Origin: Candidatus Krumholzibacteriia bacterium
GTDB lineage: Bacteria; Krumholzibacteriota; Krumholzibacteriia; Krumholzibacteriales; Krumholzibacteriaceae
Direction: 5' to 3'
Assembly (NCBI GenBank): GCA_963836185.1
Contig: CAWIIQ010000003.1
Span: 160,001-224,000, forward strand
Length of the DNA stretch: 64,000 bases
Shown here one piece after another: positions 1 to 64,000 of the stretch. Position numbers and translations under genes: made by a program. Position 1 is the stretch's first letter; each line of letters starts with the position of its first letter. The notes beneath the pieces are model-generated. The model was not told where the DNA came from. It saw only the letters and a program-made list of their open reading frames with translations, and did not search any database.

Positions 1-1433
1 CGACGAGGTAGTCGAGGCTGGAGTATCGTCCATCATATTCCTGGAACCTGCCGATCCATTCGAGGTAGGCGGGCAGGATCGTGATCGGGGCCTTCCTTCT
101 CACCGCTCCGAACCGGTATCCGATAATGCTGGTCGCTGCTATCCCCTTCTTCCAGGTGATGTAATAGCCGGGGTAATGGATGTACACGGGAGAGCCTCGC
201 CACCTGAAGTCATAGATAAGCCCCGAGAGCATCTTTCCTTTCCAGTGGCCGGGAAAGAAGTCCCCGGTGAAGCTTTCGTTCTCACGGTTGAAGGACCGAA
301 AATCACTCCACCAGAGGGCCAGGTGGACGAGGCACACGGCAATTGCGACAGCGGGGACAAGGCGGACCCCGCGGCCCTTCCACAGGATGCCGGCGACTAT
401 GACAAGTGATAGCAGGACAAGGCTGGAGAATCTCTGCGCGAGGATCGCCTGTCCGGGAAGATCCTTCGGCAGAAACGCGTAGCATGCGGCAGAGACGGCG
501 AGCAGAAGAAGGGCGTATCTTGTTCCCTCCGCCTCACCGGTTCTGCCTGCGCGCCAGCGGATCAGCGGGATCAGCGCGATGACCGCTATGGCCAGAGAGA
601 ATGCTATACCGACACGCTTTGCCCGGCGTGCCGCCGAGGACGGTGTAGTTATCGAGAAAGAGGATCTGCCACCTGTCGGCAAATGAGGTGAAGAAATCTC
701 CCGAATAGTAGTCGGCGAGATACTCCGTGGTGGACCGGCCGACCCAGAACGACCTTCCGTAGAACCACCAGGCGGCCAGCATCGTCAGCGCCGGCAGGAC
801 AGTCAGGAGATTCGCCGCCTTGCGATGAGGCCTGGTGTTTCTGGCAAAGGTGATGAATACGAGATGAAGCACGATCGCGAAGATCGCAGCAAGAGCATGG
901 GCGAAGAATATCAGAAGCAACAGAAGAACGCTTGCGGCGGCGGACCGCGCGCCGGGCTTCATCGCCATTCCCGCCGAGGCCCATGCCGAAAACAGGACAA
1001 GCGGTATCGCCATAGTATACCCTGTGAATCCCCAGATCACCGGGTAACTGTAGAGCAGCAGAAGCGACAGCACCGAGGTCCACATCGCTCCCCCGAGCCT
1101 TCGTGTCAGCAGCAGGACCGAAAGCGGAAGAAGAAGAGCGTAGAGGAAGTACCAAACCCTGCTTGCCGTTTCGACGGAGGGAAAGATCTTCGCTGAACAG
1201 AAGACGAGGTACAGCACATTCGGTTTCGGAAAGAGGTCGACGCTGAAATATTTCGCGAATTCATTGCCGAACTCGCCGTAGTGACGGACGATCGTCGATG
1301 CTGCGAGGTGGTTGGGCAGGTCGGTGAAGGGAAGAAGCCGCGGACTCGAGACGGCAAAGGCGTGAAGGATGACAAGCGCCGCGAAGATGGCGATAAAGAG
1401 CTTTTTCGATGAGTCTGGTCTTGTCATCTGCAA
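1..1433 (-). CDS. Polytopic membrane protein, GT-C-like glycosyltransferase candidate; frameshifted near 615, 3' end outside window
   Basis: ORF 534..1433 has an N-terminal TM helix, then 'PFTDLPNHLA' and many TM helices. A shifted frame (VGIAFSLAIAVIALIPL...YIHYPGYYITWRRG...) continues without a stop to position 1. Confidence 0.55.
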
Positions 1434-1440
1434 TCTGACG

Positions 1441-2353
1441 TCAGCCGATTTCGATCATTCGTTCTATGGCGGTTCTGGCGGCGTCGGCCGTCTTCTTCGG
1501 AACCGTGACTACGGGGCCGAGGTTTTCGAGGGAAGCCAGGATCTTCTCCAGCGAGATCTTTTTCATGTTCGGGCATATCGCGTTGGGCGACGCGGGGATG
1601 AATCTCTTTTCAGGGTAGAGTTTCTCGAGGCGGTAGCACATCCCGACCTCGGTTCCCACGATGAAGGTGGTCGCGTCGCTCTCTCCGGCGAATTTTATCA
1701 TCGACCCCGTTCCAAGAGCGATGTCAGCTTCGGCCTCGATTTCAGGATTGACCTCTGGATGAACCATGACGACCGCGTCGGGATGCTGCTCTCTGAGTGC
1801 CCGTATCTCTTCGGGCATGATCTTCTGGTGTGACGGGCAGAACCCGTTCCACAGGATCATGCCGCGGTCGGTCTGCAGCGATACCCACCCGCCCGAGATA
1901 CTGGTCGGGCCCGAAAATGATCTTGTCATCCTCCGGGATGGAATCGATTACGGCGAGGGCATTGGCCGAGGTGCAGCAGATGTCGGTCAGCGCCTTGACC
2001 TCGGCGGTCGAGTTGACATACATCACCGTCACGGCGCCGGGGTGCTTCTCCTGGAGCGCGCGCAGCTGTGCGGCGTCGATCATGTCGGCCATCGGGCAGC
2101 CCGCGTCCGGGTCGGGAAGGATGACCTTCTTGTCCGGGGAGAGGATGGCCGCGGTCTCGGCCATGAAGTGGACGCCGCAGAAGATTATGATCTCCTCTTC
2201 CAGCCTGGCGGCAAGACGGCTGAGGTCCAGCGAGTCGCCAAGGTGGTCGGCGACGTCCTGGATCTCGGGCGGCTGATAGTTATGAGCGAGGATTACCGCG
2301 CCCGTCTCTTCCTTCAGCCGGAGGATCTTCTCTACGAGTTCTTTTGCCGGCAT
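1441..2353 (-). CDS. nadA: Quinolinate synthase NadA (frameshift near 1893)
   Basis: [26 protein letters not shown] and CCTSAN in ORF 1742..2353; GFCPSH, HPE, GTEVG and CPNMKK in ORF 1441..1929. Confidence 0.93.
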
Positions 2354-2372
2354 GGCCTGATAAGCTCCCCGC

Positions 2373-2963
2373 TCAGTCCTTTTTTTCTTCGTCGCCGAGG
2401 GTGCAGCCGCAGTGCGGACACTCAGCCAGTGAGTTCGATACGACCTTGCCGCACTCAGGGCAGTCCTTAAGCTCGGTCTTGCAGGAGTTGCAGAAAGTGT
2501 ATGTCTCCTCGACTTCAGAATCGCAGTAGGGACAGGTCTGCCCGTGCATCTCGCTTTTCTGCGCGTGAGGTGTCGGAGCGGGCTCGCCCGTTTCCTTCCT
2601 CTTGCGATAATCCTCGATCGCGGCGTGCAGCGCGTCGGCCCCGAGGTTGGAACAGTGCATCTTGTTCTTGGGAAGCCCGCCGAGCTCTTCGGCGACCATG
2701 TCGTTTGTGATCTCCATCGCCTCGTCGAGTGTCTTCCCCGTCGCCATCTCGCTGACCATGCTCGAGACCGCGATAGCGGCCCCGCAGCCGAAGGTCTTGA
2801 ACTTGATATCGGCGAGCCTGTCGTCCTCGACCGTGATCATGAATGTCATCATGTCGCCGCAGGTCGGGTTCCCGATCTCTCCCACGCCGTCCGCGTTCTC
2901 GATCTCGCCGACATTGCGCGGCTTCATGAAATGGTCCATCACCTTGTCGCTGTACATTGGCAT
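2373..2963 (-). CDS. iscU: Fe-S scaffold IscU/NifU with C-terminal double zinc ribbon
   Basis: [34 protein letters not shown]; tail has CPYC/CNSC/CPEC/CPHC. Confidence 0.93.
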
Positions 2964-2993
2964 TGTTCTTCTCCTGTCAGTTATTGTCCTCTT

Positions 2994-4172
2994 TCAGTCC
3001 TGGTCCTTGTTATATATGGGGGACATCTCGCGCAGGCGCAAGACGATCGGCTTCATCTCTTCTATTACCGTGTCGACGTCCTCGATCGTGTTCGAATCGC
3101 CGAGCGAGAATACTATCGAGCCCTGTGCAGTAGCGGCGTCGTAGCCCATCGCCTCGAGGACGTGGCTGCCCTTGAGCGCCTTCGATGTGCAGGCGGAGCC
3201 GCTTGCGGCCATGATCCCGTTGTGGTCGAGGAAGAGCAGAAGGCCCTCGCCCTCGATGAATTTGACACAGAACGATGCGTGTCCGGGAAGGCGCTGTTCG
3301 GGGTGCCCAGTCGCTATCACATCGGGGATCGCAGCGGGCAGCTTCTCGATGAACGCGTCCCTTATAGGGATAAATCGCGCCGCCCTGTCGGCCAGCTCGG
3401 CCAGTGCGAGTTCGGCCGCGACTCCCATGCCGGCGATCGCCGGTATGTTCTCCTGGCCCGCCCTGAGGTTCCTCTCCTGGACGCCGCCCTGGATCAGCGG
3501 CCTCACGGGGAATCCCTTCCCGAGGATCAGCGCCGCGGCTCCCGGGGGGCCGCCGAAATTCTGCGCCGCTATCGTCATCGCGCCGGCGCCTGTCCTGTTC
3601 ATGTCCGTGTCGATCATGCCCGCGGCTCCCCACGAATCTGTGTGGAGCGGCACGCCTGCCTCCCTGCATATGGCGGCGAGCTCCGTGACGGGCTGGACCG
3701 TGCCGACCTCCGTGCTCGCGTGGATTATCGAGACGACGGCCGCTCCGCCCGCGAGAGCTTTTTTCAGGCCGGAGGGGTCTACGAGGCCAACGCTGTCGAC
3801 CGGCAGGGTCACGATCTCGAACCCTTCCTTCTCCAGCGTTCTGGCCGGCGTCATTATCGAGATATGCTCCATGGCGGAGATTATCACGCGTTTCGACTTG
3901 TTCGCGCGGCCTCTCGCTATGCCCTTGAGGGCCATGTTGTTCGCCTCTGAGCCGGACGCGGTGAATATCACGTCGTATGCGGACATTCCCGCGAGAGACG
4001 CGACCTGCTCCCTCGCTCGCGCGAGGACCTCGGCGGCCCGCTGGCCGCGAGTGGTCACGCTCTGGGGATTGCCGAACCCGTCCTCGAGAAGGGGCACCAT
4101 CGCCGCGACGGCCTCTTTCCTGACGGGTGAAGCGGCAACGTGGTCGAGGTATATCTCTTTTTGTTCGTTCAT
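2994..4172 (-). CDS. iscS: IscS/NifS-family cysteine desulfurase homolog with PLP lysine replaced
   Basis: YLDH, FTASGSEANN and SGSACTS (catalytic Cys loop) present. The canonical HK..GP motif reads AAQNFGGPPG. Start set at MNEQKEIYLD. Confidence 0.88.
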   Translation of the reverse strand: MNEQKEIYLDHVAASPVRKEAVAAMVPLLEDGFGNPQSVTTRGQRAAEVLARAREQVASLAGMSAYDVIFTASGSEANNMALKGIARGRANKSKRVIISAMEHISIMTPARTLEKEGFEIVTLPVDSVGLVDPSGLKKALAGGAAVVSIIHASTEVGTVQPVTELAAICREAGVPLHTDSWGAAGMIDTDMNRTGAGAMTIAAQNFGGPPGAAALILGKGFPVRPLIQGGVQERNLRAGQENIPAIAGMGVAAELALAELADRAARFIPIRDAFIEKLPAAIPDVIATGHPEQRLPGHASFCVKFIEGEGLLLFLDHNGIMAASGSACTSKALKGSHVLEAMGYDAATAQGSIVFSLGDSNTIEDVDTVIEEMKPIVLRLREMSPIYNKDQD

Positions 4173-4460
4173 CAGGTTCCGTCCTGTCTTTTTGCGGCCG
4201 GACCGGAGGCACGTCCGCTGACTTCGGAGACACCCCTTCCGATCGATACGGCGTATTACATATTCGAGATCGGTAATAAGTAGAAATAATTTACTGCGAG
4301 CCCCCCATAAAGAAAAGTAAAATGACACTGACTGTCAACAATATACGCTTCCTGACGAGAGCCAGCCCCTTCACTTTATCGTATTTATTGCTATATTGTA
4401 TATGTTCGCACAAATTGTTCGCCCGAACTCTGTTTGCTGGCCACATTTCAGGGGGGTGTC

Positions 4461-5594
4461 ATGAAACGCACGGGAATGCCCTGTATGGGTACGCTTGCCC
4501 CTGCAGCATTTTTGATCACAACGATATTTCTTGTTACCTCGGCGATCCTGACGGATGCCGCTTCCGCCGGGGACAGGCGCGCCCCTGTCTCAGGAGGCAG
4601 AAAAGAAGGCGGTATTCAGAAGACGCCTGACCGGCCGAAACCACCGCCCCCGGCGTATAAGCCCGCACCTGCCCGTAAGCCCGATCGCCCGGTGAAACCG
4701 GCACCTGGCAGAAATGACCCCCCCGGTGAAGTGACAGGCGGGAGAAAGACGCCATCGGGCGGTTCGTACAGCAGGCCGCCGAGAAAATTCGAAAAATATC
4801 CGGACCGTTATAAAGAGAAACGAAAGGAAAAAGGTCCTGTTGGAAGGAAAGGAAAAGAAGACTGCAGGCCTCCAGCCCGTCCGGGCGGCGGGCCCTGCTG
4901 GCGGCCCCCCGGGCACCGCCCCCCTCACCGGCCTCCCATACCCTGCCATCCCCCCGTCTATATCAGCTACGAGTACACGTATGTCGACCAGACGATCATA
5001 ATCGGCGGGCTGATCGACAATGACCTCTACGGGATAATCCTGCCGTTCGGCCCGATCGTTCCCTGGGAGATAGGCGAGTTTTACCTTATCAGGCTCAAGA
5101 ATCTCGAAAGGGAAGGTCTCGGCGGCTCGATGATGACCACTATCGTGCAGACGCGCGATGAGATGGGATGGGAAGAGTTCCTCGACAGGTTCGGGGACGA
5201 TATCACGGACGTGATCTATTACGGCCCGGTCGGACGCACATCATTTCTTGTAGCCATGACCGTTTCCGATATCCTCGACCTGATGGTGCTCGAAGGGATC
5301 AGGTGGGTCGGGGAGCTGTACCCCGAATACAAGATAAAGCCCGGGGGAAGGAACGCGAGATTCTACGTGCGCTCTCTCGAAGGGGACACGATCGCGTTCC
5401 GCAGGGAGCTGCGGGACACGGGCGTCTTCGTCATGAACTTCGATCCCGATACCGGGGAATACTTTGTCCGTAGCAGCAGCGACAATTACGACATGATAGC
5501 GAAGCTCTGGTGGGTCGCCAGGATCTCCGGCGCTCGCGGAGAGCCGTTCTTCCAGCCGGAATACGAGTGGGTCGATGTCGGGTTGGCGCCGTAA
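4461..5594 (+). CDS. Secreted hypothetical protein with Pro/Lys-rich low-complexity N-region
   Basis: ATG after GGGGGG, signal-like hydrophobic stretch, Pro-rich linker, then a globular C-terminal region. Confidence 0.65.
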   Translation: MKRTGMPCMGTLAPAAFLITTIFLVTSAILTDAASAGDRRAPVSGGRKEGGIQKTPDRPKPPPPAYKPAPARKPDRPVKPAPGRNDPPGEVTGGRKTPSGGSYSRPPRKFEKYPDRYKEKRKEKGPVGRKGKEDCRPPARPGGGPCWRPPGHRPPHRPPIPCHPPVYISYEYTYVDQTIIIGGLIDNDLYGIILPFGPIVPWEIGEFYLIRLKNLEREGLGGSMMTTIVQTRDEMGWEEFLDRFGDDITDVIYYGPVGRTSFLVAMTVSDILDLMVLEGIRWVGELYPEYKIKPGGRNARFYVRSLEGDTIAFRRELRDTGVFVMNFDPDTGEYFVRSSSDNYDMIAKLWWVARISGARGEPFFQPEYEWVDVGLAP

Positions 5595-5625
5595 CCCGCT
5601 GGTTTGAAAGGCGCAGTATCATTAC

Positions 5626-5658
5626 AGGGCGTTGCCGTAGGGGCGATGCCCTATTTTC
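5626..5658 (+). terminator. Intrinsic terminator
   Basis: AGGGCGTTGCC-loop-GGCGATGCCCT hairpin followed by ATTTTCT. Confidence 0.55.
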
Positions 5659-5848
5659 TGACGAATCGATAAAATAATTACCCATAATATTTGTAATGTA
5701 TTATATTCATAGCATTGAAGTACCCGGCGGCGCCTGTTGGCGGAGTCAGGGGCCGATCTTCAGGCGCCGTGCCGGGGTTAACCTTCTTCCTGTAACCTGC
5801 TGACTGCTGTACAATGACTCGCGGACATATACCGGGAGGAGAGTACAG

Positions 5849-6784
5849 ATGTCACGCAGGCCCGCCGTTATAATCACGACATTCCTTGCAGCATGTATCA
5901 TCGCTCTGTCAGCCGCGCCCGCGCCGATTCACGGGGATAGCGCAAACTCGTTCCGATTCGTATTCATGACCGACATTCACCTGATGCCTGAGCGCCGCGG
6001 GGCAGATGGGTTTTCAGCCGCTATCGAGGCGGTCAACAGGCTGGCCCCCGACTTTGTCATAACAGGCGGGGACCTGATATATGACGCTCTCGGAACAAGT
6101 TACGAGCGGGCTGATTCCCTTTACAGGCTGTCCGCCGAGCTCTGCGAGAAATTCGAGATGCCTGTCCATCACACGGTCGGAAATCACGAGATCTTCGGGC
6201 TTTACCCCGGAAGCGGCGTCGATCCGGTGCACCCGGAATTCGGCAGGAAGATGTTTGAAAAAAGGCTCGGCGGAGGCTCGACGAACTCCTCGTTCGATTT
6301 CGGGGGCTGGCACTTCATCATGCTCGATACGATAGGTTTCACCGGCACGAGACGGTATTTCGGGCATGTCGGGCCCGGGTCGCTCGAGTGGCTTGTCCGG
6401 GATCTCGAAAAGACGGCACCCGGCACGCCTATCGTCCTCTGCGTCCATATTCCGCTTGTATCTCCGACACTGCAGGCCACATACGGCGCTAAAGAGGGCA
6501 TACCGGCGGCTGAGATGGTGACCAACACACCGGAAGTACTTGCCGCTTTCGAGGGCCGCGACCTGAGGCTCGTGCTCCAGGGGCACCTGCACATCGTCGA
6601 GCAGGCACAGGTCAGGGGGACAAAGTTCGTCACGGGCGGTGCCGTAAGCGGCGCCTGGTGGAAGGGCCCTTTCAGGGGATTTGCCGAGGGCTTCATGGTC
6701 GTCGAGATCAAGGACGGCGCAATCGACTATCATTATGAAGGTTATGGGTGGCAGGCGGGCGAACTGCCTCTTTCCTCCCCTTAA
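5849..6784 (+). CDS. Secreted calcineurin-like metallophosphoesterase
   Basis: Signal peptide; TDIH, GGDL, GNHE, HIP and GHLH motifs; GGAGGAG RBS. Confidence 0.9.
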   Translation: MSRRPAVIITTFLAACIIALSAAPAPIHGDSANSFRFVFMTDIHLMPERRGADGFSAAIEAVNRLAPDFVITGGDLIYDALGTSYERADSLYRLSAELCEKFEMPVHHTVGNHEIFGLYPGSGVDPVHPEFGRKMFEKRLGGGSTNSSFDFGGWHFIMLDTIGFTGTRRYFGHVGPGSLEWLVRDLEKTAPGTPIVLCVHIPLVSPTLQATYGAKEGIPAAEMVTNTPEVLAAFEGRDLRLVLQGHLHIVEQAQVRGTKFVTGGAVSGAWWKGPFRGFAEGFMVVEIKDGAIDYHYEGYGWQAGELPLSSP

Positions 6785-6820
6785 GCGGAACGCTTGTTGC
6801 ACCTCCATCCGGATGGAGGA

Positions 6821-7717
6821 ATGCGCATGCTGGTCGACACAAAGATCTCCGTTTCCGGCTGGGTGAAGGATCTCGCCTCGTTCACCGCAATGGTAGCGGT
6901 CGCTTCATGGCAGGGCTGGGAAGCGAAGGAGCTTATCTGGGGCCTCTGGATATCGAGCCTTGTCATCGGCTACGCCTTTATCCTCATATCAGCCATATCG
7001 ATATATTTCACAGGCAATATGCCTGGTGAATCAAGGGCGATGAAAACCCTGAAAGATATACGGGGCCTGAAGGAATTCAGGACGCTCGGGATGAATGTCT
7101 TCGTTACGATCGCCGCCTTTTTCATCTTCGGTCCGTTTCGTGCGATTTCCTGGCTGGTCCTCCTCGTAAATGCCTTCTTCGCGGGAGCCACACTCTATCT
7201 CAAGTACGGGCCCGGTCACGATGACGGGTCGGTCATTCGGAGCGTCGCCACGCGGTTTTTCGCCTACACTCCTGCTGTTGCTTTCACTCTCGGCTTCTTC
7301 TCTCTGCATTTCGGGGGCTTCCACTTCGTACACGGGATGTTCCTCAACTCCTTTTTTCCCATAGTCGAGGGTACCCCGTTCGGTGAATCGATCGGCGGAA
7401 CCTTCGTGTTCGTCTTCGGGATCATCAACGCTGCGGCCCGCAGCTACTGGCCGTTCGTGCTTATCAGCGCCTGGTCGAGGCTTGGCGACATGAAGAGATC
7501 GCTCGAGCCCGGCAGGGAGCCGAACATGCTCCTTCCCTATATCAGCGTCGTCAAGATGCACATCCTGATCTTTGTCTTCGCCGGCCTGCACGCTGCCGGG
7601 CTCCAGGCGTGGGCCCTCTACCCCGTCCTTTTCTTCTATTTCTTTCCTGCCGGAACGGTCTTCAAGGCGATTTTCGGGAGAATCTCCGGTGCCGGAAAAA
7701 GATTCGCCATAAAATAA
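6821..7717 (+). CDS. DUF6498-like membrane protein
   Basis: Multiple TM segments; FFSLHFGGFHFVHGMF and PYISVVKMH motifs. Confidence 0.7.
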   Translation: MRMLVDTKISVSGWVKDLASFTAMVAVASWQGWEAKELIWGLWISSLVIGYAFILISAISIYFTGNMPGESRAMKTLKDIRGLKEFRTLGMNVFVTIAAFFIFGPFRAISWLVLLVNAFFAGATLYLKYGPGHDDGSVIRSVATRFFAYTPAVAFTLGFFSLHFGGFHFVHGMFLNSFFPIVEGTPFGESIGGTFVFVFGIINAAARSYWPFVLISAWSRLGDMKRSLEPGREPNMLLPYISVVKMHILIFVFAGLHAAGLQAWALYPVLFFYFFPAGTVFKAIFGRISGAGKRFAIK

Positions 7718-7895
7718 TTGGTGGAACCTGCGGCTATTAATATTTTATAATGTACTACTGACTGATACGGATATGTCCCGGTCCCCCTGATGGAGCCGCA
7801 GGCAATAGATGGGGTATCGGGTCTGTTTTCAGTGGATGAATCAAACAAGTGCGGGCGTGGCTGCGAACAGATGCCCGCGAGACAGAGGAGACTAG

Positions 7896-8954
7896 ATGAA
7901 TCTTTCGAGAAAGCTGGGCCTGTCGGTCGTGACCTTCGCTGTGATGGCGACTGTGCTGGCATCGATGGCCGTGGCGGGCCAGAAAGATCCGCCGAAGCTG
8001 TACATACGGGACAAGGAACCCGACCTCGGCACTTTCTATGAAGGCGTGGACATCGAGTATGAGTTCAAGGTGAGGAACCACGGGGTTGCGGAACTTCATA
8101 TTCTCGGCGTCCGCCCCGGGTGAGGCTGCTCAGTGGCCGACTATGACGAGGTCATCCCTCCCGGGTCGGAGGGAAAGATTGGTGTAAAACTCATAGGACA
8201 CAAGCTTCACACGGGGCGCTTCAAGAAAAGCTTCACGGTGAAGACTAACGATCCTGAAAATGCGAAGCTGACGCTGTCCGTTACCGGAATTGTCAAGCAG
8301 GTCTTCCAGGTCTCGAAGGGGATGTCCCTCTCGGGGTACAAGGGCGATGAGCTCAAGGAGGAAGTGATCCTCACATCTACTGTCGAGGAGAAGATCAACC
8401 TGACTGGATATCACTGGTCGGATGCCAGCAAGGATAAAGAGGCTCTCGAGGAGGGCATCGGCGTCAAGATAACGCCGATCGAAAAGGGCAAGAAGTACAA
8501 GATCGATACATGGCTGAAGAAAGACCTTCCGCCGAAACAGTACTATGCCGACCTGTATATAGAAACGGATTTTGAGATGCTTCCCGAGAAGAAGCTGCAG
8601 TTCCGGCTTCATATCATGGACGATGTCGAGGTTCACCCGAGCACGATATACATGAGAGAGCTCCAGGTAGAAGAGGGAACATCGAAGAGTTTCGAGAAGA
8701 TTGTCTCGATCATCGCGGCAAGGGGAGACTCTCTGAAGGTACTGGAGGTAGTGCCGAGCGATCCGACAATCACCTGGAACATCAGGGAGGTCAAGCCCGG
8801 CAAGGCCTACACATGCAGGTTCCAGATCCGGCCGAAATCGGAGCCGGGCAAGTACGAAGCGACGCTGAAATTCCTGACCAACTATCCCGGATACAATGAG
8901 CTTGTGGTGCCGATCAAGGGCTCCGTCAGGATAGTGAAGAAGCGGGGCGGCTGA
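7896..8954 (+). CDS. DUF1573-like (Ig-fold) secreted protein, probable selenoprotein with in-frame TGA at 8121-8123
   Basis: ORFs 7896..8123 and 8133..8954 are in the same frame. The junction reads VRPG-TGA-GCSVADYDEVIPPG, matching the DUF1573 'VxxsCGCt...IpPG' motif with TGA at the first Cys. Confidence 0.8.
8137..8173 (+). promoter_or_regulatory. Candidate bacterial SECIS element
   Basis: ATGAC-GAG-GTCAT hairpin (8143-8155) with a G-initiated loop 24 nt after the UGA; can extend by CCGAC/GTCGG pairing. Confidence 0.5.
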
Positions 8955-9038
8955 TAGCGGTCCCGGCGCATTACAGAGGGGATTATCCGGGGCGTGTCCG
9001 GCGTTCGGCGCGTCCCGATTTTTGAAAGGGCAGATATC

Positions 9039-9966
9039 ATGACAAGAAGTATAAGGATATTTATGCTGGCGATGGCGGTGGTCGCCATGCTCGCCGGAGC
9101 GGCGTCAGCCGATGCCGCCAGGGAGAACGAGGCGAAGGACGCTTTCATCAAGTTAATGGGCGAACTCCAGCAGGACCGGAACCGGATCCCGATGGATCAG
9201 CTTCTCGTAAAGGCCGAAGAGGAGATCAAGAAGTTCATCGAGACTTACGCCGGCACTGCCGCGTCGGGAAGCGCGATGGTCACTCTCAGCCAGATATATT
9301 CGCAGACCGGACGGAACGCGGACGCCAGGGAGTTCCTTGACAAGTATATCGCGGCGACATTTCCGAAAGAGCCGTCGGAAGAAGGAATGGCATGGATGAC
9401 GATTGCCGGTGCCTGCATAGACGACGACGATTTCGAAGGAGCCAGGAAAGCGCTGGACAAGGCAGTCGCGGTCAAGGGGCTCGATGACAAGATGAAGAAG
9501 TCGGCCGAGGACATGCTCGCACGTCTCGAGACGATGAAGAAACTCAAGATCGGCGCCGACGCGCTGGACTTCAAGACGACAGATATCGCGGGCAAGGAGA
9601 TCAGCCTCTCCGACTACAGGGGGAAAGTGGTCCTCCTCGATTTCTGGGCCACGTGGTGCGCCCCATGCCGGGCGGAGATGCCGCATCGTCAAGGAAGTAT
9701 ACGCGGCCTATAACGGCAAGGGCTTCGACATCCTCGGCGTTTCGATGGACAACAACCGGCAGGCTCTGGATTCCTACCTCGAGGAACAGGGCATGAAGTG
9801 GCGCCAGATCTACGACGGCAAGGGCTGGAAGGCGGAGATCGGCGAGCTCTATGCGGTCAGTTCGATTCCCGCTACGTTCCTCATCGACAAGCAGGGAAAG
9901 ATAAGGTACAAGAATCTGCGCGGCGATGAGCTGAAGGCGGCGGTCGAGGCGCTGGTAAAGGAATAA
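9039..9966 (+). CDS. TlpA/ResA-family thiol-disulfide oxidoreductase with N-terminal TPR-like domain (frameshift near 9687)
   Basis: Signal peptide; [17 protein letters not shown]; continues in a shifted frame as [21 protein letters not shown]...[12 protein letters not shown]. Confidence 0.88.
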
Positions 9967-9984
9967 AGAAAAAGAACGACCACA

Positions 9985-10024
9985 CTGACCATTCGACGGG
10001 CGGGCCATCCGGTCCGCCCGTTTT
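9985..10024 (+). terminator. Intrinsic terminator
   Basis: GACGGGCGGGCC-ATCC-GGTCCGCCCG-TTTT. Confidence 0.75.
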
Positions 10025-10239
10025 CATCAATGCGGGCGATTCGTTTCCTGCCAGGAAAGGTCCTGTCGAAAAACCACACCTTTTACGGTTTTCCGAAAAA
10101 AATAATCTTGACACTTTTGTCCTGTTTGTGGAATTGTACTCTCTGCTGTCTCGGGCATGCCGAAGGTGGCATGCTGCTGGTAAGGTGAATTTAGGCCGCC
10201 GTCTTCTCGGCTGCCGATTCTTTTTACGGAAAAAACTAC

Positions 10240-11289
10240 ATGCAGTTTATCGACTCGACAAACTTCGAGCGGTTGCTTAAAAAACTCTCCGGCGAGGGAG
10301 AGCTTTTTGTGCCCGTCAAGGAAGAAGACACCGGAAAACTTCATATTGAGCGCGTCGAGGCCTTTCCTCTTCCCGAAGGGATGAGTGTCGAAGGCTTTCG
10401 TACGGTCGAGACACTGAAGGGATTCGCTCAGCTGCTGCGTTCGACAGTCGCCGAGTATCCCGCAGAGGAACTCGATGAGCTAGAAGCCGGTGAAAACGCG
10501 CCTTCACATATAGTGGTCGGCGCGAGGGCCTGCGACGTCGCAGCCATGGAGCTGGTCGACAAGGTGCAGGTCGAAGGAGAGTTCGAAGACCCGTTCTACC
10601 GGATCCGCAGGGAGAAGATGTTCACGATAGCCGCCGATTGTACAGACTGCGGAGATTCGTGCTTCTGCGACCTGCTGGGCAAGAGGCCGTGGCCGGAGAA
10701 GGGTTATGACCTGTCGATCTCAAAGGTTGACGCGGGGTATCTCGTCGAGACGGGATCGGAACGCGGCGAGAAAGTAGTCTCTGAAAACGGGGACCTTTTC
10801 ACCGCTCCTCGCGAGGGACAGGAGAAATCGAGAGATGACGCGCGGATGAAGGTCGTCGCGAAGCTGAAGGAAAACAACAAGGATTTCCCCGACGCCACAA
10901 AGGTGACCGAGCCCCTCAGGGCGGCGCTTTCCGACGGGCTCTGGGAAGAAGAGTCGGCCAGGTGCGTGGAGTGCGGCGCCTGTACAAATATCTGCCCGAC
11001 CTGCTATTGCTTCCTCCTGTACGATACCGTCGAGGGAGAGAAGTTCAGGCGGGTGATGTCCTGGGACAGCTGCCAGGTGACCGGATACGCGAGAATGGCC
11101 GGTATGGGCAACCCGAGGCCCCGCCTCGGCGACCGCGTGAAGCACCGTTTTTATCACAAGTATGATTATCTGCCCGTCAGTCATGGCGAGATCTTCTGTA
11201 CCGGCTGTGGCAGGTGCATCGACACCTGCAGCGCCGGGATAGACATGCGGGCAGTGTTCAAGAATGTAATGAGCAAGGCAGCCAAGTAA
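10240..11289 (+). CDS. 4Fe-4S dicluster protein, AsrA / sulfhydrogenase beta-like
   Basis: GARACD, CGDSCFC, CVECGACTNICPTCYCF, WDSC, CTGCGRCIDTC. Confidence 0.88.
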   Translation: MQFIDSTNFERLLKKLSGEGELFVPVKEEDTGKLHIERVEAFPLPEGMSVEGFRTVETLKGFAQLLRSTVAEYPAEELDELEAGENAPSHIVVGARACDVAAMELVDKVQVEGEFEDPFYRIRREKMFTIAADCTDCGDSCFCDLLGKRPWPEKGYDLSISKVDAGYLVETGSERGEKVVSENGDLFTAPREGQEKSRDDARMKVVAKLKENNKDFPDATKVTEPLRAALSDGLWEEESARCVECGACTNICPTCYCFLLYDTVEGEKFRRVMSWDSCQVTGYARMAGMGNPRPRLGDRVKHRFYHKYDYLPVSHGEIFCTGCGRCIDTCSAGIDMRAVFKNVMSKAAK

Positions 11290-11302
11290 GGGAGCTGTTG
11301 GG

Positions 11303-12130
11303 ATGAAGAATCCGTATTATCCCATCGATACCGTTGTCGAAGATGTCATAACGGAGACCCCGACGATCAAGACGTTCGTCCTCAAGCCGGTAAGGCCGAT
11401 CCAGTTCAAGGCCGGCCAGTTCATGCAGCTTACCGTCCCCGGAGTAGGCGAGGCGCCGTTCACGCCCAGCTCCGACCCGAACATAACCGAGAGGATGGAG
11501 ATAACCATTCTCAAGACGGGAAAGGTGACGGACGCTCTGCACGATCTCGGGCCCGGCGCGAAGGTCGGGCTGAGAGGGCCGTTCGGAAAGGGATATCCGC
11601 TCGACAAACTCGTGGGCAAGGATGTCCTCGTGGTAGGGGGCGGCGTGGGCCTTGCCCCTATGAGGGCGCTGCTCTACGGTCTCTTCGCCGACCCGTCGAA
11701 GTACAGAAAGATCGTCATAAAGTTCGGCGCCAGGGAACCGGCGGAGCTGAGCTTCCGCAGGCAGTATGACGAGTGGCGTGCGCTGGCGGGAAACATATCG
11801 CTTGAGACCACGATCGATATCCCTCATCCCGACTGGACGGGGCATGTCGGCCTGGTGACGACACTGCTCGATCCCGGCAAGCTCGAGGGGATCGACATAA
11901 CCGACAGCTTTGCCCTCTCGTGCGGCCCCGAGATCATGCTCAAGTTCGTCACCCTGAAACTTCTCGAGATCGGTTACAAGCCCCCGCAGATATACCTTTC
12001 GATGAACAGGAAGATGTCCTGCGGCATGGGCAAGTGCGGACGTTGTAACGTCGGCCACTATTATCTGTGCGTCGACGGTCCAGATATGTGTTACGACAAG
12101 ATCAAGCACGTTCCGAACGTGTTCGGCTAG
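11303..12130 (+). CDS. FAD/NAD(P)-binding 2Fe-2S subunit, AsrB / sulfhydrogenase gamma-like
   Basis: AGQFMQL, GEAPF, RGPFGKGYP, GGGVGLAP, CGPEIM, MSCGMGKCGRC. Confidence 0.9.
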   Translation: MKNPYYPIDTVVEDVITETPTIKTFVLKPVRPIQFKAGQFMQLTVPGVGEAPFTPSSDPNITERMEITILKTGKVTDALHDLGPGAKVGLRGPFGKGYPLDKLVGKDVLVVGGGVGLAPMRALLYGLFADPSKYRKIVIKFGAREPAELSFRRQYDEWRALAGNISLETTIDIPHPDWTGHVGLVTTLLDPGKLEGIDITDSFALSCGPEIMLKFVTLKLLEIGYKPPQIYLSMNRKMSCGMGKCGRCNVGHYYLCVDGPDMCYDKIKHVPNVFG

Positions 12131-12180
12131 TTCACTTGTGGTTTGGGCACGCATCGGCGGCCCGGGAAGAAAAGCAGTCT

Positions 12181-13968
12181 ATGAGTGAAATACGCAGCAA
12201 CTGTTCGATCTGCTCCCTCGCCTGTCCTCTGATACTCAGGGGCGGCGGCAGGAGCCCGATCTTCACGAACGAATCGGTCCTTTCGCTGGACTGGGACGAT
12301 AGTGAGGATTCAAAGTACGGCGGAAGCCTTTGTGCCCGCGGGGCGGCGATGGTTGAACTCATCTCCCATCCCGACAGGCTCAACTACCCGTTCGTTCTCG
12401 GAGAGAGGACCTCGTACGAGGCCGCCGTCAAAGACGCGGCGAAGAATCTCTCTGCCGTAAAGGGCGAAGCCGGCGGTGACGCCATCGGCGTTCTGCTCGG
12501 CGACAGCCTGACGAACGAGGAGGCGGCGCTGGCGCTGAAATTCGCCCGAGAGGTGATCGGCACCGAAAACATCGCCCTCATGGCCCCCGACGATGTCCCG
12601 CTCTTCAGGGCGTGGACGGGGATCGACCTTTCCGGCCTCACTCCCGCCGGGCAGAAGCCCGCTGGCGAGAGGCAGGTCTTCCTGCTCGTCGGAGATCCAT
12701 TCACCGAACATCCATGCACGGCAAAGGCCGTAGCGGCGGGCAAGTTCGGCGGCAGGGGGAACGAGGTTATCACTGTCAGCCCCGAGAAGAACCACTCGGC
12801 GTGGTTTGCCAACAGGCATCTCGCCTGCAGGCCCGGAGGCGAACCGGCGGTCCTTGCAGGACTGCTCAAGGCGGCGGCCGCGAAGAGCGGCGCGCAGCTG
12901 CCCGGTGAACTCGGCAAGCTGGCCAGTGCCATTGACTGGAATGAGATAGAGCGTCTCGGCGGCGTCTCGAAAGATGATATCGAGGGCGCGGCAGCTTCGA
13001 TGCTGGGAGCCGCCACTGTCGAGACTCACGTTTCGAATATATTCGGACGCTTCGGAGCGCCCGGCATCGTAGCGGTCCTGGCCGAAGCGGTCACCCGGAT
13101 CTGCCCCGGTGAAAGTCTTTTTGACGCCCAGTTCGTTCAGCAGAACACATGGGGGATCTGGTCCGTACTCGCGGGCGCGGGAATGGGCAAGACCCTGGCG
13201 AACATCGCTTCGGGCGGAGTGCAGGCTTTCATCCTTCTCGGGATAGACCCGTTCTCGGTCTTCCCCGCCGCTCCGGTGGAGAAGGCCCTTCGCGACAGCA
13301 AGTTCACCGTAGCCACGCAGCTCTTCCGGGGAGCGGCCGCATCAGGCGCCAATGTCGTCATACCGGCGGCGACCCTTGTCGAGAAGAAAGGCACGGTATC
13401 GCCCTCGTTCGACGAGGATATCGTCCGCGAGAGTACGATAGACCCGATAGCAGGGGCGGTCACGGACGGACAGTTCCTTACCGACCTGGCCAGGGAGATG
13501 GGAGCGAGGCTTGAAGGCGCTGCCGTCGAGAGAAAGACCGGAAGGACAGGAGCCGGAGAGAGCCTCGTCGCTGACTGGGCTGGTTACACGGCGGATATGA
13601 AGAGTCTGGAAAACGCGGACACAGTCTTGATTCCATGGAGCGAGGCGGTACATGCCGCGGACGGATCGATCAGCAGGAACCTCTTCTGGTCAAAGGTCAC
13701 CTGCCCCGAGCCGGAATTGATGGTCTCCATGCAGATAGCTGAAGAAATGAACCTTCGTGACGGTGACCTCCTGAAGATCACCTCCGAGGGCGGAGAGGCC
13801 GTTATACCGGCCACGATAACGGGTAAGCTCGAGGGAAGGACCGTCGCTGCGACGATACACTTCCCCTCGGTCCGCAAGCTGTTCCCGTGGAAACTGGATG
13901 AACGTCACGGAGAGATAAGCCTGGCCCCGGTCGCGGTGACCCTGGGCAGGCAAAGCGAGAAGAGCTGA
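12181..13968 (+). CDS. Molybdopterin-oxidoreductase-fold (Fdh/NuoG-like) subunit lacking the Mo-ligand Cys
   Basis: N-terminal CSICSLAC...LCARG 4Fe-4S motif, HPDRL, TNEE...KFAREVIGTEN, and a C-terminal MGD dinucleotide-binding-like domain. Confidence 0.75.
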   Translation: MSEIRSNCSICSLACPLILRGGGRSPIFTNESVLSLDWDDSEDSKYGGSLCARGAAMVELISHPDRLNYPFVLGERTSYEAAVKDAAKNLSAVKGEAGGDAIGVLLGDSLTNEEAALALKFAREVIGTENIALMAPDDVPLFRAWTGIDLSGLTPAGQKPAGERQVFLLVGDPFTEHPCTAKAVAAGKFGGRGNEVITVSPEKNHSAWFANRHLACRPGGEPAVLAGLLKAAAAKSGAQLPGELGKLASAIDWNEIERLGGVSKDDIEGAAASMLGAATVETHVSNIFGRFGAPGIVAVLAEAVTRICPGESLFDAQFVQQNTWGIWSVLAGAGMGKTLANIASGGVQAFILLGIDPFSVFPAAPVEKALRDSKFTVATQLFRGAAASGANVVIPAATLVEKKGTVSPSFDEDIVRESTIDPIAGAVTDGQFLTDLAREMGARLEGAAVERKTGRTGAGESLVADWAGYTADMKSLENADTVLIPWSEAVHAADGSISRNLFWSKVTCPEPELMVSMQIAEEMNLRDGDLLKITSEGGEAVIPATITGKLEGRTVAATIHFPSVRKLFPWKLDERHGEISLAPVAVTLGRQSEKS

Positions 13969-13972
13969 GGTT

Positions 13973-14452
13973 ATGGAGAAGAGAATCTATATCAACATGA
14001 ACCTGTGCACCGGGTGCCGCGCATGCGCTGCCGCCTGCGCCCAGGGACACCATGACCAGGGACTGCTCAAGCACGGAGCCGTGGAAGAGGTCGCCCTCAT
14101 GCCTCTCCACTGCAGGCACTGCGACACGCCGCTCTGTCTCGAGGTATGTCCCCAGGACGCGATCCAAAAAGACGACGACGGCACGATCATACGCAAGAGC
14201 CAGCTCTGCATCGGCTGCAAGTCGTGTATCATGTCCTGCCCGTTCGGTGTGATGTTCATGCATTCGACATGGCACGTGTCGCCGAAATGCGACCTCTGCT
14301 ATGATCGGCTGGAAGAGGGAAAGCAGCCGCGCTGCGTCGCGACATGTACGTCGGGGGCTCTCGTATTCGAGGAGCTTACCGACCTGGAGAAGAAACACAG
14401 GCACGCCGCTGAAGGCGGGCGTTATTTCGCCCGCTGGATGCTGGAGCGTTAG
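13973..14452 (+). CDS. 4Fe-4S electron-transfer subunit (HycB/CooF/FdhB-like)
   Basis: CTGCRACAAAC, CRHCDTPLCLEVCP, CIGCKSCIMSCP, KCDLC...PRCVATC. Confidence 0.9.
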   Translation: MEKRIYINMNLCTGCRACAAACAQGHHDQGLLKHGAVEEVALMPLHCRHCDTPLCLEVCPQDAIQKDDDGTIIRKSQLCIGCKSCIMSCPFGVMFMHSTWHVSPKCDLCYDRLEEGKQPRCVATCTSGALVFEELTDLEKKHRHAAEGGRYFARWMLER

Positions 14453-14464
14453 CGGAGAGGACCT

Positions 14465-15398
14465 ATGGACGCTGCGAAATATCTGCTCAACTTTCTGATA
14501 TTTCCCGGGTTCCTTTTCACGGCGGTCGTCGGCCTTCTGACGACGTGGGTGGACCGGAAGGTCACCGCGCGGGTACACTGGAGGGTCGGCCCTCCCTGGT
14601 ACCAGCCTTTTGCCGATACCGTGAAACTGCTCGGGAAGGAAGTCATAGTCCCCGCGGGGGCAAAGTCGACCGGATTCCTCATCGCCCCGGTCATCGGCCT
14701 CGCCGGCGCCACTCTGGCATCGACGATCCTGTGGATGACAAACCTCTATCCCACGTCGTCGTTCGTCGGCGACTCGATAGTAGTCCTCTACATAATGACG
14801 ATCCCCGCCGATCTCGATGATCATCGGGGCGAGCGCATCGGGCAACCCGCTGGGAATACTCGGCGCGGCCCGCGAGATGAAACTGCTCTTCGCGTACGAG
14901 CTTCCTCTGGTGCTCGCGATGCTGACGACGGTATACAAGGTCGGCAGCTTCTCCATCGAGGAGATAGTGAGCTTCCAGTCCTCCAACGGGGTCATGCTGG
15001 GAAGCTTCTCGGGAGTCATAGCGTTCATCGTCGCGATATTCTGCGCTCAGGCGAAATGCACGCTGCTTCCTTTCGATATTCCCGAGGCGGAGACGGAGCT
15101 GGCGGGAGGCTCTCACATCGAGTATTCCGGGGCGCCGCTTGCCGTCGTGAGGCTGAATATGGGCATCATGTTCTTCGTCGTGCCGGTATTCATCATCACG
15201 ATGTTCTGGGGCGGAGTATCCCTGGAAGGCTGGAGGATCCTCACGACGATCCTCAAGTATGTGGCGATCGTAACAATAATGGTCCTTATAAAGAACACGA
15301 ATCCCAGGGTGAGGATCGACCAGGCGGTGCGGTTCTTCTGGGGTCCGATGCTCGTACTTTCGATTATCGCAATGATCCTGGCGGTGCTGGGGTACTAG
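14465..15398 (+). CDS. NuoH/MbhM-like membrane subunit (frameshift near 14810)
   Basis: DRKVTARVHWRVGPPWYQPFADTVKLLGKE in the first frame; GAAREM...YE and PFDIPEAETEL..G.HIEYSG in the second. Confidence 0.88.
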
Positions 15399-15416
15399 AC
15401 GGCGGAGGCTCTTTAA

Positions 15417-15830
15417 ATGTCACTGGCGCTGAAAGCTTTAAAGAAATCGCCCTGGGTCTTTCACGTGAACACCGGCGCGTGCAACAACTGCGACATCGAG
15501 GTCCTCGATTGCCTGACGCCGAGGTTCGATGTCGAGAGATTCGGTATCGTTCTCGTGGGCAGCATAAGGCACGCAGACGTACTGCTTGTCAGCGGTCCGG
15601 TCACGCGCAACGTCCTGCCCCGGCTGAAGAGGCTGTACGAACAGGCGCCGAAACCGATAAAGGTGATCGTGCTCGGTGCTTGCGGATGCCGCTGCGGCAT
15701 CTTCCGCGACGGATACAATATCATCGGGCCGGCAGACAAGTTCATACCGGTCGACGCGTATGTCCCCGGCTGTCCCCCCAAGCCGGAAACGATCATAGCG
15801 GGGGTAGTAAAGGTTCTTGGAACACTCTAG
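15417..15830 (+). CDS. Group 4 [NiFe]-hydrogenase small subunit (NuoB/MbhJ-like)
   Basis: GACNNCDIE, RHADVLLVSG, GAC, VPGCPP. Confidence 0.92.
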   Translation: MSLALKALKKSPWVFHVNTGACNNCDIEVLDCLTPRFDVERFGIVLVGSIRHADVLLVSGPVTRNVLPRLKRLYEQAPKPIKVIVLGACGCRCGIFRDGYNIIGPADKFIPVDAYVPGCPPKPETIIAGVVKVLGTL

Positions 15831-15858
15831 GGATGACGAACACGGGGAAACAGGAAAT

Positions 15859-16380
15859 ATGGAACGGGAAGAAGTAAAGAAAAGAATCGCGGAGAAGTTC
15901 GGCGGCAAGGTAGAGATAGCCGACCGGTCGGAGAAGAGGGTCTATATATACGCGGAGAACGAGATCTGGGTCGATCTCGCCTCGTTCCTCTTCAACGATC
16001 TCGATGCCAGGTTCGATACGGGCGTCGGTATCGATGACCGCGACGGCGTCGAGGTCATGATGTTTTTCCCCTTCGACAAAGAACATTATTTCGTGACGAT
16101 CAAGACCTTCGCGAAGAAGCCGCATCCCGAGCTCGATTCGATCTCGCCGGTCATCCCCGGAGCGAAATGGATCGAGCGTGAGATATGGGAGATGTTCGAG
16201 GTCAACTTCCGGAACCATCCCGACCTCAGGCCGGTACTGAGGTCCGACACGAGGCCCGTTGACTTCTATCCCCAGAAGAGGGAGAACAAGACCAAGCACG
16301 AGATGTCCCGGAACAAGCTCGATGGCCAGGAAAGGGCCGACGAGGTTGCGGGAAGGCCCGAAAAGGGGAAGAACCCGTAG
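15859..16380 (+). CDS. NuoC/MbhK-like subunit
   Basis: SISPVIPGAKWIEREIWEMFEVNFRNHPDLR. Confidence 0.88.
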   Translation: MEREEVKKRIAEKFGGKVEIADRSEKRVYIYAENEIWVDLASFLFNDLDARFDTGVGIDDRDGVEVMMFFPFDKEHYFVTIKTFAKKPHPELDSISPVIPGAKWIEREIWEMFEVNFRNHPDLRPVLRSDTRPVDFYPQKRENKTKHEMSRNKLDGQERADEVAGRPEKGKNP

Positions 16381-16426
16381 ATGATTTTCAGGCCGCAAGG
16401 CTGTGTTGATAAAGAGGTGAACAGAA

Positions 16427-17632
16427 ATGGTTAAAAAGATCCCGATCGGCCCGTTTCACCCGATTCTCGAGGAGCCCGAATTCTTCGAGCTCCACGTCGA
16501 CGGGGAAAACGTGGTCGATATCGACATGACGATCGGCTGGAGCCACAGGGGGATCGAGATCCTGTCCGAGTCGAAGACCTGGGACCAGGTTCCCTTCCTC
16601 GTGGAGAGGGTCTGCGGCATCTGTTCCTGCTCCCATCCGTACGCCTATGTCAAGGCGGTCGAGGATCTTCTGCAGGTCGAGATCCCGAAGCGCGCCCAGT
16701 ACCTGAGGATCATCACCGCCGAGCTCGAGAGGCTGCACAGCCACCTGCTCTGGACCGGGCTTGCCGGCCATTTCATCGGCTACAACACGGTCTTCATGTG
16801 GTGCTGGAAATACCGCGAGCCCCTTCTCGACGTTCTCGAGGCTGTTACGGGAAACAGGAACCATTACGCGATGATGCGCATCGGCGGCGTCAGGCGCGAC
16901 ATCCCGGCGACGGAATTCGGGATGGTCCGTGAGCTGCTCGACTTCATCTGGAAGAAGAACGACATGCTCACCAACGCGATCATCGACGATCCCGTGATTC
17001 ACGCCAGGACGAAGACTGTCGGCATCTTCAACAAGGACCAGTGCCGTCTCTACGGCGCCCTCGGGCCGACGGCGAGGGCCGGCGGATACAATATCGATGC
17101 CAGGCGCGATCATCCGATCGATGCTTACGGCGAACTCGATTTTAACGTCATCGTCTGTGAGAACGGCGATGTCTTCGACAAGGCTGTCGTAAGGCAGCTC
17201 GAGAACTTCGAATCGATAAAGATCATCAGGCAGTGCCTCGACAAGCTCGAGGAGATGGGCCCGATGAAGGACGACAGCGAGCTCTGCATGGAGATCGGCG
17301 AGGTGCCGCCCGGCGAGGGCATCGGGGTATACGAGGCCCCGCGCGGCGAGGTGCTTCACTACATACGCTCGAACGGCGGGAATATGCCGATGAGGCATAA
17401 GATCCGGGCCCCGAGTTTCAACAACATCCTCACGAACGAGGCGAGCGTGCCGGGCAATACGGTGGCGGATGCCGGCCTTATAACGGCGGCAGTCGATCCC
17501 TGTTACTCGTGCACCGAGCGCGTCGGGCGCATGGATGTGAATTCCGGAGAGAGGTATCTTCTTTCCGAGGGAGACCTGATAAGGATGTCGGCGGAGAAGA
17601 CCGAAGAGATCCGCAGACAGCTCGAATTGTAA
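16427..17632 (+). CDS. Group 4 [NiFe]-hydrogenase large subunit with cleavable C-terminal extension
   Basis: IGPFHP, HRGIE, L1 motif ERVCGICSCSH, EAPRGE, L2 motif DPCYSCTER followed by a ~36-aa tail. Confidence 0.95.
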   Translation: MVKKIPIGPFHPILEEPEFFELHVDGENVVDIDMTIGWSHRGIEILSESKTWDQVPFLVERVCGICSCSHPYAYVKAVEDLLQVEIPKRAQYLRIITAELERLHSHLLWTGLAGHFIGYNTVFMWCWKYREPLLDVLEAVTGNRNHYAMMRIGGVRRDIPATEFGMVRELLDFIWKKNDMLTNAIIDDPVIHARTKTVGIFNKDQCRLYGALGPTARAGGYNIDARRDHPIDAYGELDFNVIVCENGDVFDKAVVRQLENFESIKIIRQCLDKLEEMGPMKDDSELCMEIGEVPPGEGIGVYEAPRGEVLHYIRSNGGNMPMRHKIRAPSFNNILTNEASVPGNTVADAGLITAAVDPCYSCTERVGRMDVNSGERYLLSEGDLIRMSAEKTEEIRRQLEL

Positions 17633-17665
17633 CGTAACACTTATACGCGTAGCGGAGTTGAACGC

Positions 17666-19543
17666 ATGCATGAACTTCTGTACGTAATCGTAATGCCGGC
17701 AGCGATGGGCGTCCTCACTCTCTTCTTTCCGAAGAAAGCAAGGTTGCCAGCCGGACTGATCGCCCTCCTGGCCGCTGCCTGGATGTTCGTGAAGACCATT
17801 CAGATCTTCGCGCAGGAAGGGGCCATCGGCCCGTACGCGAAGACCGTTTTCACGATCGGGGATGTCTTCCAGTTCGATTTCGCCCTGAAGCTCTCCAGCT
17901 TCAACGCGTTTGTGCTTCTGTTCATAGCGCTGTTCGGCGTTCTGATAATACTCTATTCGATAGGATACTGGTTCAAGGACAGGGCGACACCGGGGATCTA
18001 CTATTCGTACATCCTCTGGACGCTCGCGGGCGCGGCGGCCGCTGTGCTTTCCGACAACCTTCTTCTGCTTCTCGTGTCCTGGGAGGTCCTGACGCTGCTT
18101 CTCTACCTCCTCGTCAACATGGGCGGTGAGGGAGCCGAGACGGCGGCGCAGAAATGCTTCACGATCCTCGGGTTCAGCGACGCGGCTATGTTCCTCGGCG
18201 TAATCATCATCTGGATGGTCTACGGGACACTCTCGATCTCGGCGCTTGCTATCTCAACGGGCACGACGACAGGCGTGATAGCGTTCCTGCTCCTCTTTAT
18301 CGGGGCCATTGCGAAGGCCGGGGCCATGCCCCTGCACTCATGGGTGCCGGCGATAGCGAAATCCACGCCAGCTCCCGTGATGGCTTTCCTGCCCGCTGCG
18401 CTGGACAAGCTTCTCGGAATCTACCTGCTCGCGAGGATATCGCTCGACATATTCGCGATCAGGCCGGGATCGGGCCTTTCGCTCATGATGATGATCGTTG
18501 GAGGGGTGACGATACTGTTCGCCGTTCTAATGGCCCTCGTGCAGCATGATCTTAAAAAGCTTCTTTCTTTCCACGCTGTCAGCCAGGTGGGATACATGGT
18601 CCTCGGCGTTGGAAGCGGAATCCCTGTCGCCATCGTCGGCGGGCTGTTCCATATGCTCAACAATGCCATATACAAGAGCGGGCTCTTCCTTGCCGCCGGG
18701 GCTATAGAGAAGAAGGCCGGGACGACCGACCTCGGTCAGCTCGGAGGCCTGGCGAAACTGATGCCCGTCACATTCCTGACGACTGTGGTGGCGGCTCTGT
18801 CGATCTCCGGCGTACCGCCGTTCAACGGGTTTGTATCGAAATGGCTCGTTTACCAGGGAATGCTCGAGGGGCCCAGCTACAATATCATTTTCCTCGTGGT
18901 GGCCGTGTTCGGAAGCGCCCTGACGCTGGCTTCATTCGTCAAGGTGCTTCACTCCGTATTCCTCGGAAGGCGCCAGGAGAAATTCGACGGCGTGCGCGAG
19001 GCCGGATTTACGATGCAGGTCCCGATGATATTCCTCGCGATCCTCTGTATCGTATTCGGGATCTACGCACAGCTTCCGCTCGGTGAGTTCATCACCCCGA
19101 GCGTAGCGGCAGCGACAGGCGTCACCGTGGAAGAGATGACGGTGATCACCGCATCCGGCTACTGGAACCCGGTGGCGGCGACAGTGCTTATGGCTGTAGG
19201 GATCGTCGTAGGGCTGATCATTTACGCCTTCGGCCAGACAAAACGTGTACGTATAGACGAAAACGTGTGGGTCGGCGGAAACATCCTTGATAACGAAGAG
19301 ATGAGGATTCCCGGCACGCATTTCTATAAGACTGTGACTGATGACCTGTACCCCGCCTATTCGGCGCTGTTCAGGGACGGGCAGACCGGTGCCATGGATG
19401 CATACAACATCTGGGGCAAGCTAGGCTCCAACATCGTCCAGGTGCTCAGCCGGCTTCACAATGGTATTCTGTCGACGTATCTCTCCTGGACCATAATAGG
19501 CCTGGGAGCGCTTACATTCGTTTTGATGTTTTTCGCCTTGTAG
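17666..19543 (+). CDS. Proton-conducting antiporter-like subunit (NuoL/MrpA/HyfB-like)
   Basis: SWEVLT, KAGAMPLHSWVP, KKLLSFHAVSQVGY, GVPPFNGFVSKW; many TM helices. Confidence 0.9.
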   Translation: MHELLYVIVMPAAMGVLTLFFPKKARLPAGLIALLAAAWMFVKTIQIFAQEGAIGPYAKTVFTIGDVFQFDFALKLSSFNAFVLLFIALFGVLIILYSIGYWFKDRATPGIYYSYILWTLAGAAAAVLSDNLLLLLVSWEVLTLLLYLLVNMGGEGAETAAQKCFTILGFSDAAMFLGVIIIWMVYGTLSISALAISTGTTTGVIAFLLLFIGAIAKAGAMPLHSWVPAIAKSTPAPVMAFLPAALDKLLGIYLLARISLDIFAIRPGSGLSLMMMIVGGVTILFAVLMALVQHDLKKLLSFHAVSQVGYMVLGVGSGIPVAIVGGLFHMLNNAIYKSGLFLAAGAIEKKAGTTDLGQLGGLAKLMPVTFLTTVVAALSISGVPPFNGFVSKWLVYQGMLEGPSYNIIFLVVAVFGSALTLASFVKVLHSVFLGRRQEKFDGVREAGFTMQVPMIFLAILCIVFGIYAQLPLGEFITPSVAAATGVTVEEMTVITASGYWNPVAATVLMAVGIVVGLIIYAFGQTKRVRIDENVWVGGNILDNEEMRIPGTHFYKTVTDDLYPAYSALFRDGQTGAMDAYNIWGKLGSNIVQVLSRLHNGILSTYLSWTIIGLGALTFVLMFFAL

Positions 19544-19569
19544 CAAACAAAGAGGGAAAGGTATAACGG

Positions 19570-20163
19570 ATGGAGATCATTCTCCTTTTTCTGATGGTAT
19601 TCATGATAATCGGATCGATTATCGCGATCGAGACGAAGAACCTGCTTTCTTCGGTCATCTCGGTCGGCGTTGTCGGGTTCAGTCTCAGTATCATCTTCCT
19701 GATGCTTGGGGCGCCGGACATCGCGATTACACAGGTCGTGGTCGAGATCCTCATCCTTGTCGTTCTTATCAGGGCGACGGTAACGACGGACAATACCGCC
19801 ATTGAAGGCGCAAGGGATACATTCCCGTTCGTTTCGAGCCTTATATTTTTCGGGCTGTTTCTTATGTTCGCCTTTTTCGCCGTCCAGGAGCTCCCGAAGT
19901 TCGGCGAGCCCCTGATGCGTGTATCAAAGGAATATCTCAGAACGGGCACCGAGAAGACGGGCGCGACGAATATCGTGACAGCCATTCTCCTCGATTTCAG
20001 GGGTTACGATACCCTCGGCGAGGCGACGGTTCTTTTCACGTCGATAGTCGGCGCCTTCGTCATCCTCAGGAGAAAGGGCCGGAAGGGCAAGGGAGAGGTC
20101 GACAAGGAAAAATTCGGAATACTCGAGGACGAGGATATCAAGCAGAACTTCGAGGGGTTCTAG
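19570..20163 (+). CDS. MbhD/MbhE-like fusion (DUF4040 + Mrp B-related)
   Basis: APDIAITQ and NIVTAILLDFRGYDTLGEATVLF. Confidence 0.85.
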   Translation: MEIILLFLMVFMIIGSIIAIETKNLLSSVISVGVVGFSLSIIFLMLGAPDIAITQVVVEILILVVLIRATVTTDNTAIEGARDTFPFVSSLIFFGLFLMFAFFAVQELPKFGEPLMRVSKEYLRTGTEKTGATNIVTAILLDFRGYDTLGEATVLFTSIVGAFVILRRKGRKGKGEVDKEKFGILEDEDIKQNFEGF

Positions 20164-20173
20164 GGAGCGCTAA

Positions 20174-20671
20174 ATGGACAGACTCGAACAGGAAATCAAG
20201 GATACCAGCAAGGGGATGACCCCGATAGTCAAGACTATCGTAAGGTTTGTGATCGGGATCATCATCATTTTCGGGGCATATATCGTCCTGTACGGACACC
20301 TTACCCCGGGCGGCGGCTTCGCCGGCGGCGTGATCCTCGCCTCGGCCTATGTGCTCCTTACGCTGGCCTTCGGCAAGGAAATGGGCCTGAGCAAGATGAG
20401 CAACACAGGGGCCTCGCTTCTCGATAACTCGGGTGCGCTGGCGTTTGTGATCATTGGGCTGCTGGGATATACCGGCGGGTACTTTTTCCTGAACTTCCTG
20501 CCGCGGGGAGAGACGTTCCAGCTGTTCAGCGCTGGATCGATACCCCTGGCGAATATAGCAATAGGCGTGAAGGTGACAGCGTCGGTCTTCGCGATATTTA
20601 TGGCCCTCTCGATCTTCGGAAGGTTCATATACAAGGCAGCCGAAGGCGATGAGCTGGAAAGCGAGGAATAA
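20174..20671 (+). CDS. mnhB: Mrp antiporter subunit B (MbhF-like)
   Basis: YGHLTPGGGFAGG motif. Confidence 0.88.
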   Translation: MDRLEQEIKDTSKGMTPIVKTIVRFVIGIIIIFGAYIVLYGHLTPGGGFAGGVILASAYVLLTLAFGKEMGLSKMSNTGASLLDNSGALAFVIIGLLGYTGGYFFLNFLPRGETFQLFSAGSIPLANIAIGVKVTASVFAIFMALSIFGRFIYKAAEGDELESEE

Positions 20672-20674
20672 CGG

Positions 20675-21025
20675 ATGATCCTGTATTTTCTTTCACTGGT
20701 GATGCTGGTAATGGGGCTCTACTGCCTCATCGCCAAGAAGAATATCGTAAAGAAGATCATAGGGATCGTGATCGCCGAATATTCCATCAACCTTTTCCTC
20801 GTTCTCGTGGGATACAGGCGTGGAGGTATCGCGCCCATTCTTCTGAAAGGTATGCAGCCCGAGGAGCTCGTGCAGAAGGGCGTCGATCCTCTGCCGCAGG
20901 CTCTCGTGCTCACGTCGATCGTCATCGGACTCGGAACGCTGGCCCTCATGGTGGCCCTCTGTCTGAGGATGTATGAGAAGTACAAGACGTTCGACATGTC
21001 AAAGATAAACACGCTTAAGGGATAA
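20675..21025 (+). CDS. mnhC: Mrp antiporter subunit C (MbhG-like)
   Basis: VDPLPQALVLTSIVIG. Confidence 0.92.
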   Translation: MILYFLSLVMLVMGLYCLIAKKNIVKKIIGIVIAEYSINLFLVLVGYRRGGIAPILLKGMQPEELVQKGVDPLPQALVLTSIVIGLGTLALMVALCLRMYEKYKTFDMSKINTLKG

Positions 21026-21035
21026 GAGGAGTCAA

Positions 21036-22538
21036 ATGCAGACGTATTATCCATTGTTCACGGCGATTCCGCTTGCTGCGGCGTTTCTGAACCTTCTTCT
21101 GTCGAAGATCTCGATGAAGGTGAGCGACTATATCGCGTTCCTCGTGACAGGGATTCTGGCCGTGATGTCCGTCAAGATGCTCTTCGAGGCTCCTTTCATC
21201 TATGCTGTCGGAAACTGGCGGCCGCCCTTCGGCATCCTGCTCGTCTCTGACGGGCTGAGCTCGATGATGCTGGTAGTAATCAACGTGATCGCCCTGCTCG
21301 CCGTCATCTTCTCGATGAAGTACATGTCGACCTACACGGCCAAGCCGAAATATTTCTCTCTATTCATGCTGATGATCGCCGGCATGAACGGCGTCGTCAT
21401 CACGGGCGATATGTTCAATCTCTACGTTTTCCTCGAGATCGCGTCGATCGCCTCGTACGCACTCGTCGGATTCGGCACGGGAAAGAAAGAGCTCGAAGCG
21501 TCGTTCAAGTATCTTATCCTCGGCGGCGTTGCCAGCACGGCGGTCCTCTTCGGGATCGCGTTCCTCTATTCGATGACAGGCACGCTTAACATGCCGGACC
21601 TCGCGCAGCAGCTCGAGGTGATAGGCATGACGAAGACGATCGGATTCGTGGTCGCCCTGTTCATCATGGGCTTCGGGCTGAAAGCCTCGGCCGTTCCGTT
21701 CCATGCCTGGCTGCCCGACGCTCATCCCAGCGCCCCGGCGCCGATCTCCGCGATGCTTTCGGGCGTTCTTATCAAGGCCCTCGGGATCTACACGATAATG
21801 CGCATAATGTTCAACATAGTCGGCAAGAACGAGCTGATCGGAACGATCATAATGTTCCTCGGCGCGCTGTCGATGGTGATCGGCGGCCTCCTGGCCGTGG
21901 GCCAGAAGGATTTCAAGAGGATGCTCGCCTATTCCTCGATCAGCCAGATGGGATACGTGCTGATCGCGTTAGGTCTTGCCCTGAAACCCGGCACTGAGAT
22001 CGTCGTCGCTTCACTTGCCCTTATCGGAGGGCTTTTCCATCTCGTCAACCACGCCGTTTTCAAGTCGCTTCTCTTCCTCGCCTCCGGGGCAGTAGAGTAC
22101 CGGACGGGAACACGCGACCTCGGAAAGCTCGGCGGACTGATAAAGAAGATGCCGATTACCGGCGCGGCGACCGCTATCGGCTCGCTGTCTATTGCCGGGG
22201 TTCCGCCGTTCAACGGTTTCTGGAGCAAGCTGATCATCATCCTGGCCCTCTTCCGGGGAGGATACTGGATCTATGGAACGGTCGGTGTCGTGGTAGGATT
22301 CATTACGCTGATCTATTTCGTGATGCTCCAGAAGGAAGTGCTCTTCGGGAAGCTCCCGGAATCACTGAGCAAGATCAAGGAAGCTCCGTTCGCCATGGTG
22401 CTGCCACTGGTTATTCTGGCGGCCCTCTGTGTGGCGATGGGAATCGGATACATGGCCATCGAAGGGCAGATGCTCGATTCGGCGGCGAACGCGCTGCTCG
22501 ACAAGATGGCGTACATGAACTATCTGATCGGTGGGTAG
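21036..22538 (+). CDS. mnhD: Mrp antiporter subunit D (MbhH-like)
   Basis: GNWRPPFGI, DMFNLYVFLEI, PFHAWLPDAH, KRMLAYSSISQ, PPFNGFWSK. Confidence 0.92.
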   Translation: MQTYYPLFTAIPLAAAFLNLLLSKISMKVSDYIAFLVTGILAVMSVKMLFEAPFIYAVGNWRPPFGILLVSDGLSSMMLVVINVIALLAVIFSMKYMSTYTAKPKYFSLFMLMIAGMNGVVITGDMFNLYVFLEIASIASYALVGFGTGKKELEASFKYLILGGVASTAVLFGIAFLYSMTGTLNMPDLAQQLEVIGMTKTIGFVVALFIMGFGLKASAVPFHAWLPDAHPSAPAPISAMLSGVLIKALGIYTIMRIMFNIVGKNELIGTIIMFLGALSMVIGGLLAVGQKDFKRMLAYSSISQMGYVLIALGLALKPGTEIVVASLALIGGLFHLVNHAVFKSLLFLASGAVEYRTGTRDLGKLGGLIKKMPITGAATAIGSLSIAGVPPFNGFWSKLIIILALFRGGYWIYGTVGVVVGFITLIYFVMLQKEVLFGKLPESLSKIKEAPFAMVLPLVILAALCVAMGIGYMAIEGQMLDSAANALLDKMAYMNYLIGG

Positions 22539-22556
22539 AAAAAGAAAAGGTAGAAG

Positions 22557-23042
22557 ATGAAACGCTTTGTCCACTTTCTGTTGCTGTTGGGTATCTGGAT
22601 GCTGCTGACATGGTCGCTGCACTGGCAGGACCTTCTTGTCGGGGTGATCATCGCTCTGATCGCCGACCTGATGCTTGGTGACATCTACCCTGTCAATGCG
22701 GTCAAGATCCTGAACCCGGTCCGGTTCTTCTGGTTCATCGTATACGGCATCACCTTCCTCGGGTATGTTGTCAGGGCGAATTTCGATGTTGCCTACAGGG
22801 TGCTGAACATCAATATGCCGATACGGCCGGGAATAGTGAAAGTACGGACCAGGCTCAAGACCGACCTGGCCAGGACCTTCCTCGCGAACTCGATCACGCT
22901 GACCCCGGGCACGCTCAGCGTCGACTGCGTGGATGACCATCTATATGTCCACTGGATTAATATCGTTTCGGACGATCCCGTGAAGGAAACGGAGATTATT
23001 GTTCAGCATTTTGAGAAACTGCTAGAAAGGGTATTCGAGTGA
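22557..23042 (+). CDS. mnhE: Mrp antiporter subunit E (MbhA-like)
   Basis: LANSITLTPGTL, LYVHWI. Confidence 0.92.
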   Translation: MKRFVHFLLLLGIWMLLTWSLHWQDLLVGVIIALIADLMLGDIYPVNAVKILNPVRFFWFIVYGITFLGYVVRANFDVAYRVLNINMPIRPGIVKVRTRLKTDLARTFLANSITLTPGTLSVDCVDDHLYVHWINIVSDDPVKETEIIVQHFEKLLERVFE

Positions 23043-23293
23043 TCGTATTTGTCTCATTGCTGGTCCTCTGCATCTTTCTCTGTCTGTACAGGGTAGGGAA
23101 GGGTCCGACCGCTCCGGACAGAACGGTGGCGATCGACATACTAGGAACGCTCGTAGTGGGGTTCTGCGCGATATACTCGATCATCACCAAGAAAGACCTG
23201 TACATGAACATCGGAATATCATGGGCGCTCCTGAGCTTTATCGGGACACTCGCCCTTGCCAAATATCTGGAAGGGAGGGGTTTCGATGAATGA
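23039..23293 (+). CDS. mnhF: Mrp antiporter subunit F (MbhB-like)
   Basis: GPTAPDRTVAID; overlaps the upstream stop (GTGA). Confidence 0.88.
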   Translation: MIVFVSLLVLCIFLCLYRVGKGPTAPDRTVAIDILGTLVVGFCAIYSIITKKDLYMNIGISWALLSFIGTLALAKYLEGRGFDE

Positions 23294-23630
23294 GATAATC
23301 GGATTGACACTGTTGATCATCGGCATCTCGTTCGATGTCATCGGGTGTATCGGACTCGTCCGGCTGCCCGACATCTATAACCGCCTCCAGGCGGCGACGA
23401 AGTGCGTAACGCTCGGCACGTGCATGATCCTTCTCAGCGTCGTCTTCTACACCGGACTCAACTCGATCGGTGTAAAGGCTCTGCTGTGCATCTGGTTTGT
23501 CCTGATGACATCGCCCACGGGCGCGCATGCCATCGCCAGGGCCGCCCACCGTTCGGGTATCAGGCTCTGGGAGGGCAGCATCATGGACAAGTACGCGGAC
23601 GACAGGGAAGGCGCGGAGGATATAGCCTGA
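23286..23630 (+). CDS. mnhG: Mrp antiporter subunit G (MbhC-like)
   Basis: RLPDIYNRLQAATK, TSPTGAHAIARAA. Confidence 0.9.
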   Translation: MNEIIGLTLLIIGISFDVIGCIGLVRLPDIYNRLQAATKCVTLGTCMILLSVVFYTGLNSIGVKALLCIWFVLMTSPTGAHAIARAAHRSGIRLWEGSIMDKYADDREGAEDIA

Positions 23631-23661
23631 GAAAGGCGATGGAACATCGGGGGTTTTTCAA

Positions 23662-24291
23662 GTGGCGATTCGTAAACCGAAGCTGAGAGAATTAAAAGAG
23701 GCAGTGACTGCCCTGATAATGGGGCCGTACACGTCGAAGTTCCCGAAGGTGATGCCAGTCATGCCGGAGGGCTTCAGAGGGACCCCCACGTACGTTCCCG
23801 ATGAATGTGTGGGCTGCGGGTCGTGCGGCCAGGTCTGCCCGGCCGGAGCGATCACTATCGTCGATCGAGTGAACGACGAGGGCAGGATGGTGCGCTATAT
23901 AGAGCGCAACTGGGGATCGTGCATATTCTGCAGCCAGTGCTTTGTATACTGCATAACGGGAAAGGGGATCAAGCTCGATCCCGATTTCGAGAAGTCGGCC
24001 CTTTCTCCCTCGGACGTCATCGATTCCCATGAGAAGGAGCTCCTCTTCTGCGAGAGCTGCGGCGGTGTCGTAACGGCCGAGGACCACGCGAGGTGGTGCT
24101 CGAGGCAGCTCGGCGAGCTGGCATTCGGCAACCAGACACTCAACGTACTGAAGTACAAGGATCTCGGGCTGGTAGAGGAGAACACGGGAACGAACGAGAG
24201 GAAATCTCTCGAAAGAGACAGATACATGAAGATCATGTGTCCCAACTGCCGCTCTTCCTATATCCTCTCCGACGAGTGGGGAACGAGCTGA
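23662..24291 (+). CDS. NuoI/MbhN-like 4Fe-4S subunit with extra C-terminal Cys pairs
   Basis: PYTSKFP, GFRG, CVGCGSCGQVCP, CIFCSQCFVYC, CESC...CPNC. Confidence 0.88.
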   Translation: MAIRKPKLRELKEAVTALIMGPYTSKFPKVMPVMPEGFRGTPTYVPDECVGCGSCGQVCPAGAITIVDRVNDEGRMVRYIERNWGSCIFCSQCFVYCITGKGIKLDPDFEKSALSPSDVIDSHEKELLFCESCGGVVTAEDHARWCSRQLGELAFGNQTLNVLKYKDLGLVEENTGTNERKSLERDRYMKIMCPNCRSSYILSDEWGTS

Positions 24292-24318
24292 TCGAACGGG
24301 AAAAGGATTCGTACTTTC

Positions 24319-24345
24319 AAGGCCCCATACGGGGCCTTTTTATTT
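24319..24345 (+). terminator. Intrinsic terminator ending the hydrogenase structural operon
   Basis: AAGGCCCC-ATAC-GGGGCCTTTTTATTT. Confidence 0.8.
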
Positions 24346-24365
24346 GAACCGGCCGGAGGAAAAGG

Positions 24366-24836
24366 ATGAACGGGTTCGAAAAGGAACTGCTCGAGAAACT
24401 CAAGGGAAAGAGATTCGGAGTAGTCGGTATCGGAAACGTGATAAAGGGTGATGACGGGGCGGGCTGCGTGGTCATCGAACGGCTCGGCGAGGGTTTCGCT
24501 ATGCCGACGGTAGACTGCGCCGAGGTTCCCGAAAATTACGGCGGCTGGGTGGAGAGGCGCGACCTCGAAGCGGTAGTATATATTGACGCGGTAGAGTTCG
24601 GTGGCGAGCCCGGAGAGGTGAGGATAATCCCCCTCGAGAAGATGATGGAGTCGGCTACGAGCACGCATCACCTTTCACTCCACTATATGATCAGGTTCCT
24701 CAAGGAAGAGTGGGAGGGGGAAGCGATCATGGTGGGGATCCAGCCTGTCTCGATGATGATCGGCGACGGGATCTGCGAAGAGGTGTCGGCGGGAGTCGAT
24801 CTGGTCGCCGGTGTCCTGGCGAAGGCTCTGGAATAA
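24366..24836 (+). CDS. hycI: Hydrogenase maturation endopeptidase (HycI-like)
   Basis: VVGIGNVIKGDDGAG, VPENY, IDAV, STHHLSL, GIQP. Confidence 0.9.
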   Translation: MNGFEKELLEKLKGKRFGVVGIGNVIKGDDGAGCVVIERLGEGFAMPTVDCAEVPENYGGWVERRDLEAVVYIDAVEFGGEPGEVRIIPLEKMMESATSTHHLSLHYMIRFLKEEWEGEAIMVGIQPVSMMIGDGICEEVSAGVDLVAGVLAKALE

Positions 24837-24869
24837 TCCGGAATCAATGTTTAAAGGGATAGATATGAG

Positions 24870-24897
24870 AAGGGCGGCCTGGAAGGCCGCCCTTTTT
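24870..24897. terminator. Terminator between convergent hycI and iorB
   Basis: AAGGGCGGCCT-GGA-AGGCCGCCCTTTTT. Confidence 0.75.
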
Positions 24898-24932
24898 GTC
24901 CGATTCATAAAAGGGAGAGTCCAGATCCCATA

Positions 24933-25511
24933 TCAAGTAGATCTTCCAGCCAGGAAAGCCTTCCGGTTGATCTCTCCCGTACCCTTCGGCGCCATCTTCT
25001 CGATGACTTCGAGCCACTTCTCTTCCGGCAGGTCCGTAGACTGTGACAGCACTCCGAGAAGGATCGTGTTGACCATGCGCGGATTGCCGAGCTCCTTCGC
25101 GATATCGGTCGCCTCGATCAGTTTAGCCTCCGGAGCTCGTGCCCTTATCCTGCCCATCACATCCTCGGGATAGAAAAATTTCCCCGTGGCGGTGATCGGA
25201 GGGACGAGCTTGTGATCGTTCACGATGAAGGTGCCGCCCTCCGCGAGCTGATGGATCCACCTGAGGCCCTCTGCCAGCTCGAAGGCGAGGATGATATCCG
25301 ATTCACCGGCAGGGATCAGCGGCGAATAGACCTTCTCGCCGAAGCGTATATGGCTGGATACCACTCCGCCGCGCTGCGACATCCCGTGGACCTCGCTCTT
25401 CTTGGCGTCGAGCCCCATTATCTTTGCCACCTCGCACAGGATCTCGCTGGCGAGTATGACACCCTGTCCCCCGACACCTACGATCAGTACATTCGTGATT
25501 CCATTCTTCAT
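24933..25511 (-). CDS. iorB: Indolepyruvate:ferredoxin oxidoreductase beta subunit
   Basis: GVGGQGVILAS, SEVHGMSQRGG, SPLI. Confidence 0.95.
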   Translation of the reverse strand: MKNGITNVLIVGVGGQGVILASEILCEVAKIMGLDAKKSEVHGMSQRGGVVSSHIRFGEKVYSPLIPAGESDIILAFELAEGLRWIHQLAEGGTFIVNDHKLVPPITATGKFFYPEDVMGRIRARAPEAKLIEATDIAKELGNPRMVNTILLGVLSQSTDLPEEKWLEVIEKMAPKGTGEINRKAFLAGRST

Positions 25512-25529
25512 TATTCGTGCAACTCCTCT

Positions 25530-27308
25530 CTACTGCTCGAGCGGGATGATTGCGCCCGAGGGGCAGACCTGCGCGCATATGGTGCAGCCCGTGCATGTGA
25601 TCGGGTCGATCTCTGATTTCGGCTTGCCCTTGTCGTTCTTTTCGTCGCTCGCGGCGATCGAGGGGCAACCGACGCCGAAGCACAGCCCGCAGGCAATGCA
25701 CTTCTCCAGCACTACCGTATAAGGAGCATCCTTGATCTTCGACGGGAAGAGCATGCACGGCCTGTTCGTGATGACAACGGAGCAGGCATCTCTCTCTGTC
25801 TCCTCCTTAAGGACGCTTATAGTCTCTTCGAGATCGTATGGGTCGACCTCGCGGACATGCTCCACTCCGACGGCCCTGCAGAGCGCCTTGAGGTCGACGG
25901 CGTTTGCCGGCTCGCCCATCAGGGTCTTCGAAGTCGCCGGATTGTCCTGGCCGCCGGTCATGGCGGTTATCCTGTTGTCGACGATTATGTTCGTCGTTGT
26001 CGCCTTGTTGTAGACTGCCGAAGCGAGAGCCGTTATGCCGCTGTGCAGGAAGGTGCTGTCCCCGATCAGGGAGACGACCTTGCCGTCTGTCTTGCCGACC
26101 TTCGTTATCCCGAAGGCATGGCCGATCGAGGCGCCCATGCAGAGGCAGGTATCGATCTGGCTCAGCGGAGGCAGGGCTCCGAGTGTATAGCAGCCGATGT
26201 CGCCTGTCGTGTAGAGCTTGAGTTTCTTCATTGCGACCATCATGCCCCTGTGCGGGCAGCCCGAGCACAGGACCGGAGGCCTCGGAAGCACCTCTTCCGG
26301 CTCTGCGGAGGCGGTCGATGACTTGACGGAATCATCAAGCAGCCCTGCCTCGATGAACCCGTCACGTACACGGTCGACGTTCAGTTCCATCCAGCTGGAG
26401 AAGTATTTTTTTCCCTCGACTTCTATCCCGGCGGCCTTTATCTGCTCCTCGTAGAAGGGCTCGAGTTCCTCGACTACGAAGAGGTTCTTCACCTCGGCGG
26501 CGAAGGTTGCGATCTTTTTCATCGGGAGAGGGTAGCCCATCCCGAGCTTCAGAACGCTCGCGTTCGGCATAGCCTCTTTGACATGCTGGTACGAGATGCT
26601 GCCGGTGACGATGCCGACTTCCTTGTCGTTCCACTCGATCCGGTTCAGGTCGGTCGTCTCGGCGTACTCCTTCAGGGCCTCGAGTCTGTCTATTACGACC
26701 TTGTGACGCTTTGCCGCGTGGGCAGGGACCATTACGTACTTTGTGATATTGCGCTCAAAGCCGCCATGCTCGACGGTCTCGCGTTCGCCGATCTTGACGA
26801 TCCCCTTCGAGTGCGAGATGCGGGTCGTGATGCGCAGGAGGACCGGCGTGTCGAACTGTTCGCTGATATCGAACGACGCCTTGACGAAATCCTTCGCTTC
26901 CTGGCTGTCCGAAGGCTCGAGGACCGGTATCGAGGCAAACTTCCCATAGTACCGGTTGTCCTGCTCGTTCTGCGACGAGTGAAGGCTCGGGTCGTCGGCG
27001 CTTACGAGGATCATTCCCGCGCCGACGCCGGTATAGGTCAGCGACATGAGCGGATCAGCGGCTACGTTTACACCGACATGCTTCATTACGGCAATCGATC
27101 TCGCTCCGCCGTAGCTTGCGCCGACCGCTACCTCGAGAGCGACCTTTTCATTGATCGCCCACTCGGCGTATACATCGTCCTTGAAGAATTTCGCGATCAC
27201 CTGGAGTATCTCGGTGCTCGGCGTTCCCGGGTAAGCGGAGGCGAACTCGCCGCCGTACTCGTACACGCCGCGCGCGAGAGCCTCGTTTCCGGACAGAAGC
27301 ATCTCCAT
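25530..27308 (-). CDS. iorA: Indolepyruvate:ferredoxin oxidoreductase alpha subunit
   Basis: LLSGNEALARG, YPGTPSTEI, SSQNEQD, CSGCPH, GDIGCY, GDSTFLHSG, two C-terminal 4Fe-4S motifs. Confidence 0.95.
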   Translation of the reverse strand: MEMLLSGNEALARGVYEYGGEFASAYPGTPSTEILQVIAKFFKDDVYAEWAINEKVALEVAVGASYGGARSIAVMKHVGVNVAADPLMSLTYTGVGAGMILVSADDPSLHSSQNEQDNRYYGKFASIPVLEPSDSQEAKDFVKASFDISEQFDTPVLLRITTRISHSKGIVKIGERETVEHGGFERNITKYVMVPAHAAKRHKVVIDRLEALKEYAETTDLNRIEWNDKEVGIVTGSISYQHVKEAMPNASVLKLGMGYPLPMKKIATFAAEVKNLFVVEELEPFYEEQIKAAGIEVEGKKYFSSWMELNVDRVRDGFIEAGLLDDSVKSSTASAEPEEVLPRPPVLCSGCPHRGMMVAMKKLKLYTTGDIGCYTLGALPPLSQIDTCLCMGASIGHAFGITKVGKTDGKVVSLIGDSTFLHSGITALASAVYNKATTTNIIVDNRITAMTGGQDNPATSKTLMGEPANAVDLKALCRAVGVEHVREVDPYDLEETISVLKEETERDACSVVITNRPCMLFPSKIKDAPYTVVLEKCIACGLCFGVGCPSIAASDEKNDKGKPKSEIDPITCTGCTICAQVCPSGAIIPLEQ

Positions 27309-27502
27309 ATCAGGGTTCCTCCCGCTTTTCTGAATGTATTGAAAACACTGTTGCAATAATCAGAGGTTGATTCATAGCCATAGAAACCTAACCGAAATAC
27401 CGGAAAAATTCAACCGTAAAGAAATGAAAAAAACAAAAAAATTATTTGGCTGTACCGGTCGGAATCCCTTATGATTACTAAAGTTACTGAATCAGGGGGA
27501 GA

Positions 27503-28720
27503 ATGGGTATGTCCGGGAAACCCCGATACGAGATCACAGGCGAGATTTCACGGTTCGATGAGAGGGATACCGTCTTTTCGAGAGAGGCATTCCTGCCTGG
27601 AAGCCCCGAGGAGATAGAATATCACAGCAGGCATCCCGAACTTATCGAGGTCGACTCGAAGCTTTCGAGATTCATCATATCGAAGATGGAGGGGGGTGAA
27701 GAGGTCGACCAGCTCGCCCGCTCCGTCTACGAGGCCAACTTTATCCCTCCCGCTGCTCTCGCCCTTCCCGACATGGTCGATGGTACGCCCGAACCGGGCA
27801 GAATCAGCTGGAACAGCCGTGAAGCGGCGGCCAGGATCAAGGAGTTCGGCAGGAGGCTTGGCGCTGACGACGTGCGTATCGGGCCGCTGAAGCAGGAGTG
27901 GATCTATACTCACAAGGGCTCGAGGCCCTTTTTTCGCGAGGAATATATCAACCCGCCCTACTTCAGGGGCTTTCCTGAGGATTACCAGGGAAAACTCTAT
28001 GGAGACCCGATAGAACTCGATCACCCTACAGCCATATCGCTCGCATTCAGGCAGGAGAAGGAGATGACGGCGACAGGTTCGACCCGTGCCGTGGATTTTG
28101 AGGTGGGCAGGATCTACGCCCTCTCCGCCCTTGTCTCGGTCCAGCTGGCGAGGTTCATAAGGGCCCTGGGCTGGCGCGCGAGGGCCCATCACCTGCGAAA
28201 CTACCTCGTTCTGTGCGTTCCCGTCGCAGTCGATTCCGGCATCGGCGAACTTGCACGGTGCGGATATGTCGTCAGCCGGAGCCTCGGAGCGAATTTCAGG
28301 CTGGTGACCGTTACGACGGATATGCCTCTTGACTATGACGACCCCGTCGATCTCGGAATGACGGATTTCTGCACCAAATGCGAGAAGTGCGCGACGAACT
28401 GTCCGTCGGGAGCTATTCCGAGGGGAGAGATGGTCGAGGTCAGGGGGATCCGTAAATGGAAGCTGAATCCCGAGGCCTGTCTGCTCTACTGGGGGAAGAC
28501 GGGGTACACCTGCTCGATCTGCCAGACGGTCTGCCCCTGGACCAAACCGGACAATCTCTTTCACAGGAGTATCGCGGCGACGGCGGTAAATGTGCCGTGG
28601 ATCAGGAGGGCTCTCGTAATGGGGGATGACCTCGTCTACGGGGCCAGGTTCAGGCCGGCCAGGCTGCCCGGCTGGCTCACCGCCGGGGACAGCCGTACCA
28701 CAGGGTCCAGCGATCGGTAG
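27503..28720 (+). CDS. Reductive dehalogenase-like cobalamin / 2x4Fe-4S protein, no Tat signal
   Basis: GIGELARCG...GANFRLVTVTTDMPLDYDDP, FCTKCEKCATNCPSGAI, W...C..YW....CSICQTVCPW. Confidence 0.8.
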   Translation: MGMSGKPRYEITGEISRFDERDTVFSREAFLPGSPEEIEYHSRHPELIEVDSKLSRFIISKMEGGEEVDQLARSVYEANFIPPAALALPDMVDGTPEPGRISWNSREAAARIKEFGRRLGADDVRIGPLKQEWIYTHKGSRPFFREEYINPPYFRGFPEDYQGKLYGDPIELDHPTAISLAFRQEKEMTATGSTRAVDFEVGRIYALSALVSVQLARFIRALGWRARAHHLRNYLVLCVPVAVDSGIGELARCGYVVSRSLGANFRLVTVTTDMPLDYDDPVDLGMTDFCTKCEKCATNCPSGAIPRGEMVEVRGIRKWKLNPEACLLYWGKTGYTCSICQTVCPWTKPDNLFHRSIAATAVNVPWIRRALVMGDDLVYGARFRPARLPGWLTAGDSRTTGSSDR

Positions 28721-29189
28721 AGCCGACTCCCGCCTGGATGAAAAAACAGCCGTACCCTTCCGGTCTTTCCTCCGAGGGGCGTGATCCTGCCAGCGTGCCG
28801 TCTGACAGGGCCGATCTGATCTCCGGGAAACTTTTCTCAGATCCCTTCTCAAGCCTGAAATCTATACGGTGGCGCGGCCAGCATGGGCCCTCGCTGATGA
28901 CTACAAGCCGGGGCATGCCGCAGATACTGACTCCCATCGAATCGAGAAGGGCGGCGAGCCCTGACGCGGCTGCCAGGTAGGTCTCGTCACTCGCCCGCTC
29001 GACAGACAGTATCGAGATCCTGACAGGAGACACGGGGTCGTCACATGAAGGATCGACATCGATTTCAAGGGAAAGGGTGTCAGCGGAGCATCCGCCGACC
29101 CGTTTCGACTGCGAACGTCCGTCGCCCGAGCAGGCGCCGATAAGGAGCATGCAGGTCAGAATGGAAAAGACCGGTATGATGGCTCGCAT
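28677..29189 (-). CDS. Hypothetical lipoprotein
   Basis: Lipobox-like LIGAC after a hydrophobic N-terminus; co-oriented with its neighbours. Confidence 0.5.
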   Translation of the reverse strand: MRAIIPVFSILTCMLLIGACSGDGRSQSKRVGGCSADTLSLEIDVDPSCDDPVSPVRISILSVERASDETYLAAASGLAALLDSMGVSICGMPRLVVISEGPCWPRHRIDFRLEKGSEKSFPEIRSALSDGTLAGSRPSEERPEGYGCFFIQAGVGSTDRWTLWYGCPRR

Positions 29190-29203
29190 CTTTGCCCGCT
29201 ATC

Positions 29204-29887
29204 CTAGAATTCTCCATACTTGGAAGGCGGCTTGAGCCATGCCTGAATGCCGATCCTCAGGTCGAATGACGAGAACCTCTCCTCGAGGGGTTCTCCACTG
29301 CTGTCGAAGATCGAGTCGTAGTCAGAACTCTCAAGGAACGAGGAGTCATACTTGCTCTGGTCGAAGGTCGTCAGGAAGACGCTTTCCATGAACAGAGTGA
29401 TGTTGTCCTTGATCCTCGATTCGAACTGGAGGAGGATCATTCCCTGGAGACCGTCGATCTTGCCGCCGGCCCGCGCGATGTTCGTGTAGCCATATCCCGC
29501 ACCGGCGCCAAGGTATGGCCGGAATATCTCGTTTGAGGGCCAGAGGTTCCTTTTACCGACGAGCATGAAGTTGTAATGCGTCATGTCGCCCTCGAAGCTT
29601 TCGTAGGCGTTTTCGTACTTGAAGCTCTGATAGCGGGACAAGTCGAACCAGAGTTCCAGGGCCCACTTGTGCTTGGAGAACGCCCGCCCGATCGACATGC
29701 TGAAACTCGGTCCCGCGGAAAGCTCGCATCTCCCCTGGGTTTTGAGCTCGTTATTAAGGTTCGGCATCAAAGGATAGCTTCCTCCGACTGTGGCCTTGAG
29801 GAAGACGTTGCTGTCAGCCGCAGTCGCCGGCGCCGTCAGTGCGGCAGCCAGAAGAAGCGCCGCGGCCATGCTCGTAATGAATCGCAT
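29204..29887 (-). CDS. Outer-membrane beta-barrel protein (OmpA/OmpW-like TM domain)
   Basis: Signal peptide, RPYLGAGAGY, terminal amphipathic strand DLRIGIQAWL. Confidence 0.75.
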   Translation of the reverse strand: MRFITSMAAALLLAAALTAPATAADSNVFLKATVGGSYPLMPNLNNELKTQGRCELSAGPSFSMSIGRAFSKHKWALELWFDLSRYQSFKYENAYESFEGDMTHYNFMLVGKRNLWPSNEIFRPYLGAGAGYGYTNIARAGGKIDGLQGMILLQFESRIKDNITLFMESVFLTTFDQSKYDSSFLESSDYDSIFDSSGEPLEERFSSFDLRIGIQAWLKPPSKYGEF

Positions 29888-29892
29888 TAACT

Positions 29893-30312
29893 TTACCCCC
29901 TGTCCTGGTCGGGTTCGGATATGTCCAGCCCCGGGGCTCCTTCCGCGCCGGGAAGGTGGCTTTCAATCCAGTTTCTAAGTTCCGTTATGTTTATAAGCCC
30001 GGTCGTCCTGTCAACGGTTCCACCGGGGGTGAACACCGCAAGTACCGGCACTCCTCTGATCTCGAGAGCTGTTACGGCGTGGGGGCTCTTTGTGGCGTCC
30101 ATCTTGTAGAAGAGCGCTCTGCCGATATAATCCGGCCCGACCTCGTTGATCAGCCCGTGCATCACCTGGCACCCGGAGCACCAGTTGTTGAAGAAGAAGA
30201 CGAACACCGGCATGCCGGGCTCCCTGACGGTCTCGTCGAACATCTCGTCAGGCAGGGCCACAGGCTCACCGGGTTTTGTCTCTATCCCTAACAGTCTCTT
30301 GAAGAATCCCAC
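29893..30312 (-). CDS. Thioredoxin family protein (WCSGC)
   Basis: FFNNWCSGCQVM and cis-Pro motif RGVP; GTG start after GGAG. Confidence 0.8.
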   Translation of the reverse strand: MGFFKRLLGIETKPGEPVALPDEMFDETVREPGMPVFVFFFNNWCSGCQVMHGLINEVGPDYIGRALFYKMDATKSPHAVTALEIRGVPVLAVFTPGGTVDRTTGLINITELRNWIESHLPGAEGAPGLDISEPDQDRG

Positions 30313-30416
30313 GTCGGCTCCATGTAAAAGACTTCCATCAAGAATCATTAGGCGAATATACGCCCGGGAAACTATAATATACAGGAATGCCCCGGATTTA
30401 ACAAGGCGGTGAAACG

Positions 30417-31337
30417 ATGAAAAGCACGATGTTCATAATGTCTGCCCTGCTGATACTGGCGTTTGCCGGCTCCGCGGCGCACGCCGGAGAGCTTTCTCCC
30501 GGCATGCTGCTTCCGTCGGAGAAGGATGTCGATGGCTGGAAAAAGGACGGGGAAGCCCTGTTCTATACCCCGGACAACCTCTGGGAGTATATCAACGGCC
30601 AGGCTGAGACATTTCTAATGTACGATTTTCAAGAGGTGGCGGCGCAGCACTATCTCGACGCCTCTGAACTCGAGATAAAGGTCGAGATATACGAGCATGG
30701 AGATCCGCTTATGACCTTCGGGATCTACTCGCAGTTCCGAAGCCCCGAGGGAGCATACCTCGATATCGGAAACGAGGCTTTCGGGGACGAGTACTCGATC
30801 CATTTCTGGAAGGGACGCTTCTATGTGAAGGTCTATGCCTACGACGAGGGGGTAAAGAGCAGCGAGGCGATGAAGATGTTCGCGGGTCTTGTGGCCGGCA
30901 GTATCCCCGCCGAAGGGGGAGAGCCGAAGGAGACCTCGCTTTTCCCGCGCGGCGGCCTGATCGAAAAGAGCGTTACTTTCGTCAGCGAAGGTGTAATGGG
31001 CAGCGGGAAATTCCCGCCGGCTTTCACCGGAGACTACCTTTCAGGCGAGGAGAAGGGGAAGCTGTATATATTCCCCCTCGAATCGAAGGATGCCGCCGCT
31101 GAACTGTTCTCCTGGTACACGGGGGAACTCGAATCGAAGGCCGGCGATGCCGTATCCGGAAAGATAAAATATGCCGTGGCCGAAGGGGAAGCGCCGTACA
31201 GGGGGCACGTGAAGGTCTTCAGGTACCAAAGGTTCATGGGCATTGTCACGGGATTCGAAGCTGGCTCTGGGACCGCGGCCGCTCTCGCTGATGAGACGGT
31301 ATCGCTTGTCGACGGGTTCTGCGGCGGGGATAAATAG
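30417..31337 (+). CDS. Secreted DUF6599-like protein
   Basis: Signal peptide; YTPDNLWEYINGQAE.FL.YDF, FGIYS, FWKGRFYVKV. Confidence 0.7.
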   Translation: MKSTMFIMSALLILAFAGSAAHAGELSPGMLLPSEKDVDGWKKDGEALFYTPDNLWEYINGQAETFLMYDFQEVAAQHYLDASELEIKVEIYEHGDPLMTFGIYSQFRSPEGAYLDIGNEAFGDEYSIHFWKGRFYVKVYAYDEGVKSSEAMKMFAGLVAGSIPAEGGEPKETSLFPRGGLIEKSVTFVSEGVMGSGKFPPAFTGDYLSGEEKGKLYIFPLESKDAAAELFSWYTGELESKAGDAVSGKIKYAVAEGEAPYRGHVKVFRYQRFMGIVTGFEAGSGTAAALADETVSLVDGFCGGDK

Positions 31338-31364
31338 ACTGGACGGACAGTTTCAGGCAGAGAT

Positions 31365-31400
31365 AAAAATGAGGGGCCGGGATTTCCCGGCCCCTCTTCT
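31365..31400. terminator. Bidirectional terminator
   Basis: AAAAAT-GAGGGGCCGGGA-TT-TCCCGGCCCCTC-TTCT between convergent genes. Confidence 0.75.
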
Positions 31401-31427
31401 GTTATTCTGACACCTGATCGCCGTGGA

Positions 31428-31994
31428 TCAGTCGTTGTACATGCTTTTGATCGCTCCCCAGGTGCGTTCCGCGGTAGCTGTCTCGGAGCATTCCGGGTCT
31501 ACGCCGTCCTGGTAGTTGACGTAAAGGTTGGTGAACGCGACAGCGGGGTAGATCGGACGATCGCCTTCGCATTCATTCATATTCGGTCCGCCTGCGGTGG
31601 GATGCGCGACGACAGATATGACCCCCTGCGCTGCCGAAGTCGTTATGATCATCTGGGTGGCGATGACATTCCATCCGAACTGGCAATCCGTGATAACTCC
31701 GCTGACTCCCGATCCGAGGTTGCCCATTACGAGATAGTCGGGGTCCCAGGTTTCCGTGGTGGCGATGATCGAAGCCTCCTCGGGATAGTCGAGCATGAAC
31801 TCCACTCCTTTTGTGCCATCGGCCCACGGAAGGATGAAGACATACATCGTAAATGATCCCGGAATCGATGCGGCGGAACCGCACCACGAGGTGTGCGTGT
31901 CGTCGGCGAAAAGGCCGATGTAGCCCCTTGTCTGGGCTGATGCCGCGGTGGAGAACAGAAGCACCGCGAGAAAAATCATTAGATATCTTTTCAT
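31428..31994 (-). CDS. Secreted beta-rich protein with C-terminal TWGAIKSMY tail
   Basis: Signal peptide (ASA-Q), GGAGGAG RBS, ends ATAERTWGAIKSMYND. Confidence 0.8.
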   Translation of the reverse strand: MKRYLMIFLAVLLFSTAASAQTRGYIGLFADDTHTSWCGSAASIPGSFTMYVFILPWADGTKGVEFMLDYPEEASIIATTETWDPDYLVMGNLGSGVSGVITDCQFGWNVIATQMIITTSAAQGVISVVAHPTAGGPNMNECEGDRPIYPAVAFTNLYVNYQDGVDPECSETATAERTWGAIKSMYND

Positions 31995-32242
31995 ACCGGC
32001 TCCTCCCGATATCTGGACCCTCTATCTGATCCGGAACGGCACGATGCCGGCCCGGAAATTCCCTGCTCGTCTCAACCTGTCTCAAACCGGCAGGATATCG
32101 TCCACCTGCCTTTGACGCAATGACAGTCCCTCTTGCGGCGCGATTCCCCGAAAGTGCCTGCCGGACGGGGAACCCGGTCATTTCACCCGTATCTTAAATC
32201 GTGCTTTCCCGGTACTGTCAACAGGTTTTTCACAGGGGACTT

Positions 32243-32258
32243 ACAAGATGCATGCCAG
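32243..32258 (-). promoter_or_regulatory. Possible sigma54 -24/-12 promoter for 31428..31994
   Basis: Minus strand CTGGCATG-CATC-TTGT versus consensus TGGCACG-N4-TTGC (two mismatches). Confidence 0.3.
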
Positions 32259-32280
32259 CGGCCCGGCGGAATCTACTATG

Positions 32281-33288
32281 TCACTTTTCCAGAAGACGTT
32301 CCGCGCGCTTCATCAGCTCGGGGATCGGAAGGTTGTAGGGGCATTTTTCAAGGCACTCGCCGCATTCGGTGCAGTCGCTGTATTTCATCTTCTGGGTCTC
32401 CATCCTTGAGATTGCCCAGTCTTTAAGCTCGTATCGGTTGTAGTACCCCTCGAGCAGAAGAAGGAATGGTATGTTCAGGCCGGACGGGCAGGGCATGCAG
32501 TATCCGCACCGGCGGCAGAAAAGCTCACCCCACGCCTCTTTTTCCGCGACGAGCCTGTCGAGCTCTCCCGTGGAGGGGGGCGCGAGGTCTCCAGCCGTTA
32601 TGTTCTCGTCGACCTGTTCGACTGCATCCATGCCGGGGATAGATATGTCTATCCCCCGGGTGAGAGTGAACCTTATCGCGGGGGCCACATCGGCCAGGGC
32701 TCCGCCTGCGACAGGCTTCATCCCGATCGTGCCCATCCCCGCTCTGCGCGCGGCGGGAAGGACCTCGTCCTCCCACTCCGTCTCTATCGCGTTGAACGGG
32801 AGCTGGACCGTGTCGAACTTTCCAAGGCCGGCCGCGTGGAGAAGGATGTCCCTCGAATGGCCGGTGATACCGATCCATCTGACCTTGCCTTCCTCGCGCG
32901 CCCTGGCCAGTGTCTCGTAGGCGCCGCCTGGACCCAGGACCCTCTCGAGCTGCTGCATGTTGCCGACCGCGTGGAACTGGTAGAGATCGATCATCTCCGT
33001 CCGGAGGTTCCGCAGGCTCGTTTCCAGCTCGCCCCTCATCCCCGCCGCGTCTCTTGACATCGCCTTGGTCGCTATCCAGACCGAGTCCCTGTGACGGGCG
33101 AGGGCGCGGCCGATCTTTTCCTCGCTGTCTGTATATCCCCTGGCGGTATCGTAAAAATCTATCCCCTTGTCGAAAGCGTGCAGGAGAACGCGCTCAGCAT
33201 CGGCGAATGAGAGCCCCTGCAGGGGGATGCCGCCGAATCCGACAACGGATGCCTTTATATCAGTCTTCCCGAGTGTCCTCTTCTCCAT
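32281..33288 (-). CDS. Aldo/keto reductase with C-terminal 4Fe-4S dicluster
   Basis: LGKTD, GFGGIP, DTARGYTDSEEKIG, IDLYQFH, CRRCGYCMPCP, CTECGECLEKCPY. Confidence 0.9.
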   Translation of the reverse strand: MEKRTLGKTDIKASVVGFGGIPLQGLSFADAERVLLHAFDKGIDFYDTARGYTDSEEKIGRALARHRDSVWIATKAMSRDAAGMRGELETSLRNLRTEMIDLYQFHAVGNMQQLERVLGPGGAYETLARAREEGKVRWIGITGHSRDILLHAAGLGKFDTVQLPFNAIETEWEDEVLPAARRAGMGTIGMKPVAGGALADVAPAIRFTLTRGIDISIPGMDAVEQVDENITAGDLAPPSTGELDRLVAEKEAWGELFCRRCGYCMPCPSGLNIPFLLLLEGYYNRYELKDWAISRMETQKMKYSDCTECGECLEKCPYNLPIPELMKRAERLLEK

Positions 33289-33411
33289 CTGCCTTCCTCC
33301 ATTGTTTTTCTTCGTTGTGACTTTCGATGGTGGTAGTATACAGGGTAAGGTTGCGGTTACGCAATGAGGAGACGACGGCTGCATGGAACGGTCAAAGAGT
33401 GGAGGTCGCCG

Positions 33412-34818
33412 GTGAAAAGGGCAAAGATCGTCTGTACGATCGGACCTGCCTCGAGAGACAGGGTAACGCTGGAAAGACTCGCCGCGGCGGGCATGAACGT
33501 CGCGCGGATCAATTTTTCACACGGAAAACACGAGGAGCACGCGGAGGTCTGCGGCCGGGTAAGGGAGCTTGGCGCCAACATCGCGGTTATGCAGGACCTT
33601 CAAGGGCCGAAGATCCGCGTGGGAGAGATCGAAGGCGAGATGGAGCTCGTCCGGGACGCGGGGCTCGTCCTGACCGCCGGGGATCCCGCGGGAAGGCCGG
33701 ACGTCATACATATCGATTATCCGAAGCTCGCCGACGAGGTGAAACCGGGGAACGACATCTTTCTCGCTGACGGCATCATCCATCTTACGGTCGTGGGGAT
33801 CGAAGGAAGAGACGTTCGCTGCAGCGTGGTCCACGGGGGGCTCCTTACCTCGCGGAAGGGGGTAAATCTTCCTGGCGTCAGCATAAGCGCACCGGCCCTT
33901 ACCGACAGGGACAGGAAGGACCTGGAATTCGGGATCGGGCTCGGCGTCGATTTCGTCGCTCTGTCCTTTGTCAGGAGTCCCGATGAGGTCATCGAACTGA
34001 GGCAGATCCTCGAGGCCGCCGGCTCGACCGCGAAGATAGTGGTGAAGATAGAGAAGCGAGAAGCTATAGACAACCTTCCCGGCATCCTTGCCGCGACTGA
34101 CGCGGTGATGATAGCGCGCGGGGACCTCGGCGTGGAGATCCCCGCCGACCAGGTCCCGGTAGTGCAGAAAGAGTTGATCGGCAAGTGCCTGTCTGCGGGA
34201 AAGCCGGTCATCACGGCGACGCAGATGCTCGAATCGATGACTGTTTCAGAGCTTCCAACGCGAGCGGAAGCGAGCGACGTCGCTAACGCCGTGCTCGACG
34301 GCAGTTCGGCTTTGATGCTCTCTGCCGAGACAGCTACCGGGAAATATCCCGTCGAGACGGTAAAGATGATGAGCCGGATAATAGAGACCGCGGAAGAATA
34401 CGCGTTAGTATCTCGGTGCGAAGAGCCCCCGGCAGGTTCCCTGGCGATGCCCGGGGCCGTGGTAGACTCGGACACCGATGCCGTCATGGCAGGAGCGGTG
34501 ATAACAGCGCGGGAAGTCGGAGCGAAGGCGATCGTCGTGCTGAGCCATTCGGGCAGGACGGCGAGGCTCGTGGCCCGGCGTCGCCCGTCGGTTCCCATTG
34601 TCGCCCTGACCGATCTCGAGCATGTCGTCAGGCAGCTATCTCTCGTCTGGGGTGTGGAGACGATCCATATAGACAACATAGCGGGAACGGAGGAGATCTT
34701 TGCCGTGATCAGGGAGAAGGTCACAGCGGCCGGCTACAGGGGGCGGATAGTGCTTACGGCCGGGATACCGACCGCGGAAAGGGCGCCCACGAACACCGTT
34801 CACGTTGTCGACGTCTGA
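33412..34818 (+). CDS. pyk: Pyruvate kinase
   Basis: KIVCTIGPAS, RINFSHG, DLQGPKIR, KIE, MIARGDLG, ATQMLESM, PTRAE, MLSAETA. Confidence 0.97.
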   Translation: MKRAKIVCTIGPASRDRVTLERLAAAGMNVARINFSHGKHEEHAEVCGRVRELGANIAVMQDLQGPKIRVGEIEGEMELVRDAGLVLTAGDPAGRPDVIHIDYPKLADEVKPGNDIFLADGIIHLTVVGIEGRDVRCSVVHGGLLTSRKGVNLPGVSISAPALTDRDRKDLEFGIGLGVDFVALSFVRSPDEVIELRQILEAAGSTAKIVVKIEKREAIDNLPGILAATDAVMIARGDLGVEIPADQVPVVQKELIGKCLSAGKPVITATQMLESMTVSELPTRAEASDVANAVLDGSSALMLSAETATGKYPVETVKMMSRIIETAEEYALVSRCEEPPAGSLAMPGAVVDSDTDAVMAGAVITAREVGAKAIVVLSHSGRTARLVARRRPSVPIVALTDLEHVVRQLSLVWGVETIHIDNIAGTEEIFAVIREKVTAAGYRGRIVLTAGIPTAERAPTNTVHVVDV

Positions 34819-35041
34819 GGAAAGAAAGTTTACGCGAGAGAGGCCTCCGTCAAATTATTTAATAACCGGGTCCGGTTCGCTTTCCTCCCGCCGGTCAAGG
34901 TATTACCTCTCCAGAACAGCCTCAATCCCAACGCCAGAATCTTCGCTTATGCTTGTCAGGCAGCAGGTTACACCGTTTTTCAACAGGAAGCCGGCGGCTC
35001 CCCGCGCACCGCCCGGTCGGGCTCCTCGCCATTGCCGGAAA

Positions 35042-35058
35042 TTGGCACGGATATTGAT
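35042..35058 (+). promoter_or_regulatory. Sigma54-type -24/-12 promoter
   Basis: TTGGCACG-GATA-TTGAT: exact -24 box and spacing; the -12 box is TTGA rather than TTGC. Confidence 0.55.
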
Positions 35059-35068
35059 GATAAGGTAC

Positions 35069-35244
35069 TGTTAACCTGTGGTTGAGCCCGCGGAAACTCT
35101 TTGATGAACGGGGCCTCCCCCCCCTACGTTAAGAGAAGGCTCTTCAGGTTGTCACATAGCCGAAGGGGGCAAGAGCAGCAGGAACGCAAGACTAAGCCTT
35201 CGGGACCTGGGGACGGACTCTATTTGGGTCCGTCCTTTTTCTTT
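35069..35244 (+). ncRNA. Candidate ~175-nt small RNA with C-rich loop
   Basis: Lies between the sigma54-like promoter and a strong terminator; contains two internal hairpins and no credible ORF. Confidence 0.45.
35211..35244 (+). terminator. Intrinsic terminator
   Basis: GGACGGAC...GTCCGTCC-TTTTTCTTT. Confidence 0.8.
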
Positions 35245-35272
35245 GCCCCGGCCAATTTTTTCCCTGAACCTG

Positions 35273-35301
35273 TAGACAAATGGGGCTGTATTGTTTAGAT
35301 T
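35273..35301 (+). promoter_or_regulatory. Sigma70-type promoter of citDE-citF-pckA
   Basis: TAGACA-N17-TAGATT. Confidence 0.5.
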
Positions 35302-35430
35302 ATCGGCTGGTACGGCGGCCGGCCGGTCGCTGACTGCGATTTCACCTTGTGAGGAAGGGAATGGACTCCCCCTTATCACGAAGGAAGAAGTGGCTGACTC
35401 ACCCTTTACGATCAATCCCGGAAGTGGACA

Positions 35431-36648
35431 ATGAGTGATTCTGTGCAGACCCGTGCCGGCAGGGAAGGCAAGAAAAGCGATCTTGCTGTTCTTCTGACGG
35501 AAAAGGACGCCGGCGGCATCGACGTATCTGTCAAAAGCTCCGTCGGTCACATGTTCGGAAGCCAGATCGAGAAGACTGCGGTGGATACACTCGTGGCTCT
35601 CGGCATCGAGAACTGCGAAGCGGTTATCGACGACATGGGGGCATTCGATTACGTCATCATGGCGAGGATCGAAGCAGCCGCCAGAAGAATGCGGAAGATA
35701 GACGGTCCCGGGTGCATCCCGGAACGCAAGGTCGAATACGGCCCGCCCAGGAAAGAGATGCTGCGCAGGACCCGTCTCTACATGCCGGGCAACAACCCGG
35801 ACCTGATGCGCAATGGCGGTCTCTACGGCGCCGACAGCGTTATCCTCGACCTGGAGGATTCTGTCTCTCCGGGCGAGAAGGACGCCGCGAGGATACTGGT
35901 CCGCAATACTCTCCTCACGATCGACTATTTCGACTGCGAACGCATCGTCAGGATCAACCCCCTCTCTACAGAGTACGGGGCTGACGATATCGAGATGATA
36001 GTCCCTTACGGCGTCGATACGATTCTCGTGCCGAAGTGCGAGAGCGCCGGGGATATAAAGGCCGTCGAAGAGATGATCGCGGAACAGGAAAAGAAACATT
36101 CACTCGGATACGAAGTCCTTATAATGCCGCTTATCGAGACGGCCAGGGGAATACTGAACGCATACGAGATCGGAGCCGCAAGCGACCGTGTCGTAGCGCT
36201 CTGCTTCGGGGCGGAAGACTTCACAGCCGACATCGGCGCCGAAAGGACGAAGGAAGGGAAGGAGAGCTTTACTGCCAGGTCGATGCTCGTGCTCGGAGCC
36301 AAGGCGGCGGGAGTACAGGTAATAGACACGGTCTTCTCCGATGTCCAGGACGAGGAGGGCCTTATCGCCAGCACGCAGGAGGCGATGGCTCTCGGGTTCG
36401 AAGGCAAGGGGGTCATCCACCCGGCCCAGATCAAGCCGATACATGCCGTTTTCAGCCCGGCCCCCGAGCGTATCGAGTACGCCAGAAAGGTCGTGGCGGC
36501 GATAGAAAAGGCCCGCTCGGAAGGGAGCGGAGTTGCGACAATAGGAAGCAAGATGATAGATGCGCCTATCGAGACGAGAGCCAGGAAGATCCTGAGACTT
36601 GCCGAGGCGCTGGGGCTGCTCGAAGACGAGACAGGGGGAGGATCATGA
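35431..36648 (+). CDS. citE: Citrate lyase acyl-carrier (CitD) fused to beta subunit (CitE)
   Basis: N-terminal CitD-like SSVGHMFG..I, DMGAFDYVIMARIEAA; CitE-like RRTRLYMPGNNP, ILDLEDSV, IET, GAED, GK..IHP.Q, MIDAP. Confidence 0.9.
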   Translation: MSDSVQTRAGREGKKSDLAVLLTEKDAGGIDVSVKSSVGHMFGSQIEKTAVDTLVALGIENCEAVIDDMGAFDYVIMARIEAAARRMRKIDGPGCIPERKVEYGPPRKEMLRRTRLYMPGNNPDLMRNGGLYGADSVILDLEDSVSPGEKDAARILVRNTLLTIDYFDCERIVRINPLSTEYGADDIEMIVPYGVDTILVPKCESAGDIKAVEEMIAEQEKKHSLGYEVLIMPLIETARGILNAYEIGAASDRVVALCFGAEDFTADIGAERTKEGKESFTARSMLVLGAKAAGVQVIDTVFSDVQDEEGLIASTQEAMALGFEGKGVIHPAQIKPIHAVFSPAPERIEYARKVVAAIEKARSEGSGVATIGSKMIDAPIETRARKILRLAEALGLLEDETGGGS

Positions 36649-38195
36649 AGATGGTCCCTAACTCTCTGGGACGCATGGTCCCCGAGGAAATAGACGGCAG
36701 GAAGCTCAAGCCCTTCATGGGCGCGCACGCTGATCACGGCGGCGGCCGCAAGGCGGCACCCCCGATAAAGGCGGTCCCCGATTACGCGGACAAGATGAGG
36801 GCCTCGCTGGACGAAGCGATCGACGCGTGCGAGATAAAGGACGGGATGACAGTCTCGTTCCACCATCATCTGAGAAACGGCGATTACGTGATCAATATGG
36901 TCGTAGACAAGCTCGCCGAACGCGGGCTGAAAGACCTCAGGATCTTTCCCTCGGCGCTTTTCCCTGTCCACGAGCCGCTTATTAAGCATATTGAGAACGG
37001 CGTCATCTCCCACATCGAGGGATCGATGAACGGCCCGGTCGGGCGAGCCTGCTCGCTCGGAAAGATGTCGAAGACATGTGTTCTCCGCTCGCACGGCGGA
37101 AGGTACAGGGCCATCCAGGATGGCGATGTGCATATCGACGCGGCCTTTATCGCCGCGCCGGCCGCCGACCATTTCGGTAACTGCAACGGGCACAGCGGCC
37201 CTTCGGCCTGCGGCGTGATGGGATACGCGCTTGCCGATTCGCTCTACGCCGAGAAGACGGTCGTCCTCACAGACAACCTTCAGCCCTTCCCCGTATTTCC
37301 ATGGGTGATCAAGGGCGGGAACGTCGACCATGTCTGCACCGTTGACAGGCTGGGGGATCCGGAGCAGATAATCTCCGGTACGACAAAGATAACACGCTCC
37401 CCGACCAGGCAGCTGATCGCCGAATACGCGGCGAGATTCGTGAAGGACATCGGCTTGCTCGATGAGCCCGATTTCACGTTCCAGTCAGGCGCGGGCGGGA
37501 TATCGCTGGCCTTCCTCAAATATCTCGGCGACATCATGAGGGAAACGGGCGTCGTGGCGAGGTTCGCTCGAGGCGGATCGAACAAGTACCTCGTCGACAT
37601 GCTCGAGGAAGGGCTGATAGAGTACATCCTCGACGGTCAGTGTTTCGACCTCGTAGGGGTAAGGTCGCTCGGTGAGAACCTGAGGCATCTTGAGACCGAC
37701 CCGTTTACGTCTTACTGTTATCATACGAAGGGCAATTTCGCGCCTCTGGTAAAGCTCGGTATCCTGGGTGCGACCGAGATAGACACGGATTTCAACGTCA
37801 ACGTCAATACCCACACCGACGGCTGGCTTCTGCACGGCATCGGCGGCTTCACCGATGTGACCGACTCTCAGATCACCATGATAACGGCCCCTCTGCTTCG
37901 AGGGAGGCTGCCGGTGATCACGGACAGCGTCACGACGGTAACCGCTCCCGGCGAGGTCATCGACGTCCTCGTCACGGAACGAGGCGTGGCGGTAAACCCG
38001 GCGCGCGAAGATATACTCGCGCGGCTCAAGGGGAGCGACCTGCCCGTAAGGACGATCGATGAGATGAGAGATATGGCTGTCGGCCTCTCCGGCCTTCCCG
38101 ATAAACCGGAGTACGAGGACAGGGTCGTGGCTCTGATCGAATGGCGGGACGGCACGGTTATTGATACGGTCAGACAGCTTAAGGCGCAGGAATAG
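36645..38195 (+). CDS. citF: Citrate lyase alpha subunit (citrate CoA-transferase)
   Basis: DGMTVSFHHHLRNGD, RSHGGR, QSGAGG, GATEID..FNVNV, TAPGE.IDVLVTERG, EWRDGTVID. Confidence 0.95.
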   Translation: MKMVPNSLGRMVPEEIDGRKLKPFMGAHADHGGGRKAAPPIKAVPDYADKMRASLDEAIDACEIKDGMTVSFHHHLRNGDYVINMVVDKLAERGLKDLRIFPSALFPVHEPLIKHIENGVISHIEGSMNGPVGRACSLGKMSKTCVLRSHGGRYRAIQDGDVHIDAAFIAAPAADHFGNCNGHSGPSACGVMGYALADSLYAEKTVVLTDNLQPFPVFPWVIKGGNVDHVCTVDRLGDPEQIISGTTKITRSPTRQLIAEYAARFVKDIGLLDEPDFTFQSGAGGISLAFLKYLGDIMRETGVVARFARGGSNKYLVDMLEEGLIEYILDGQCFDLVGVRSLGENLRHLETDPFTSYCYHTKGNFAPLVKLGILGATEIDTDFNVNVNTHTDGWLLHGIGGFTDVTDSQITMITAPLLRGRLPVITDSVTTVTAPGEVIDVLVTERGVAVNPAREDILARLKGSDLPVRTIDEMRDMAVGLSGLPDKPEYEDRVVALIEWRDGTVIDTVRQLKAQE

Positions 38196-38218
38196 GACCC
38201 TGTGCGGGAGGAAGTCAA

Positions 38219-40156
38219 TTGAGCACCAGTGACGGTGCCCTCGCGAGGGTGCTTGCCGCGAAGATCAATGCCCTGGCCGAAGAGAAGGGCAGTTTCATAA
38301 GCGACCGTGACGAGATATTCAAGCTCGCCCTGAAGGACAAGGTCACGCTGGAGACAAGAGGGACCGAAGACACCCTCGACAGTTTCGGCAGCCCGGCGTT
38401 CGTCACGAAGAAGACGAGCAGGTCGGCCGCGATGACCGAGATATTATTCGGCGATCCCGATGAGCGCCAGGCGAATATCCTCCGCGGGGCCTTCGAATAC
38501 CTCGAGAAGCATATCGAGGCGGGCGGCAAGCTCCTCGTGATGGACAAGCTGATGGGCCTGCATCCCGAGCATTCATATCACTGCAGGACGATACTCACTC
38601 CTGAATACGCGCGGCTCCTGGTAATGTGGGACAAGCTGATCTTCGACCTCCCCGCCGACCGCGCCGGGAACGAACCGGACCAGGTCCAGGTGATGATACC
38701 CGAATGGGGAGAGTACGCCGCAGGGAAAGAGCTGCCTGCCGTAAGCATACTTGCCGACGCGGAAAACATGGCCACGTGGGCACTGGGCAGCGACTATTTC
38801 GGAGAGATCAAGAAGGGCCATCTGCGGATGGCGATGTACCGCGAGAAGGTCCTCATGAAAGAGGGCAGGGGCGGCGGCCTCGGCATCCATGCGGGCGGCA
38901 AGCTGATAAAGGCGAGAGACGAGGCCAGCGGAGAGCTCGTCGAGAAGGGCGCGATCTTCTTCGGCCTCAGCGGAACGGGAAAGACGACACTGTCGGTCCA
39001 CCATTTCTGGCTCGACCCCGAAAAGGGCGAGACAGTCGTGATAAGGCAGGACGACTTCTTCTCCCTCTCCCCTGACGCGCAGGCGTTCGGTACCGAGGAC
39101 AACGCGTATATCAAGACCGAGGGGCTCGAGGGAGAGGGCCAGCCCCTTCTCTACGCAGGGGCAACCAGCCCCCATGCGGCCCTCGAGAATGTATATGTCG
39201 ACCCGGAGACGAAGGAAGTCGATTTCTTCAGGTACGATCATCCTTTCGTGCCGGGCGGCAAATGTCTTAACGGCCGGGGCGTCGTTATCAGGCGCGAACT
39301 CGATTTCACAGACGACAAGGTAGACCTCGATCATGTCGACATGATCTTCTTTATCACCAGGCGCGAGACGATAGTCCCGCCCCTTTCCAGGCTCAGCACC
39401 AGACAGGCGGCGGCCTTCTTCATGCTCGGCGAGTCGATCCTCACTTCGGCGGCCGATCCGACGAAGGCGGGCCAGTCGGTCCGGTCTGTCGGGACAAATC
39501 CCTTCATCGTCGGTTCGGAAGGCGAGGAGGGAAGCATCTTCTACGATATCCTCAAGAAGAACCCGGGGATACAGTGCTTCCTCTTCAACACGGGCGGCTT
39601 CGGTGGCAGGCAGGTCGATGTAGAGAGGGAGCTTCTTTCCAATCCCGGCGCGATGGAGATCCTCCGCAGGTACCTCGGCGGCTTCTGGCACCTCGACAAG
39701 GGCCTGGGAATAAAGAGAGAGCTTCTCGACAATACCGAGGAGTGGTTCCGCGTCAATCAGGTACGTTTCGAACTGATCGACCACGGCGAGACGCGCCTGT
39801 CGATGAAAGAGGATATCGAGAGAGTCTTCGAGGATATCGAGAGCGGCCGGAAGGACGCAGCCGATTACGAGCTTGTAAAGACGTACTGTCTCGCCGGGCA
39901 GAAGGTCCGGATCCAGGATTCCGCCGCGCTGATCAGGGAGATCGCACGAGGAAGGATCAAATGGACCACGGAGGACTACTGGGGGTATGAGGTACCGACC
40001 GAAGTGCCCGGCCTCGACCTGCACCGGTTCGACGAGCACCGTTACTATCACGACGGCGAGATAAAGAAGCTCAAGGACCAGCTGAAGGAAGAGCGCCTCG
40101 AGTGGCTCCACTCCTTCGACGATCTCGATCCTGAGATAAAGAATATATTCGGGTAG
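38219..40156 (+). CDS. pckA: Phosphoenolpyruvate carboxykinase (ATP)
   Basis: DYFGEIKKG, HAG, FFGLSGTGKTTLS, QDD, YIKT, ENV, NGR, F.LGES, NPF, NTG. Confidence 0.88.
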   Translation: MSTSDGALARVLAAKINALAEEKGSFISDRDEIFKLALKDKVTLETRGTEDTLDSFGSPAFVTKKTSRSAAMTEILFGDPDERQANILRGAFEYLEKHIEAGGKLLVMDKLMGLHPEHSYHCRTILTPEYARLLVMWDKLIFDLPADRAGNEPDQVQVMIPEWGEYAAGKELPAVSILADAENMATWALGSDYFGEIKKGHLRMAMYREKVLMKEGRGGGLGIHAGGKLIKARDEASGELVEKGAIFFGLSGTGKTTLSVHHFWLDPEKGETVVIRQDDFFSLSPDAQAFGTEDNAYIKTEGLEGEGQPLLYAGATSPHAALENVYVDPETKEVDFFRYDHPFVPGGKCLNGRGVVIRRELDFTDDKVDLDHVDMIFFITRRETIVPPLSRLSTRQAAAFFMLGESILTSAADPTKAGQSVRSVGTNPFIVGSEGEEGSIFYDILKKNPGIQCFLFNTGGFGGRQVDVERELLSNPGAMEILRRYLGGFWHLDKGLGIKRELLDNTEEWFRVNQVRFELIDHGETRLSMKEDIERVFEDIESGRKDAADYELVKTYCLAGQKVRIQDSAALIREIARGRIKWTTEDYWGYEVPTEVPGLDLHRFDEHRYYHDGEIKKLKDQLKEERLEWLHSFDDLDPEIKNIFG

Positions 40157-40172
40157 GTTCCGCCGGCCGCGC

Positions 40173-40706
40173 TCAGGCTTCGGCGGCGATGATGGCGTTG
40201 ACCTTCTCGATGATCTCGTTCGCGACGCGCTCGGCGTCCGCCATGACGGAGGCCGACGTCACCGCGTCAAACTTCAGCCCCTCCATGTCCGGTTTCCAGT
40301 CCCCGTTACCTGAGGTGAAGAGCACCACCATGCCGGTGAGCTCCGCGTTCTTTTTCAGGAAGGCTTCCGTCGTGGAGTCGACGCCCCAGGCGATGCACTT
40401 TGTCATCACGATTATCGCTGAGTATTTCGAGACCTCCTCGTTCTTGAGCTGGTCTATGCCGATAAACTTGACGTAGACAGGCCTGTTCCGCAGCGATTCC
40501 CCGATCCTTCCGGCGACCTCCACCTTGAAATCGCTGTCTCGTGACGCGATAAGGATCTTTGTGACTGACACATCCTCGCCGACCTCGTACGCGGCGATAT
40601 CGGACTGCGGCACGACCTTGCGCCCGACAGAGCAGGCTGTCATCAACAGAGGAAAAATCAGTAACAATGGGATGAGTACGGGAGTTTTGAGCCTTGTTCT
40701 CTTCAT
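40173..40706 (-). CDS. Hypothetical lipoprotein (flavodoxin-like alpha/beta)
   Basis: Lipobox LMTAC; DAVTSAS near the C-terminus. Confidence 0.65.
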   Translation of the reverse strand: MKRTRLKTPVLIPLLLIFPLLMTACSVGRKVVPQSDIAAYEVGEDVSVTKILIASRDSDFKVEVAGRIGESLRNRPVYVKFIGIDQLKNEEVSKYSAIIVMTKCIAWGVDSTTEAFLKKNAELTGMVVLFTSGNGDWKPDMEGLKFDAVTSASVMADAERVANEIIEKVNAIIAAEA

Positions 40707-40718
40707 CGCCCGATTCCA

Positions 40719-43679
40719 TTAAAACAGCGTGTGTATACCGACCGTCAATCTCGGGGCCAATTGCTCTTCCTCGCCGGAGAGCTCCGGATGGCTGAGCCAC
40801 AGCGGCATCTCCGCCTTGATGACCCAGATCTTGATGCCGATACCGAAGTCCTGCAGCCAGGCGTCGAAGAAGTTGTGGTCGAGGCTTGCGGCCAGGTCGG
40901 CCGGCAGGGCCTCGAACGGCTTTGCGTCGAGGACGGTGCCGACATCGTAGAAGAGGTAGAGCTGGCGGCCGCTTAGCGACTTTTTCAGGAACCGCGGCAC
41001 CCAGAAGGGAAGGCCCAGCTCGGCGTTCGCCGCGAACGTTTTCCTGAACGAATAGTTGCCGTCGAAATAGCCCCTGAGGTTGGAGTTTCCCGGCAGCACC
41101 CAGTTGTTGTAGTAGTCTTCGGGGAAGGCGCCGACACTGCGGAGCCAGAAATACTTCTCTTTCTCGAGGATACCGGCTCCGGCGAGGTTGAGCTGCTCCT
41201 GCTTCGGCGGATCGACGGCGCTGCTTCCGTACCAGAGGCGGAGTTTCGGTTTCAGCCACCCGTCGAACCTGTGCGTAGGCCATATTCGGGTATCCACTGA
41301 GAACTTTTCGTAGTCGTCCTTGCTTCCCCAGAACGATGTGTCGAAATCGAACTTGAACGAAGTGGCGAATATATCCATCTTCGGCTTGAGCTCGAGGCTT
41401 CCGCCGATCTTGAGGTTGGTGCCCTTCTCGTACGTGCCGGGATAGACGTAGCTGTCGTCAAAGAGATCGTAATAGACGAATCTCAGCTGCCAGTATTTCG
41501 GCATCGGGTCGCTGAGGCTTTTTCTCTGTATCTTGTCGAGGACGAACGATCCTCCACCTCTTCCTTCACGGTAGAACCCCTCAAGTGTCAGCGTGTTCTC
41601 CCGGCCGAGCCATGAGACAGGCTGGTTGTATTTGAGGTAGCCGTCGATCGCTTCGCTGTCGATACTGTATGTGCCCTGGAGGATCAGCCTGCTGTACCTG
41701 TTATCATAGCTGCTTTTCAGCCTCAGGCCGGCCTTGACGCCGTCGACGTCGTTGTACCAGCCTATCGGGACGAACTCGAGCAGTCTTGAGGCGCGGGGCC
41801 ATTCGGTGCGCCACGGGTTCTCGATGGCGAGTTTTGTCTTTCCGGAAGAGTTGTTGTTGAGCTGGTAGATGTCGAGAATCTCGTTATCCGGGTTGATCGA
41901 TACCGATTTCGGTTTCGAGTCGAAAGAGTACGATTTTATCTATCTGTCTCGATATTCCGTCGACTTGTTCCTTCACGATGCTGCCGCTCTTCAATTTGAA
42001 TTCGAGGGTAAGGGGCATGATCATCTCGCCGGCGCGTCTTATCGTTACATCGGCCCAGTTGACCCCGTCCTCTTTCCTTGTCTCGAACTTCTCGAGAACG
42101 TAATCGCAGTTCTTGACCGAGTTGACCCACTGCTGTGAAGAAATCGTCGAGGTCGGCTCCCGTCACATCCTCGCAGACGGCGAGAAACACCTCCTCGTCG
42201 ACATGCTTGAATTTCCAGATCCTGAAATACTCCTGCATTATCCGGTTGAAATTATCCTCGCCGACCCGGTACTTCAGGGCACGCAGGAAGAGAGCACTCT
42301 TGTTGTAGGCCATCGTCCGGCCGCCGCTCTCGAATTCGTGGTACGGCGTGGCCATCGGTTCCGCGAAGCCGCTGCGGTGAAGATCGATGACCGAATCGCT
42401 TATCTTTTTCCAGAGGTCTTTCTGGCCCCTGTTCTCGATGATCCAGTTGAACATCTGGTACTGGGCGGGGCCCTCGTCGAGCCATGCGTCATCCCGCTCG
42501 TTATTGGCGAGCATCCCGTAGAACCACATGTGCGCGACTTCATGGACGATAAGCGCCATGTCGGGGCTGCCGTTCATCACGAGCATCGGGTATTCCATGC
42601 CGCCGTGCGTGGGGGAGTCGACGATGCTGATCTGCGGCCATTCGTAAGCGCCGATCATTCTTTCGTTCCGCTTCATCGTTGTCACCGTGCGGGCAAGGAC
42701 GGAATCGGCCCATGCGCGGTTCCACTGGCGGTAGAAACTTCTTACTGAGTATTCGCCGATCTTTGTCTCTTCCACTACGTAGAGGGGATCGGCACACCAG
42801 GCGAAATCATGGACGTCGACGGCACGGAACTTGACCGTCTTGAGCGAGAGCGACAGGGCGGCGTCGTCCCGGCCGCGTTTCATCCCGCTGGCGTCGGGCT
42901 GGGCGCCTCCGCCCGGATGGCCGCCGGGGTGTCCCCCGCCGCCGCTGCTTTTGTGCTCTGGCTTCTCGTTCCGGGTCCAGCCCGGATCTCCCTCGATGGG
43001 CACGCCGGTCGCCGCGATGACGTACTGGTTGGGAATCGTTATGCTGACGTCGTAAGTGCCGAACTCGCCGTAGAACTCACCCATCCTGAACTGGTCGTGA
43101 TGCCAGCCGGTCTTGTCGTATACGACGATCTTCGGGTACCACTGCGCCATGTCGTAGTGGTTGCCGATATATCCAGCGCGGCCGACCCGTCTTCGGATCT
43201 TCTCGCGGAAGCTCATGTCGAACACGACAGTGCCGCCTGGCGGCAGCGGCTTCGCGAATGTTCCGCTTAGGATCGTGCCCTCGACGAGGTAGTCGCCGGG
43301 CACGCCGCCGACCGTCATCGAATCGATGTCGATCCAGCTCGTGCTCTCCTCGGGCAGGCTCGTGAGGAAGGACCAGGTCCCCGGGAAAAAATCCCGGTAA
43401 AGCTTCGATTCCCTGCTCCTGTACGCGTTAGGGTACAGATGGATGAAATACCTTTTAAGGGTATCGGGAGAGTTGTTCCTGTAGGTTATCGTCTCCGTCC
43501 CGGTGAGCATCTTCCCCTCTATATCGAGGGTGCACCGTATGTCGTAGTCGGCCTGCTGCTGCCAGTAGTCGGTGAGCAGGTCCTGGACGGCCGGCCCCTG
43601 GGCGGCAGCGGTGCCTTGAAGCACAGCCAGGGCTATGAAGAAGGCTGAACAGGGCATTTATGACTGACTTCGGCATCAT
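40719..43679 (-). CDS. M1 family aminopeptidase with C-terminal outer-membrane beta-barrel region (frameshifts near 43650, 42135, 41940)
   Basis: YWQQ.ADY, AQWYPK, GGMEYP, HEVAHMWF...WLDEG. Shifted frames link the peptidase to GWYNDVDG and ORF 40719..41504, which ends TVGIHTLF. Confidence 0.82.
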
Positions 43680-43898
43680 TGTCCTTTCGAGGGGTCTCGG
43701 CGGCGATATCCGGCATAACCGCCCTGGATACCAGCCTGCTCAAGTTAGCACATAGCCCCGCCTCCAGCAAGAGCCGGATAGGGCGGTTTCGGGTTATACC
43801 CCGAAATCGATTGAATGATTCCCTCCGGACTGTTAATGTTTTTTCCTCAAAAAAGCCTTCAGAAAGACACGGATACGAACTTGCAGAGAGGAGGAAGC

Positions 43899-45821
43899 AT
43901 GAGCTTGAAACGCAGAGGCCTTACGATCCCTGTAGCGACCATACTGGGAGTCCTGCTGCTGACAGCAGCGGTTCTGGCCGGCTCGCTCGAGGACAAGGTC
44001 AACGAATTTGAGCTGGATAACGGGATGAAATTCCTCGTTGTCGAGCGAAAGGAAGCTCCGGTGGCATTCATGTCCATCGTCTTCAACGTCGGCTCGGCGA
44101 ACGAGTGGCCGAACGTTACCGGGATATCCCATCTGCTCGAGCACATGATGTTCAAGGGCACGCAGATGATGGGGACTACCGATTACAAGAAGGAGATCCC
44201 GTATATCGAGAAGACCGATGAACTCGGCGGGAAGACGATAGATCTCCGCAAGGCGATCGGTGAATGGCGCTTCGAGAAATTCGAAGAGCTTCGCAAGGAG
44301 GTCCTCGCCACCTTCACCGACGAGGAGAACGAGGCGATAGGGACCGACAAGTATCTCCAGAACAAGCTCGTCGTCGAGAAGATCAGGGGGATGGAATCGT
44401 ACCCCGGCGACCTCGAGTCGGAGAAGTACCTCATCGCGGAGGGTGAGAGGGATTACCTTGCCCTCTATCTCGAGTATCTAGAGACCTGGGGCGAGATCGT
44501 CAGGCTCACCGATGAGCAGCGCACGAAGTACGTGGTGAACAACGAGCTCTGGGAACAGTACATGAACAACGGGTCCCGCATGCTCAACGCCGGTACATCG
44601 AACGATTTCACGGTCTACTTCGCATATCTTCCGTCGAACCGCCTCGAGCTCTGGATGACGATGGAGTCCGACCGCATGGACACCCCGGTATTCAGGGAGT
44701 TCTGGATCGAGAAAGATGTCGTGATGGAGGAGCGCAGGCTCGCCGACAACGATCCTGACGATGTTCTTGACGAGGCTTTCAACTCGGTAGCGTTTACCGC
44801 CTGCCCGTACAAGTGGCCCGTCCTCGGATGGATGAGCGACCTGCAGACGATCGACCGCTTCGAGCTCGCCGATTACCATCAGAAGTACTACGCGCCTAAC
44901 AACGCCACGGCCTGCATCGTCGGCAATGTCGACGTCGAGCAGGTAAAGAAGATGGCGAAGAAGTATTTCGGATCGATAGACGCCCAGGATCCGCCGAACC
45001 CGGTAGAGACGAGAGAGCCGGAGCAGCGGGGCGAGCGCAGGGTCATCGTCGAGCACGATGCGAACCCTGCCCTGATGATAGGCTGGCACAAGCCGATAAA
45101 CCCCGATCCTGAAGCGGTCATCTTCGACGTCATCACAAGCGTGCTTTCAGGCGGCCGCACATCACGTCTGTACAAGTCGATATACGAGGAGCAGCAGCTC
45201 ACCGCGAGCCCGCCCGCCGCGTACACCGGCCCGGGCGACCGTTACGACAACCTGATGATCATTTCGGCAGAGCCGCGGAACCCCCATACCCTCGAAGAAG
45301 TCGAGGAAGCGATATACGTGGAGCTCGAGAAGCTCAAGACCGAACCGGTCGAGGAGAGGGAGCTGCAGAGGATCAAGAACCAGATCGACGCCAACCAGGT
45401 GCGTCAGCTCGGCTCCAACCTCGGCATCGCCTTCACGCTCCTGATGGGCGAGATCTACATGGGTGATTACAAGGCGATGTTCCGATACATCGATATGATA
45501 AAGGAAGTAACGGCCGAGGACGTCATGAGAGTCTCGGAGAAGTATCTCACCGAGCAGAACAGGACCGTCGGATGGCGCGTCCAGGTCGTGGATGAAAAAG
45601 AAGAATCCGAAGGGGGATCGGCTGAAGAGGATGAGATGATGAAGTACCGCGCGGTGCTGATGCAGTACATCCAGTCTCTTCCCCAGGATGAACAGATGGC
45701 GATCTTCCAGAAGTTCCAGTCGATGCGTTCGGAGCAGGAACAGATGGAATACGCGAAAGAGCTTATCCAGCAGGCGAAAGACGCCGGGTTTATCAAGGAA
45801 GACAAGACGGAGGGCGAGTGA
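43899..45821 (+). CDS. M16 (pitrilysin-like) zinc peptidase, catalytic subunit
   Basis: Signal peptide, LDNGM, GISHLLEHMMFKGT, NAGTS.D.T.Y, ESDRM, YYAPNN, GRTSRLY. Confidence 0.92.
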   Translation: MSLKRRGLTIPVATILGVLLLTAAVLAGSLEDKVNEFELDNGMKFLVVERKEAPVAFMSIVFNVGSANEWPNVTGISHLLEHMMFKGTQMMGTTDYKKEIPYIEKTDELGGKTIDLRKAIGEWRFEKFEELRKEVLATFTDEENEAIGTDKYLQNKLVVEKIRGMESYPGDLESEKYLIAEGERDYLALYLEYLETWGEIVRLTDEQRTKYVVNNELWEQYMNNGSRMLNAGTSNDFTVYFAYLPSNRLELWMTMESDRMDTPVFREFWIEKDVVMEERRLADNDPDDVLDEAFNSVAFTACPYKWPVLGWMSDLQTIDRFELADYHQKYYAPNNATACIVGNVDVEQVKKMAKKYFGSIDAQDPPNPVETREPEQRGERRVIVEHDANPALMIGWHKPINPDPEAVIFDVITSVLSGGRTSRLYKSIYEEQQLTASPPAAYTGPGDRYDNLMIISAEPRNPHTLEEVEEAIYVELEKLKTEPVEERELQRIKNQIDANQVRQLGSNLGIAFTLLMGEIYMGDYKAMFRYIDMIKEVTAEDVMRVSEKYLTEQNRTVGWRVQVVDEKEESEGGSAEEDEMMKYRAVLMQYIQSLPQDEQMAIFQKFQSMRSEQEQMEYAKELIQQAKDAGFIKEDKTEGE

Positions 45822-47236
45822 TGAAACGCAGGATCCTGGTTACAGTACTTGCGGTGGTACTCGTGGCGGCCCTCGCGTCGCCGCTCCTTGCCGGGAAGCG
45901 CAAGCACCCGAGCAAGTTGAAGTACCCCCCCATAGAAATAACATCCCCCGAGGTGATAGGCATCGCTCTCGGCAACGGGATGGAGGGCTTTCTCATCGAG
46001 GATCACGAGGTCCCCGTGGTGGATATAGTCATCCTCTTCCCGACCTATTTCCCCGAAGAGGGCAAGTACGGCCTGAACGAGATGGCGCAGTGGGTAATCC
46101 GGAACGGCGGCAGCGAGAACTGGCCGTCAGACAAACTGAACGAGGAACTCGAGTTCCTCGCCGCTAGCGTAGAGGTCTACGGCGGCAATCTCAATACGAG
46201 CGTCGCGATCAACTGCCTCACAAAAGACCTCGACGCCGTCCTGGCGATAGCGGCCGACCTGATCATGAATCCCGTGTTTCCCGAGGACAAGATCGGGAAC
46301 AAGAGGGGTGAGATGCTCGAGGAGATCCGCCGCAAGAACGACCAGCCAAGGGCTATCGCGCGGCGCGAGTACTACAAACTCATCTACAAGGGCCACCCCT
46401 ACGGATGGGATACGACAGTCGGCTCGGTCGAAGCGATCACGAGGGATGACCTCACATCGTTCCACGCCGCTTATTTCCATCCAGGCAAGGCCATTCTCGG
46501 CGTCAGCGGTGACGTCACAAAAGACGAGATCATCACCAAGCTTGAAAGCGCGCTCGAGGGCTGGGCGCAGGCCGAAGTCGTTATCCCCGAGGTCCCGGCC
46601 GTCGAACCGGTTTTGGAACAGAACTGGAACTACGCCTACAAGGACATCAGCCAGGCCTACATGATGCTCGGACATTACGGTATCAACTCGAAGAATGAGG
46701 ACCGCTGTGCCCTCCAGGTCATGAACTTCATCCTCGGAGGGGGCTCGTTCACCTCCTGGATCGTGACAGAAGTCCGTGAGAAGAAGGGGCTGGCCTATTC
46801 TTCAGGTTCGAGGTTCGGAACGGACGCCTTCACGCTCGGCGCCTTCTATGCTTACGCCCAGACGAAGGGCGAAGAGTACAGCAGGGCGATGCAGATCATG
46901 GTCGAGCAGATCGTGCGGATGCGCGATGTCGGCCCGACCGAGGAAGAGTTCACCAAGGCTATCGACTCGTACGTCAACAGCCAGGTCTTTGACTATGACT
47001 CGAAGAGCGGTATGGTGCGCCGCCTCGTAAGACTCAAGTTCGAGGGCAGGCCGCTCGACACACCCGAGAAGGACATGGAGAAGTACGCGAACATGACCCT
47101 CGAGGATGTCAGGGCGGTCGCGGGTAAATACCTGCACCCCGACAAGATGACAGTCTTCGTTGTAGGCGATGAAGCGACCTTCGACAAGCCGCTCAGCGAC
47201 TTCGGAAAGGTCAACGTCATAGACATCAAGGAATAG
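45818..47236 (+). CDS. M16 peptidase, non-catalytic partner subunit
   Basis: Signal peptide, EDHEVP, no Hxx[13 protein letters not shown]..., VREKKGLAY. Confidence 0.88.
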
Positions 47237-47247
47237 AAGATGCGCAG

Positions 47248-47275
47248 AAGGCCCCGGAGGTTCTCCTCCGGGGCC
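47248..47275 (+). terminator. Hairpin after the M16 genes (weak U-tract)
   Basis: GGCCCCGGAGG-TTCT-CCTCCGGGGCC. Confidence 0.45.
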
Positions 47276-47293
47276 GCCGCACGGGAGAGGACA

Positions 47294-48572
47294 ATGGACG
47301 ATATTACCGCGGTGGTCCTTGGTGGCGGGAAGAGGGACGAGACTCTATCCCCTGACGAGTAACAGGTCGAAGCCGGCCGTCCCGCTGGCGGGAAATTACC
47401 GTCTGATCGACGTTCCGGTGAGCAACTGCATCAACGCGGACATCAACAGGATATACGTCCTGACCCAGTTCAACTCGGCCTCTCTCAACCAGCATATCTC
47501 AGAGACATACCGGTTCGACACGTTCAGCAGGGGCTTCGTCGACGTACTGGCGGCCGAGCAGACCCTCTCGTCCTCGGACTGGTTCCAGGGGACCGCCGAC
47601 GCAGTCCGCCAGGTCCTGCCCCATCTGGAAGACAAGAACGCGAGGGATGTCCTGATCCTCTCCGGCGACCACCTCTACAGGATGGACTATCGCGAATTCG
47701 TAAGGCACCACAGGGAGTCGGACGCCGACATCACGATCGCCGTTCATCCCGTGCCGGCATCGAAGGGCCCCGACCTGGGGATCCTCCACGCCAATAAAAA
47801 AGGATGGATCACCGAATTCAGGGAGAAGCCGAGCGGCAGGGCGCTGACCGAGATGAAGACGGATACCCGCGCGCTCGGTCTCAGCGCGACAGAGGCGCGC
47901 AAACGTCCCTATCTCGGCTCGATGGGGATCTATGTCTTCAAGGCCGATGCTCTCGCGAAATGCCTCAGCAGCGACCCGTCGTCGATAGATTTCGCGCGCG
48001 AGATCATTCCGGACGCCCTGAAGAAGATGAAGGTCAGCGCCTACGTCTTTGACGGGTACTGGGAGGATATCGGGACGATCCGTTCATTCTACGACGCCCA
48101 CATGGAGCTCCTCGCACCTGTTCCGAAGATGAACCTCTTCGACGCCGACGCGCCGATCTACACGCATCCGAGGTTCCTGCCCGGATCGAAGATAAAGAGG
48201 GCCGACATCAGGCGCTCGATGATCAACGCGGGCTGCATAATCGACAGGGCGACGATCAGGCACTCGATCATCGGGCTGCGCTCGAGGATAGAAGCGGGGG
48301 CCATGATCGAGGACTCGTTCATATTCGGAGCCGATTTCTATGAACTGGAAAAGGGCCGGATCAAGAAGGGTGTCCCCCCGATCGGCATCGGAAAGAGAGC
48401 GGTCATACGAAAGGCCGTGATAGACAAGAACGTCCGTATCGGCAGCGATGTCGTTCTCGACAACGCGAGAAGGCTGAGAAAGTACGACGATCCGCAGGAG
48501 AGGTTCTTCGTGCGGGACGGGATCATCGTCGTGCCGAAGAACGCCGTCATCCCCGACAGGACCAGGTTCTGA
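47294..48572 (+). CDS. glgC: Glucose-1-phosphate adenylyltransferase (frameshift near 47328)
   Basis: [12 protein letters not shown] / [53 protein letters not shown]. Confidence 0.95.
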
Positions 48573-48598
48573 CCTCCCCGGTCCATTTCTGCGAAAAG

Positions 48599-51511
48599 TC
48601 ACGGGATATTCTTAAGAACCGTGAGCCTTTCTTGTGTGTAATCAATCTCCGGCAGTCCCTCGTCGGCACCTTGCCACATCTCTAGAAATCTTTCGTAGTG
48701 TCGGATCGCTTCGGGATTCATCCCGGTTTTTTCATACAACATGCCCAGATGATAGTATGAAAGGGCATGACCCCTGAAATAATGCAGCAGTTTCTGGTGC
48801 TGGTCGATGGCGGAGTCGAAATCTCCCGCCATCTCATGTATTTCAGCGATCTTCTCCCTCGTGAACATCTGCAATCCGCCGGCCCCGCCCATTCTGGATT
48901 CCAATGCAGCAGTCAGCCTGGCTACAGCTTCAGCGTAACCGCCATTGTGTATTTCGATCTCCGCTTCGAGTATCTCGATTACAACAATCAGGTAGCCTCC
49001 CGCATAGTCGATCAATCCGCGAAGCTCCTCCAGCAATTCAGACATAGCCTGAATAGAATCGAGTGCTGCATAGCCCCTGGCTCTATGTGCGAGATTGCCG
49101 GTCAACCCGGAAAAAGGCTCCCCGGTATTATTACCTGCAATAGGTGATATCTTCAGAATCTCTTCGCCCTGCCCCAGTCTCTCCAGCAGATAGATTCGTT
49201 CTCGATTGAGCCTTGATAGTTCACGAGGTGTCTGAACGTACTCTTCAGCCTCTTCAAATGCTTCGACAGCCTCTCTGTATCGCCCCGCCTCAAGATAGTA
49301 GTACGCCAGACCCGGCGTTTGACGCATGGTGGCGAGAGCATCTCGCTTCTCACTTCGAGACAACTCCAGCTCCTCCAGAGTCAGTTCTGTGCGAGTGATA
49401 GCCCCGTCGAGATCGCCTCTGCAGTAATTGCTGAAGGCGAGTCCCTGGAGTGATGCATAGAATTCCGGATCGATTTCGAGCGCTTTCCGAAAAGCCAGGT
49501 CGGCGCTGTCAGGATTCGCCACCTCCAGATAACGGAGTCCCATTTCGTCCCAAATGTTTTCATTGGATGGAAACAGGCCCGTATTGACTCTACCTTCTTT
49601 TACGGCGAGTTCGTTCTGCCCTGAAGCAGCTAACGATGTCGCCAGGTATATTCGCAAATCAGCGTCATCCGGATAGAACTCGAGCCCTCGCCTGGCAACC
49701 CGGACTGCATCGGAAAAGTACCATTCGTAGAGATTCACCCAGGTTATATCTCTGTGAGTCTCGAGATCGTCCGGCCAGAGATCGAGAAGTCGTTCATATG
49801 TATTGTTGATCCCACTGAAGCTGGCGGTCCCCCCGCCATAATTTGTCTTCCAGATCTCTATTCTGAGCCTGTCCTTCGGGCTCACCCTGGACTTGTACGT
49901 TACGGCCATATCGGCATAAGCATCTACGGGCCCTCCTCTTTGGCCCGCACGAAATAACACCTTACTAAGTTCGAGGTATGCCAGTGCAAAAGTAGAGTCA
50001 AGTTCAACAGCATTTTCCAGGTGGGCGATCGCCTCATCGAGTGAGAATGTTTGCCATGCGGCAATCCCAGCCATATATGCATCATAGGCTTCGGGAACAT
50101 CCGTAGTCACTGCCGTGACGGACACGATCGGCTCGTCCCGGACGCTTCCGATTATCTCGCTGAGGGCAATGATCGATTTGTCCTTGATCTCGTCGGCGAT
50201 GACGAACAGGTCCGCACCTCTTGATGCTCCTCCAGTAACATTATCACCCGTTCTGACGTCCACAAGGCTCCATGTCGCGAACCTTTTCCCGTCGACCTCG
50301 TTGATCTCACCAGACAAGAAATAGATCGCCCTGCATCTTTTAGTTATCTCTATCTTCTGATGGGCCCCGATCGGCTCATCAGACTCACCGAACACCTTGT
50401 GTCTGCTGTACTGGACCATTTCCTCACTGACCACGCGGATTGGACAGGGCTCGATAAGACCTTTATTGAGAAGGCTCGTCAGAGTCTGAGCAAGGCGGTT
50501 ATCTTCCGATCCACTCAGGTCGCCGAATTCAATCACTGCAAGAGCAAGTTCGTCGGTCCTGGCTTCGCTTCCACCGAATTTGCCCTTCAGCGCGAATATA
50601 GCTATGAGAGCGATTACAATGATGCCCGCAGCTACAGGAATCCAGCGGGGGTGAGATGGTCTGTCGGTGTGTACTTTTTCGCATGCTGTAGAAATGCCGC
50701 CTTCCCTGACAGCATCAAGATCGCTCTTCATATCAGCGGCCGCTTGATACCTCTCGTCCTTATCCTTATTCAATGCCCTGTCGATGACAGCACACAGCTC
50801 CGGATCGATCTGCCCGCATTTTTCCGAGATCTTTTCAGGCTCCTCGTGAACGATCCCGTAGAGCATCGCAGCCTCGTGCTCCCCCTTGAACGGCGGCTCC
50901 CCGGCGAGCATCTCGTACAGCATCGTCCCCAGTGAGAAGATATCCGAGCGATGGTCGATATCTTCCCCCCTCGCCTGCTCGGGGGACATGTAGGCTGCCG
51001 TACCGAGCGTATTCCCGTCTCTGGTCAGCTTCGTCCTGCCGGCGAGCTTCGCCAGGCCGAAGTCGATTATCTTCGCTTCTCCGTCCCTCGTCAGAAGAAT
51101 GTTCTGAGGTTTTATATCGCGGTGGACAATACCTTTCTCGTGGGCCCTGGCGAGCCCCGAGGCTATCTGTGAGGCGATTGTAACTGCCTCGCCTGTGGTC
51201 AGGCTTCCTCTGTCCATCTTCTCCCTCAGTGTCCCGCCTTCGTAGAGAGCCATCGCGATGAAGGTCTGGCCGTCCTCTGTCTCGTCTATCTCGTGGATGA
51301 CGCCGATTGCGGAGTGGTTGAGCGCAGAAGCTGCCCTGGCTTCGTGAACGAACCGTTTCACCGCCCCGGGATCCGAGTTCAGGTGCGGCGGCAGGAGCTT
51401 GATTGCAACCTCGCGGTCGAGCCTGGTATCGCGTGCGCGGTAGACCACGCCCATCCCGCCCTCACCGAGCTTCTCGAGTATCTGATAATGAGAGATGGTT
51501 TCCCCTGACAT
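48599..51511 (-). CDS. Hanks-type Ser/Thr protein kinase with TM segment, TolB/FlgO-like domain and TPR repeats
   Basis: LGEGGMGVVY, VAIK, HRDIKPQN, DFGLA, GTAAYMSPEQ; TM segment WIPVAAGIIV; TPR-like C-terminus. Confidence 0.92.
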   Translation of the reverse strand: MSGETISHYQILEKLGEGGMGVVYRARDTRLDREVAIKLLPPHLNSDPGAVKRFVHEARAASALNHSAIGVIHEIDETEDGQTFIAMALYEGGTLREKMDRGSLTTGEAVTIASQIASGLARAHEKGIVHRDIKPQNILLTRDGEAKIIDFGLAKLAGRTKLTRDGNTLGTAAYMSPEQARGEDIDHRSDIFSLGTMLYEMLAGEPPFKGEHEAAMLYGIVHEEPEKISEKCGQIDPELCAVIDRALNKDKDERYQAAADMKSDLDAVREGGISTACEKVHTDRPSHPRWIPVAAGIIVIALIAIFALKGKFGGSEARTDELALAVIEFGDLSGSEDNRLAQTLTSLLNKGLIEPCPIRVVSEEMVQYSRHKVFGESDEPIGAHQKIEITKRCRAIYFLSGEINEVDGKRFATWSLVDVRTGDNVTGGASRGADLFVIADEIKDKSIIALSEIIGSVRDEPIVSVTAVTTDVPEAYDAYMAGIAAWQTFSLDEAIAHLENAVELDSTFALAYLELSKVLFRAGQRGGPVDAYADMAVTYKSRVSPKDRLRIEIWKTNYGGGTASFSGINNTYERLLDLWPDDLETHRDITWVNLYEWYFSDAVRVARRGLEFYPDDADLRIYLATSLAASGQNELAVKEGRVNTGLFPSNENIWDEMGLRYLEVANPDSADLAFRKALEIDPEFYASLQGLAFSNYCRGDLDGAITRTELTLEELELSRSEKRDALATMRQTPGLAYYYLEAGRYREAVEAFEEAEEYVQTPRELSRLNRERIYLLERLGQGEEILKISPIAGNNTGEPFSGLTGNLAHRARGYAALDSIQAMSELLEELRGLIDYAGGYLIVVIEILEAEIEIHNGGYAEAVARLTAALESRMGGAGGLQMFTREKIAEIHEMAGDFDSAIDQHQKLLHYFRGHALSYYHLGMLYEKTGMNPEAIRHYERFLEMWQGADEGLPEIDYTQERLTVLKNIP

Positions 51512-51598
51512 CGTAAGGAGATTCTATCCAGGTGCGATTGAATATGTCAAAGGAATAAGGACAGTTATCGTATAGCAGCAAAGGGAATATCTGCGCCG

Positions 51599-52078
51599 TC
51601 AGAGGGCCATCGTAAAATATCTCTCGATGCTACCCGGATTGACAGGGTCGATGGCGCGCGTCTTCTCCGCCGGGGAGAATCCGCAGAGGATGTAGACCTC
51701 GCGGGCCGCCTCGAACTTTATGTCGGACCAGAGGCAGAGCTCTTTGCACCCCTTTTCACGGCACCACGAGATGGCCGTCTCGATCAGCTTACGGCCGAAT
51801 CCCTTTCCCCTGCAGGACGGCAGGAGATAGAGGCGGTGCAGTTCGCATTTTCCGGCCGTCTCCCTGGTCACTCCGACGCATCCGGTCACCTTCCTCTCCT
51901 CCTCGAGGACCCAGAACTCCCCGCCGCTCTCCTGGTACGTCTCCGGGATGGAGTCGAGGTCGCAGTCGAACTCATCGAAATCCATCGTGTAGCCGAGGGT
52001 GTCATATGATGCCTTCACGACATCGATGACTCCCGGGCCGTCTTCGGGGAGATAAGGCCTGATCAGCATGGGGATCAC
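51599..52078 (-). CDS. GNAT family N-acetyltransferase
   Basis: ELHRLYL...[13 protein letters not shown]. Confidence 0.88.
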
Positions 52079-53819
52079 CGGCCCTCCGGCCGGTACCTGT
52101 TCGTGATGGGAAGCCTGCGGTCGCGCCCGAAGGCCTTCGGGGTGATCTTGATCCCCGGAGGGCCCTGCCTGCGCTTGTATTCGCTGAAGTCTATCATCCG
52201 GATGACCCGCCGGACGGTAGCCCGGTCGATGCCGGCCGCGACGATCTCCCTGACAGAAAGGTCGCCCTCGACGTAGAGCTCGATGATCCGGTCGAGGACG
52301 GGATACGGCGGGAGGGAATCCTCGTCCGCCTGTCCCGGCTTCAGCTCTGCCGAAGGTTTCCGCCTGATCGTGGATGCGGGGATGACCGCACTGCCCGCCT
52401 CGCGGTTCCGCCAGCGGCTCAGGGAGTAGACCGTCGTCTTGGGGACATCCTTGAGGACGGCGAATCCTCCGACCATGTCACCATAGAGGGTGCAGTAGCC
52501 GACGGCGATCTCGCTCTTGTTTCCGGTGGCCAGCACGAGCCAGCCGAACCGGTTCGACAGCGCCATCAGGATATTCCCCCTGATCCGCGCCTGGATGTTC
52601 TCCTCGGTGACCCCGATCTCCCCCTTCGGGACATCGGGGCTGAGAAGGTCGCGGTACGATTCGAAGATATCCGATATCGGGTATTCGTAGAGGTCGATGC
52701 CCAGGTTATCTGCCAGCCTGAAAGCGTCGCTGAGCGTTCCCCTCGAAGTGAACCCCGAGGGCATCGTCACGCCGTGGCACTCTGCCAGGCCCTATGGCGT
52801 CAACCGCTATGGCCGCGGTGAGGGCGGAATCGATTCCTCCGCTGAGCCCGAGCACAACTCCCCCGAACCCGTTCTTGACGATGTAATCGCGCGTGCCCAT
52901 CACGAGAGCGTCGTAGATCTCCTCGACGGGACCGGGGTGATCGGCCTTTCTCCTCGCGTGGCAGCGGCACGGCTTTTCTCTTCGGAAGGGCTGGAAGGGG
53001 TATCGTCTCGACCGTGATCGCCGCGCAGGTGGTTCCGCGGCTGTCCGGCCTTTTCCCCCTGCGGACGGGGACATCGGCGATGATCATCTCCTCGCTGAAG
53101 GGGGCCGCCCTGGCGACCGTTTCTCCGCGCGGCGAGCAGATCACACTGCTTCCATCGAAGAGAAGCTCGTCCTGGCCCCCGAGGAGGTTGATATAGCAGA
53201 GCCAGACGTCGTTTTCGCGCGCCCTTCTCTGCATAAGCTTTTCTCTCTCGGGCCCCTTGCGGCGGTGGTAGGGCGAGGCCGAGATGTTGACGGCTATTCC
53301 CGCGCCTCCGGCTCCGGCCTGGCACCCGATCGGGCCGTCATCGACCCAGACGTCCTCGCATATGTTGATTGCTATCTTCGTGCCGTCGAAATCGAGTATG
53401 GTCGCAGACGAGCCGCTCGTGAAATATCGCTTCTCATCGAAGACGCCGTAGTTGGGGAGGTTTATCTTGCGGTAGCGGCGGCGACCTTACCTCCGTAGAG
53501 GAGCACGGCGTCGTTGTAGAGGGGGCCGCCCTTCTCTCGGGGCCTCTCCGGGAGAGCCGACGATAACGGCTATCCCGCTTGCTGTCTTTGCGAGGGATCT
53601 CAGCTCTTTCTCGCAGTCCCTGAGGAAGGCGGGTTTGAGAAGAAGGTCCTCGGTCGGGTAGCCGCAGAGGACGAGCTCCGGGAAGGCGAGAAGCTGGACC
53701 CCGCGCTTTTTCGCCTCACGGATCCATCTTCGCACCAGGGCGGCATTCCCCTTGAGGTCCCCCACGGTGGGGTTTACCTGGGCCAGCCCGATACGGACCT
53801 TATTCTGCCTGTCGCTCAT
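52075..53819 (-). CDS. nadE: Glutamine-dependent NAD+ synthetase (several frameshifts between ~52770 and ~53530)
   Basis: Fragments: [22 protein letters not shown]; [19 protein letters not shown]; [10 protein letters not shown]; GLSGGIDSA; [35 protein letters not shown]. Confidence 0.9.
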
Positions 53820-53848
53820 ATCGGGATTATTGTAACACCCGCCGGACC

Positions 53849-53872
53849 GGCCGGTGAAACAAAATCGCCCCC
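53849..53872 (+). repeat. 24-bp direct repeat, left copy
   Basis: GGCCGGTGAAACAAAATCGCCCCC, identical to 55124..55147. Confidence 0.9.
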
Positions 53873-54065
53873 ATCTCGCTGGCAAAAAAAATCACGATGT
53901 TGATGAATGGCAAGAGGCACTGTATCCGCCCATTTACCGTTGATGTTAAAATCGAAATTCTTGCTACTGGTACAAAAATTGACGCCCATTCAGCCTGCCT
54001 TTGTGTTAAATTCATTTTTGGCAGAGAGGCGACGACAGGGCAAAAACAGTCGGGGGAACGGATAA

Positions 54066-55034
54066 ATGGATGAATTGAGATTCGAGCAGCTGACGGTTGG
54101 AATATTGATTAAGCGTGAAGGTGGCATGTTTGCGTCTTGCGGGCTGGGTGTATTCTATGACCCGACTAAAAAGAGAGAAAAGCCTGAAATCAAATCTGCT
54201 TACGGGGAATATGAAGAAGAAACCATCTATGGAAAGAACAGCAGAATCGGCGGCAAGCATAAATATCCAAATGTCGACCCGGCGACAGCCGCAGAAATAT
54301 TTTTTGAAACAATGAACATGGCTGGCGTCAAAGCCGAAAAGCCGGTTGAAAGGCAATTAAGGCTGGACCTCGAGGGCAATCTGGGTTATCTGGTGCGGTT
54401 TCCGAAGGAAGACCTTGAAAGGGGACGCTCAATATTTGAGTTCCTGTCGACTCTGTATTATAACCATCGAAATGTGCTGACATCTTTTAAATATCTTGAT
54501 AAGGCCAAGAAAGAAAATCTGGGGCAGGCAACGGTTGTGACACTCTGCCCTCATGTAAGAATGTTGCACACGGAAAGGTTCCAGCCGATCTACATTGGAG
54601 GAACCCAACTGTTGGACAATGCAGAAGTTGATAAATCAACAATCGCTCTCAATTTTTATGGTGTTAAATTACAGCGACTCAAGCAATTTAAAGACGAGAT
54701 CGATTCCCGCTTCACTATCCATTCCATCTCTTTTGAAGATATGCCGGCTGATCAGGTCGCCTATACGCATTCTGTGATTTGGGACAACAAAGATCTGCCA
54801 AGAGGGTACAGGGCAAATCTGATAAGGAGAGGACTGGTCGGATTTCAGGACAGGGATTCGGGCAAGTTGGTTGCTTACAGTCTGTTCCCGGCGGAAATGG
54901 AGACAAGACTTCTCGAGTCGCTGGAATTGTTTCAAAAAACGTCCCTTGATACGAACGGGCTGCTGCAGAAATACATAGCTGTAAACAAACTTATCAAACA
55001 GGTTGTGAAAGACGAGTATTTCGCCGATTTTTAA
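54066..55034 (+). CDS. Hypothetical protein on AT-richer insert
   Basis: 322-aa ORF with many A/T-ending codons; no motif I recognise. Confidence 0.75.
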   Translation: MDELRFEQLTVGILIKREGGMFASCGLGVFYDPTKKREKPEIKSAYGEYEEETIYGKNSRIGGKHKYPNVDPATAAEIFFETMNMAGVKAEKPVERQLRLDLEGNLGYLVRFPKEDLERGRSIFEFLSTLYYNHRNVLTSFKYLDKAKKENLGQATVVTLCPHVRMLHTERFQPIYIGGTQLLDNAEVDKSTIALNFYGVKLQRLKQFKDEIDSRFTIHSISFEDMPADQVAYTHSVIWDNKDLPRGYRANLIRRGLVGFQDRDSGKLVAYSLFPAEMETRLLESLELFQKTSLDTNGLLQKYIAVNKLIKQVVKDEYFADF

Positions 55035-55123
55035 ATGAGGCACCTTCTGAACATCCCGGCCGCCGAAATTCTATATCTCACCGATCCATATCCTCATGTT
55101 CCCCTATCTGCTTCCGCGGCTAA

Positions 55124-55147
55124 GGCCGGTGAAACAAAATCGCCCCC
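55124..55147 (+). repeat. 24-bp direct repeat, right copy
   Basis: Identical to 53849..53872. Confidence 0.9.
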
Positions 55148-55156
55148 TCTCTCGTA
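55130..55156 (+). promoter_or_regulatory. ECF-sigma (SigW-like) promoter candidate
   Basis: TGAAAC-N17-CGTA upstream of the DUF4097 gene (SigW consensus is TGAAAC-N16-CGTA). Confidence 0.45.
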
Positions 55157-55192
55157 AACCGGAATATGAAGGGTAACGGAAAGGAGTTCCAG

Positions 55193-56434
55193 ATGAAGAG
55201 ATCCATGGTTATCGTGGTGGCCGCGTTGCTTGTCGTGATGCTGCCGGCGATTGTACTTGCGGGCGGGGACGTCCGGAAGGTCGAGAAGACATTCGAGCTG
55301 AAAAAGGGCGGAAGTCTCAATATCGAGATCAAGGTCGGCGGTGACATCATCATCGAGGGCTGGGACCGCAACGAGGTCTCCGTTAAGGCGAAGATCAGCG
55401 GCAGGGACCGTGACGATGTCGAGCTCGATTTCGAGAAGAAAAGCAAGGGGCTCGAGATAAACGCGGAAATCGACGATAGAAGGGACAAAAAGGCGAGCTG
55501 CGATCTCTACATCATGGTTCCCGAGAAATTCGACATAGAATTCGAGACTATGGGCGGCGACGTTTCCATAAAGGGCGTCGAAGGGGAGGTCACCGGCCAG
55601 ACGATGGGCGGCGACGTCGATTTCGAGAAGCTTTCGGGTTATCTCGCAGTGACGACGATGGGCGGGGATATCACGGTCCTCGACTCCGAAGTAGACGGCA
55701 AAGTCAAGACGATGGGCGGTGACGTCGAGATAATTGACGTCAAGGGCGACCTGAGGGGATCGACTATGGGCGGCGACGTCACTTACGAGAATGTCGAGCG
55801 CACCGGCGATAGCGATGATGAGATAGTCATCTCATCGATGGGCGGTGACCTCGCGCTCGACTACGCCGGCAAGAGCATAAAGGCTAAGACTTACGGCGGC
55901 GACATCGAAGTATCGAAGGCCGAGAAGGTAAACGTAACGACTATGGGCGGCGACATCAGTGTCGAAGAGGCCCCCACGGGCGCCAGGATGAAGACGATGG
56001 GCGGGGATATAGAGATAGGCAAGGCCGGCGAGTATGTCGATGCCGAGACGATGGGAGGCGACATCACGATCGATGATATCGACGGCTGGGTCAAGGCCGT
56101 TACGATGGGCGGAGATGTCGAGGTCACCATGACGGGCGATCCCGACAAGGGAAAGCGCGATGTCGAGATCAAGTCGATGGGCGGAGATGTCGACCTTACG
56201 GTCCCCAAGGGGCTTTCGATGGAGTTCGACATAGAGATACAGTGGACGAAGAACCACGATCGCAAGCCGAAGATCGTCTCCGATCTCAGTATCGATGTCG
56301 AAGAGACGAAGGAATGGAAGAAGAAGAACGGCAGCAAGAGAAAATACATCTACGGCACCGGCAAGACAGGGAGCGGAAAGCACACCGTCAAGATCAGGAC
56401 GATCAACGGCAACGTGCACATCAACGAGGAATAA
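55193..56434 (+). CDS. DUF4097 beta-strand repeat (adhesin-like) secreted protein
   Basis: AAGGAG RBS, signal peptide, ~12 TMGGD(V/I)-type repeats, ends IRTINGNVHI. Confidence 0.88.
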   Translation: MKRSMVIVVAALLVVMLPAIVLAGGDVRKVEKTFELKKGGSLNIEIKVGGDIIIEGWDRNEVSVKAKISGRDRDDVELDFEKKSKGLEINAEIDDRRDKKASCDLYIMVPEKFDIEFETMGGDVSIKGVEGEVTGQTMGGDVDFEKLSGYLAVTTMGGDITVLDSEVDGKVKTMGGDVEIIDVKGDLRGSTMGGDVTYENVERTGDSDDEIVISSMGGDLALDYAGKSIKAKTYGGDIEVSKAEKVNVTTMGGDISVEEAPTGARMKTMGGDIEIGKAGEYVDAETMGGDITIDDIDGWVKAVTMGGDVEVTMTGDPDKGKRDVEIKSMGGDVDLTVPKGLSMEFDIEIQWTKNHDRKPKIVSDLSIDVEETKEWKKKNGSKRKYIYGTGKTGSGKHTVKIRTINGNVHINEE

Positions 56435-56489
56435 AGGCGCGGGAAACCAGCGACCGCGTTTTTACGGACCCGCTGCGGCGTTAAGAGGC

Positions 56490-56527
56490 AGAGAGGGGGA
56501 CGGGCCAGGAGCCCGGCCCCCTCTCTG
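56490..56527. terminator. Hairpin terminator between convergent genes
   Basis: AGAGAGGGGG...CCCCCTCTCT with inner CGGGC/GCCCG. Confidence 0.55.
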
Positions 56528-56531
56528 TATC

Positions 56532-57344
56532 CTAAAGCTCCGGATATATATCGGGCAGGCGCGATGGAAGGAAGAACCTGCGGGCATTGCTGCTCTCGAT
56601 CTCGGAGAGGTCGACGTCGCAGTAGAGGATATGGTCCTCCCCTGCTGGTGACTGGGCCAGGACCCGCCCGTCGGGCCCGACGACGTAAGATTCCCCGGCG
56701 AAATCGAGACAGTCCTCTTTGCCGACCCTGTTGGCGAGGGCGGCGAAGTAGCCGTTCTGGAAGGCGGCGACGCGGAGCTCGGCCTCGTAGAGGCCCTCGG
56801 GCCATTCGCCGATCGAACCGGCCTGCGGCACCACCACTATCTCCGCCCCGTTAAGGGCAAGGGCGCGCATGTACTCGGGGAAATGGCGGTCGTAGCATAT
56901 CGCCACCCCGACCCTGCCGGCGCTCGTCTCGAAGACCCCCGCACCGAGGTCGCCGGGGGCATAGTACCCCTTCTCGCGAAAGCAGGGGAGATCGGCGACG
57001 TGGACCATCCTGTTCTTTCCGGCGATCATCCCGTCTGAATCTATCACGGGTGAGCAGTCGTACGTCTTATTCCCGTCCCGCTCGAAGAGGTTGAGGACGA
57101 CGACTACGCCGAGCTCCTTCGCCTTCGCGCAGAAAGCATCGGTGACAGGGCCGGGAACCGTCTCGGCCAGCTCGAGGACATCTCCCTGCGCCTCGTGCTG
57201 GGGGAGAAACCAGCTGAACGCGAGCTCGGCGTACGCGACGAGGTCCGCCCCGGCACGGGCCGCTTCCTCGAGTGCCGCGAGCCCCCTGTCGATATTGTTC
57301 CTCATATCCCTTTCGGCGTGCTGCTGCACGAGCGCTATCTTCAT
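56532..57344 (-). CDS. Carbon-nitrogen hydrolase (N-carbamoylputrescine amidase / beta-ureidopropionase-like)
   Basis: AEL, FREKGYY.PGD, ICYDRHFPE, NRVGKE, FAGES. The catalytic Lys position reads RMVH rather than RKxH. Confidence 0.85.
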   Translation of the reverse strand: MKIALVQQHAERDMRNNIDRGLAALEEAARAGADLVAYAELAFSWFLPQHEAQGDVLELAETVPGPVTDAFCAKAKELGVVVVLNLFERDGNKTYDCSPVIDSDGMIAGKNRMVHVADLPCFREKGYYAPGDLGAGVFETSAGRVGVAICYDRHFPEYMRALALNGAEIVVVPQAGSIGEWPEGLYEAELRVAAFQNGYFAALANRVGKEDCLDFAGESYVVGPDGRVLAQSPAGEDHILYCDVDLSEIESSNARRFFLPSRLPDIYPEL

Positions 57345-57455
57345 GTCATATCCCTTCTAAACGCGGTTAGGCCCCTTTTCACCATTCTAGCACCCTCTGT
57401 CCGGCGCTTAAACATGAATTATCCACGGAATTGTTGTTGATAGCATTAATAAAAG

Positions 57456-57484
57456 TTGACAATTATCGACAATTTCCTTACTAT
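57456..57484 (+). promoter_or_regulatory. Sigma70 promoter of the Lrp operon
   Basis: TTGACA-N17-TACTAT. Confidence 0.7.
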
Positions 57485-57530
57485 CTTCAGCCTGAACGCA
57501 GATATCCCTAATAAATCAAGGAGAATCGCG

Positions 57531-58079
57531 TTGGCAGCGGAAGTAGTGGAAATGCATCCGGTCGACAGGCAGATCGTCGAGATCCTGCAGGAGCAGGGCC
57601 GTATCTCGAACGTGCAGCTCGCCGAGCGTGTAGGCCTCAGCCCTCCCGCCGTCCTCGAGCGCGTAAGGAAGCTCGAGGAGAAGAACGTGATCACGGGGTA
57701 CACGGCGCTGGTCGACAACAAGAAGGTCGGCATGGGCACCGAGTCGTTCGTCGCGGTCTCGCTGAACCTGCACCAGAAGGATTCGATGGAGAATTTCCAC
57801 GAGTTCGTCGATGCCTGTTCGAGCGTCCGGGAGTGCTACCACATCGCCGGGACCGACGACTATCTCCTCAAGGTCTATACGAGGGACATCGACGATTACG
57901 AGAACTTTCTCCTTCATTCTCTGACGAGGATAAAGGGGATAGACCGCGTGAAGACGATGTTCGTTCTCTCGACCGTCAAACGGGAGATCAGCGTTCCGAT
58001 AGAGGAATCGGGCTGCACCGGCCCGAACGGAAACGGGCAGAAGAAAAACAGCAGGAAAAACGGAAAGTCACAGCCATAA
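57531..58079 (+). CDS. Lrp/AsnC family transcriptional regulator
   Basis: DRQIVEILQEQGRISNVQLAERVGLSPPAVLERVRKLE, ECYHIAGTDDYLLKV; TTG start after AAGGAG. Confidence 0.93.
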   Translation: MAAEVVEMHPVDRQIVEILQEQGRISNVQLAERVGLSPPAVLERVRKLEEKNVITGYTALVDNKKVGMGTESFVAVSLNLHQKDSMENFHEFVDACSSVRECYHIAGTDDYLLKVYTRDIDDYENFLLHSLTRIKGIDRVKTMFVLSTVKREISVPIEESGCTGPNGNGQKKNSRKNGKSQP

Positions 58080-58089
58080 GGAGGCGGAA

Positions 58090-59280
58090 ATGGAAGAGAA
58101 GGATCTGAGATTCGACACACTCGCCGTAAAGGGCGGGTACCCCTGGGAAGAGCAGCTGCGGTACAACACGATGCCCCCGCCGCTGATCCAGAGCTCGGTA
58201 TTCCCGTACGAGTCGGCTGAATGGGCCGCGGAGCTCTACAGCTACAAGAGGGAAGGATTCGCCTACGGGCGTATCAACAACCCGACATGCGACATCTTCG
58301 AGAAGAGGATGGCCCTGCTCGAGGGTACCGAGGCGGGCCTGGGCACAGCTTCGGGGATGGCGGCGATCTTCATGGTCGTACATCATCTTGTCGAATCGGG
58401 AGAAGAGATAGTCTCGTCGCAGAGGGTGTACGGCGGGACGCAGCAGCTCTTCGCTACGTCGTTCCCCAGGATGGGCATAAAGACGAACTGGGTCGTCGAG
58501 CCCGACAAGATCGAGGAATGGGAAAAGGCGATAACTCCGAAGACGAAACTGATGCACGTCGAGTCGCCGAGCAACCCGAACCTCTTTGTCGCCGACATCC
58601 CGGCGATCGCAGAACTGGCGAAGTCGAAGGGGATCCCCCTGATGGTCGATAACACGATCTGCTCGCCGGCCCTGATGAGGCCGGCAGAGATGGGCGCCGA
58701 CATAATCATCCACTCCGCGACGAAATATATCAGCGGAAACGGGACGAGCCTCTCCGGAGTGATCTGCGGGAAGAAGGAATTCATCGACCATGTAAGGCAC
58801 ATCGGCTACAGGAACATCGGTCCTTCGATCGCTCCGTTCAACGCGTGGCTCTGTCTTCTCGGACTCGACTCATTGTCGCTGAGGCTGAGAAAGCACTCGG
58901 AGAACGCGATGGCCATTGCGAAGTTCCTCGAGAAGCACCCGAAGATCGAATCGGTCAGGTATCCCGGCCTGCCGAGTCACCCGCAGCACGAGGTGGCGAA
59001 GAAGACGATGTCCGCCTTCTCATCGATGATGAGCTTCAACGTGGTGGGCGGCCTCGAGTCGACGAGAAATGTGATCGATAACCTGTCGGTCGCTGTTCAC
59101 ACGACGCATCTCGGTTCGTCGCAGACCGTGGCGATCCAGCCGGCGGCGACGACCCACTATCAGCTTGGCCCAGAAGAGAGGGCGAAAGCGGGAGTCCCCG
59201 AGAACATGATCCGTTACTCGGCCGGGCTCGAGGATGAGAACGATCTGATCGAAGATCTCGATCGGGCGCTGAACGCGTAA
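58090..59280 (+). CDS. PLP-dependent trans-sulfuration family enzyme (MetY/MetZ/gamma-lyase-like)
   Basis: YGRINNPT, ASGMAAI, YGGT, ESPSNP, VDNT, HSATKY, IRYSAGLE. Confidence 0.9.
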   Translation: MEEKDLRFDTLAVKGGYPWEEQLRYNTMPPPLIQSSVFPYESAEWAAELYSYKREGFAYGRINNPTCDIFEKRMALLEGTEAGLGTASGMAAIFMVVHHLVESGEEIVSSQRVYGGTQQLFATSFPRMGIKTNWVVEPDKIEEWEKAITPKTKLMHVESPSNPNLFVADIPAIAELAKSKGIPLMVDNTICSPALMRPAEMGADIIIHSATKYISGNGTSLSGVICGKKEFIDHVRHIGYRNIGPSIAPFNAWLCLLGLDSLSLRLRKHSENAMAIAKFLEKHPKIESVRYPGLPSHPQHEVAKKTMSAFSSMMSFNVVGGLESTRNVIDNLSVAVHTTHLGSSQTVAIQPAATTHYQLGPEERAKAGVPENMIRYSAGLEDENDLIEDLDRALNA

Positions 59281-59308
59281 CGAACGATACGAAACGAGGG
59301 AGCAAACG

Positions 59309-60332
59309 ATGCAGAAACTCGCATTCATAGGATTCGGTGTCGTCGGGCAGGGCCTGGCGGAGATCCTGATAAAGAAAAAGGATGAGCTGAAGGCAAAGTA
59401 CGGGTTCGACTATTCGGTCGTCGCGGTGAGCGATTTCAAACTAGGTTCGGCGCTCGACAATAACGGGCTCGATCTTGGCAAGGTCCTCGAGCTCGCCGCG
59501 GACGGGAAGATCTCTGAGTATCCCGGCGCGACGACGGGGCTCGATGCTCTCGAAACGATAAAGCAGAGCGACGCCGACACGGTGATCGAGGTCTCGTACA
59601 CCGACATCAAGACTGGCGAGCCGGCCAACAGCCACTTCAGGGCCGCTCTCGAGGGAGGCAAGCACCTCATCACGACGAACAAGGGCCCGACGGCCCTCTT
59701 CTTCAAGGAGCTCGCCGCTCTCGCCGAAGAGCAAGGGCGTGCAGTTCCGCTACGAGGGAACGGTCGTAGCCGGTACACCGGTCCTCAACCTCGGCGAGTT
59801 CACGCTCGCGGGGAACGAGATCACCGAGATCCGCGGGATCCTCAACGGTACGACGAATTTCATCCTCACAAACATGGAGGCTGGAAGAGCGTACGACGAG
59901 GTCCTCAAGGAGGCGCAGGAGCTCGGGTTTGCCGAGGCCGATCCGACAGCGGACGTCGAGGGATTCGACGCGCTCGCCAAGGTCGTGATCCTCGCCAAGT
60001 CCGTGATGGGCGCCGACATCTCGCCCGAAGACGTCGACAGGACAGGGATCACCCAGATCTCCCTCGATGATGTCGCGGCGGCAAAGGCCGACGGGAAGCG
60101 CTGGAAGCTGATCGGCAAGGTCACCCGTGACGGCAGTGGCGTAAAGGCTTCGGTCAAGCCGGAGAAGGTCGCCCTGACAGATCCGCTCGCGGCGGTCGGC
60201 GGAGCGACGAACGCTCTTACCTTCGTCACCGATCTTCTCGGTGAAGTCACGATCGTCGGCCCCGGCGCCGGTAAGATCGAGACGGGATACTCGCTCCTCA
60301 TAGATATGCTGGCAATAGACAGGATGGTATAG
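59309..60332 (+). CDS. hom: Homoserine dehydrogenase, short form without ACT domain (frameshift near 59733)
   Basis: GFGVVG, TTNKGP, YEGTV.AGTP, GILNGTTNFIL, AEADPTADVEGFDA..K, GPGAG..ET. Confidence 0.92.
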
Positions 60333-60334
60333 AT

Positions 60335-61747
60335 ATGAAGATGCTTATCGCGGGGAAATGGGTCGAGGGCAAGGAGACTATCGAGGTCCGCGACCCGTTC
60401 GACAACTCGGTGATAGATACGGTTCCGAGCGGGACCGCCGACGATATCAGGGCGGCGATCACCGCTGCCGAGGAAGGCTTTCGCGTCAGCCGCGCCCTGC
60501 CCGTCCACGAGAGGGTCAGGATCCTCAAGAAGGCCGCGGAGATCATCGACGCCAATGCCGAGGAGTTCGCCGTCATCATCGCGAGGGAAGGGAGCAAGAC
60601 GATCTCCGAGGCCCGCAAGGAGGTCTACCGCGCCGCCCAGACGATGACGATATCGGGCGAAGAGGCCCGCAGGATAAACGGCGAGACGATCCCGTTCGAT
60701 ACGAACATAGGCTCGGAGAACAGGCTCGGGTATTATTTCAGGTTCCCGATCGGGATCATCGCGGCGATCACACCGTTCAACGATCCGCTCAACCTCGTCG
60801 CCCACAAGCTCGGCCCGGCGATCGCCGGCGGCAACTCGGTCGTGCTCAAGCCAGCGACAGTGACACCCCTGTCGGCGCTGAAGCTCTGCGAGGCGCTGAT
60901 GGAGGCGGGCCTGCCCGACAACATCCTCAACTGCGTGACAGGCTACGGCTCGAAGATCGGCGATCCCCTCGTATCTGATCCCAGGGTCAGGATGGTCAGC
61001 TTCACCGGCGGCGTCGAGGCGGGACAGGAGATCATGAAAAAGGTCGGCCTGAAGAAGGTCGGCATGGAGCTCGGCTCCAACACGCCGGTCATCGTCTGCG
61101 ACGACTGCGATCTCGAGCAGGCCGTGGAGAACACCGTATCGGGCGCCTTCTGGGCGGCCGGGCAGAACTGCATCGGTGTCCAGCGGGTCTATATCGAGGA
61201 AGGGATCTACAAGAAATTCGAGACACTCTTCGTATCACGGACGAGGCAGTACAAGGTCGGCCCCAAGCTCGACGAGGACTGCAACATGGGCCCGATGATC
61301 GCCGAGGGAGAGGCGAAGAGAATAGAAAAGTGGGTCAACGACGCCGTCAAGAAGGGCGCGAAGATCCTCACCGGGGGAACGCGCAACGGTGCGATCTACG
61401 ATCCGACCGTTCTGGCCGACGTGCCCGAAGGGTGCCGCATCGACAAGGACGAGGTCTTCGCCCCGACGGTGAACCTCTATCCCGTTAAGGACCTGGACGA
61501 GGCTATCGCCAGGGCCAACGCTGTCGACTTCGGCCTGCACGCCGGTATCTTCACGAAGGATATCGGCAAGGCGTACAGGGCGATCCAGGAGCTCGAGGTC
61601 GGCGGTATCATCATCAACGACTCGTCCGACTACCGCGTCGACATGATGCCGTTCGGCGGAGTGAAGAAGAGCGGCCTCGGGCGCGAGGGGATCAAGTTCG
61701 CCCTCCAGGAGATGACAGAGCCGCGCGTCGTCTGCTTCAACCTGTAG
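60335..61747 (+). CDS. NAD(P)-dependent aldehyde dehydrogenase (GapN/lactaldehyde-DH-like clade)
   Basis: ITPFNDP, KPA, SFTGG, ELGSN, AGQNC, EVFAP, MPFGGVKKSGLGREG. Confidence 0.92.
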   Translation: MKMLIAGKWVEGKETIEVRDPFDNSVIDTVPSGTADDIRAAITAAEEGFRVSRALPVHERVRILKKAAEIIDANAEEFAVIIAREGSKTISEARKEVYRAAQTMTISGEEARRINGETIPFDTNIGSENRLGYYFRFPIGIIAAITPFNDPLNLVAHKLGPAIAGGNSVVLKPATVTPLSALKLCEALMEAGLPDNILNCVTGYGSKIGDPLVSDPRVRMVSFTGGVEAGQEIMKKVGLKKVGMELGSNTPVIVCDDCDLEQAVENTVSGAFWAAGQNCIGVQRVYIEEGIYKKFETLFVSRTRQYKVGPKLDEDCNMGPMIAEGEAKRIEKWVNDAVKKGAKILTGGTRNGAIYDPTVLADVPEGCRIDKDEVFAPTVNLYPVKDLDEAIARANAVDFGLHAGIFTKDIGKAYRAIQELEVGGIIINDSSDYRVDMMPFGGVKKSGLGREGIKFALQEMTEPRVVCFNL

Positions 61748-61769
61748 GCAGGAACTGCACCTGGTTAAT

Positions 61770-61806
61770 AAAAGGGCGCTCCGCGTGGAGCGCCCTTTCT
61801 GTTTTG
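61770..61806. terminator. Bidirectional terminator
   Basis: AAAAGGGCGCTCC-GCGT-GGAGCGCCCTTTCTGTTTT. Confidence 0.8.
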
Positions 61807-61821
61807 TTTCGAGGCCCCCGG

Positions 61822-62587
61822 TCAGAGTCCGAGCACATCCGACATCTTGTAGAACCCGGCCTGTTTCCCGGCGATGAACCTTATCGCGCGGAGCGTGCCC
61901 ATCGCAAAGGTCTGACGTGAGTGGGCCCTGTGGGTCAGCTCGACACGTTCGCCCTCGCCGGCGAATATGACGGTATGCTCGCCGGTGACGTCGCCGCCTC
62001 GCAGCGAATGCATGCCGATCTCTCCCTCGGGCCTCTCGCCGACCATCCCCTGCCGCCCGTGGACGACGTTCGCACCGGCCCTTGCCTTCAGCGCTGCTTC
62101 TGCCAGCTTGACGGCCGTGCCGCTCGGAGCGTCCTTCTTCCTGTTGTGATGGATCTCGGTGATCTCGATGTCGAACCCGGGCAGGGCCTTCGCGATATCC
62201 TCGGTGACCTTGAAGAGGAGGTTTACGCCAAGCGACATGTTCGGGCTTACAAGTACGGGTATGGAGCCGGAGATCTCCCTCGCGCGGGTGACCTGCTGTG
62301 CGACAGCCCCGTCGTTCCCGTTATCGCCGCGACTCCGGCAGCGGAGCAGGCTTCGAGGAAAGCGGCGGCCGATTCGGGAGCGGTGAAGTCGACGGCGACG
62401 TCGGCGCCCGCGAGGGCTGCCGTCAGATCGCCGGTCGCCTCGATCCCACAGACGAGGCTCCCGATACCTTCATGGTCACCGTGGCATCGACAGCACCGGC
62501 AAGGGTGAGATCGTCCGCCGCGTCGATCTCACAGGCGACGATGCCGCCCATCCTGCCGAGGGCGCCGTTTATAACTACCTTGATCAT
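61822..62587 (-). CDS. dapB: 4-hydroxy-tetrahydrodipicolinate reductase (frameshifts near 62480 and 62290)
   Basis: MIKVVINGALGRMG, VDFT, PNMSLGVN, EIHHNRKKDAPSGTA, RGG, GEH. Confidence 0.92.
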
Positions 62588-62596
62588 TTCGTGCCC

Positions 62597-63490
62597 CTAT
62601 GCCGGCGGGTTCTTTACCTCGAGGCCGTAATCGGTCAGCGCGGCCGCGAGCTTGACGAGATTGCCAGGGAGCATCCTGACAAGCGGCAGGCGGACGTTAC
62701 CTACGCCCATGCCGAGCATGTTCATCGCTTCCTTGACCGGCATCGGATTCGTCTCTATGAACATCGACTGGTTGAAGGGGAGGAGCTTGTAGTGCAGCTC
62801 GCGGGCCTTGTCGTGGTCCCCCTTCTCGAACGCCGATATCATCGCGCGTATATCCTTCGGGATGATGTTCCCCGAGACGCTTACGACACCCGTTCCGCCG
62901 ATCGTCAGGATCGGGTAGGTTATCGCATCGTCGCCCGACAGGAGGTTTATTCTTCCTTCGCAGAGCATGATGATCTCGGCCATCTGCTCTACCGAACCGC
63001 TCGCCTCTTTCACCGCCACGATAAGGTCGTGGTGCGAGAGCCTGGCTACGGTGGCCGGCTGCATGTTAAGGCCGGTCCTCCCGGGTACGTTATAGAGCAT
63101 CAGCGGAAGCTGGCCGTCGTCGGCGAGCTTCATGAAGTGCGCGTACAGCCCTTCCTGCGTCGGCTTGTTGTAGTAAGGGGTCACTACCATGGCGCCGTCC
63201 GCACCGAGTTCCTTGGCCTTCTGTATGTTCTCGATCGATTTTGTCGTCGAATTGGTGCCGCATCCGGCTACGACCTTGAGCTTTCCCGCCGCTTCCTCGA
63301 CGACGATCTCGATGATCCTGAAGTGCTCCTGCCAGGTATACGTGGGATTCTCGCTGGTGGTAGCGCAGGGGACCAGCCCATCGGTGCCGGCATCGATATG
63401 GAACCGGACCAGCTCGCGGAGCTTCTCTTCGTTCAGGTCTCCGTTCTCTTTAAATGGCGTAACGAGAGCAACATACAGACCTTTGAGCAT
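62597..63490 (-). CDS. dapA: 4-hydroxy-tetrahydrodipicolinate synthase
   Basis: ALVTPF, ATTSE, VTPYYNKP, LYNVPGRTG, VKEASG, SGDD, ETNP.PVK. Confidence 0.95.
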   Translation of the reverse strand: MLKGLYVALVTPFKENGDLNEEKLRELVRFHIDAGTDGLVPCATTSENPTYTWQEHFRIIEIVVEEAAGKLKVVAGCGTNSTTKSIENIQKAKELGADGAMVVTPYYNKPTQEGLYAHFMKLADDGQLPLMLYNVPGRTGLNMQPATVARLSHHDLIVAVKEASGSVEQMAEIIMLCEGRINLLSGDDAITYPILTIGGTGVVSVSGNIIPKDIRAMISAFEKGDHDKARELHYKLLPFNQSMFIETNPMPVKEAMNMLGMGVGNVRLPLVRMLPGNLVKLAAALTDYGLEVKNPPA

Positions 63491-63654
63491 AACACCCTCC
63501 TCCTTCATTCACAGCCCTGTCCGTGCAGTCGCGGACGCCCTCAAGCGGCTTTTCACCGCTCTCGGGCAAGACAGACTCTATTCCCACTCCAGTGGCGATG
63601 TCAAGATTAAGAGGAAGATATCCGACATAAAATGCCGCCGCTCGAAATTTCCTC

Positions 63655-63689
63655 TTGACAATAACCTAATATTATGATATCATGATATC
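63655..63689 (+). promoter_or_regulatory. Sigma70 promoter with overlapping palindromic operator
   Basis: TTGACA-N17-TATCAT with extended TG; perfect palindrome GATATCATGATATC at 63676-63689. Confidence 0.7.
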
Positions 63690-63692
63690 GTT

Positions 63693-64000
63693 ATGAGAGA
63701 GATAATGAAAGAAACGAAGGGAGCGGCGGTGTCGCCGGGACCGCTCAGGGAAGACGAGATCGAGAAGTCGGCCGAGATCCTCAAAGCTCTGGCCAACCCA
63801 GCGAGGCTTCGGCTCGTCAATATCCTTGTCGGTGGCGAAAGGACCGTTTCCCAGCTCTGCGAGATTTCCGGCCTGAAGCAGTCATGGTATCACAGCAGTT
63901 GAAAAATTTGAGGCTTAACGATATCGTAGAGCGCAGAAAAGAAGTTTCGAGGGTCTATTACAGGCTCAAGGAAAAGAACGTTGTAAACATGCTGAACTGC
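63693..64000 (+). CDS. ArsR/SmtB family regulator (frameshift near 63885, truncated by window end)
   Basis: LKALANPARLRL, E.TVSQL, QS; shifted frame VSQQLKNLR..IV..RK....YYRL. Confidence 0.85.

Follow-up and report, generated by a model that had tools for sequence, protein, structure and literature searches.

A split DUF1573-family selenoprotein gene of Krumholzibacteriota and its conserved association with a TlpA-like redoxin

Gene callers end a protein at an in-frame TGA, and a selenoprotein gene can thereby be cut in two. In the window analysed here, a stretch of 64,000 nucleotides from a Candidatus Krumholzibacteriia genome, two consecutive open reading frames (ORFs) are parted by a TGA codon, and a sequence-only reading had proposed that they form one exported selenoprotein, linked functionally to the redoxin encoded next to it. 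Is this TGA a stop or a selenocysteine (Sec) codon and, if Sec is inserted, what could such a protein do?

A conserved in-frame TGA codon

The two ORFs, 7896–8123 (75 aa) and 8133–8954 (273 aa), lie in a common frame, as that reading had it. With the TGA at 8121–8123 translated as Sec, they yield a 352-aa protein (7896–8954, + strand) that contains the sequence VRPG-U-GCSVADYD and terminates with TGA-TAG (8952–8957). This coding sequence is of the DUF1573/OS_HP2 type, with three tandem ASH/PapD-like Ig domains, and is conserved over its full length in relatives. The Pfam domain DUF1573 (PF07610) matches residues 39–133 with 66.5 bits (cut-off 26.1), bridging the TGA codon, which aligns with the first Cys of the DUF1573 C-G-C motif, the very position suspected from the sequence; a HYDIN/VesB Ig model covers residues 33–128 of the read-through protein.

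The read-through protein, used as a query, has a match in 54 of 61 genomes. In all 30 loci that were fetched, counting the window, TGA is located exactly at residue 76, and two of these first 30 loci also carry tandem Cys paralogues. With 40 loci added, 81 hits were reduced to 67 distinct genes, 48 with TGA and 19 with TGC or TGT at this site; 20 more loci, picked afterwards from other families, contributed 12 TGA and 11 Cys genes, which brings the TGA at the U-G-C position to 60 distinct Krumholzibacteriota genes. The proposed check, alternation of TGA with TGC/TGT among homologues and conservation on both sides of the codon, thus came out positive. A profile search detected the three-domain protein in 136 of the 151 genomes of the phylum (in none of the nine from family f8), and all 57 rows of the alignment have C/U and C at the two positions of the motif. 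Contigs of relatives, one of them from an RNA library, span the TGA codon; this comparison, which covers 40 of the 228 difference rows, is not counted as evidence, nor are RNA-library contigs taken as proof of transcription.

Public gene calls include only the 273-aa downstream fragment, and its named close hits are assigned to Candidatus Krumholzibacteria, so the earlier point that gene callers split this gene was right. Annotation repair is warranted across the order, where a conserved gene is filed as a fragment that lacks the signal peptide and the active site. A search for a sigma-70 promoter upstream of the selenoprotein gene returned none. On a quick tree, five changes between Sec and Cys are needed; the long branches of this tree leave the direction of change unsure, and no origin is claimed. 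Tandem Sec and Cys paralogues, with up to three copies, occur in two separate lineages (loci L039, L040, L044–L046, L060, L061, L063, L097 and L098) and possibly provide a backup under selenium limitation.

A Sec-specific hairpin downstream of the TGA

The sequence-only reading had placed the SECIS element in the hairpin ATGAC-GAG-GTCAT at 8143–8155 (+20 to +32 from the UGA). The hairpin exists but is not conserved: it is fully paired in 19 of the 60 TGA genes (18 of 48 and 1 of 12), with frequent T-T and C-A mismatches, and is absent from the minimum free energy fold. What is conserved is the adjacent hairpin CCCTCC-CGGGTC-GGAGGG at 8156–8173 (+ strand), which extends from +33 to +50 after the UGA and carries GG at +40/+41. 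Among TGA genes, which are related and hence do not count as independent, it is fully paired (6/6) in 56 of 60 (45 of 48 and 11 of 12), compared with none of the 19 Cys genes of the first set, 1 of 11 in the second, and 1 of 12 among the close Cys paralogues. The +35/+48 pair is C-G in 29 of the 48 TGA genes and T-A in 17, a compensatory exchange in which Pro/Leu replacement on one side goes with a synonymous Glu change on the other; a quick 63-row tree requires seven switches between C-G and T-A, and well-supported branches force at least three of them. At +36, a third codon position, T is present in 59 of 60 TGA genes versus 2 of the 12 close Cys paralogues; the loop GG at +40/+41 is retained in 59 of 60. 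Given that the element overlaps the conserved I-P-P-G-x-E-G codons, protein constraint contributes to its conservation.

The consensus bacterial SECIS, as given in the accessible part of PMC13188914, has an apical loop of 3–9 nt, a stem of 4–16 bp, a G in the first two loop positions and a distance of 16–37 nt from the UGA to the loop. The hairpin at 8156–8173 conforms in shape (6-bp stem, loop CGGGTC, G within the first two loop positions) and exceeds the spacing by one, at 38 nt. Judged by sequence comparison, it is a conserved, covarying, Sec-specific hairpin that replaces 8143–8155 as the SECIS candidate. A possible second helix (8133–8155, + strand), formed by +10 to +15 with +27 to +32, overlaps and competes with the 8143–8155 hairpin; it is complete (6/6) in 51 of 60 TGA genes versus 2 of the 12 close Cys paralogues, with no two-sided change in this helix seen among the 60 TGA genes. 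Folding z-scores for the whole region range from −0.2 to −1.4 and are not significant.

Selenocysteine machinery and the reading of the codon

All four components of the Sec pathway, whose presence had been named as a check, were found in the host genome. SelA scores 502.6 bits, selD carries its own in-frame TGA (SCSG-U-ASK), and tRNA-Sec(TCA) is present; selB is in pieces, with several frameshifts (G000:C1:47922–49803), and is intact in all five relatives tested. The host assembly, 92.5% complete, is indel-rich, with frameshifts in both selB and tlpA. A selA match in all 60 genomes indicates that the Cys-only lineages do not lack the machinery, so that the use of Sec or Cys is a trait of the subfamily. 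The hairpin of selD bears no close resemblance to that at 8156–8173. A genome-wide scan for selenoproteins by codon bias was discarded because it missed both selD and the DUF1573 gene.

To the reading of the TGA as a genuine stop or as an error of sequencing, leaving two small genes or a pseudogene, we assign almost no probability. Indel errors in selB and tlpA lend it some credence, as does the fact that TGA is the commonest stop of this genome (308 of 638 long genes), and the raw reads of the source sample were not found (best share 0.09). Against it, the same codon recurs in 60 genes from independent assemblies, cuts a single Ig domain in mid-fold with conserved sequence on either side, and is accompanied by a hairpin that tracks TGA as opposed to TGY. 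The conserved TGA, the Cys paralogues and the selA/B/C/D set together support the proposed read-through, and the TGA at 8121–8123 is almost certainly translated as Sec.

A family already in the catalogues

The novelty implied for this selenoprotein did not hold, because published catalogues and NCBIfam already include DUF1573/OS_HP2 selenoproteins with U-G-C. In the accessible text of these sources, OS_HP2 appears among the new selenoprotein families (PMC1976440, Table 2) and is tied to pfam07610 and a UxC motif (PMC2398784), and a 'DUF1573 domain-containing' selenoprotein with PF07610 and UGC is catalogued (PMC9312934, PMC13188914). The family has thus been on record since 2007–2008, and the window protein is a member by the literature definition, with Sec incorporation itself predicted from sequence: it shares PF07610, Sec as the first residue of U-G-C, Cys homologues, a downstream stem-loop and the lack of an assigned function. 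The accessible parts of the catalogues differ from the present account in giving neither the three-domain architecture nor the TlpA/DsbD or rhodanese/MauE context, the fusions described below or the distribution in Krumholzibacteriota. What is added here is therefore context, not a new selenoprotein family.

Against the NCBIfam model NF041425 (OS_HP2_seleno), the window protein, with C substituted for U, scores 87.2 bits, below the cut-off of 100, and accordingly is not filed under this model and goes unnamed by it; one of 13 homologues tested from the phylum reaches the cut-off (range 44.9–100.3). We found no function and no such neighbourhoods for the DUF1573/PF07610 family in the openly accessible literature, and our literature search returned no paper that combines Krumholzibacteriota with selenocysteine.

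Domain architecture and predicted fold

The N-terminus (7896–7976, + strand) is a predicted Sec-type signal peptide, judged by eye from its basic n-region, hydrophobic h-region and AVA cleavage site, and similar N-termini are present in homologues. Ig domain 1 (7995–8300, + strand) is DUF1573/HYDIN-VesB-like and bears the U-G-C, whereas domains 2 and 3 (8301–8936, + strand) contain no conserved Cys. The AlphaFold2 model of the mature chain (pLDDT 95.4, pTM 0.77) consists of three all-beta domains, in agreement with the earlier suggestion of an Ig-fold protein of about 352 aa. In this model, U76-G77-C78 (TGA-GGC-TGC, 8121–8129, + strand) is predicted by DSSP to form a four-residue turn that joins two beta-strands (40–47 and 52–56) of Ig domain 1.

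The best structural matches of the model are tandem ASH/PapD-like Ig repeats of ciliary proteins, HYDIN (2e6j), the Ig domains of VesB/VesC and Porphyromonas gingivalis 2qsv, all with the same per-domain fold (Z 10.6–11.5, rmsd 2.0–2.4 Å over about 100 residues); model residues 109–317, in domains 2 and 3, match 2qsv with Z 10.9. The aligning domain of 2qsv, unlike the window protein, has no CxC. A sequence-profile search of the PDB also retrieved 2qsv (E 1.8e-4), a single-sequence search gave only spurious L21 hits, and no solved structure with the CxC site surfaced in these PDB searches. The shared Ig fold reveals no function; domains 2 and 3 may serve as a client-binding or spacer platform.

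The TlpA-like gene and the flanking hairpins

As the sequence-only reading described, the next gene (9039–9966, + strand) encodes a predicted exported redoxin with a WCAPC motif (9654–9668; CxxC at 9657–9668). The gene is split by one extra base near 9687, a break that this earlier reading did not mention, and would encode a TPR and TlpA/ResA-like redoxin protein of about 308 aa. The extra base is missing from a relative's contig, and an intact ORF of about 303–354 aa is present in 28 of the 29 tlpA loci of relatives (none was reported for L035); with selB frameshifted in the same genome, the tlpA frameshift is probably an assembly indel. An intact orthologue matches Pfam AhpC-TSA with 86.3 bits and Redoxin with 84.2 bits. 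The protein has a redoxin domain with WCxxC and a signal peptide predicted by eye, and shares with TlpA, ResA and CcmG redoxins the WCAPC, the 'MP' after this motif and a later 'IP' motif; it differs from them in its N-terminal TPR region and in scores below the NCBIfam equivalog cut-offs (ResA, 109 of 170; TlpA, 76 of 230), so it is called only TlpA-like here.

The terminator that was thought to follow tlpA is a 12-bp GC-rich hairpin (9995–10022, + strand), a probable terminator with a U-tract so short that the terminator scan passed it over. That scan did identify a terminator-like hairpin between the selenoprotein gene and tlpA (8988–9017, + strand), followed by TTTTT and the ribosome-binding site of tlpA. 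By eye, similar and apparently covarying hairpins occupy this position in most same-order relatives. The hairpin may act in leaky termination, in stabilisation or in the control of translation, and given its location, co-transcription of the two genes may be partial.

Gene neighbourhoods and fusions

The tlpA gene lies immediately 3' of the TGA gene in all 30 loci first fetched, counting the window, and was detected 3' of it in 11 of 12 later loci from families f6 and f9, that is, in 41 of 42 TGA loci overall. The Sec genes with no adjacent TlpA are two second copies (L058, L059), a divergent copy (L048) and genes at contig ends. The dsbD gene is found three genes further on in all three f6 loci and gives a strong match in five of the 12 later loci; in the host genome, dsbD is unlinked. 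Among 150 representatives listed from a whole-library search, at least 23 are fusions of 765–907 aa in which a CxC three-Ig module precedes a TlpA-like domain and additional Ig domains; being similar in length, they may constitute one lineage. The synteny and the fusions support the functional link to TlpA that had been proposed, with servicing of the U-x-C site by TlpA a putative step. Nine of the 23 fused redoxin domains have CxxC, 10 have a single Cys and four lack the first Cys, so electron transfer is not obligatory there. Also among the listed representatives, CxC is missing in 61 of 63 giant Ig-repeat proteins and present in 76 of 85 shorter hits.

The Cys-only relatives have a different neighbourhood: rhodanese and MauE genes follow them in all eight later loci and in three earlier ones. 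In the host genome, a rhodanese-MauE pair is present but unlinked, with mauE about 62 kb from the selenoprotein gene. This pair, located just past the window (L086:878–1953, contig C3 of G000), consists of a membrane-anchored rhodanese-like gene and a MauE with DCGCGFG, and is not preceded by the DUF1573 gene that stands before such a pair in other families. The search for DsbC_N, Thioredoxin_4 and DsbB gave no match in the host genome, an indel-rich and incomplete assembly. A preprint (bioRxiv 10.64898/2026.03.05.709764) indicates, in its accessible part, that MauE replaces DsbB by means of a C-G-C motif and that two tested MauE proteins function with E. coli's own Dsb partners. The likeness to the family studied here is that of a periplasm-facing C-G-C redox motif, in addition to the adjacency of MauE to the Cys-only homologues; MauE itself is a four-helix membrane protein, and the accessible part of the preprint does not mention DUF1573 as its partner. 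From sequence, both neighbourhoods, TlpA/DsbD and rhodanese/MauE, point to disulfide handling in the envelope.

Other neighbours were seen beside some additional copies. The second Sec copy of genome G018 (L059:19–5604), like that of G010 (L058), lies 3' of a gene for an Acr3-like transporter and, in G018, ends an arsenic-type operon with ArsP, thioredoxin, DsbD_2 and LMWPc. In G059, the divergent Sec copy without TlpA (L048) has glutaredoxin and GroES genes upstream and a hairpin that is apparently shifted by one codon; a Cys copy accompanied by rhodanese/MauE (L104) is present in the same genome.

A possible disulfide isomerase and its alternatives

Periplasmic isomerases of the DsbC/DsbG type are fed by DsbD. 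By analogy, the favoured reading of the window protein is a periplasmic disulfide isomerase or reductase that would be re-reduced by TlpA and DsbD, a mechanism that, taken as a whole, is plausible but falls a little short of an even chance. SelB would bind the hairpin at +33 to +50, allowing Sec insertion at the UGA; the 352-residue selenoprotein would be exported and would present U-G-C on a turn that the model predicts to be exposed. The selenolate would attack disulfides of clients, at cysteines that are mis-paired or oxidised, with Cys78 resolving the intermediate into a strained selenenylsulfide, which the CxxC of TlpA, itself fed by DsbD, would reduce; Ig domains 2 and 3 and the TPR region of TlpA would act as docking surfaces. 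The case for this mechanism draws on the fixed order with tlpA, the dsbD near some loci, the fusions, the contrast in CxC between shorter and giant Ig proteins and the host's lack of DsbC_N, Thioredoxin_4 and DsbB matches, and a Cys-Gly-Cys peptide mimics PDI, with E0' of −0.167 V, according to the accessible part of another preprint (bioRxiv 10.64898/2026.01.27.701630). The likeness to DsbC/DsbG would be confined to the role, namely export, reduction by DsbD and rearrangement of client disulfides. Those enzymes have a thioredoxin fold, CxxC and a dimerisation domain, whereas the window protein is modelled as all-beta Ig, has no CxxC and no such Pfam match, and would catalyse through the U-x-C on a turn of an Ig domain, a TPR-TlpA being the separate intermediate. 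Several observations count against the mechanism: MauE neighbours point to oxidation, the Sec copies at L058 and L059 have no adjacent TlpA and one of them ends an arsenic-type operon, a conserved terminator-like hairpin parts the gene pair, most fused redoxins are without CxxC, and the absence of Dsb genes was recorded in an incomplete, indel-rich assembly. A broader proposal, that the three-Ig (U/C)-x-C protein is the near-universal core of an undescribed envelope system for oxidative folding, an Ig-fold isomerase replacing DsbC/DsbA in Krumholzibacteriota and wired to TPR-TlpA/DsbD in its Sec form and to rhodanese/MauE in its Cys form, is speculative and on balance unlikely. If true, the orphan DUF1573/OS_HP2 family would gain a function and the MauE pathway a missing partner. 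Pairing and fusion with TlpA, along with the rhodanese/MauE alternative, provide a testable hypothesis, an Ig-fold disulfide isomerase, for a family listed since 2007, and the natural Cys paralogues make it easier to assay.

The MauE neighbours allow the opposite assignment, in which the U-G-C or C-G-C turn works as a DsbA-like disulfide carrier: MauE would oxidise it, exported proteins would receive its disulfides, and TlpA would be a proof-reading reductant or serve other clients. The rhodanese and MauE genes behind Cys-only homologues (8 of 8 loci), the host's own rhodanese-MauE pair in a genome with no DsbA/DsbB-type match and the oxidising potential of CGC (bioRxiv 10.64898/2026.01.27.701630, accessible part) agree with it. 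We nevertheless consider such a carrier improbable: the fixed neighbour of the Sec subfamily is TlpA, often with dsbD nearby, and not MauE, the host mauE is about 62 kb away, and the two MauE tested use E. coli's own Dsb partners (bioRxiv 10.64898/2026.03.05.709764, accessible part). The same U-G-C, a soft-donor site on a turn that is exposed in the model, could instead bind Cu(I), Hg or As(III) in the periplasm as a metal or metalloid chaperone or sink held reduced by TlpA. Characterised selenoenzymes are mostly reductive, which also tells against the oxidative carrier, and TlpA is known to keep copper chaperones reduced. A metal-binding role would fit the paralogue that ends an operon of ArsP, thioredoxin, DsbD_2, ArsC-like LMWPc and an Acr3-like SBF transporter, and one homologue (P0255) has a weak, below-cut-off PCuAC match (E 3.5e-6). 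It appears slightly less probable still, given that the invariant columns include no other conserved His, Met or Cys ligand, that the conserved genes around the main copy include neither a metal transporter nor an oxidase, and that a protein found almost throughout the phylum (136 of 151 genomes) is more readily seen as a housekeeping than as a resistance factor.

A non-catalytic role, as an envelope scaffold or adhesin of ASH/Ig repeats in which U-G-C either forms a bond, structural or cross-linking, or serves as a redox switch that TlpA sets, would account for the match to HYDIN/CEP192-type ASH repeats and surface Ig modules and for the many occurrences of the module in giant proteins. Those giant repeat proteins, though, are the ones without CxC (61 of 63), and retention of a UGA and a SECIS across several families would seem costly for a structural bond, which makes this role rather remote. 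We rate as very unlikely that the protein is a maturation factor for the downstream AsrAB-like/molybdopterin/group-4 hydrogenase-Mrp-type membrane complex: the operon does lie behind tlpA in 19 of the 30 loci, and also in the majority of the long same-order ones, but a hairpin separates the two, other genes replace the operon in f6 and in several f1 and f3 loci while the pair stays intact, and the Fe-S subunits of the operon have, by eye, no export signal.

Other genes in the window

The operon that extends from 10240 to about 21000 (+ strand) encodes AsrA/sulfhydrogenase-beta-like, AsrB/gamma-like and molybdopterin-oxidoreductase-like proteins, a ferredoxin, NuoH/B/C/D-like proteins and Mrp/Mbh subunits, apparently a group-4 hydrogenase-like complex that is conserved in most same-order relatives. 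The molybdopterin-oxidoreductase-like protein has one CxxCxxxC and no further N-terminal Cys cluster, and the NuoH-like gene is frameshifted here. Divergently oriented from the selenoprotein gene, and syntenic with it in many relatives, are iscS/nifS, a nifU with a double zinc-ribbon tail and a frameshifted nadA (1742–4328, − strand). Between these genes and the selenoprotein gene, at 4434–5594 (+ strand), lies an ORF for a 386-aa proline-rich protein with no Pfam match, which is also found upstream in a few relatives.
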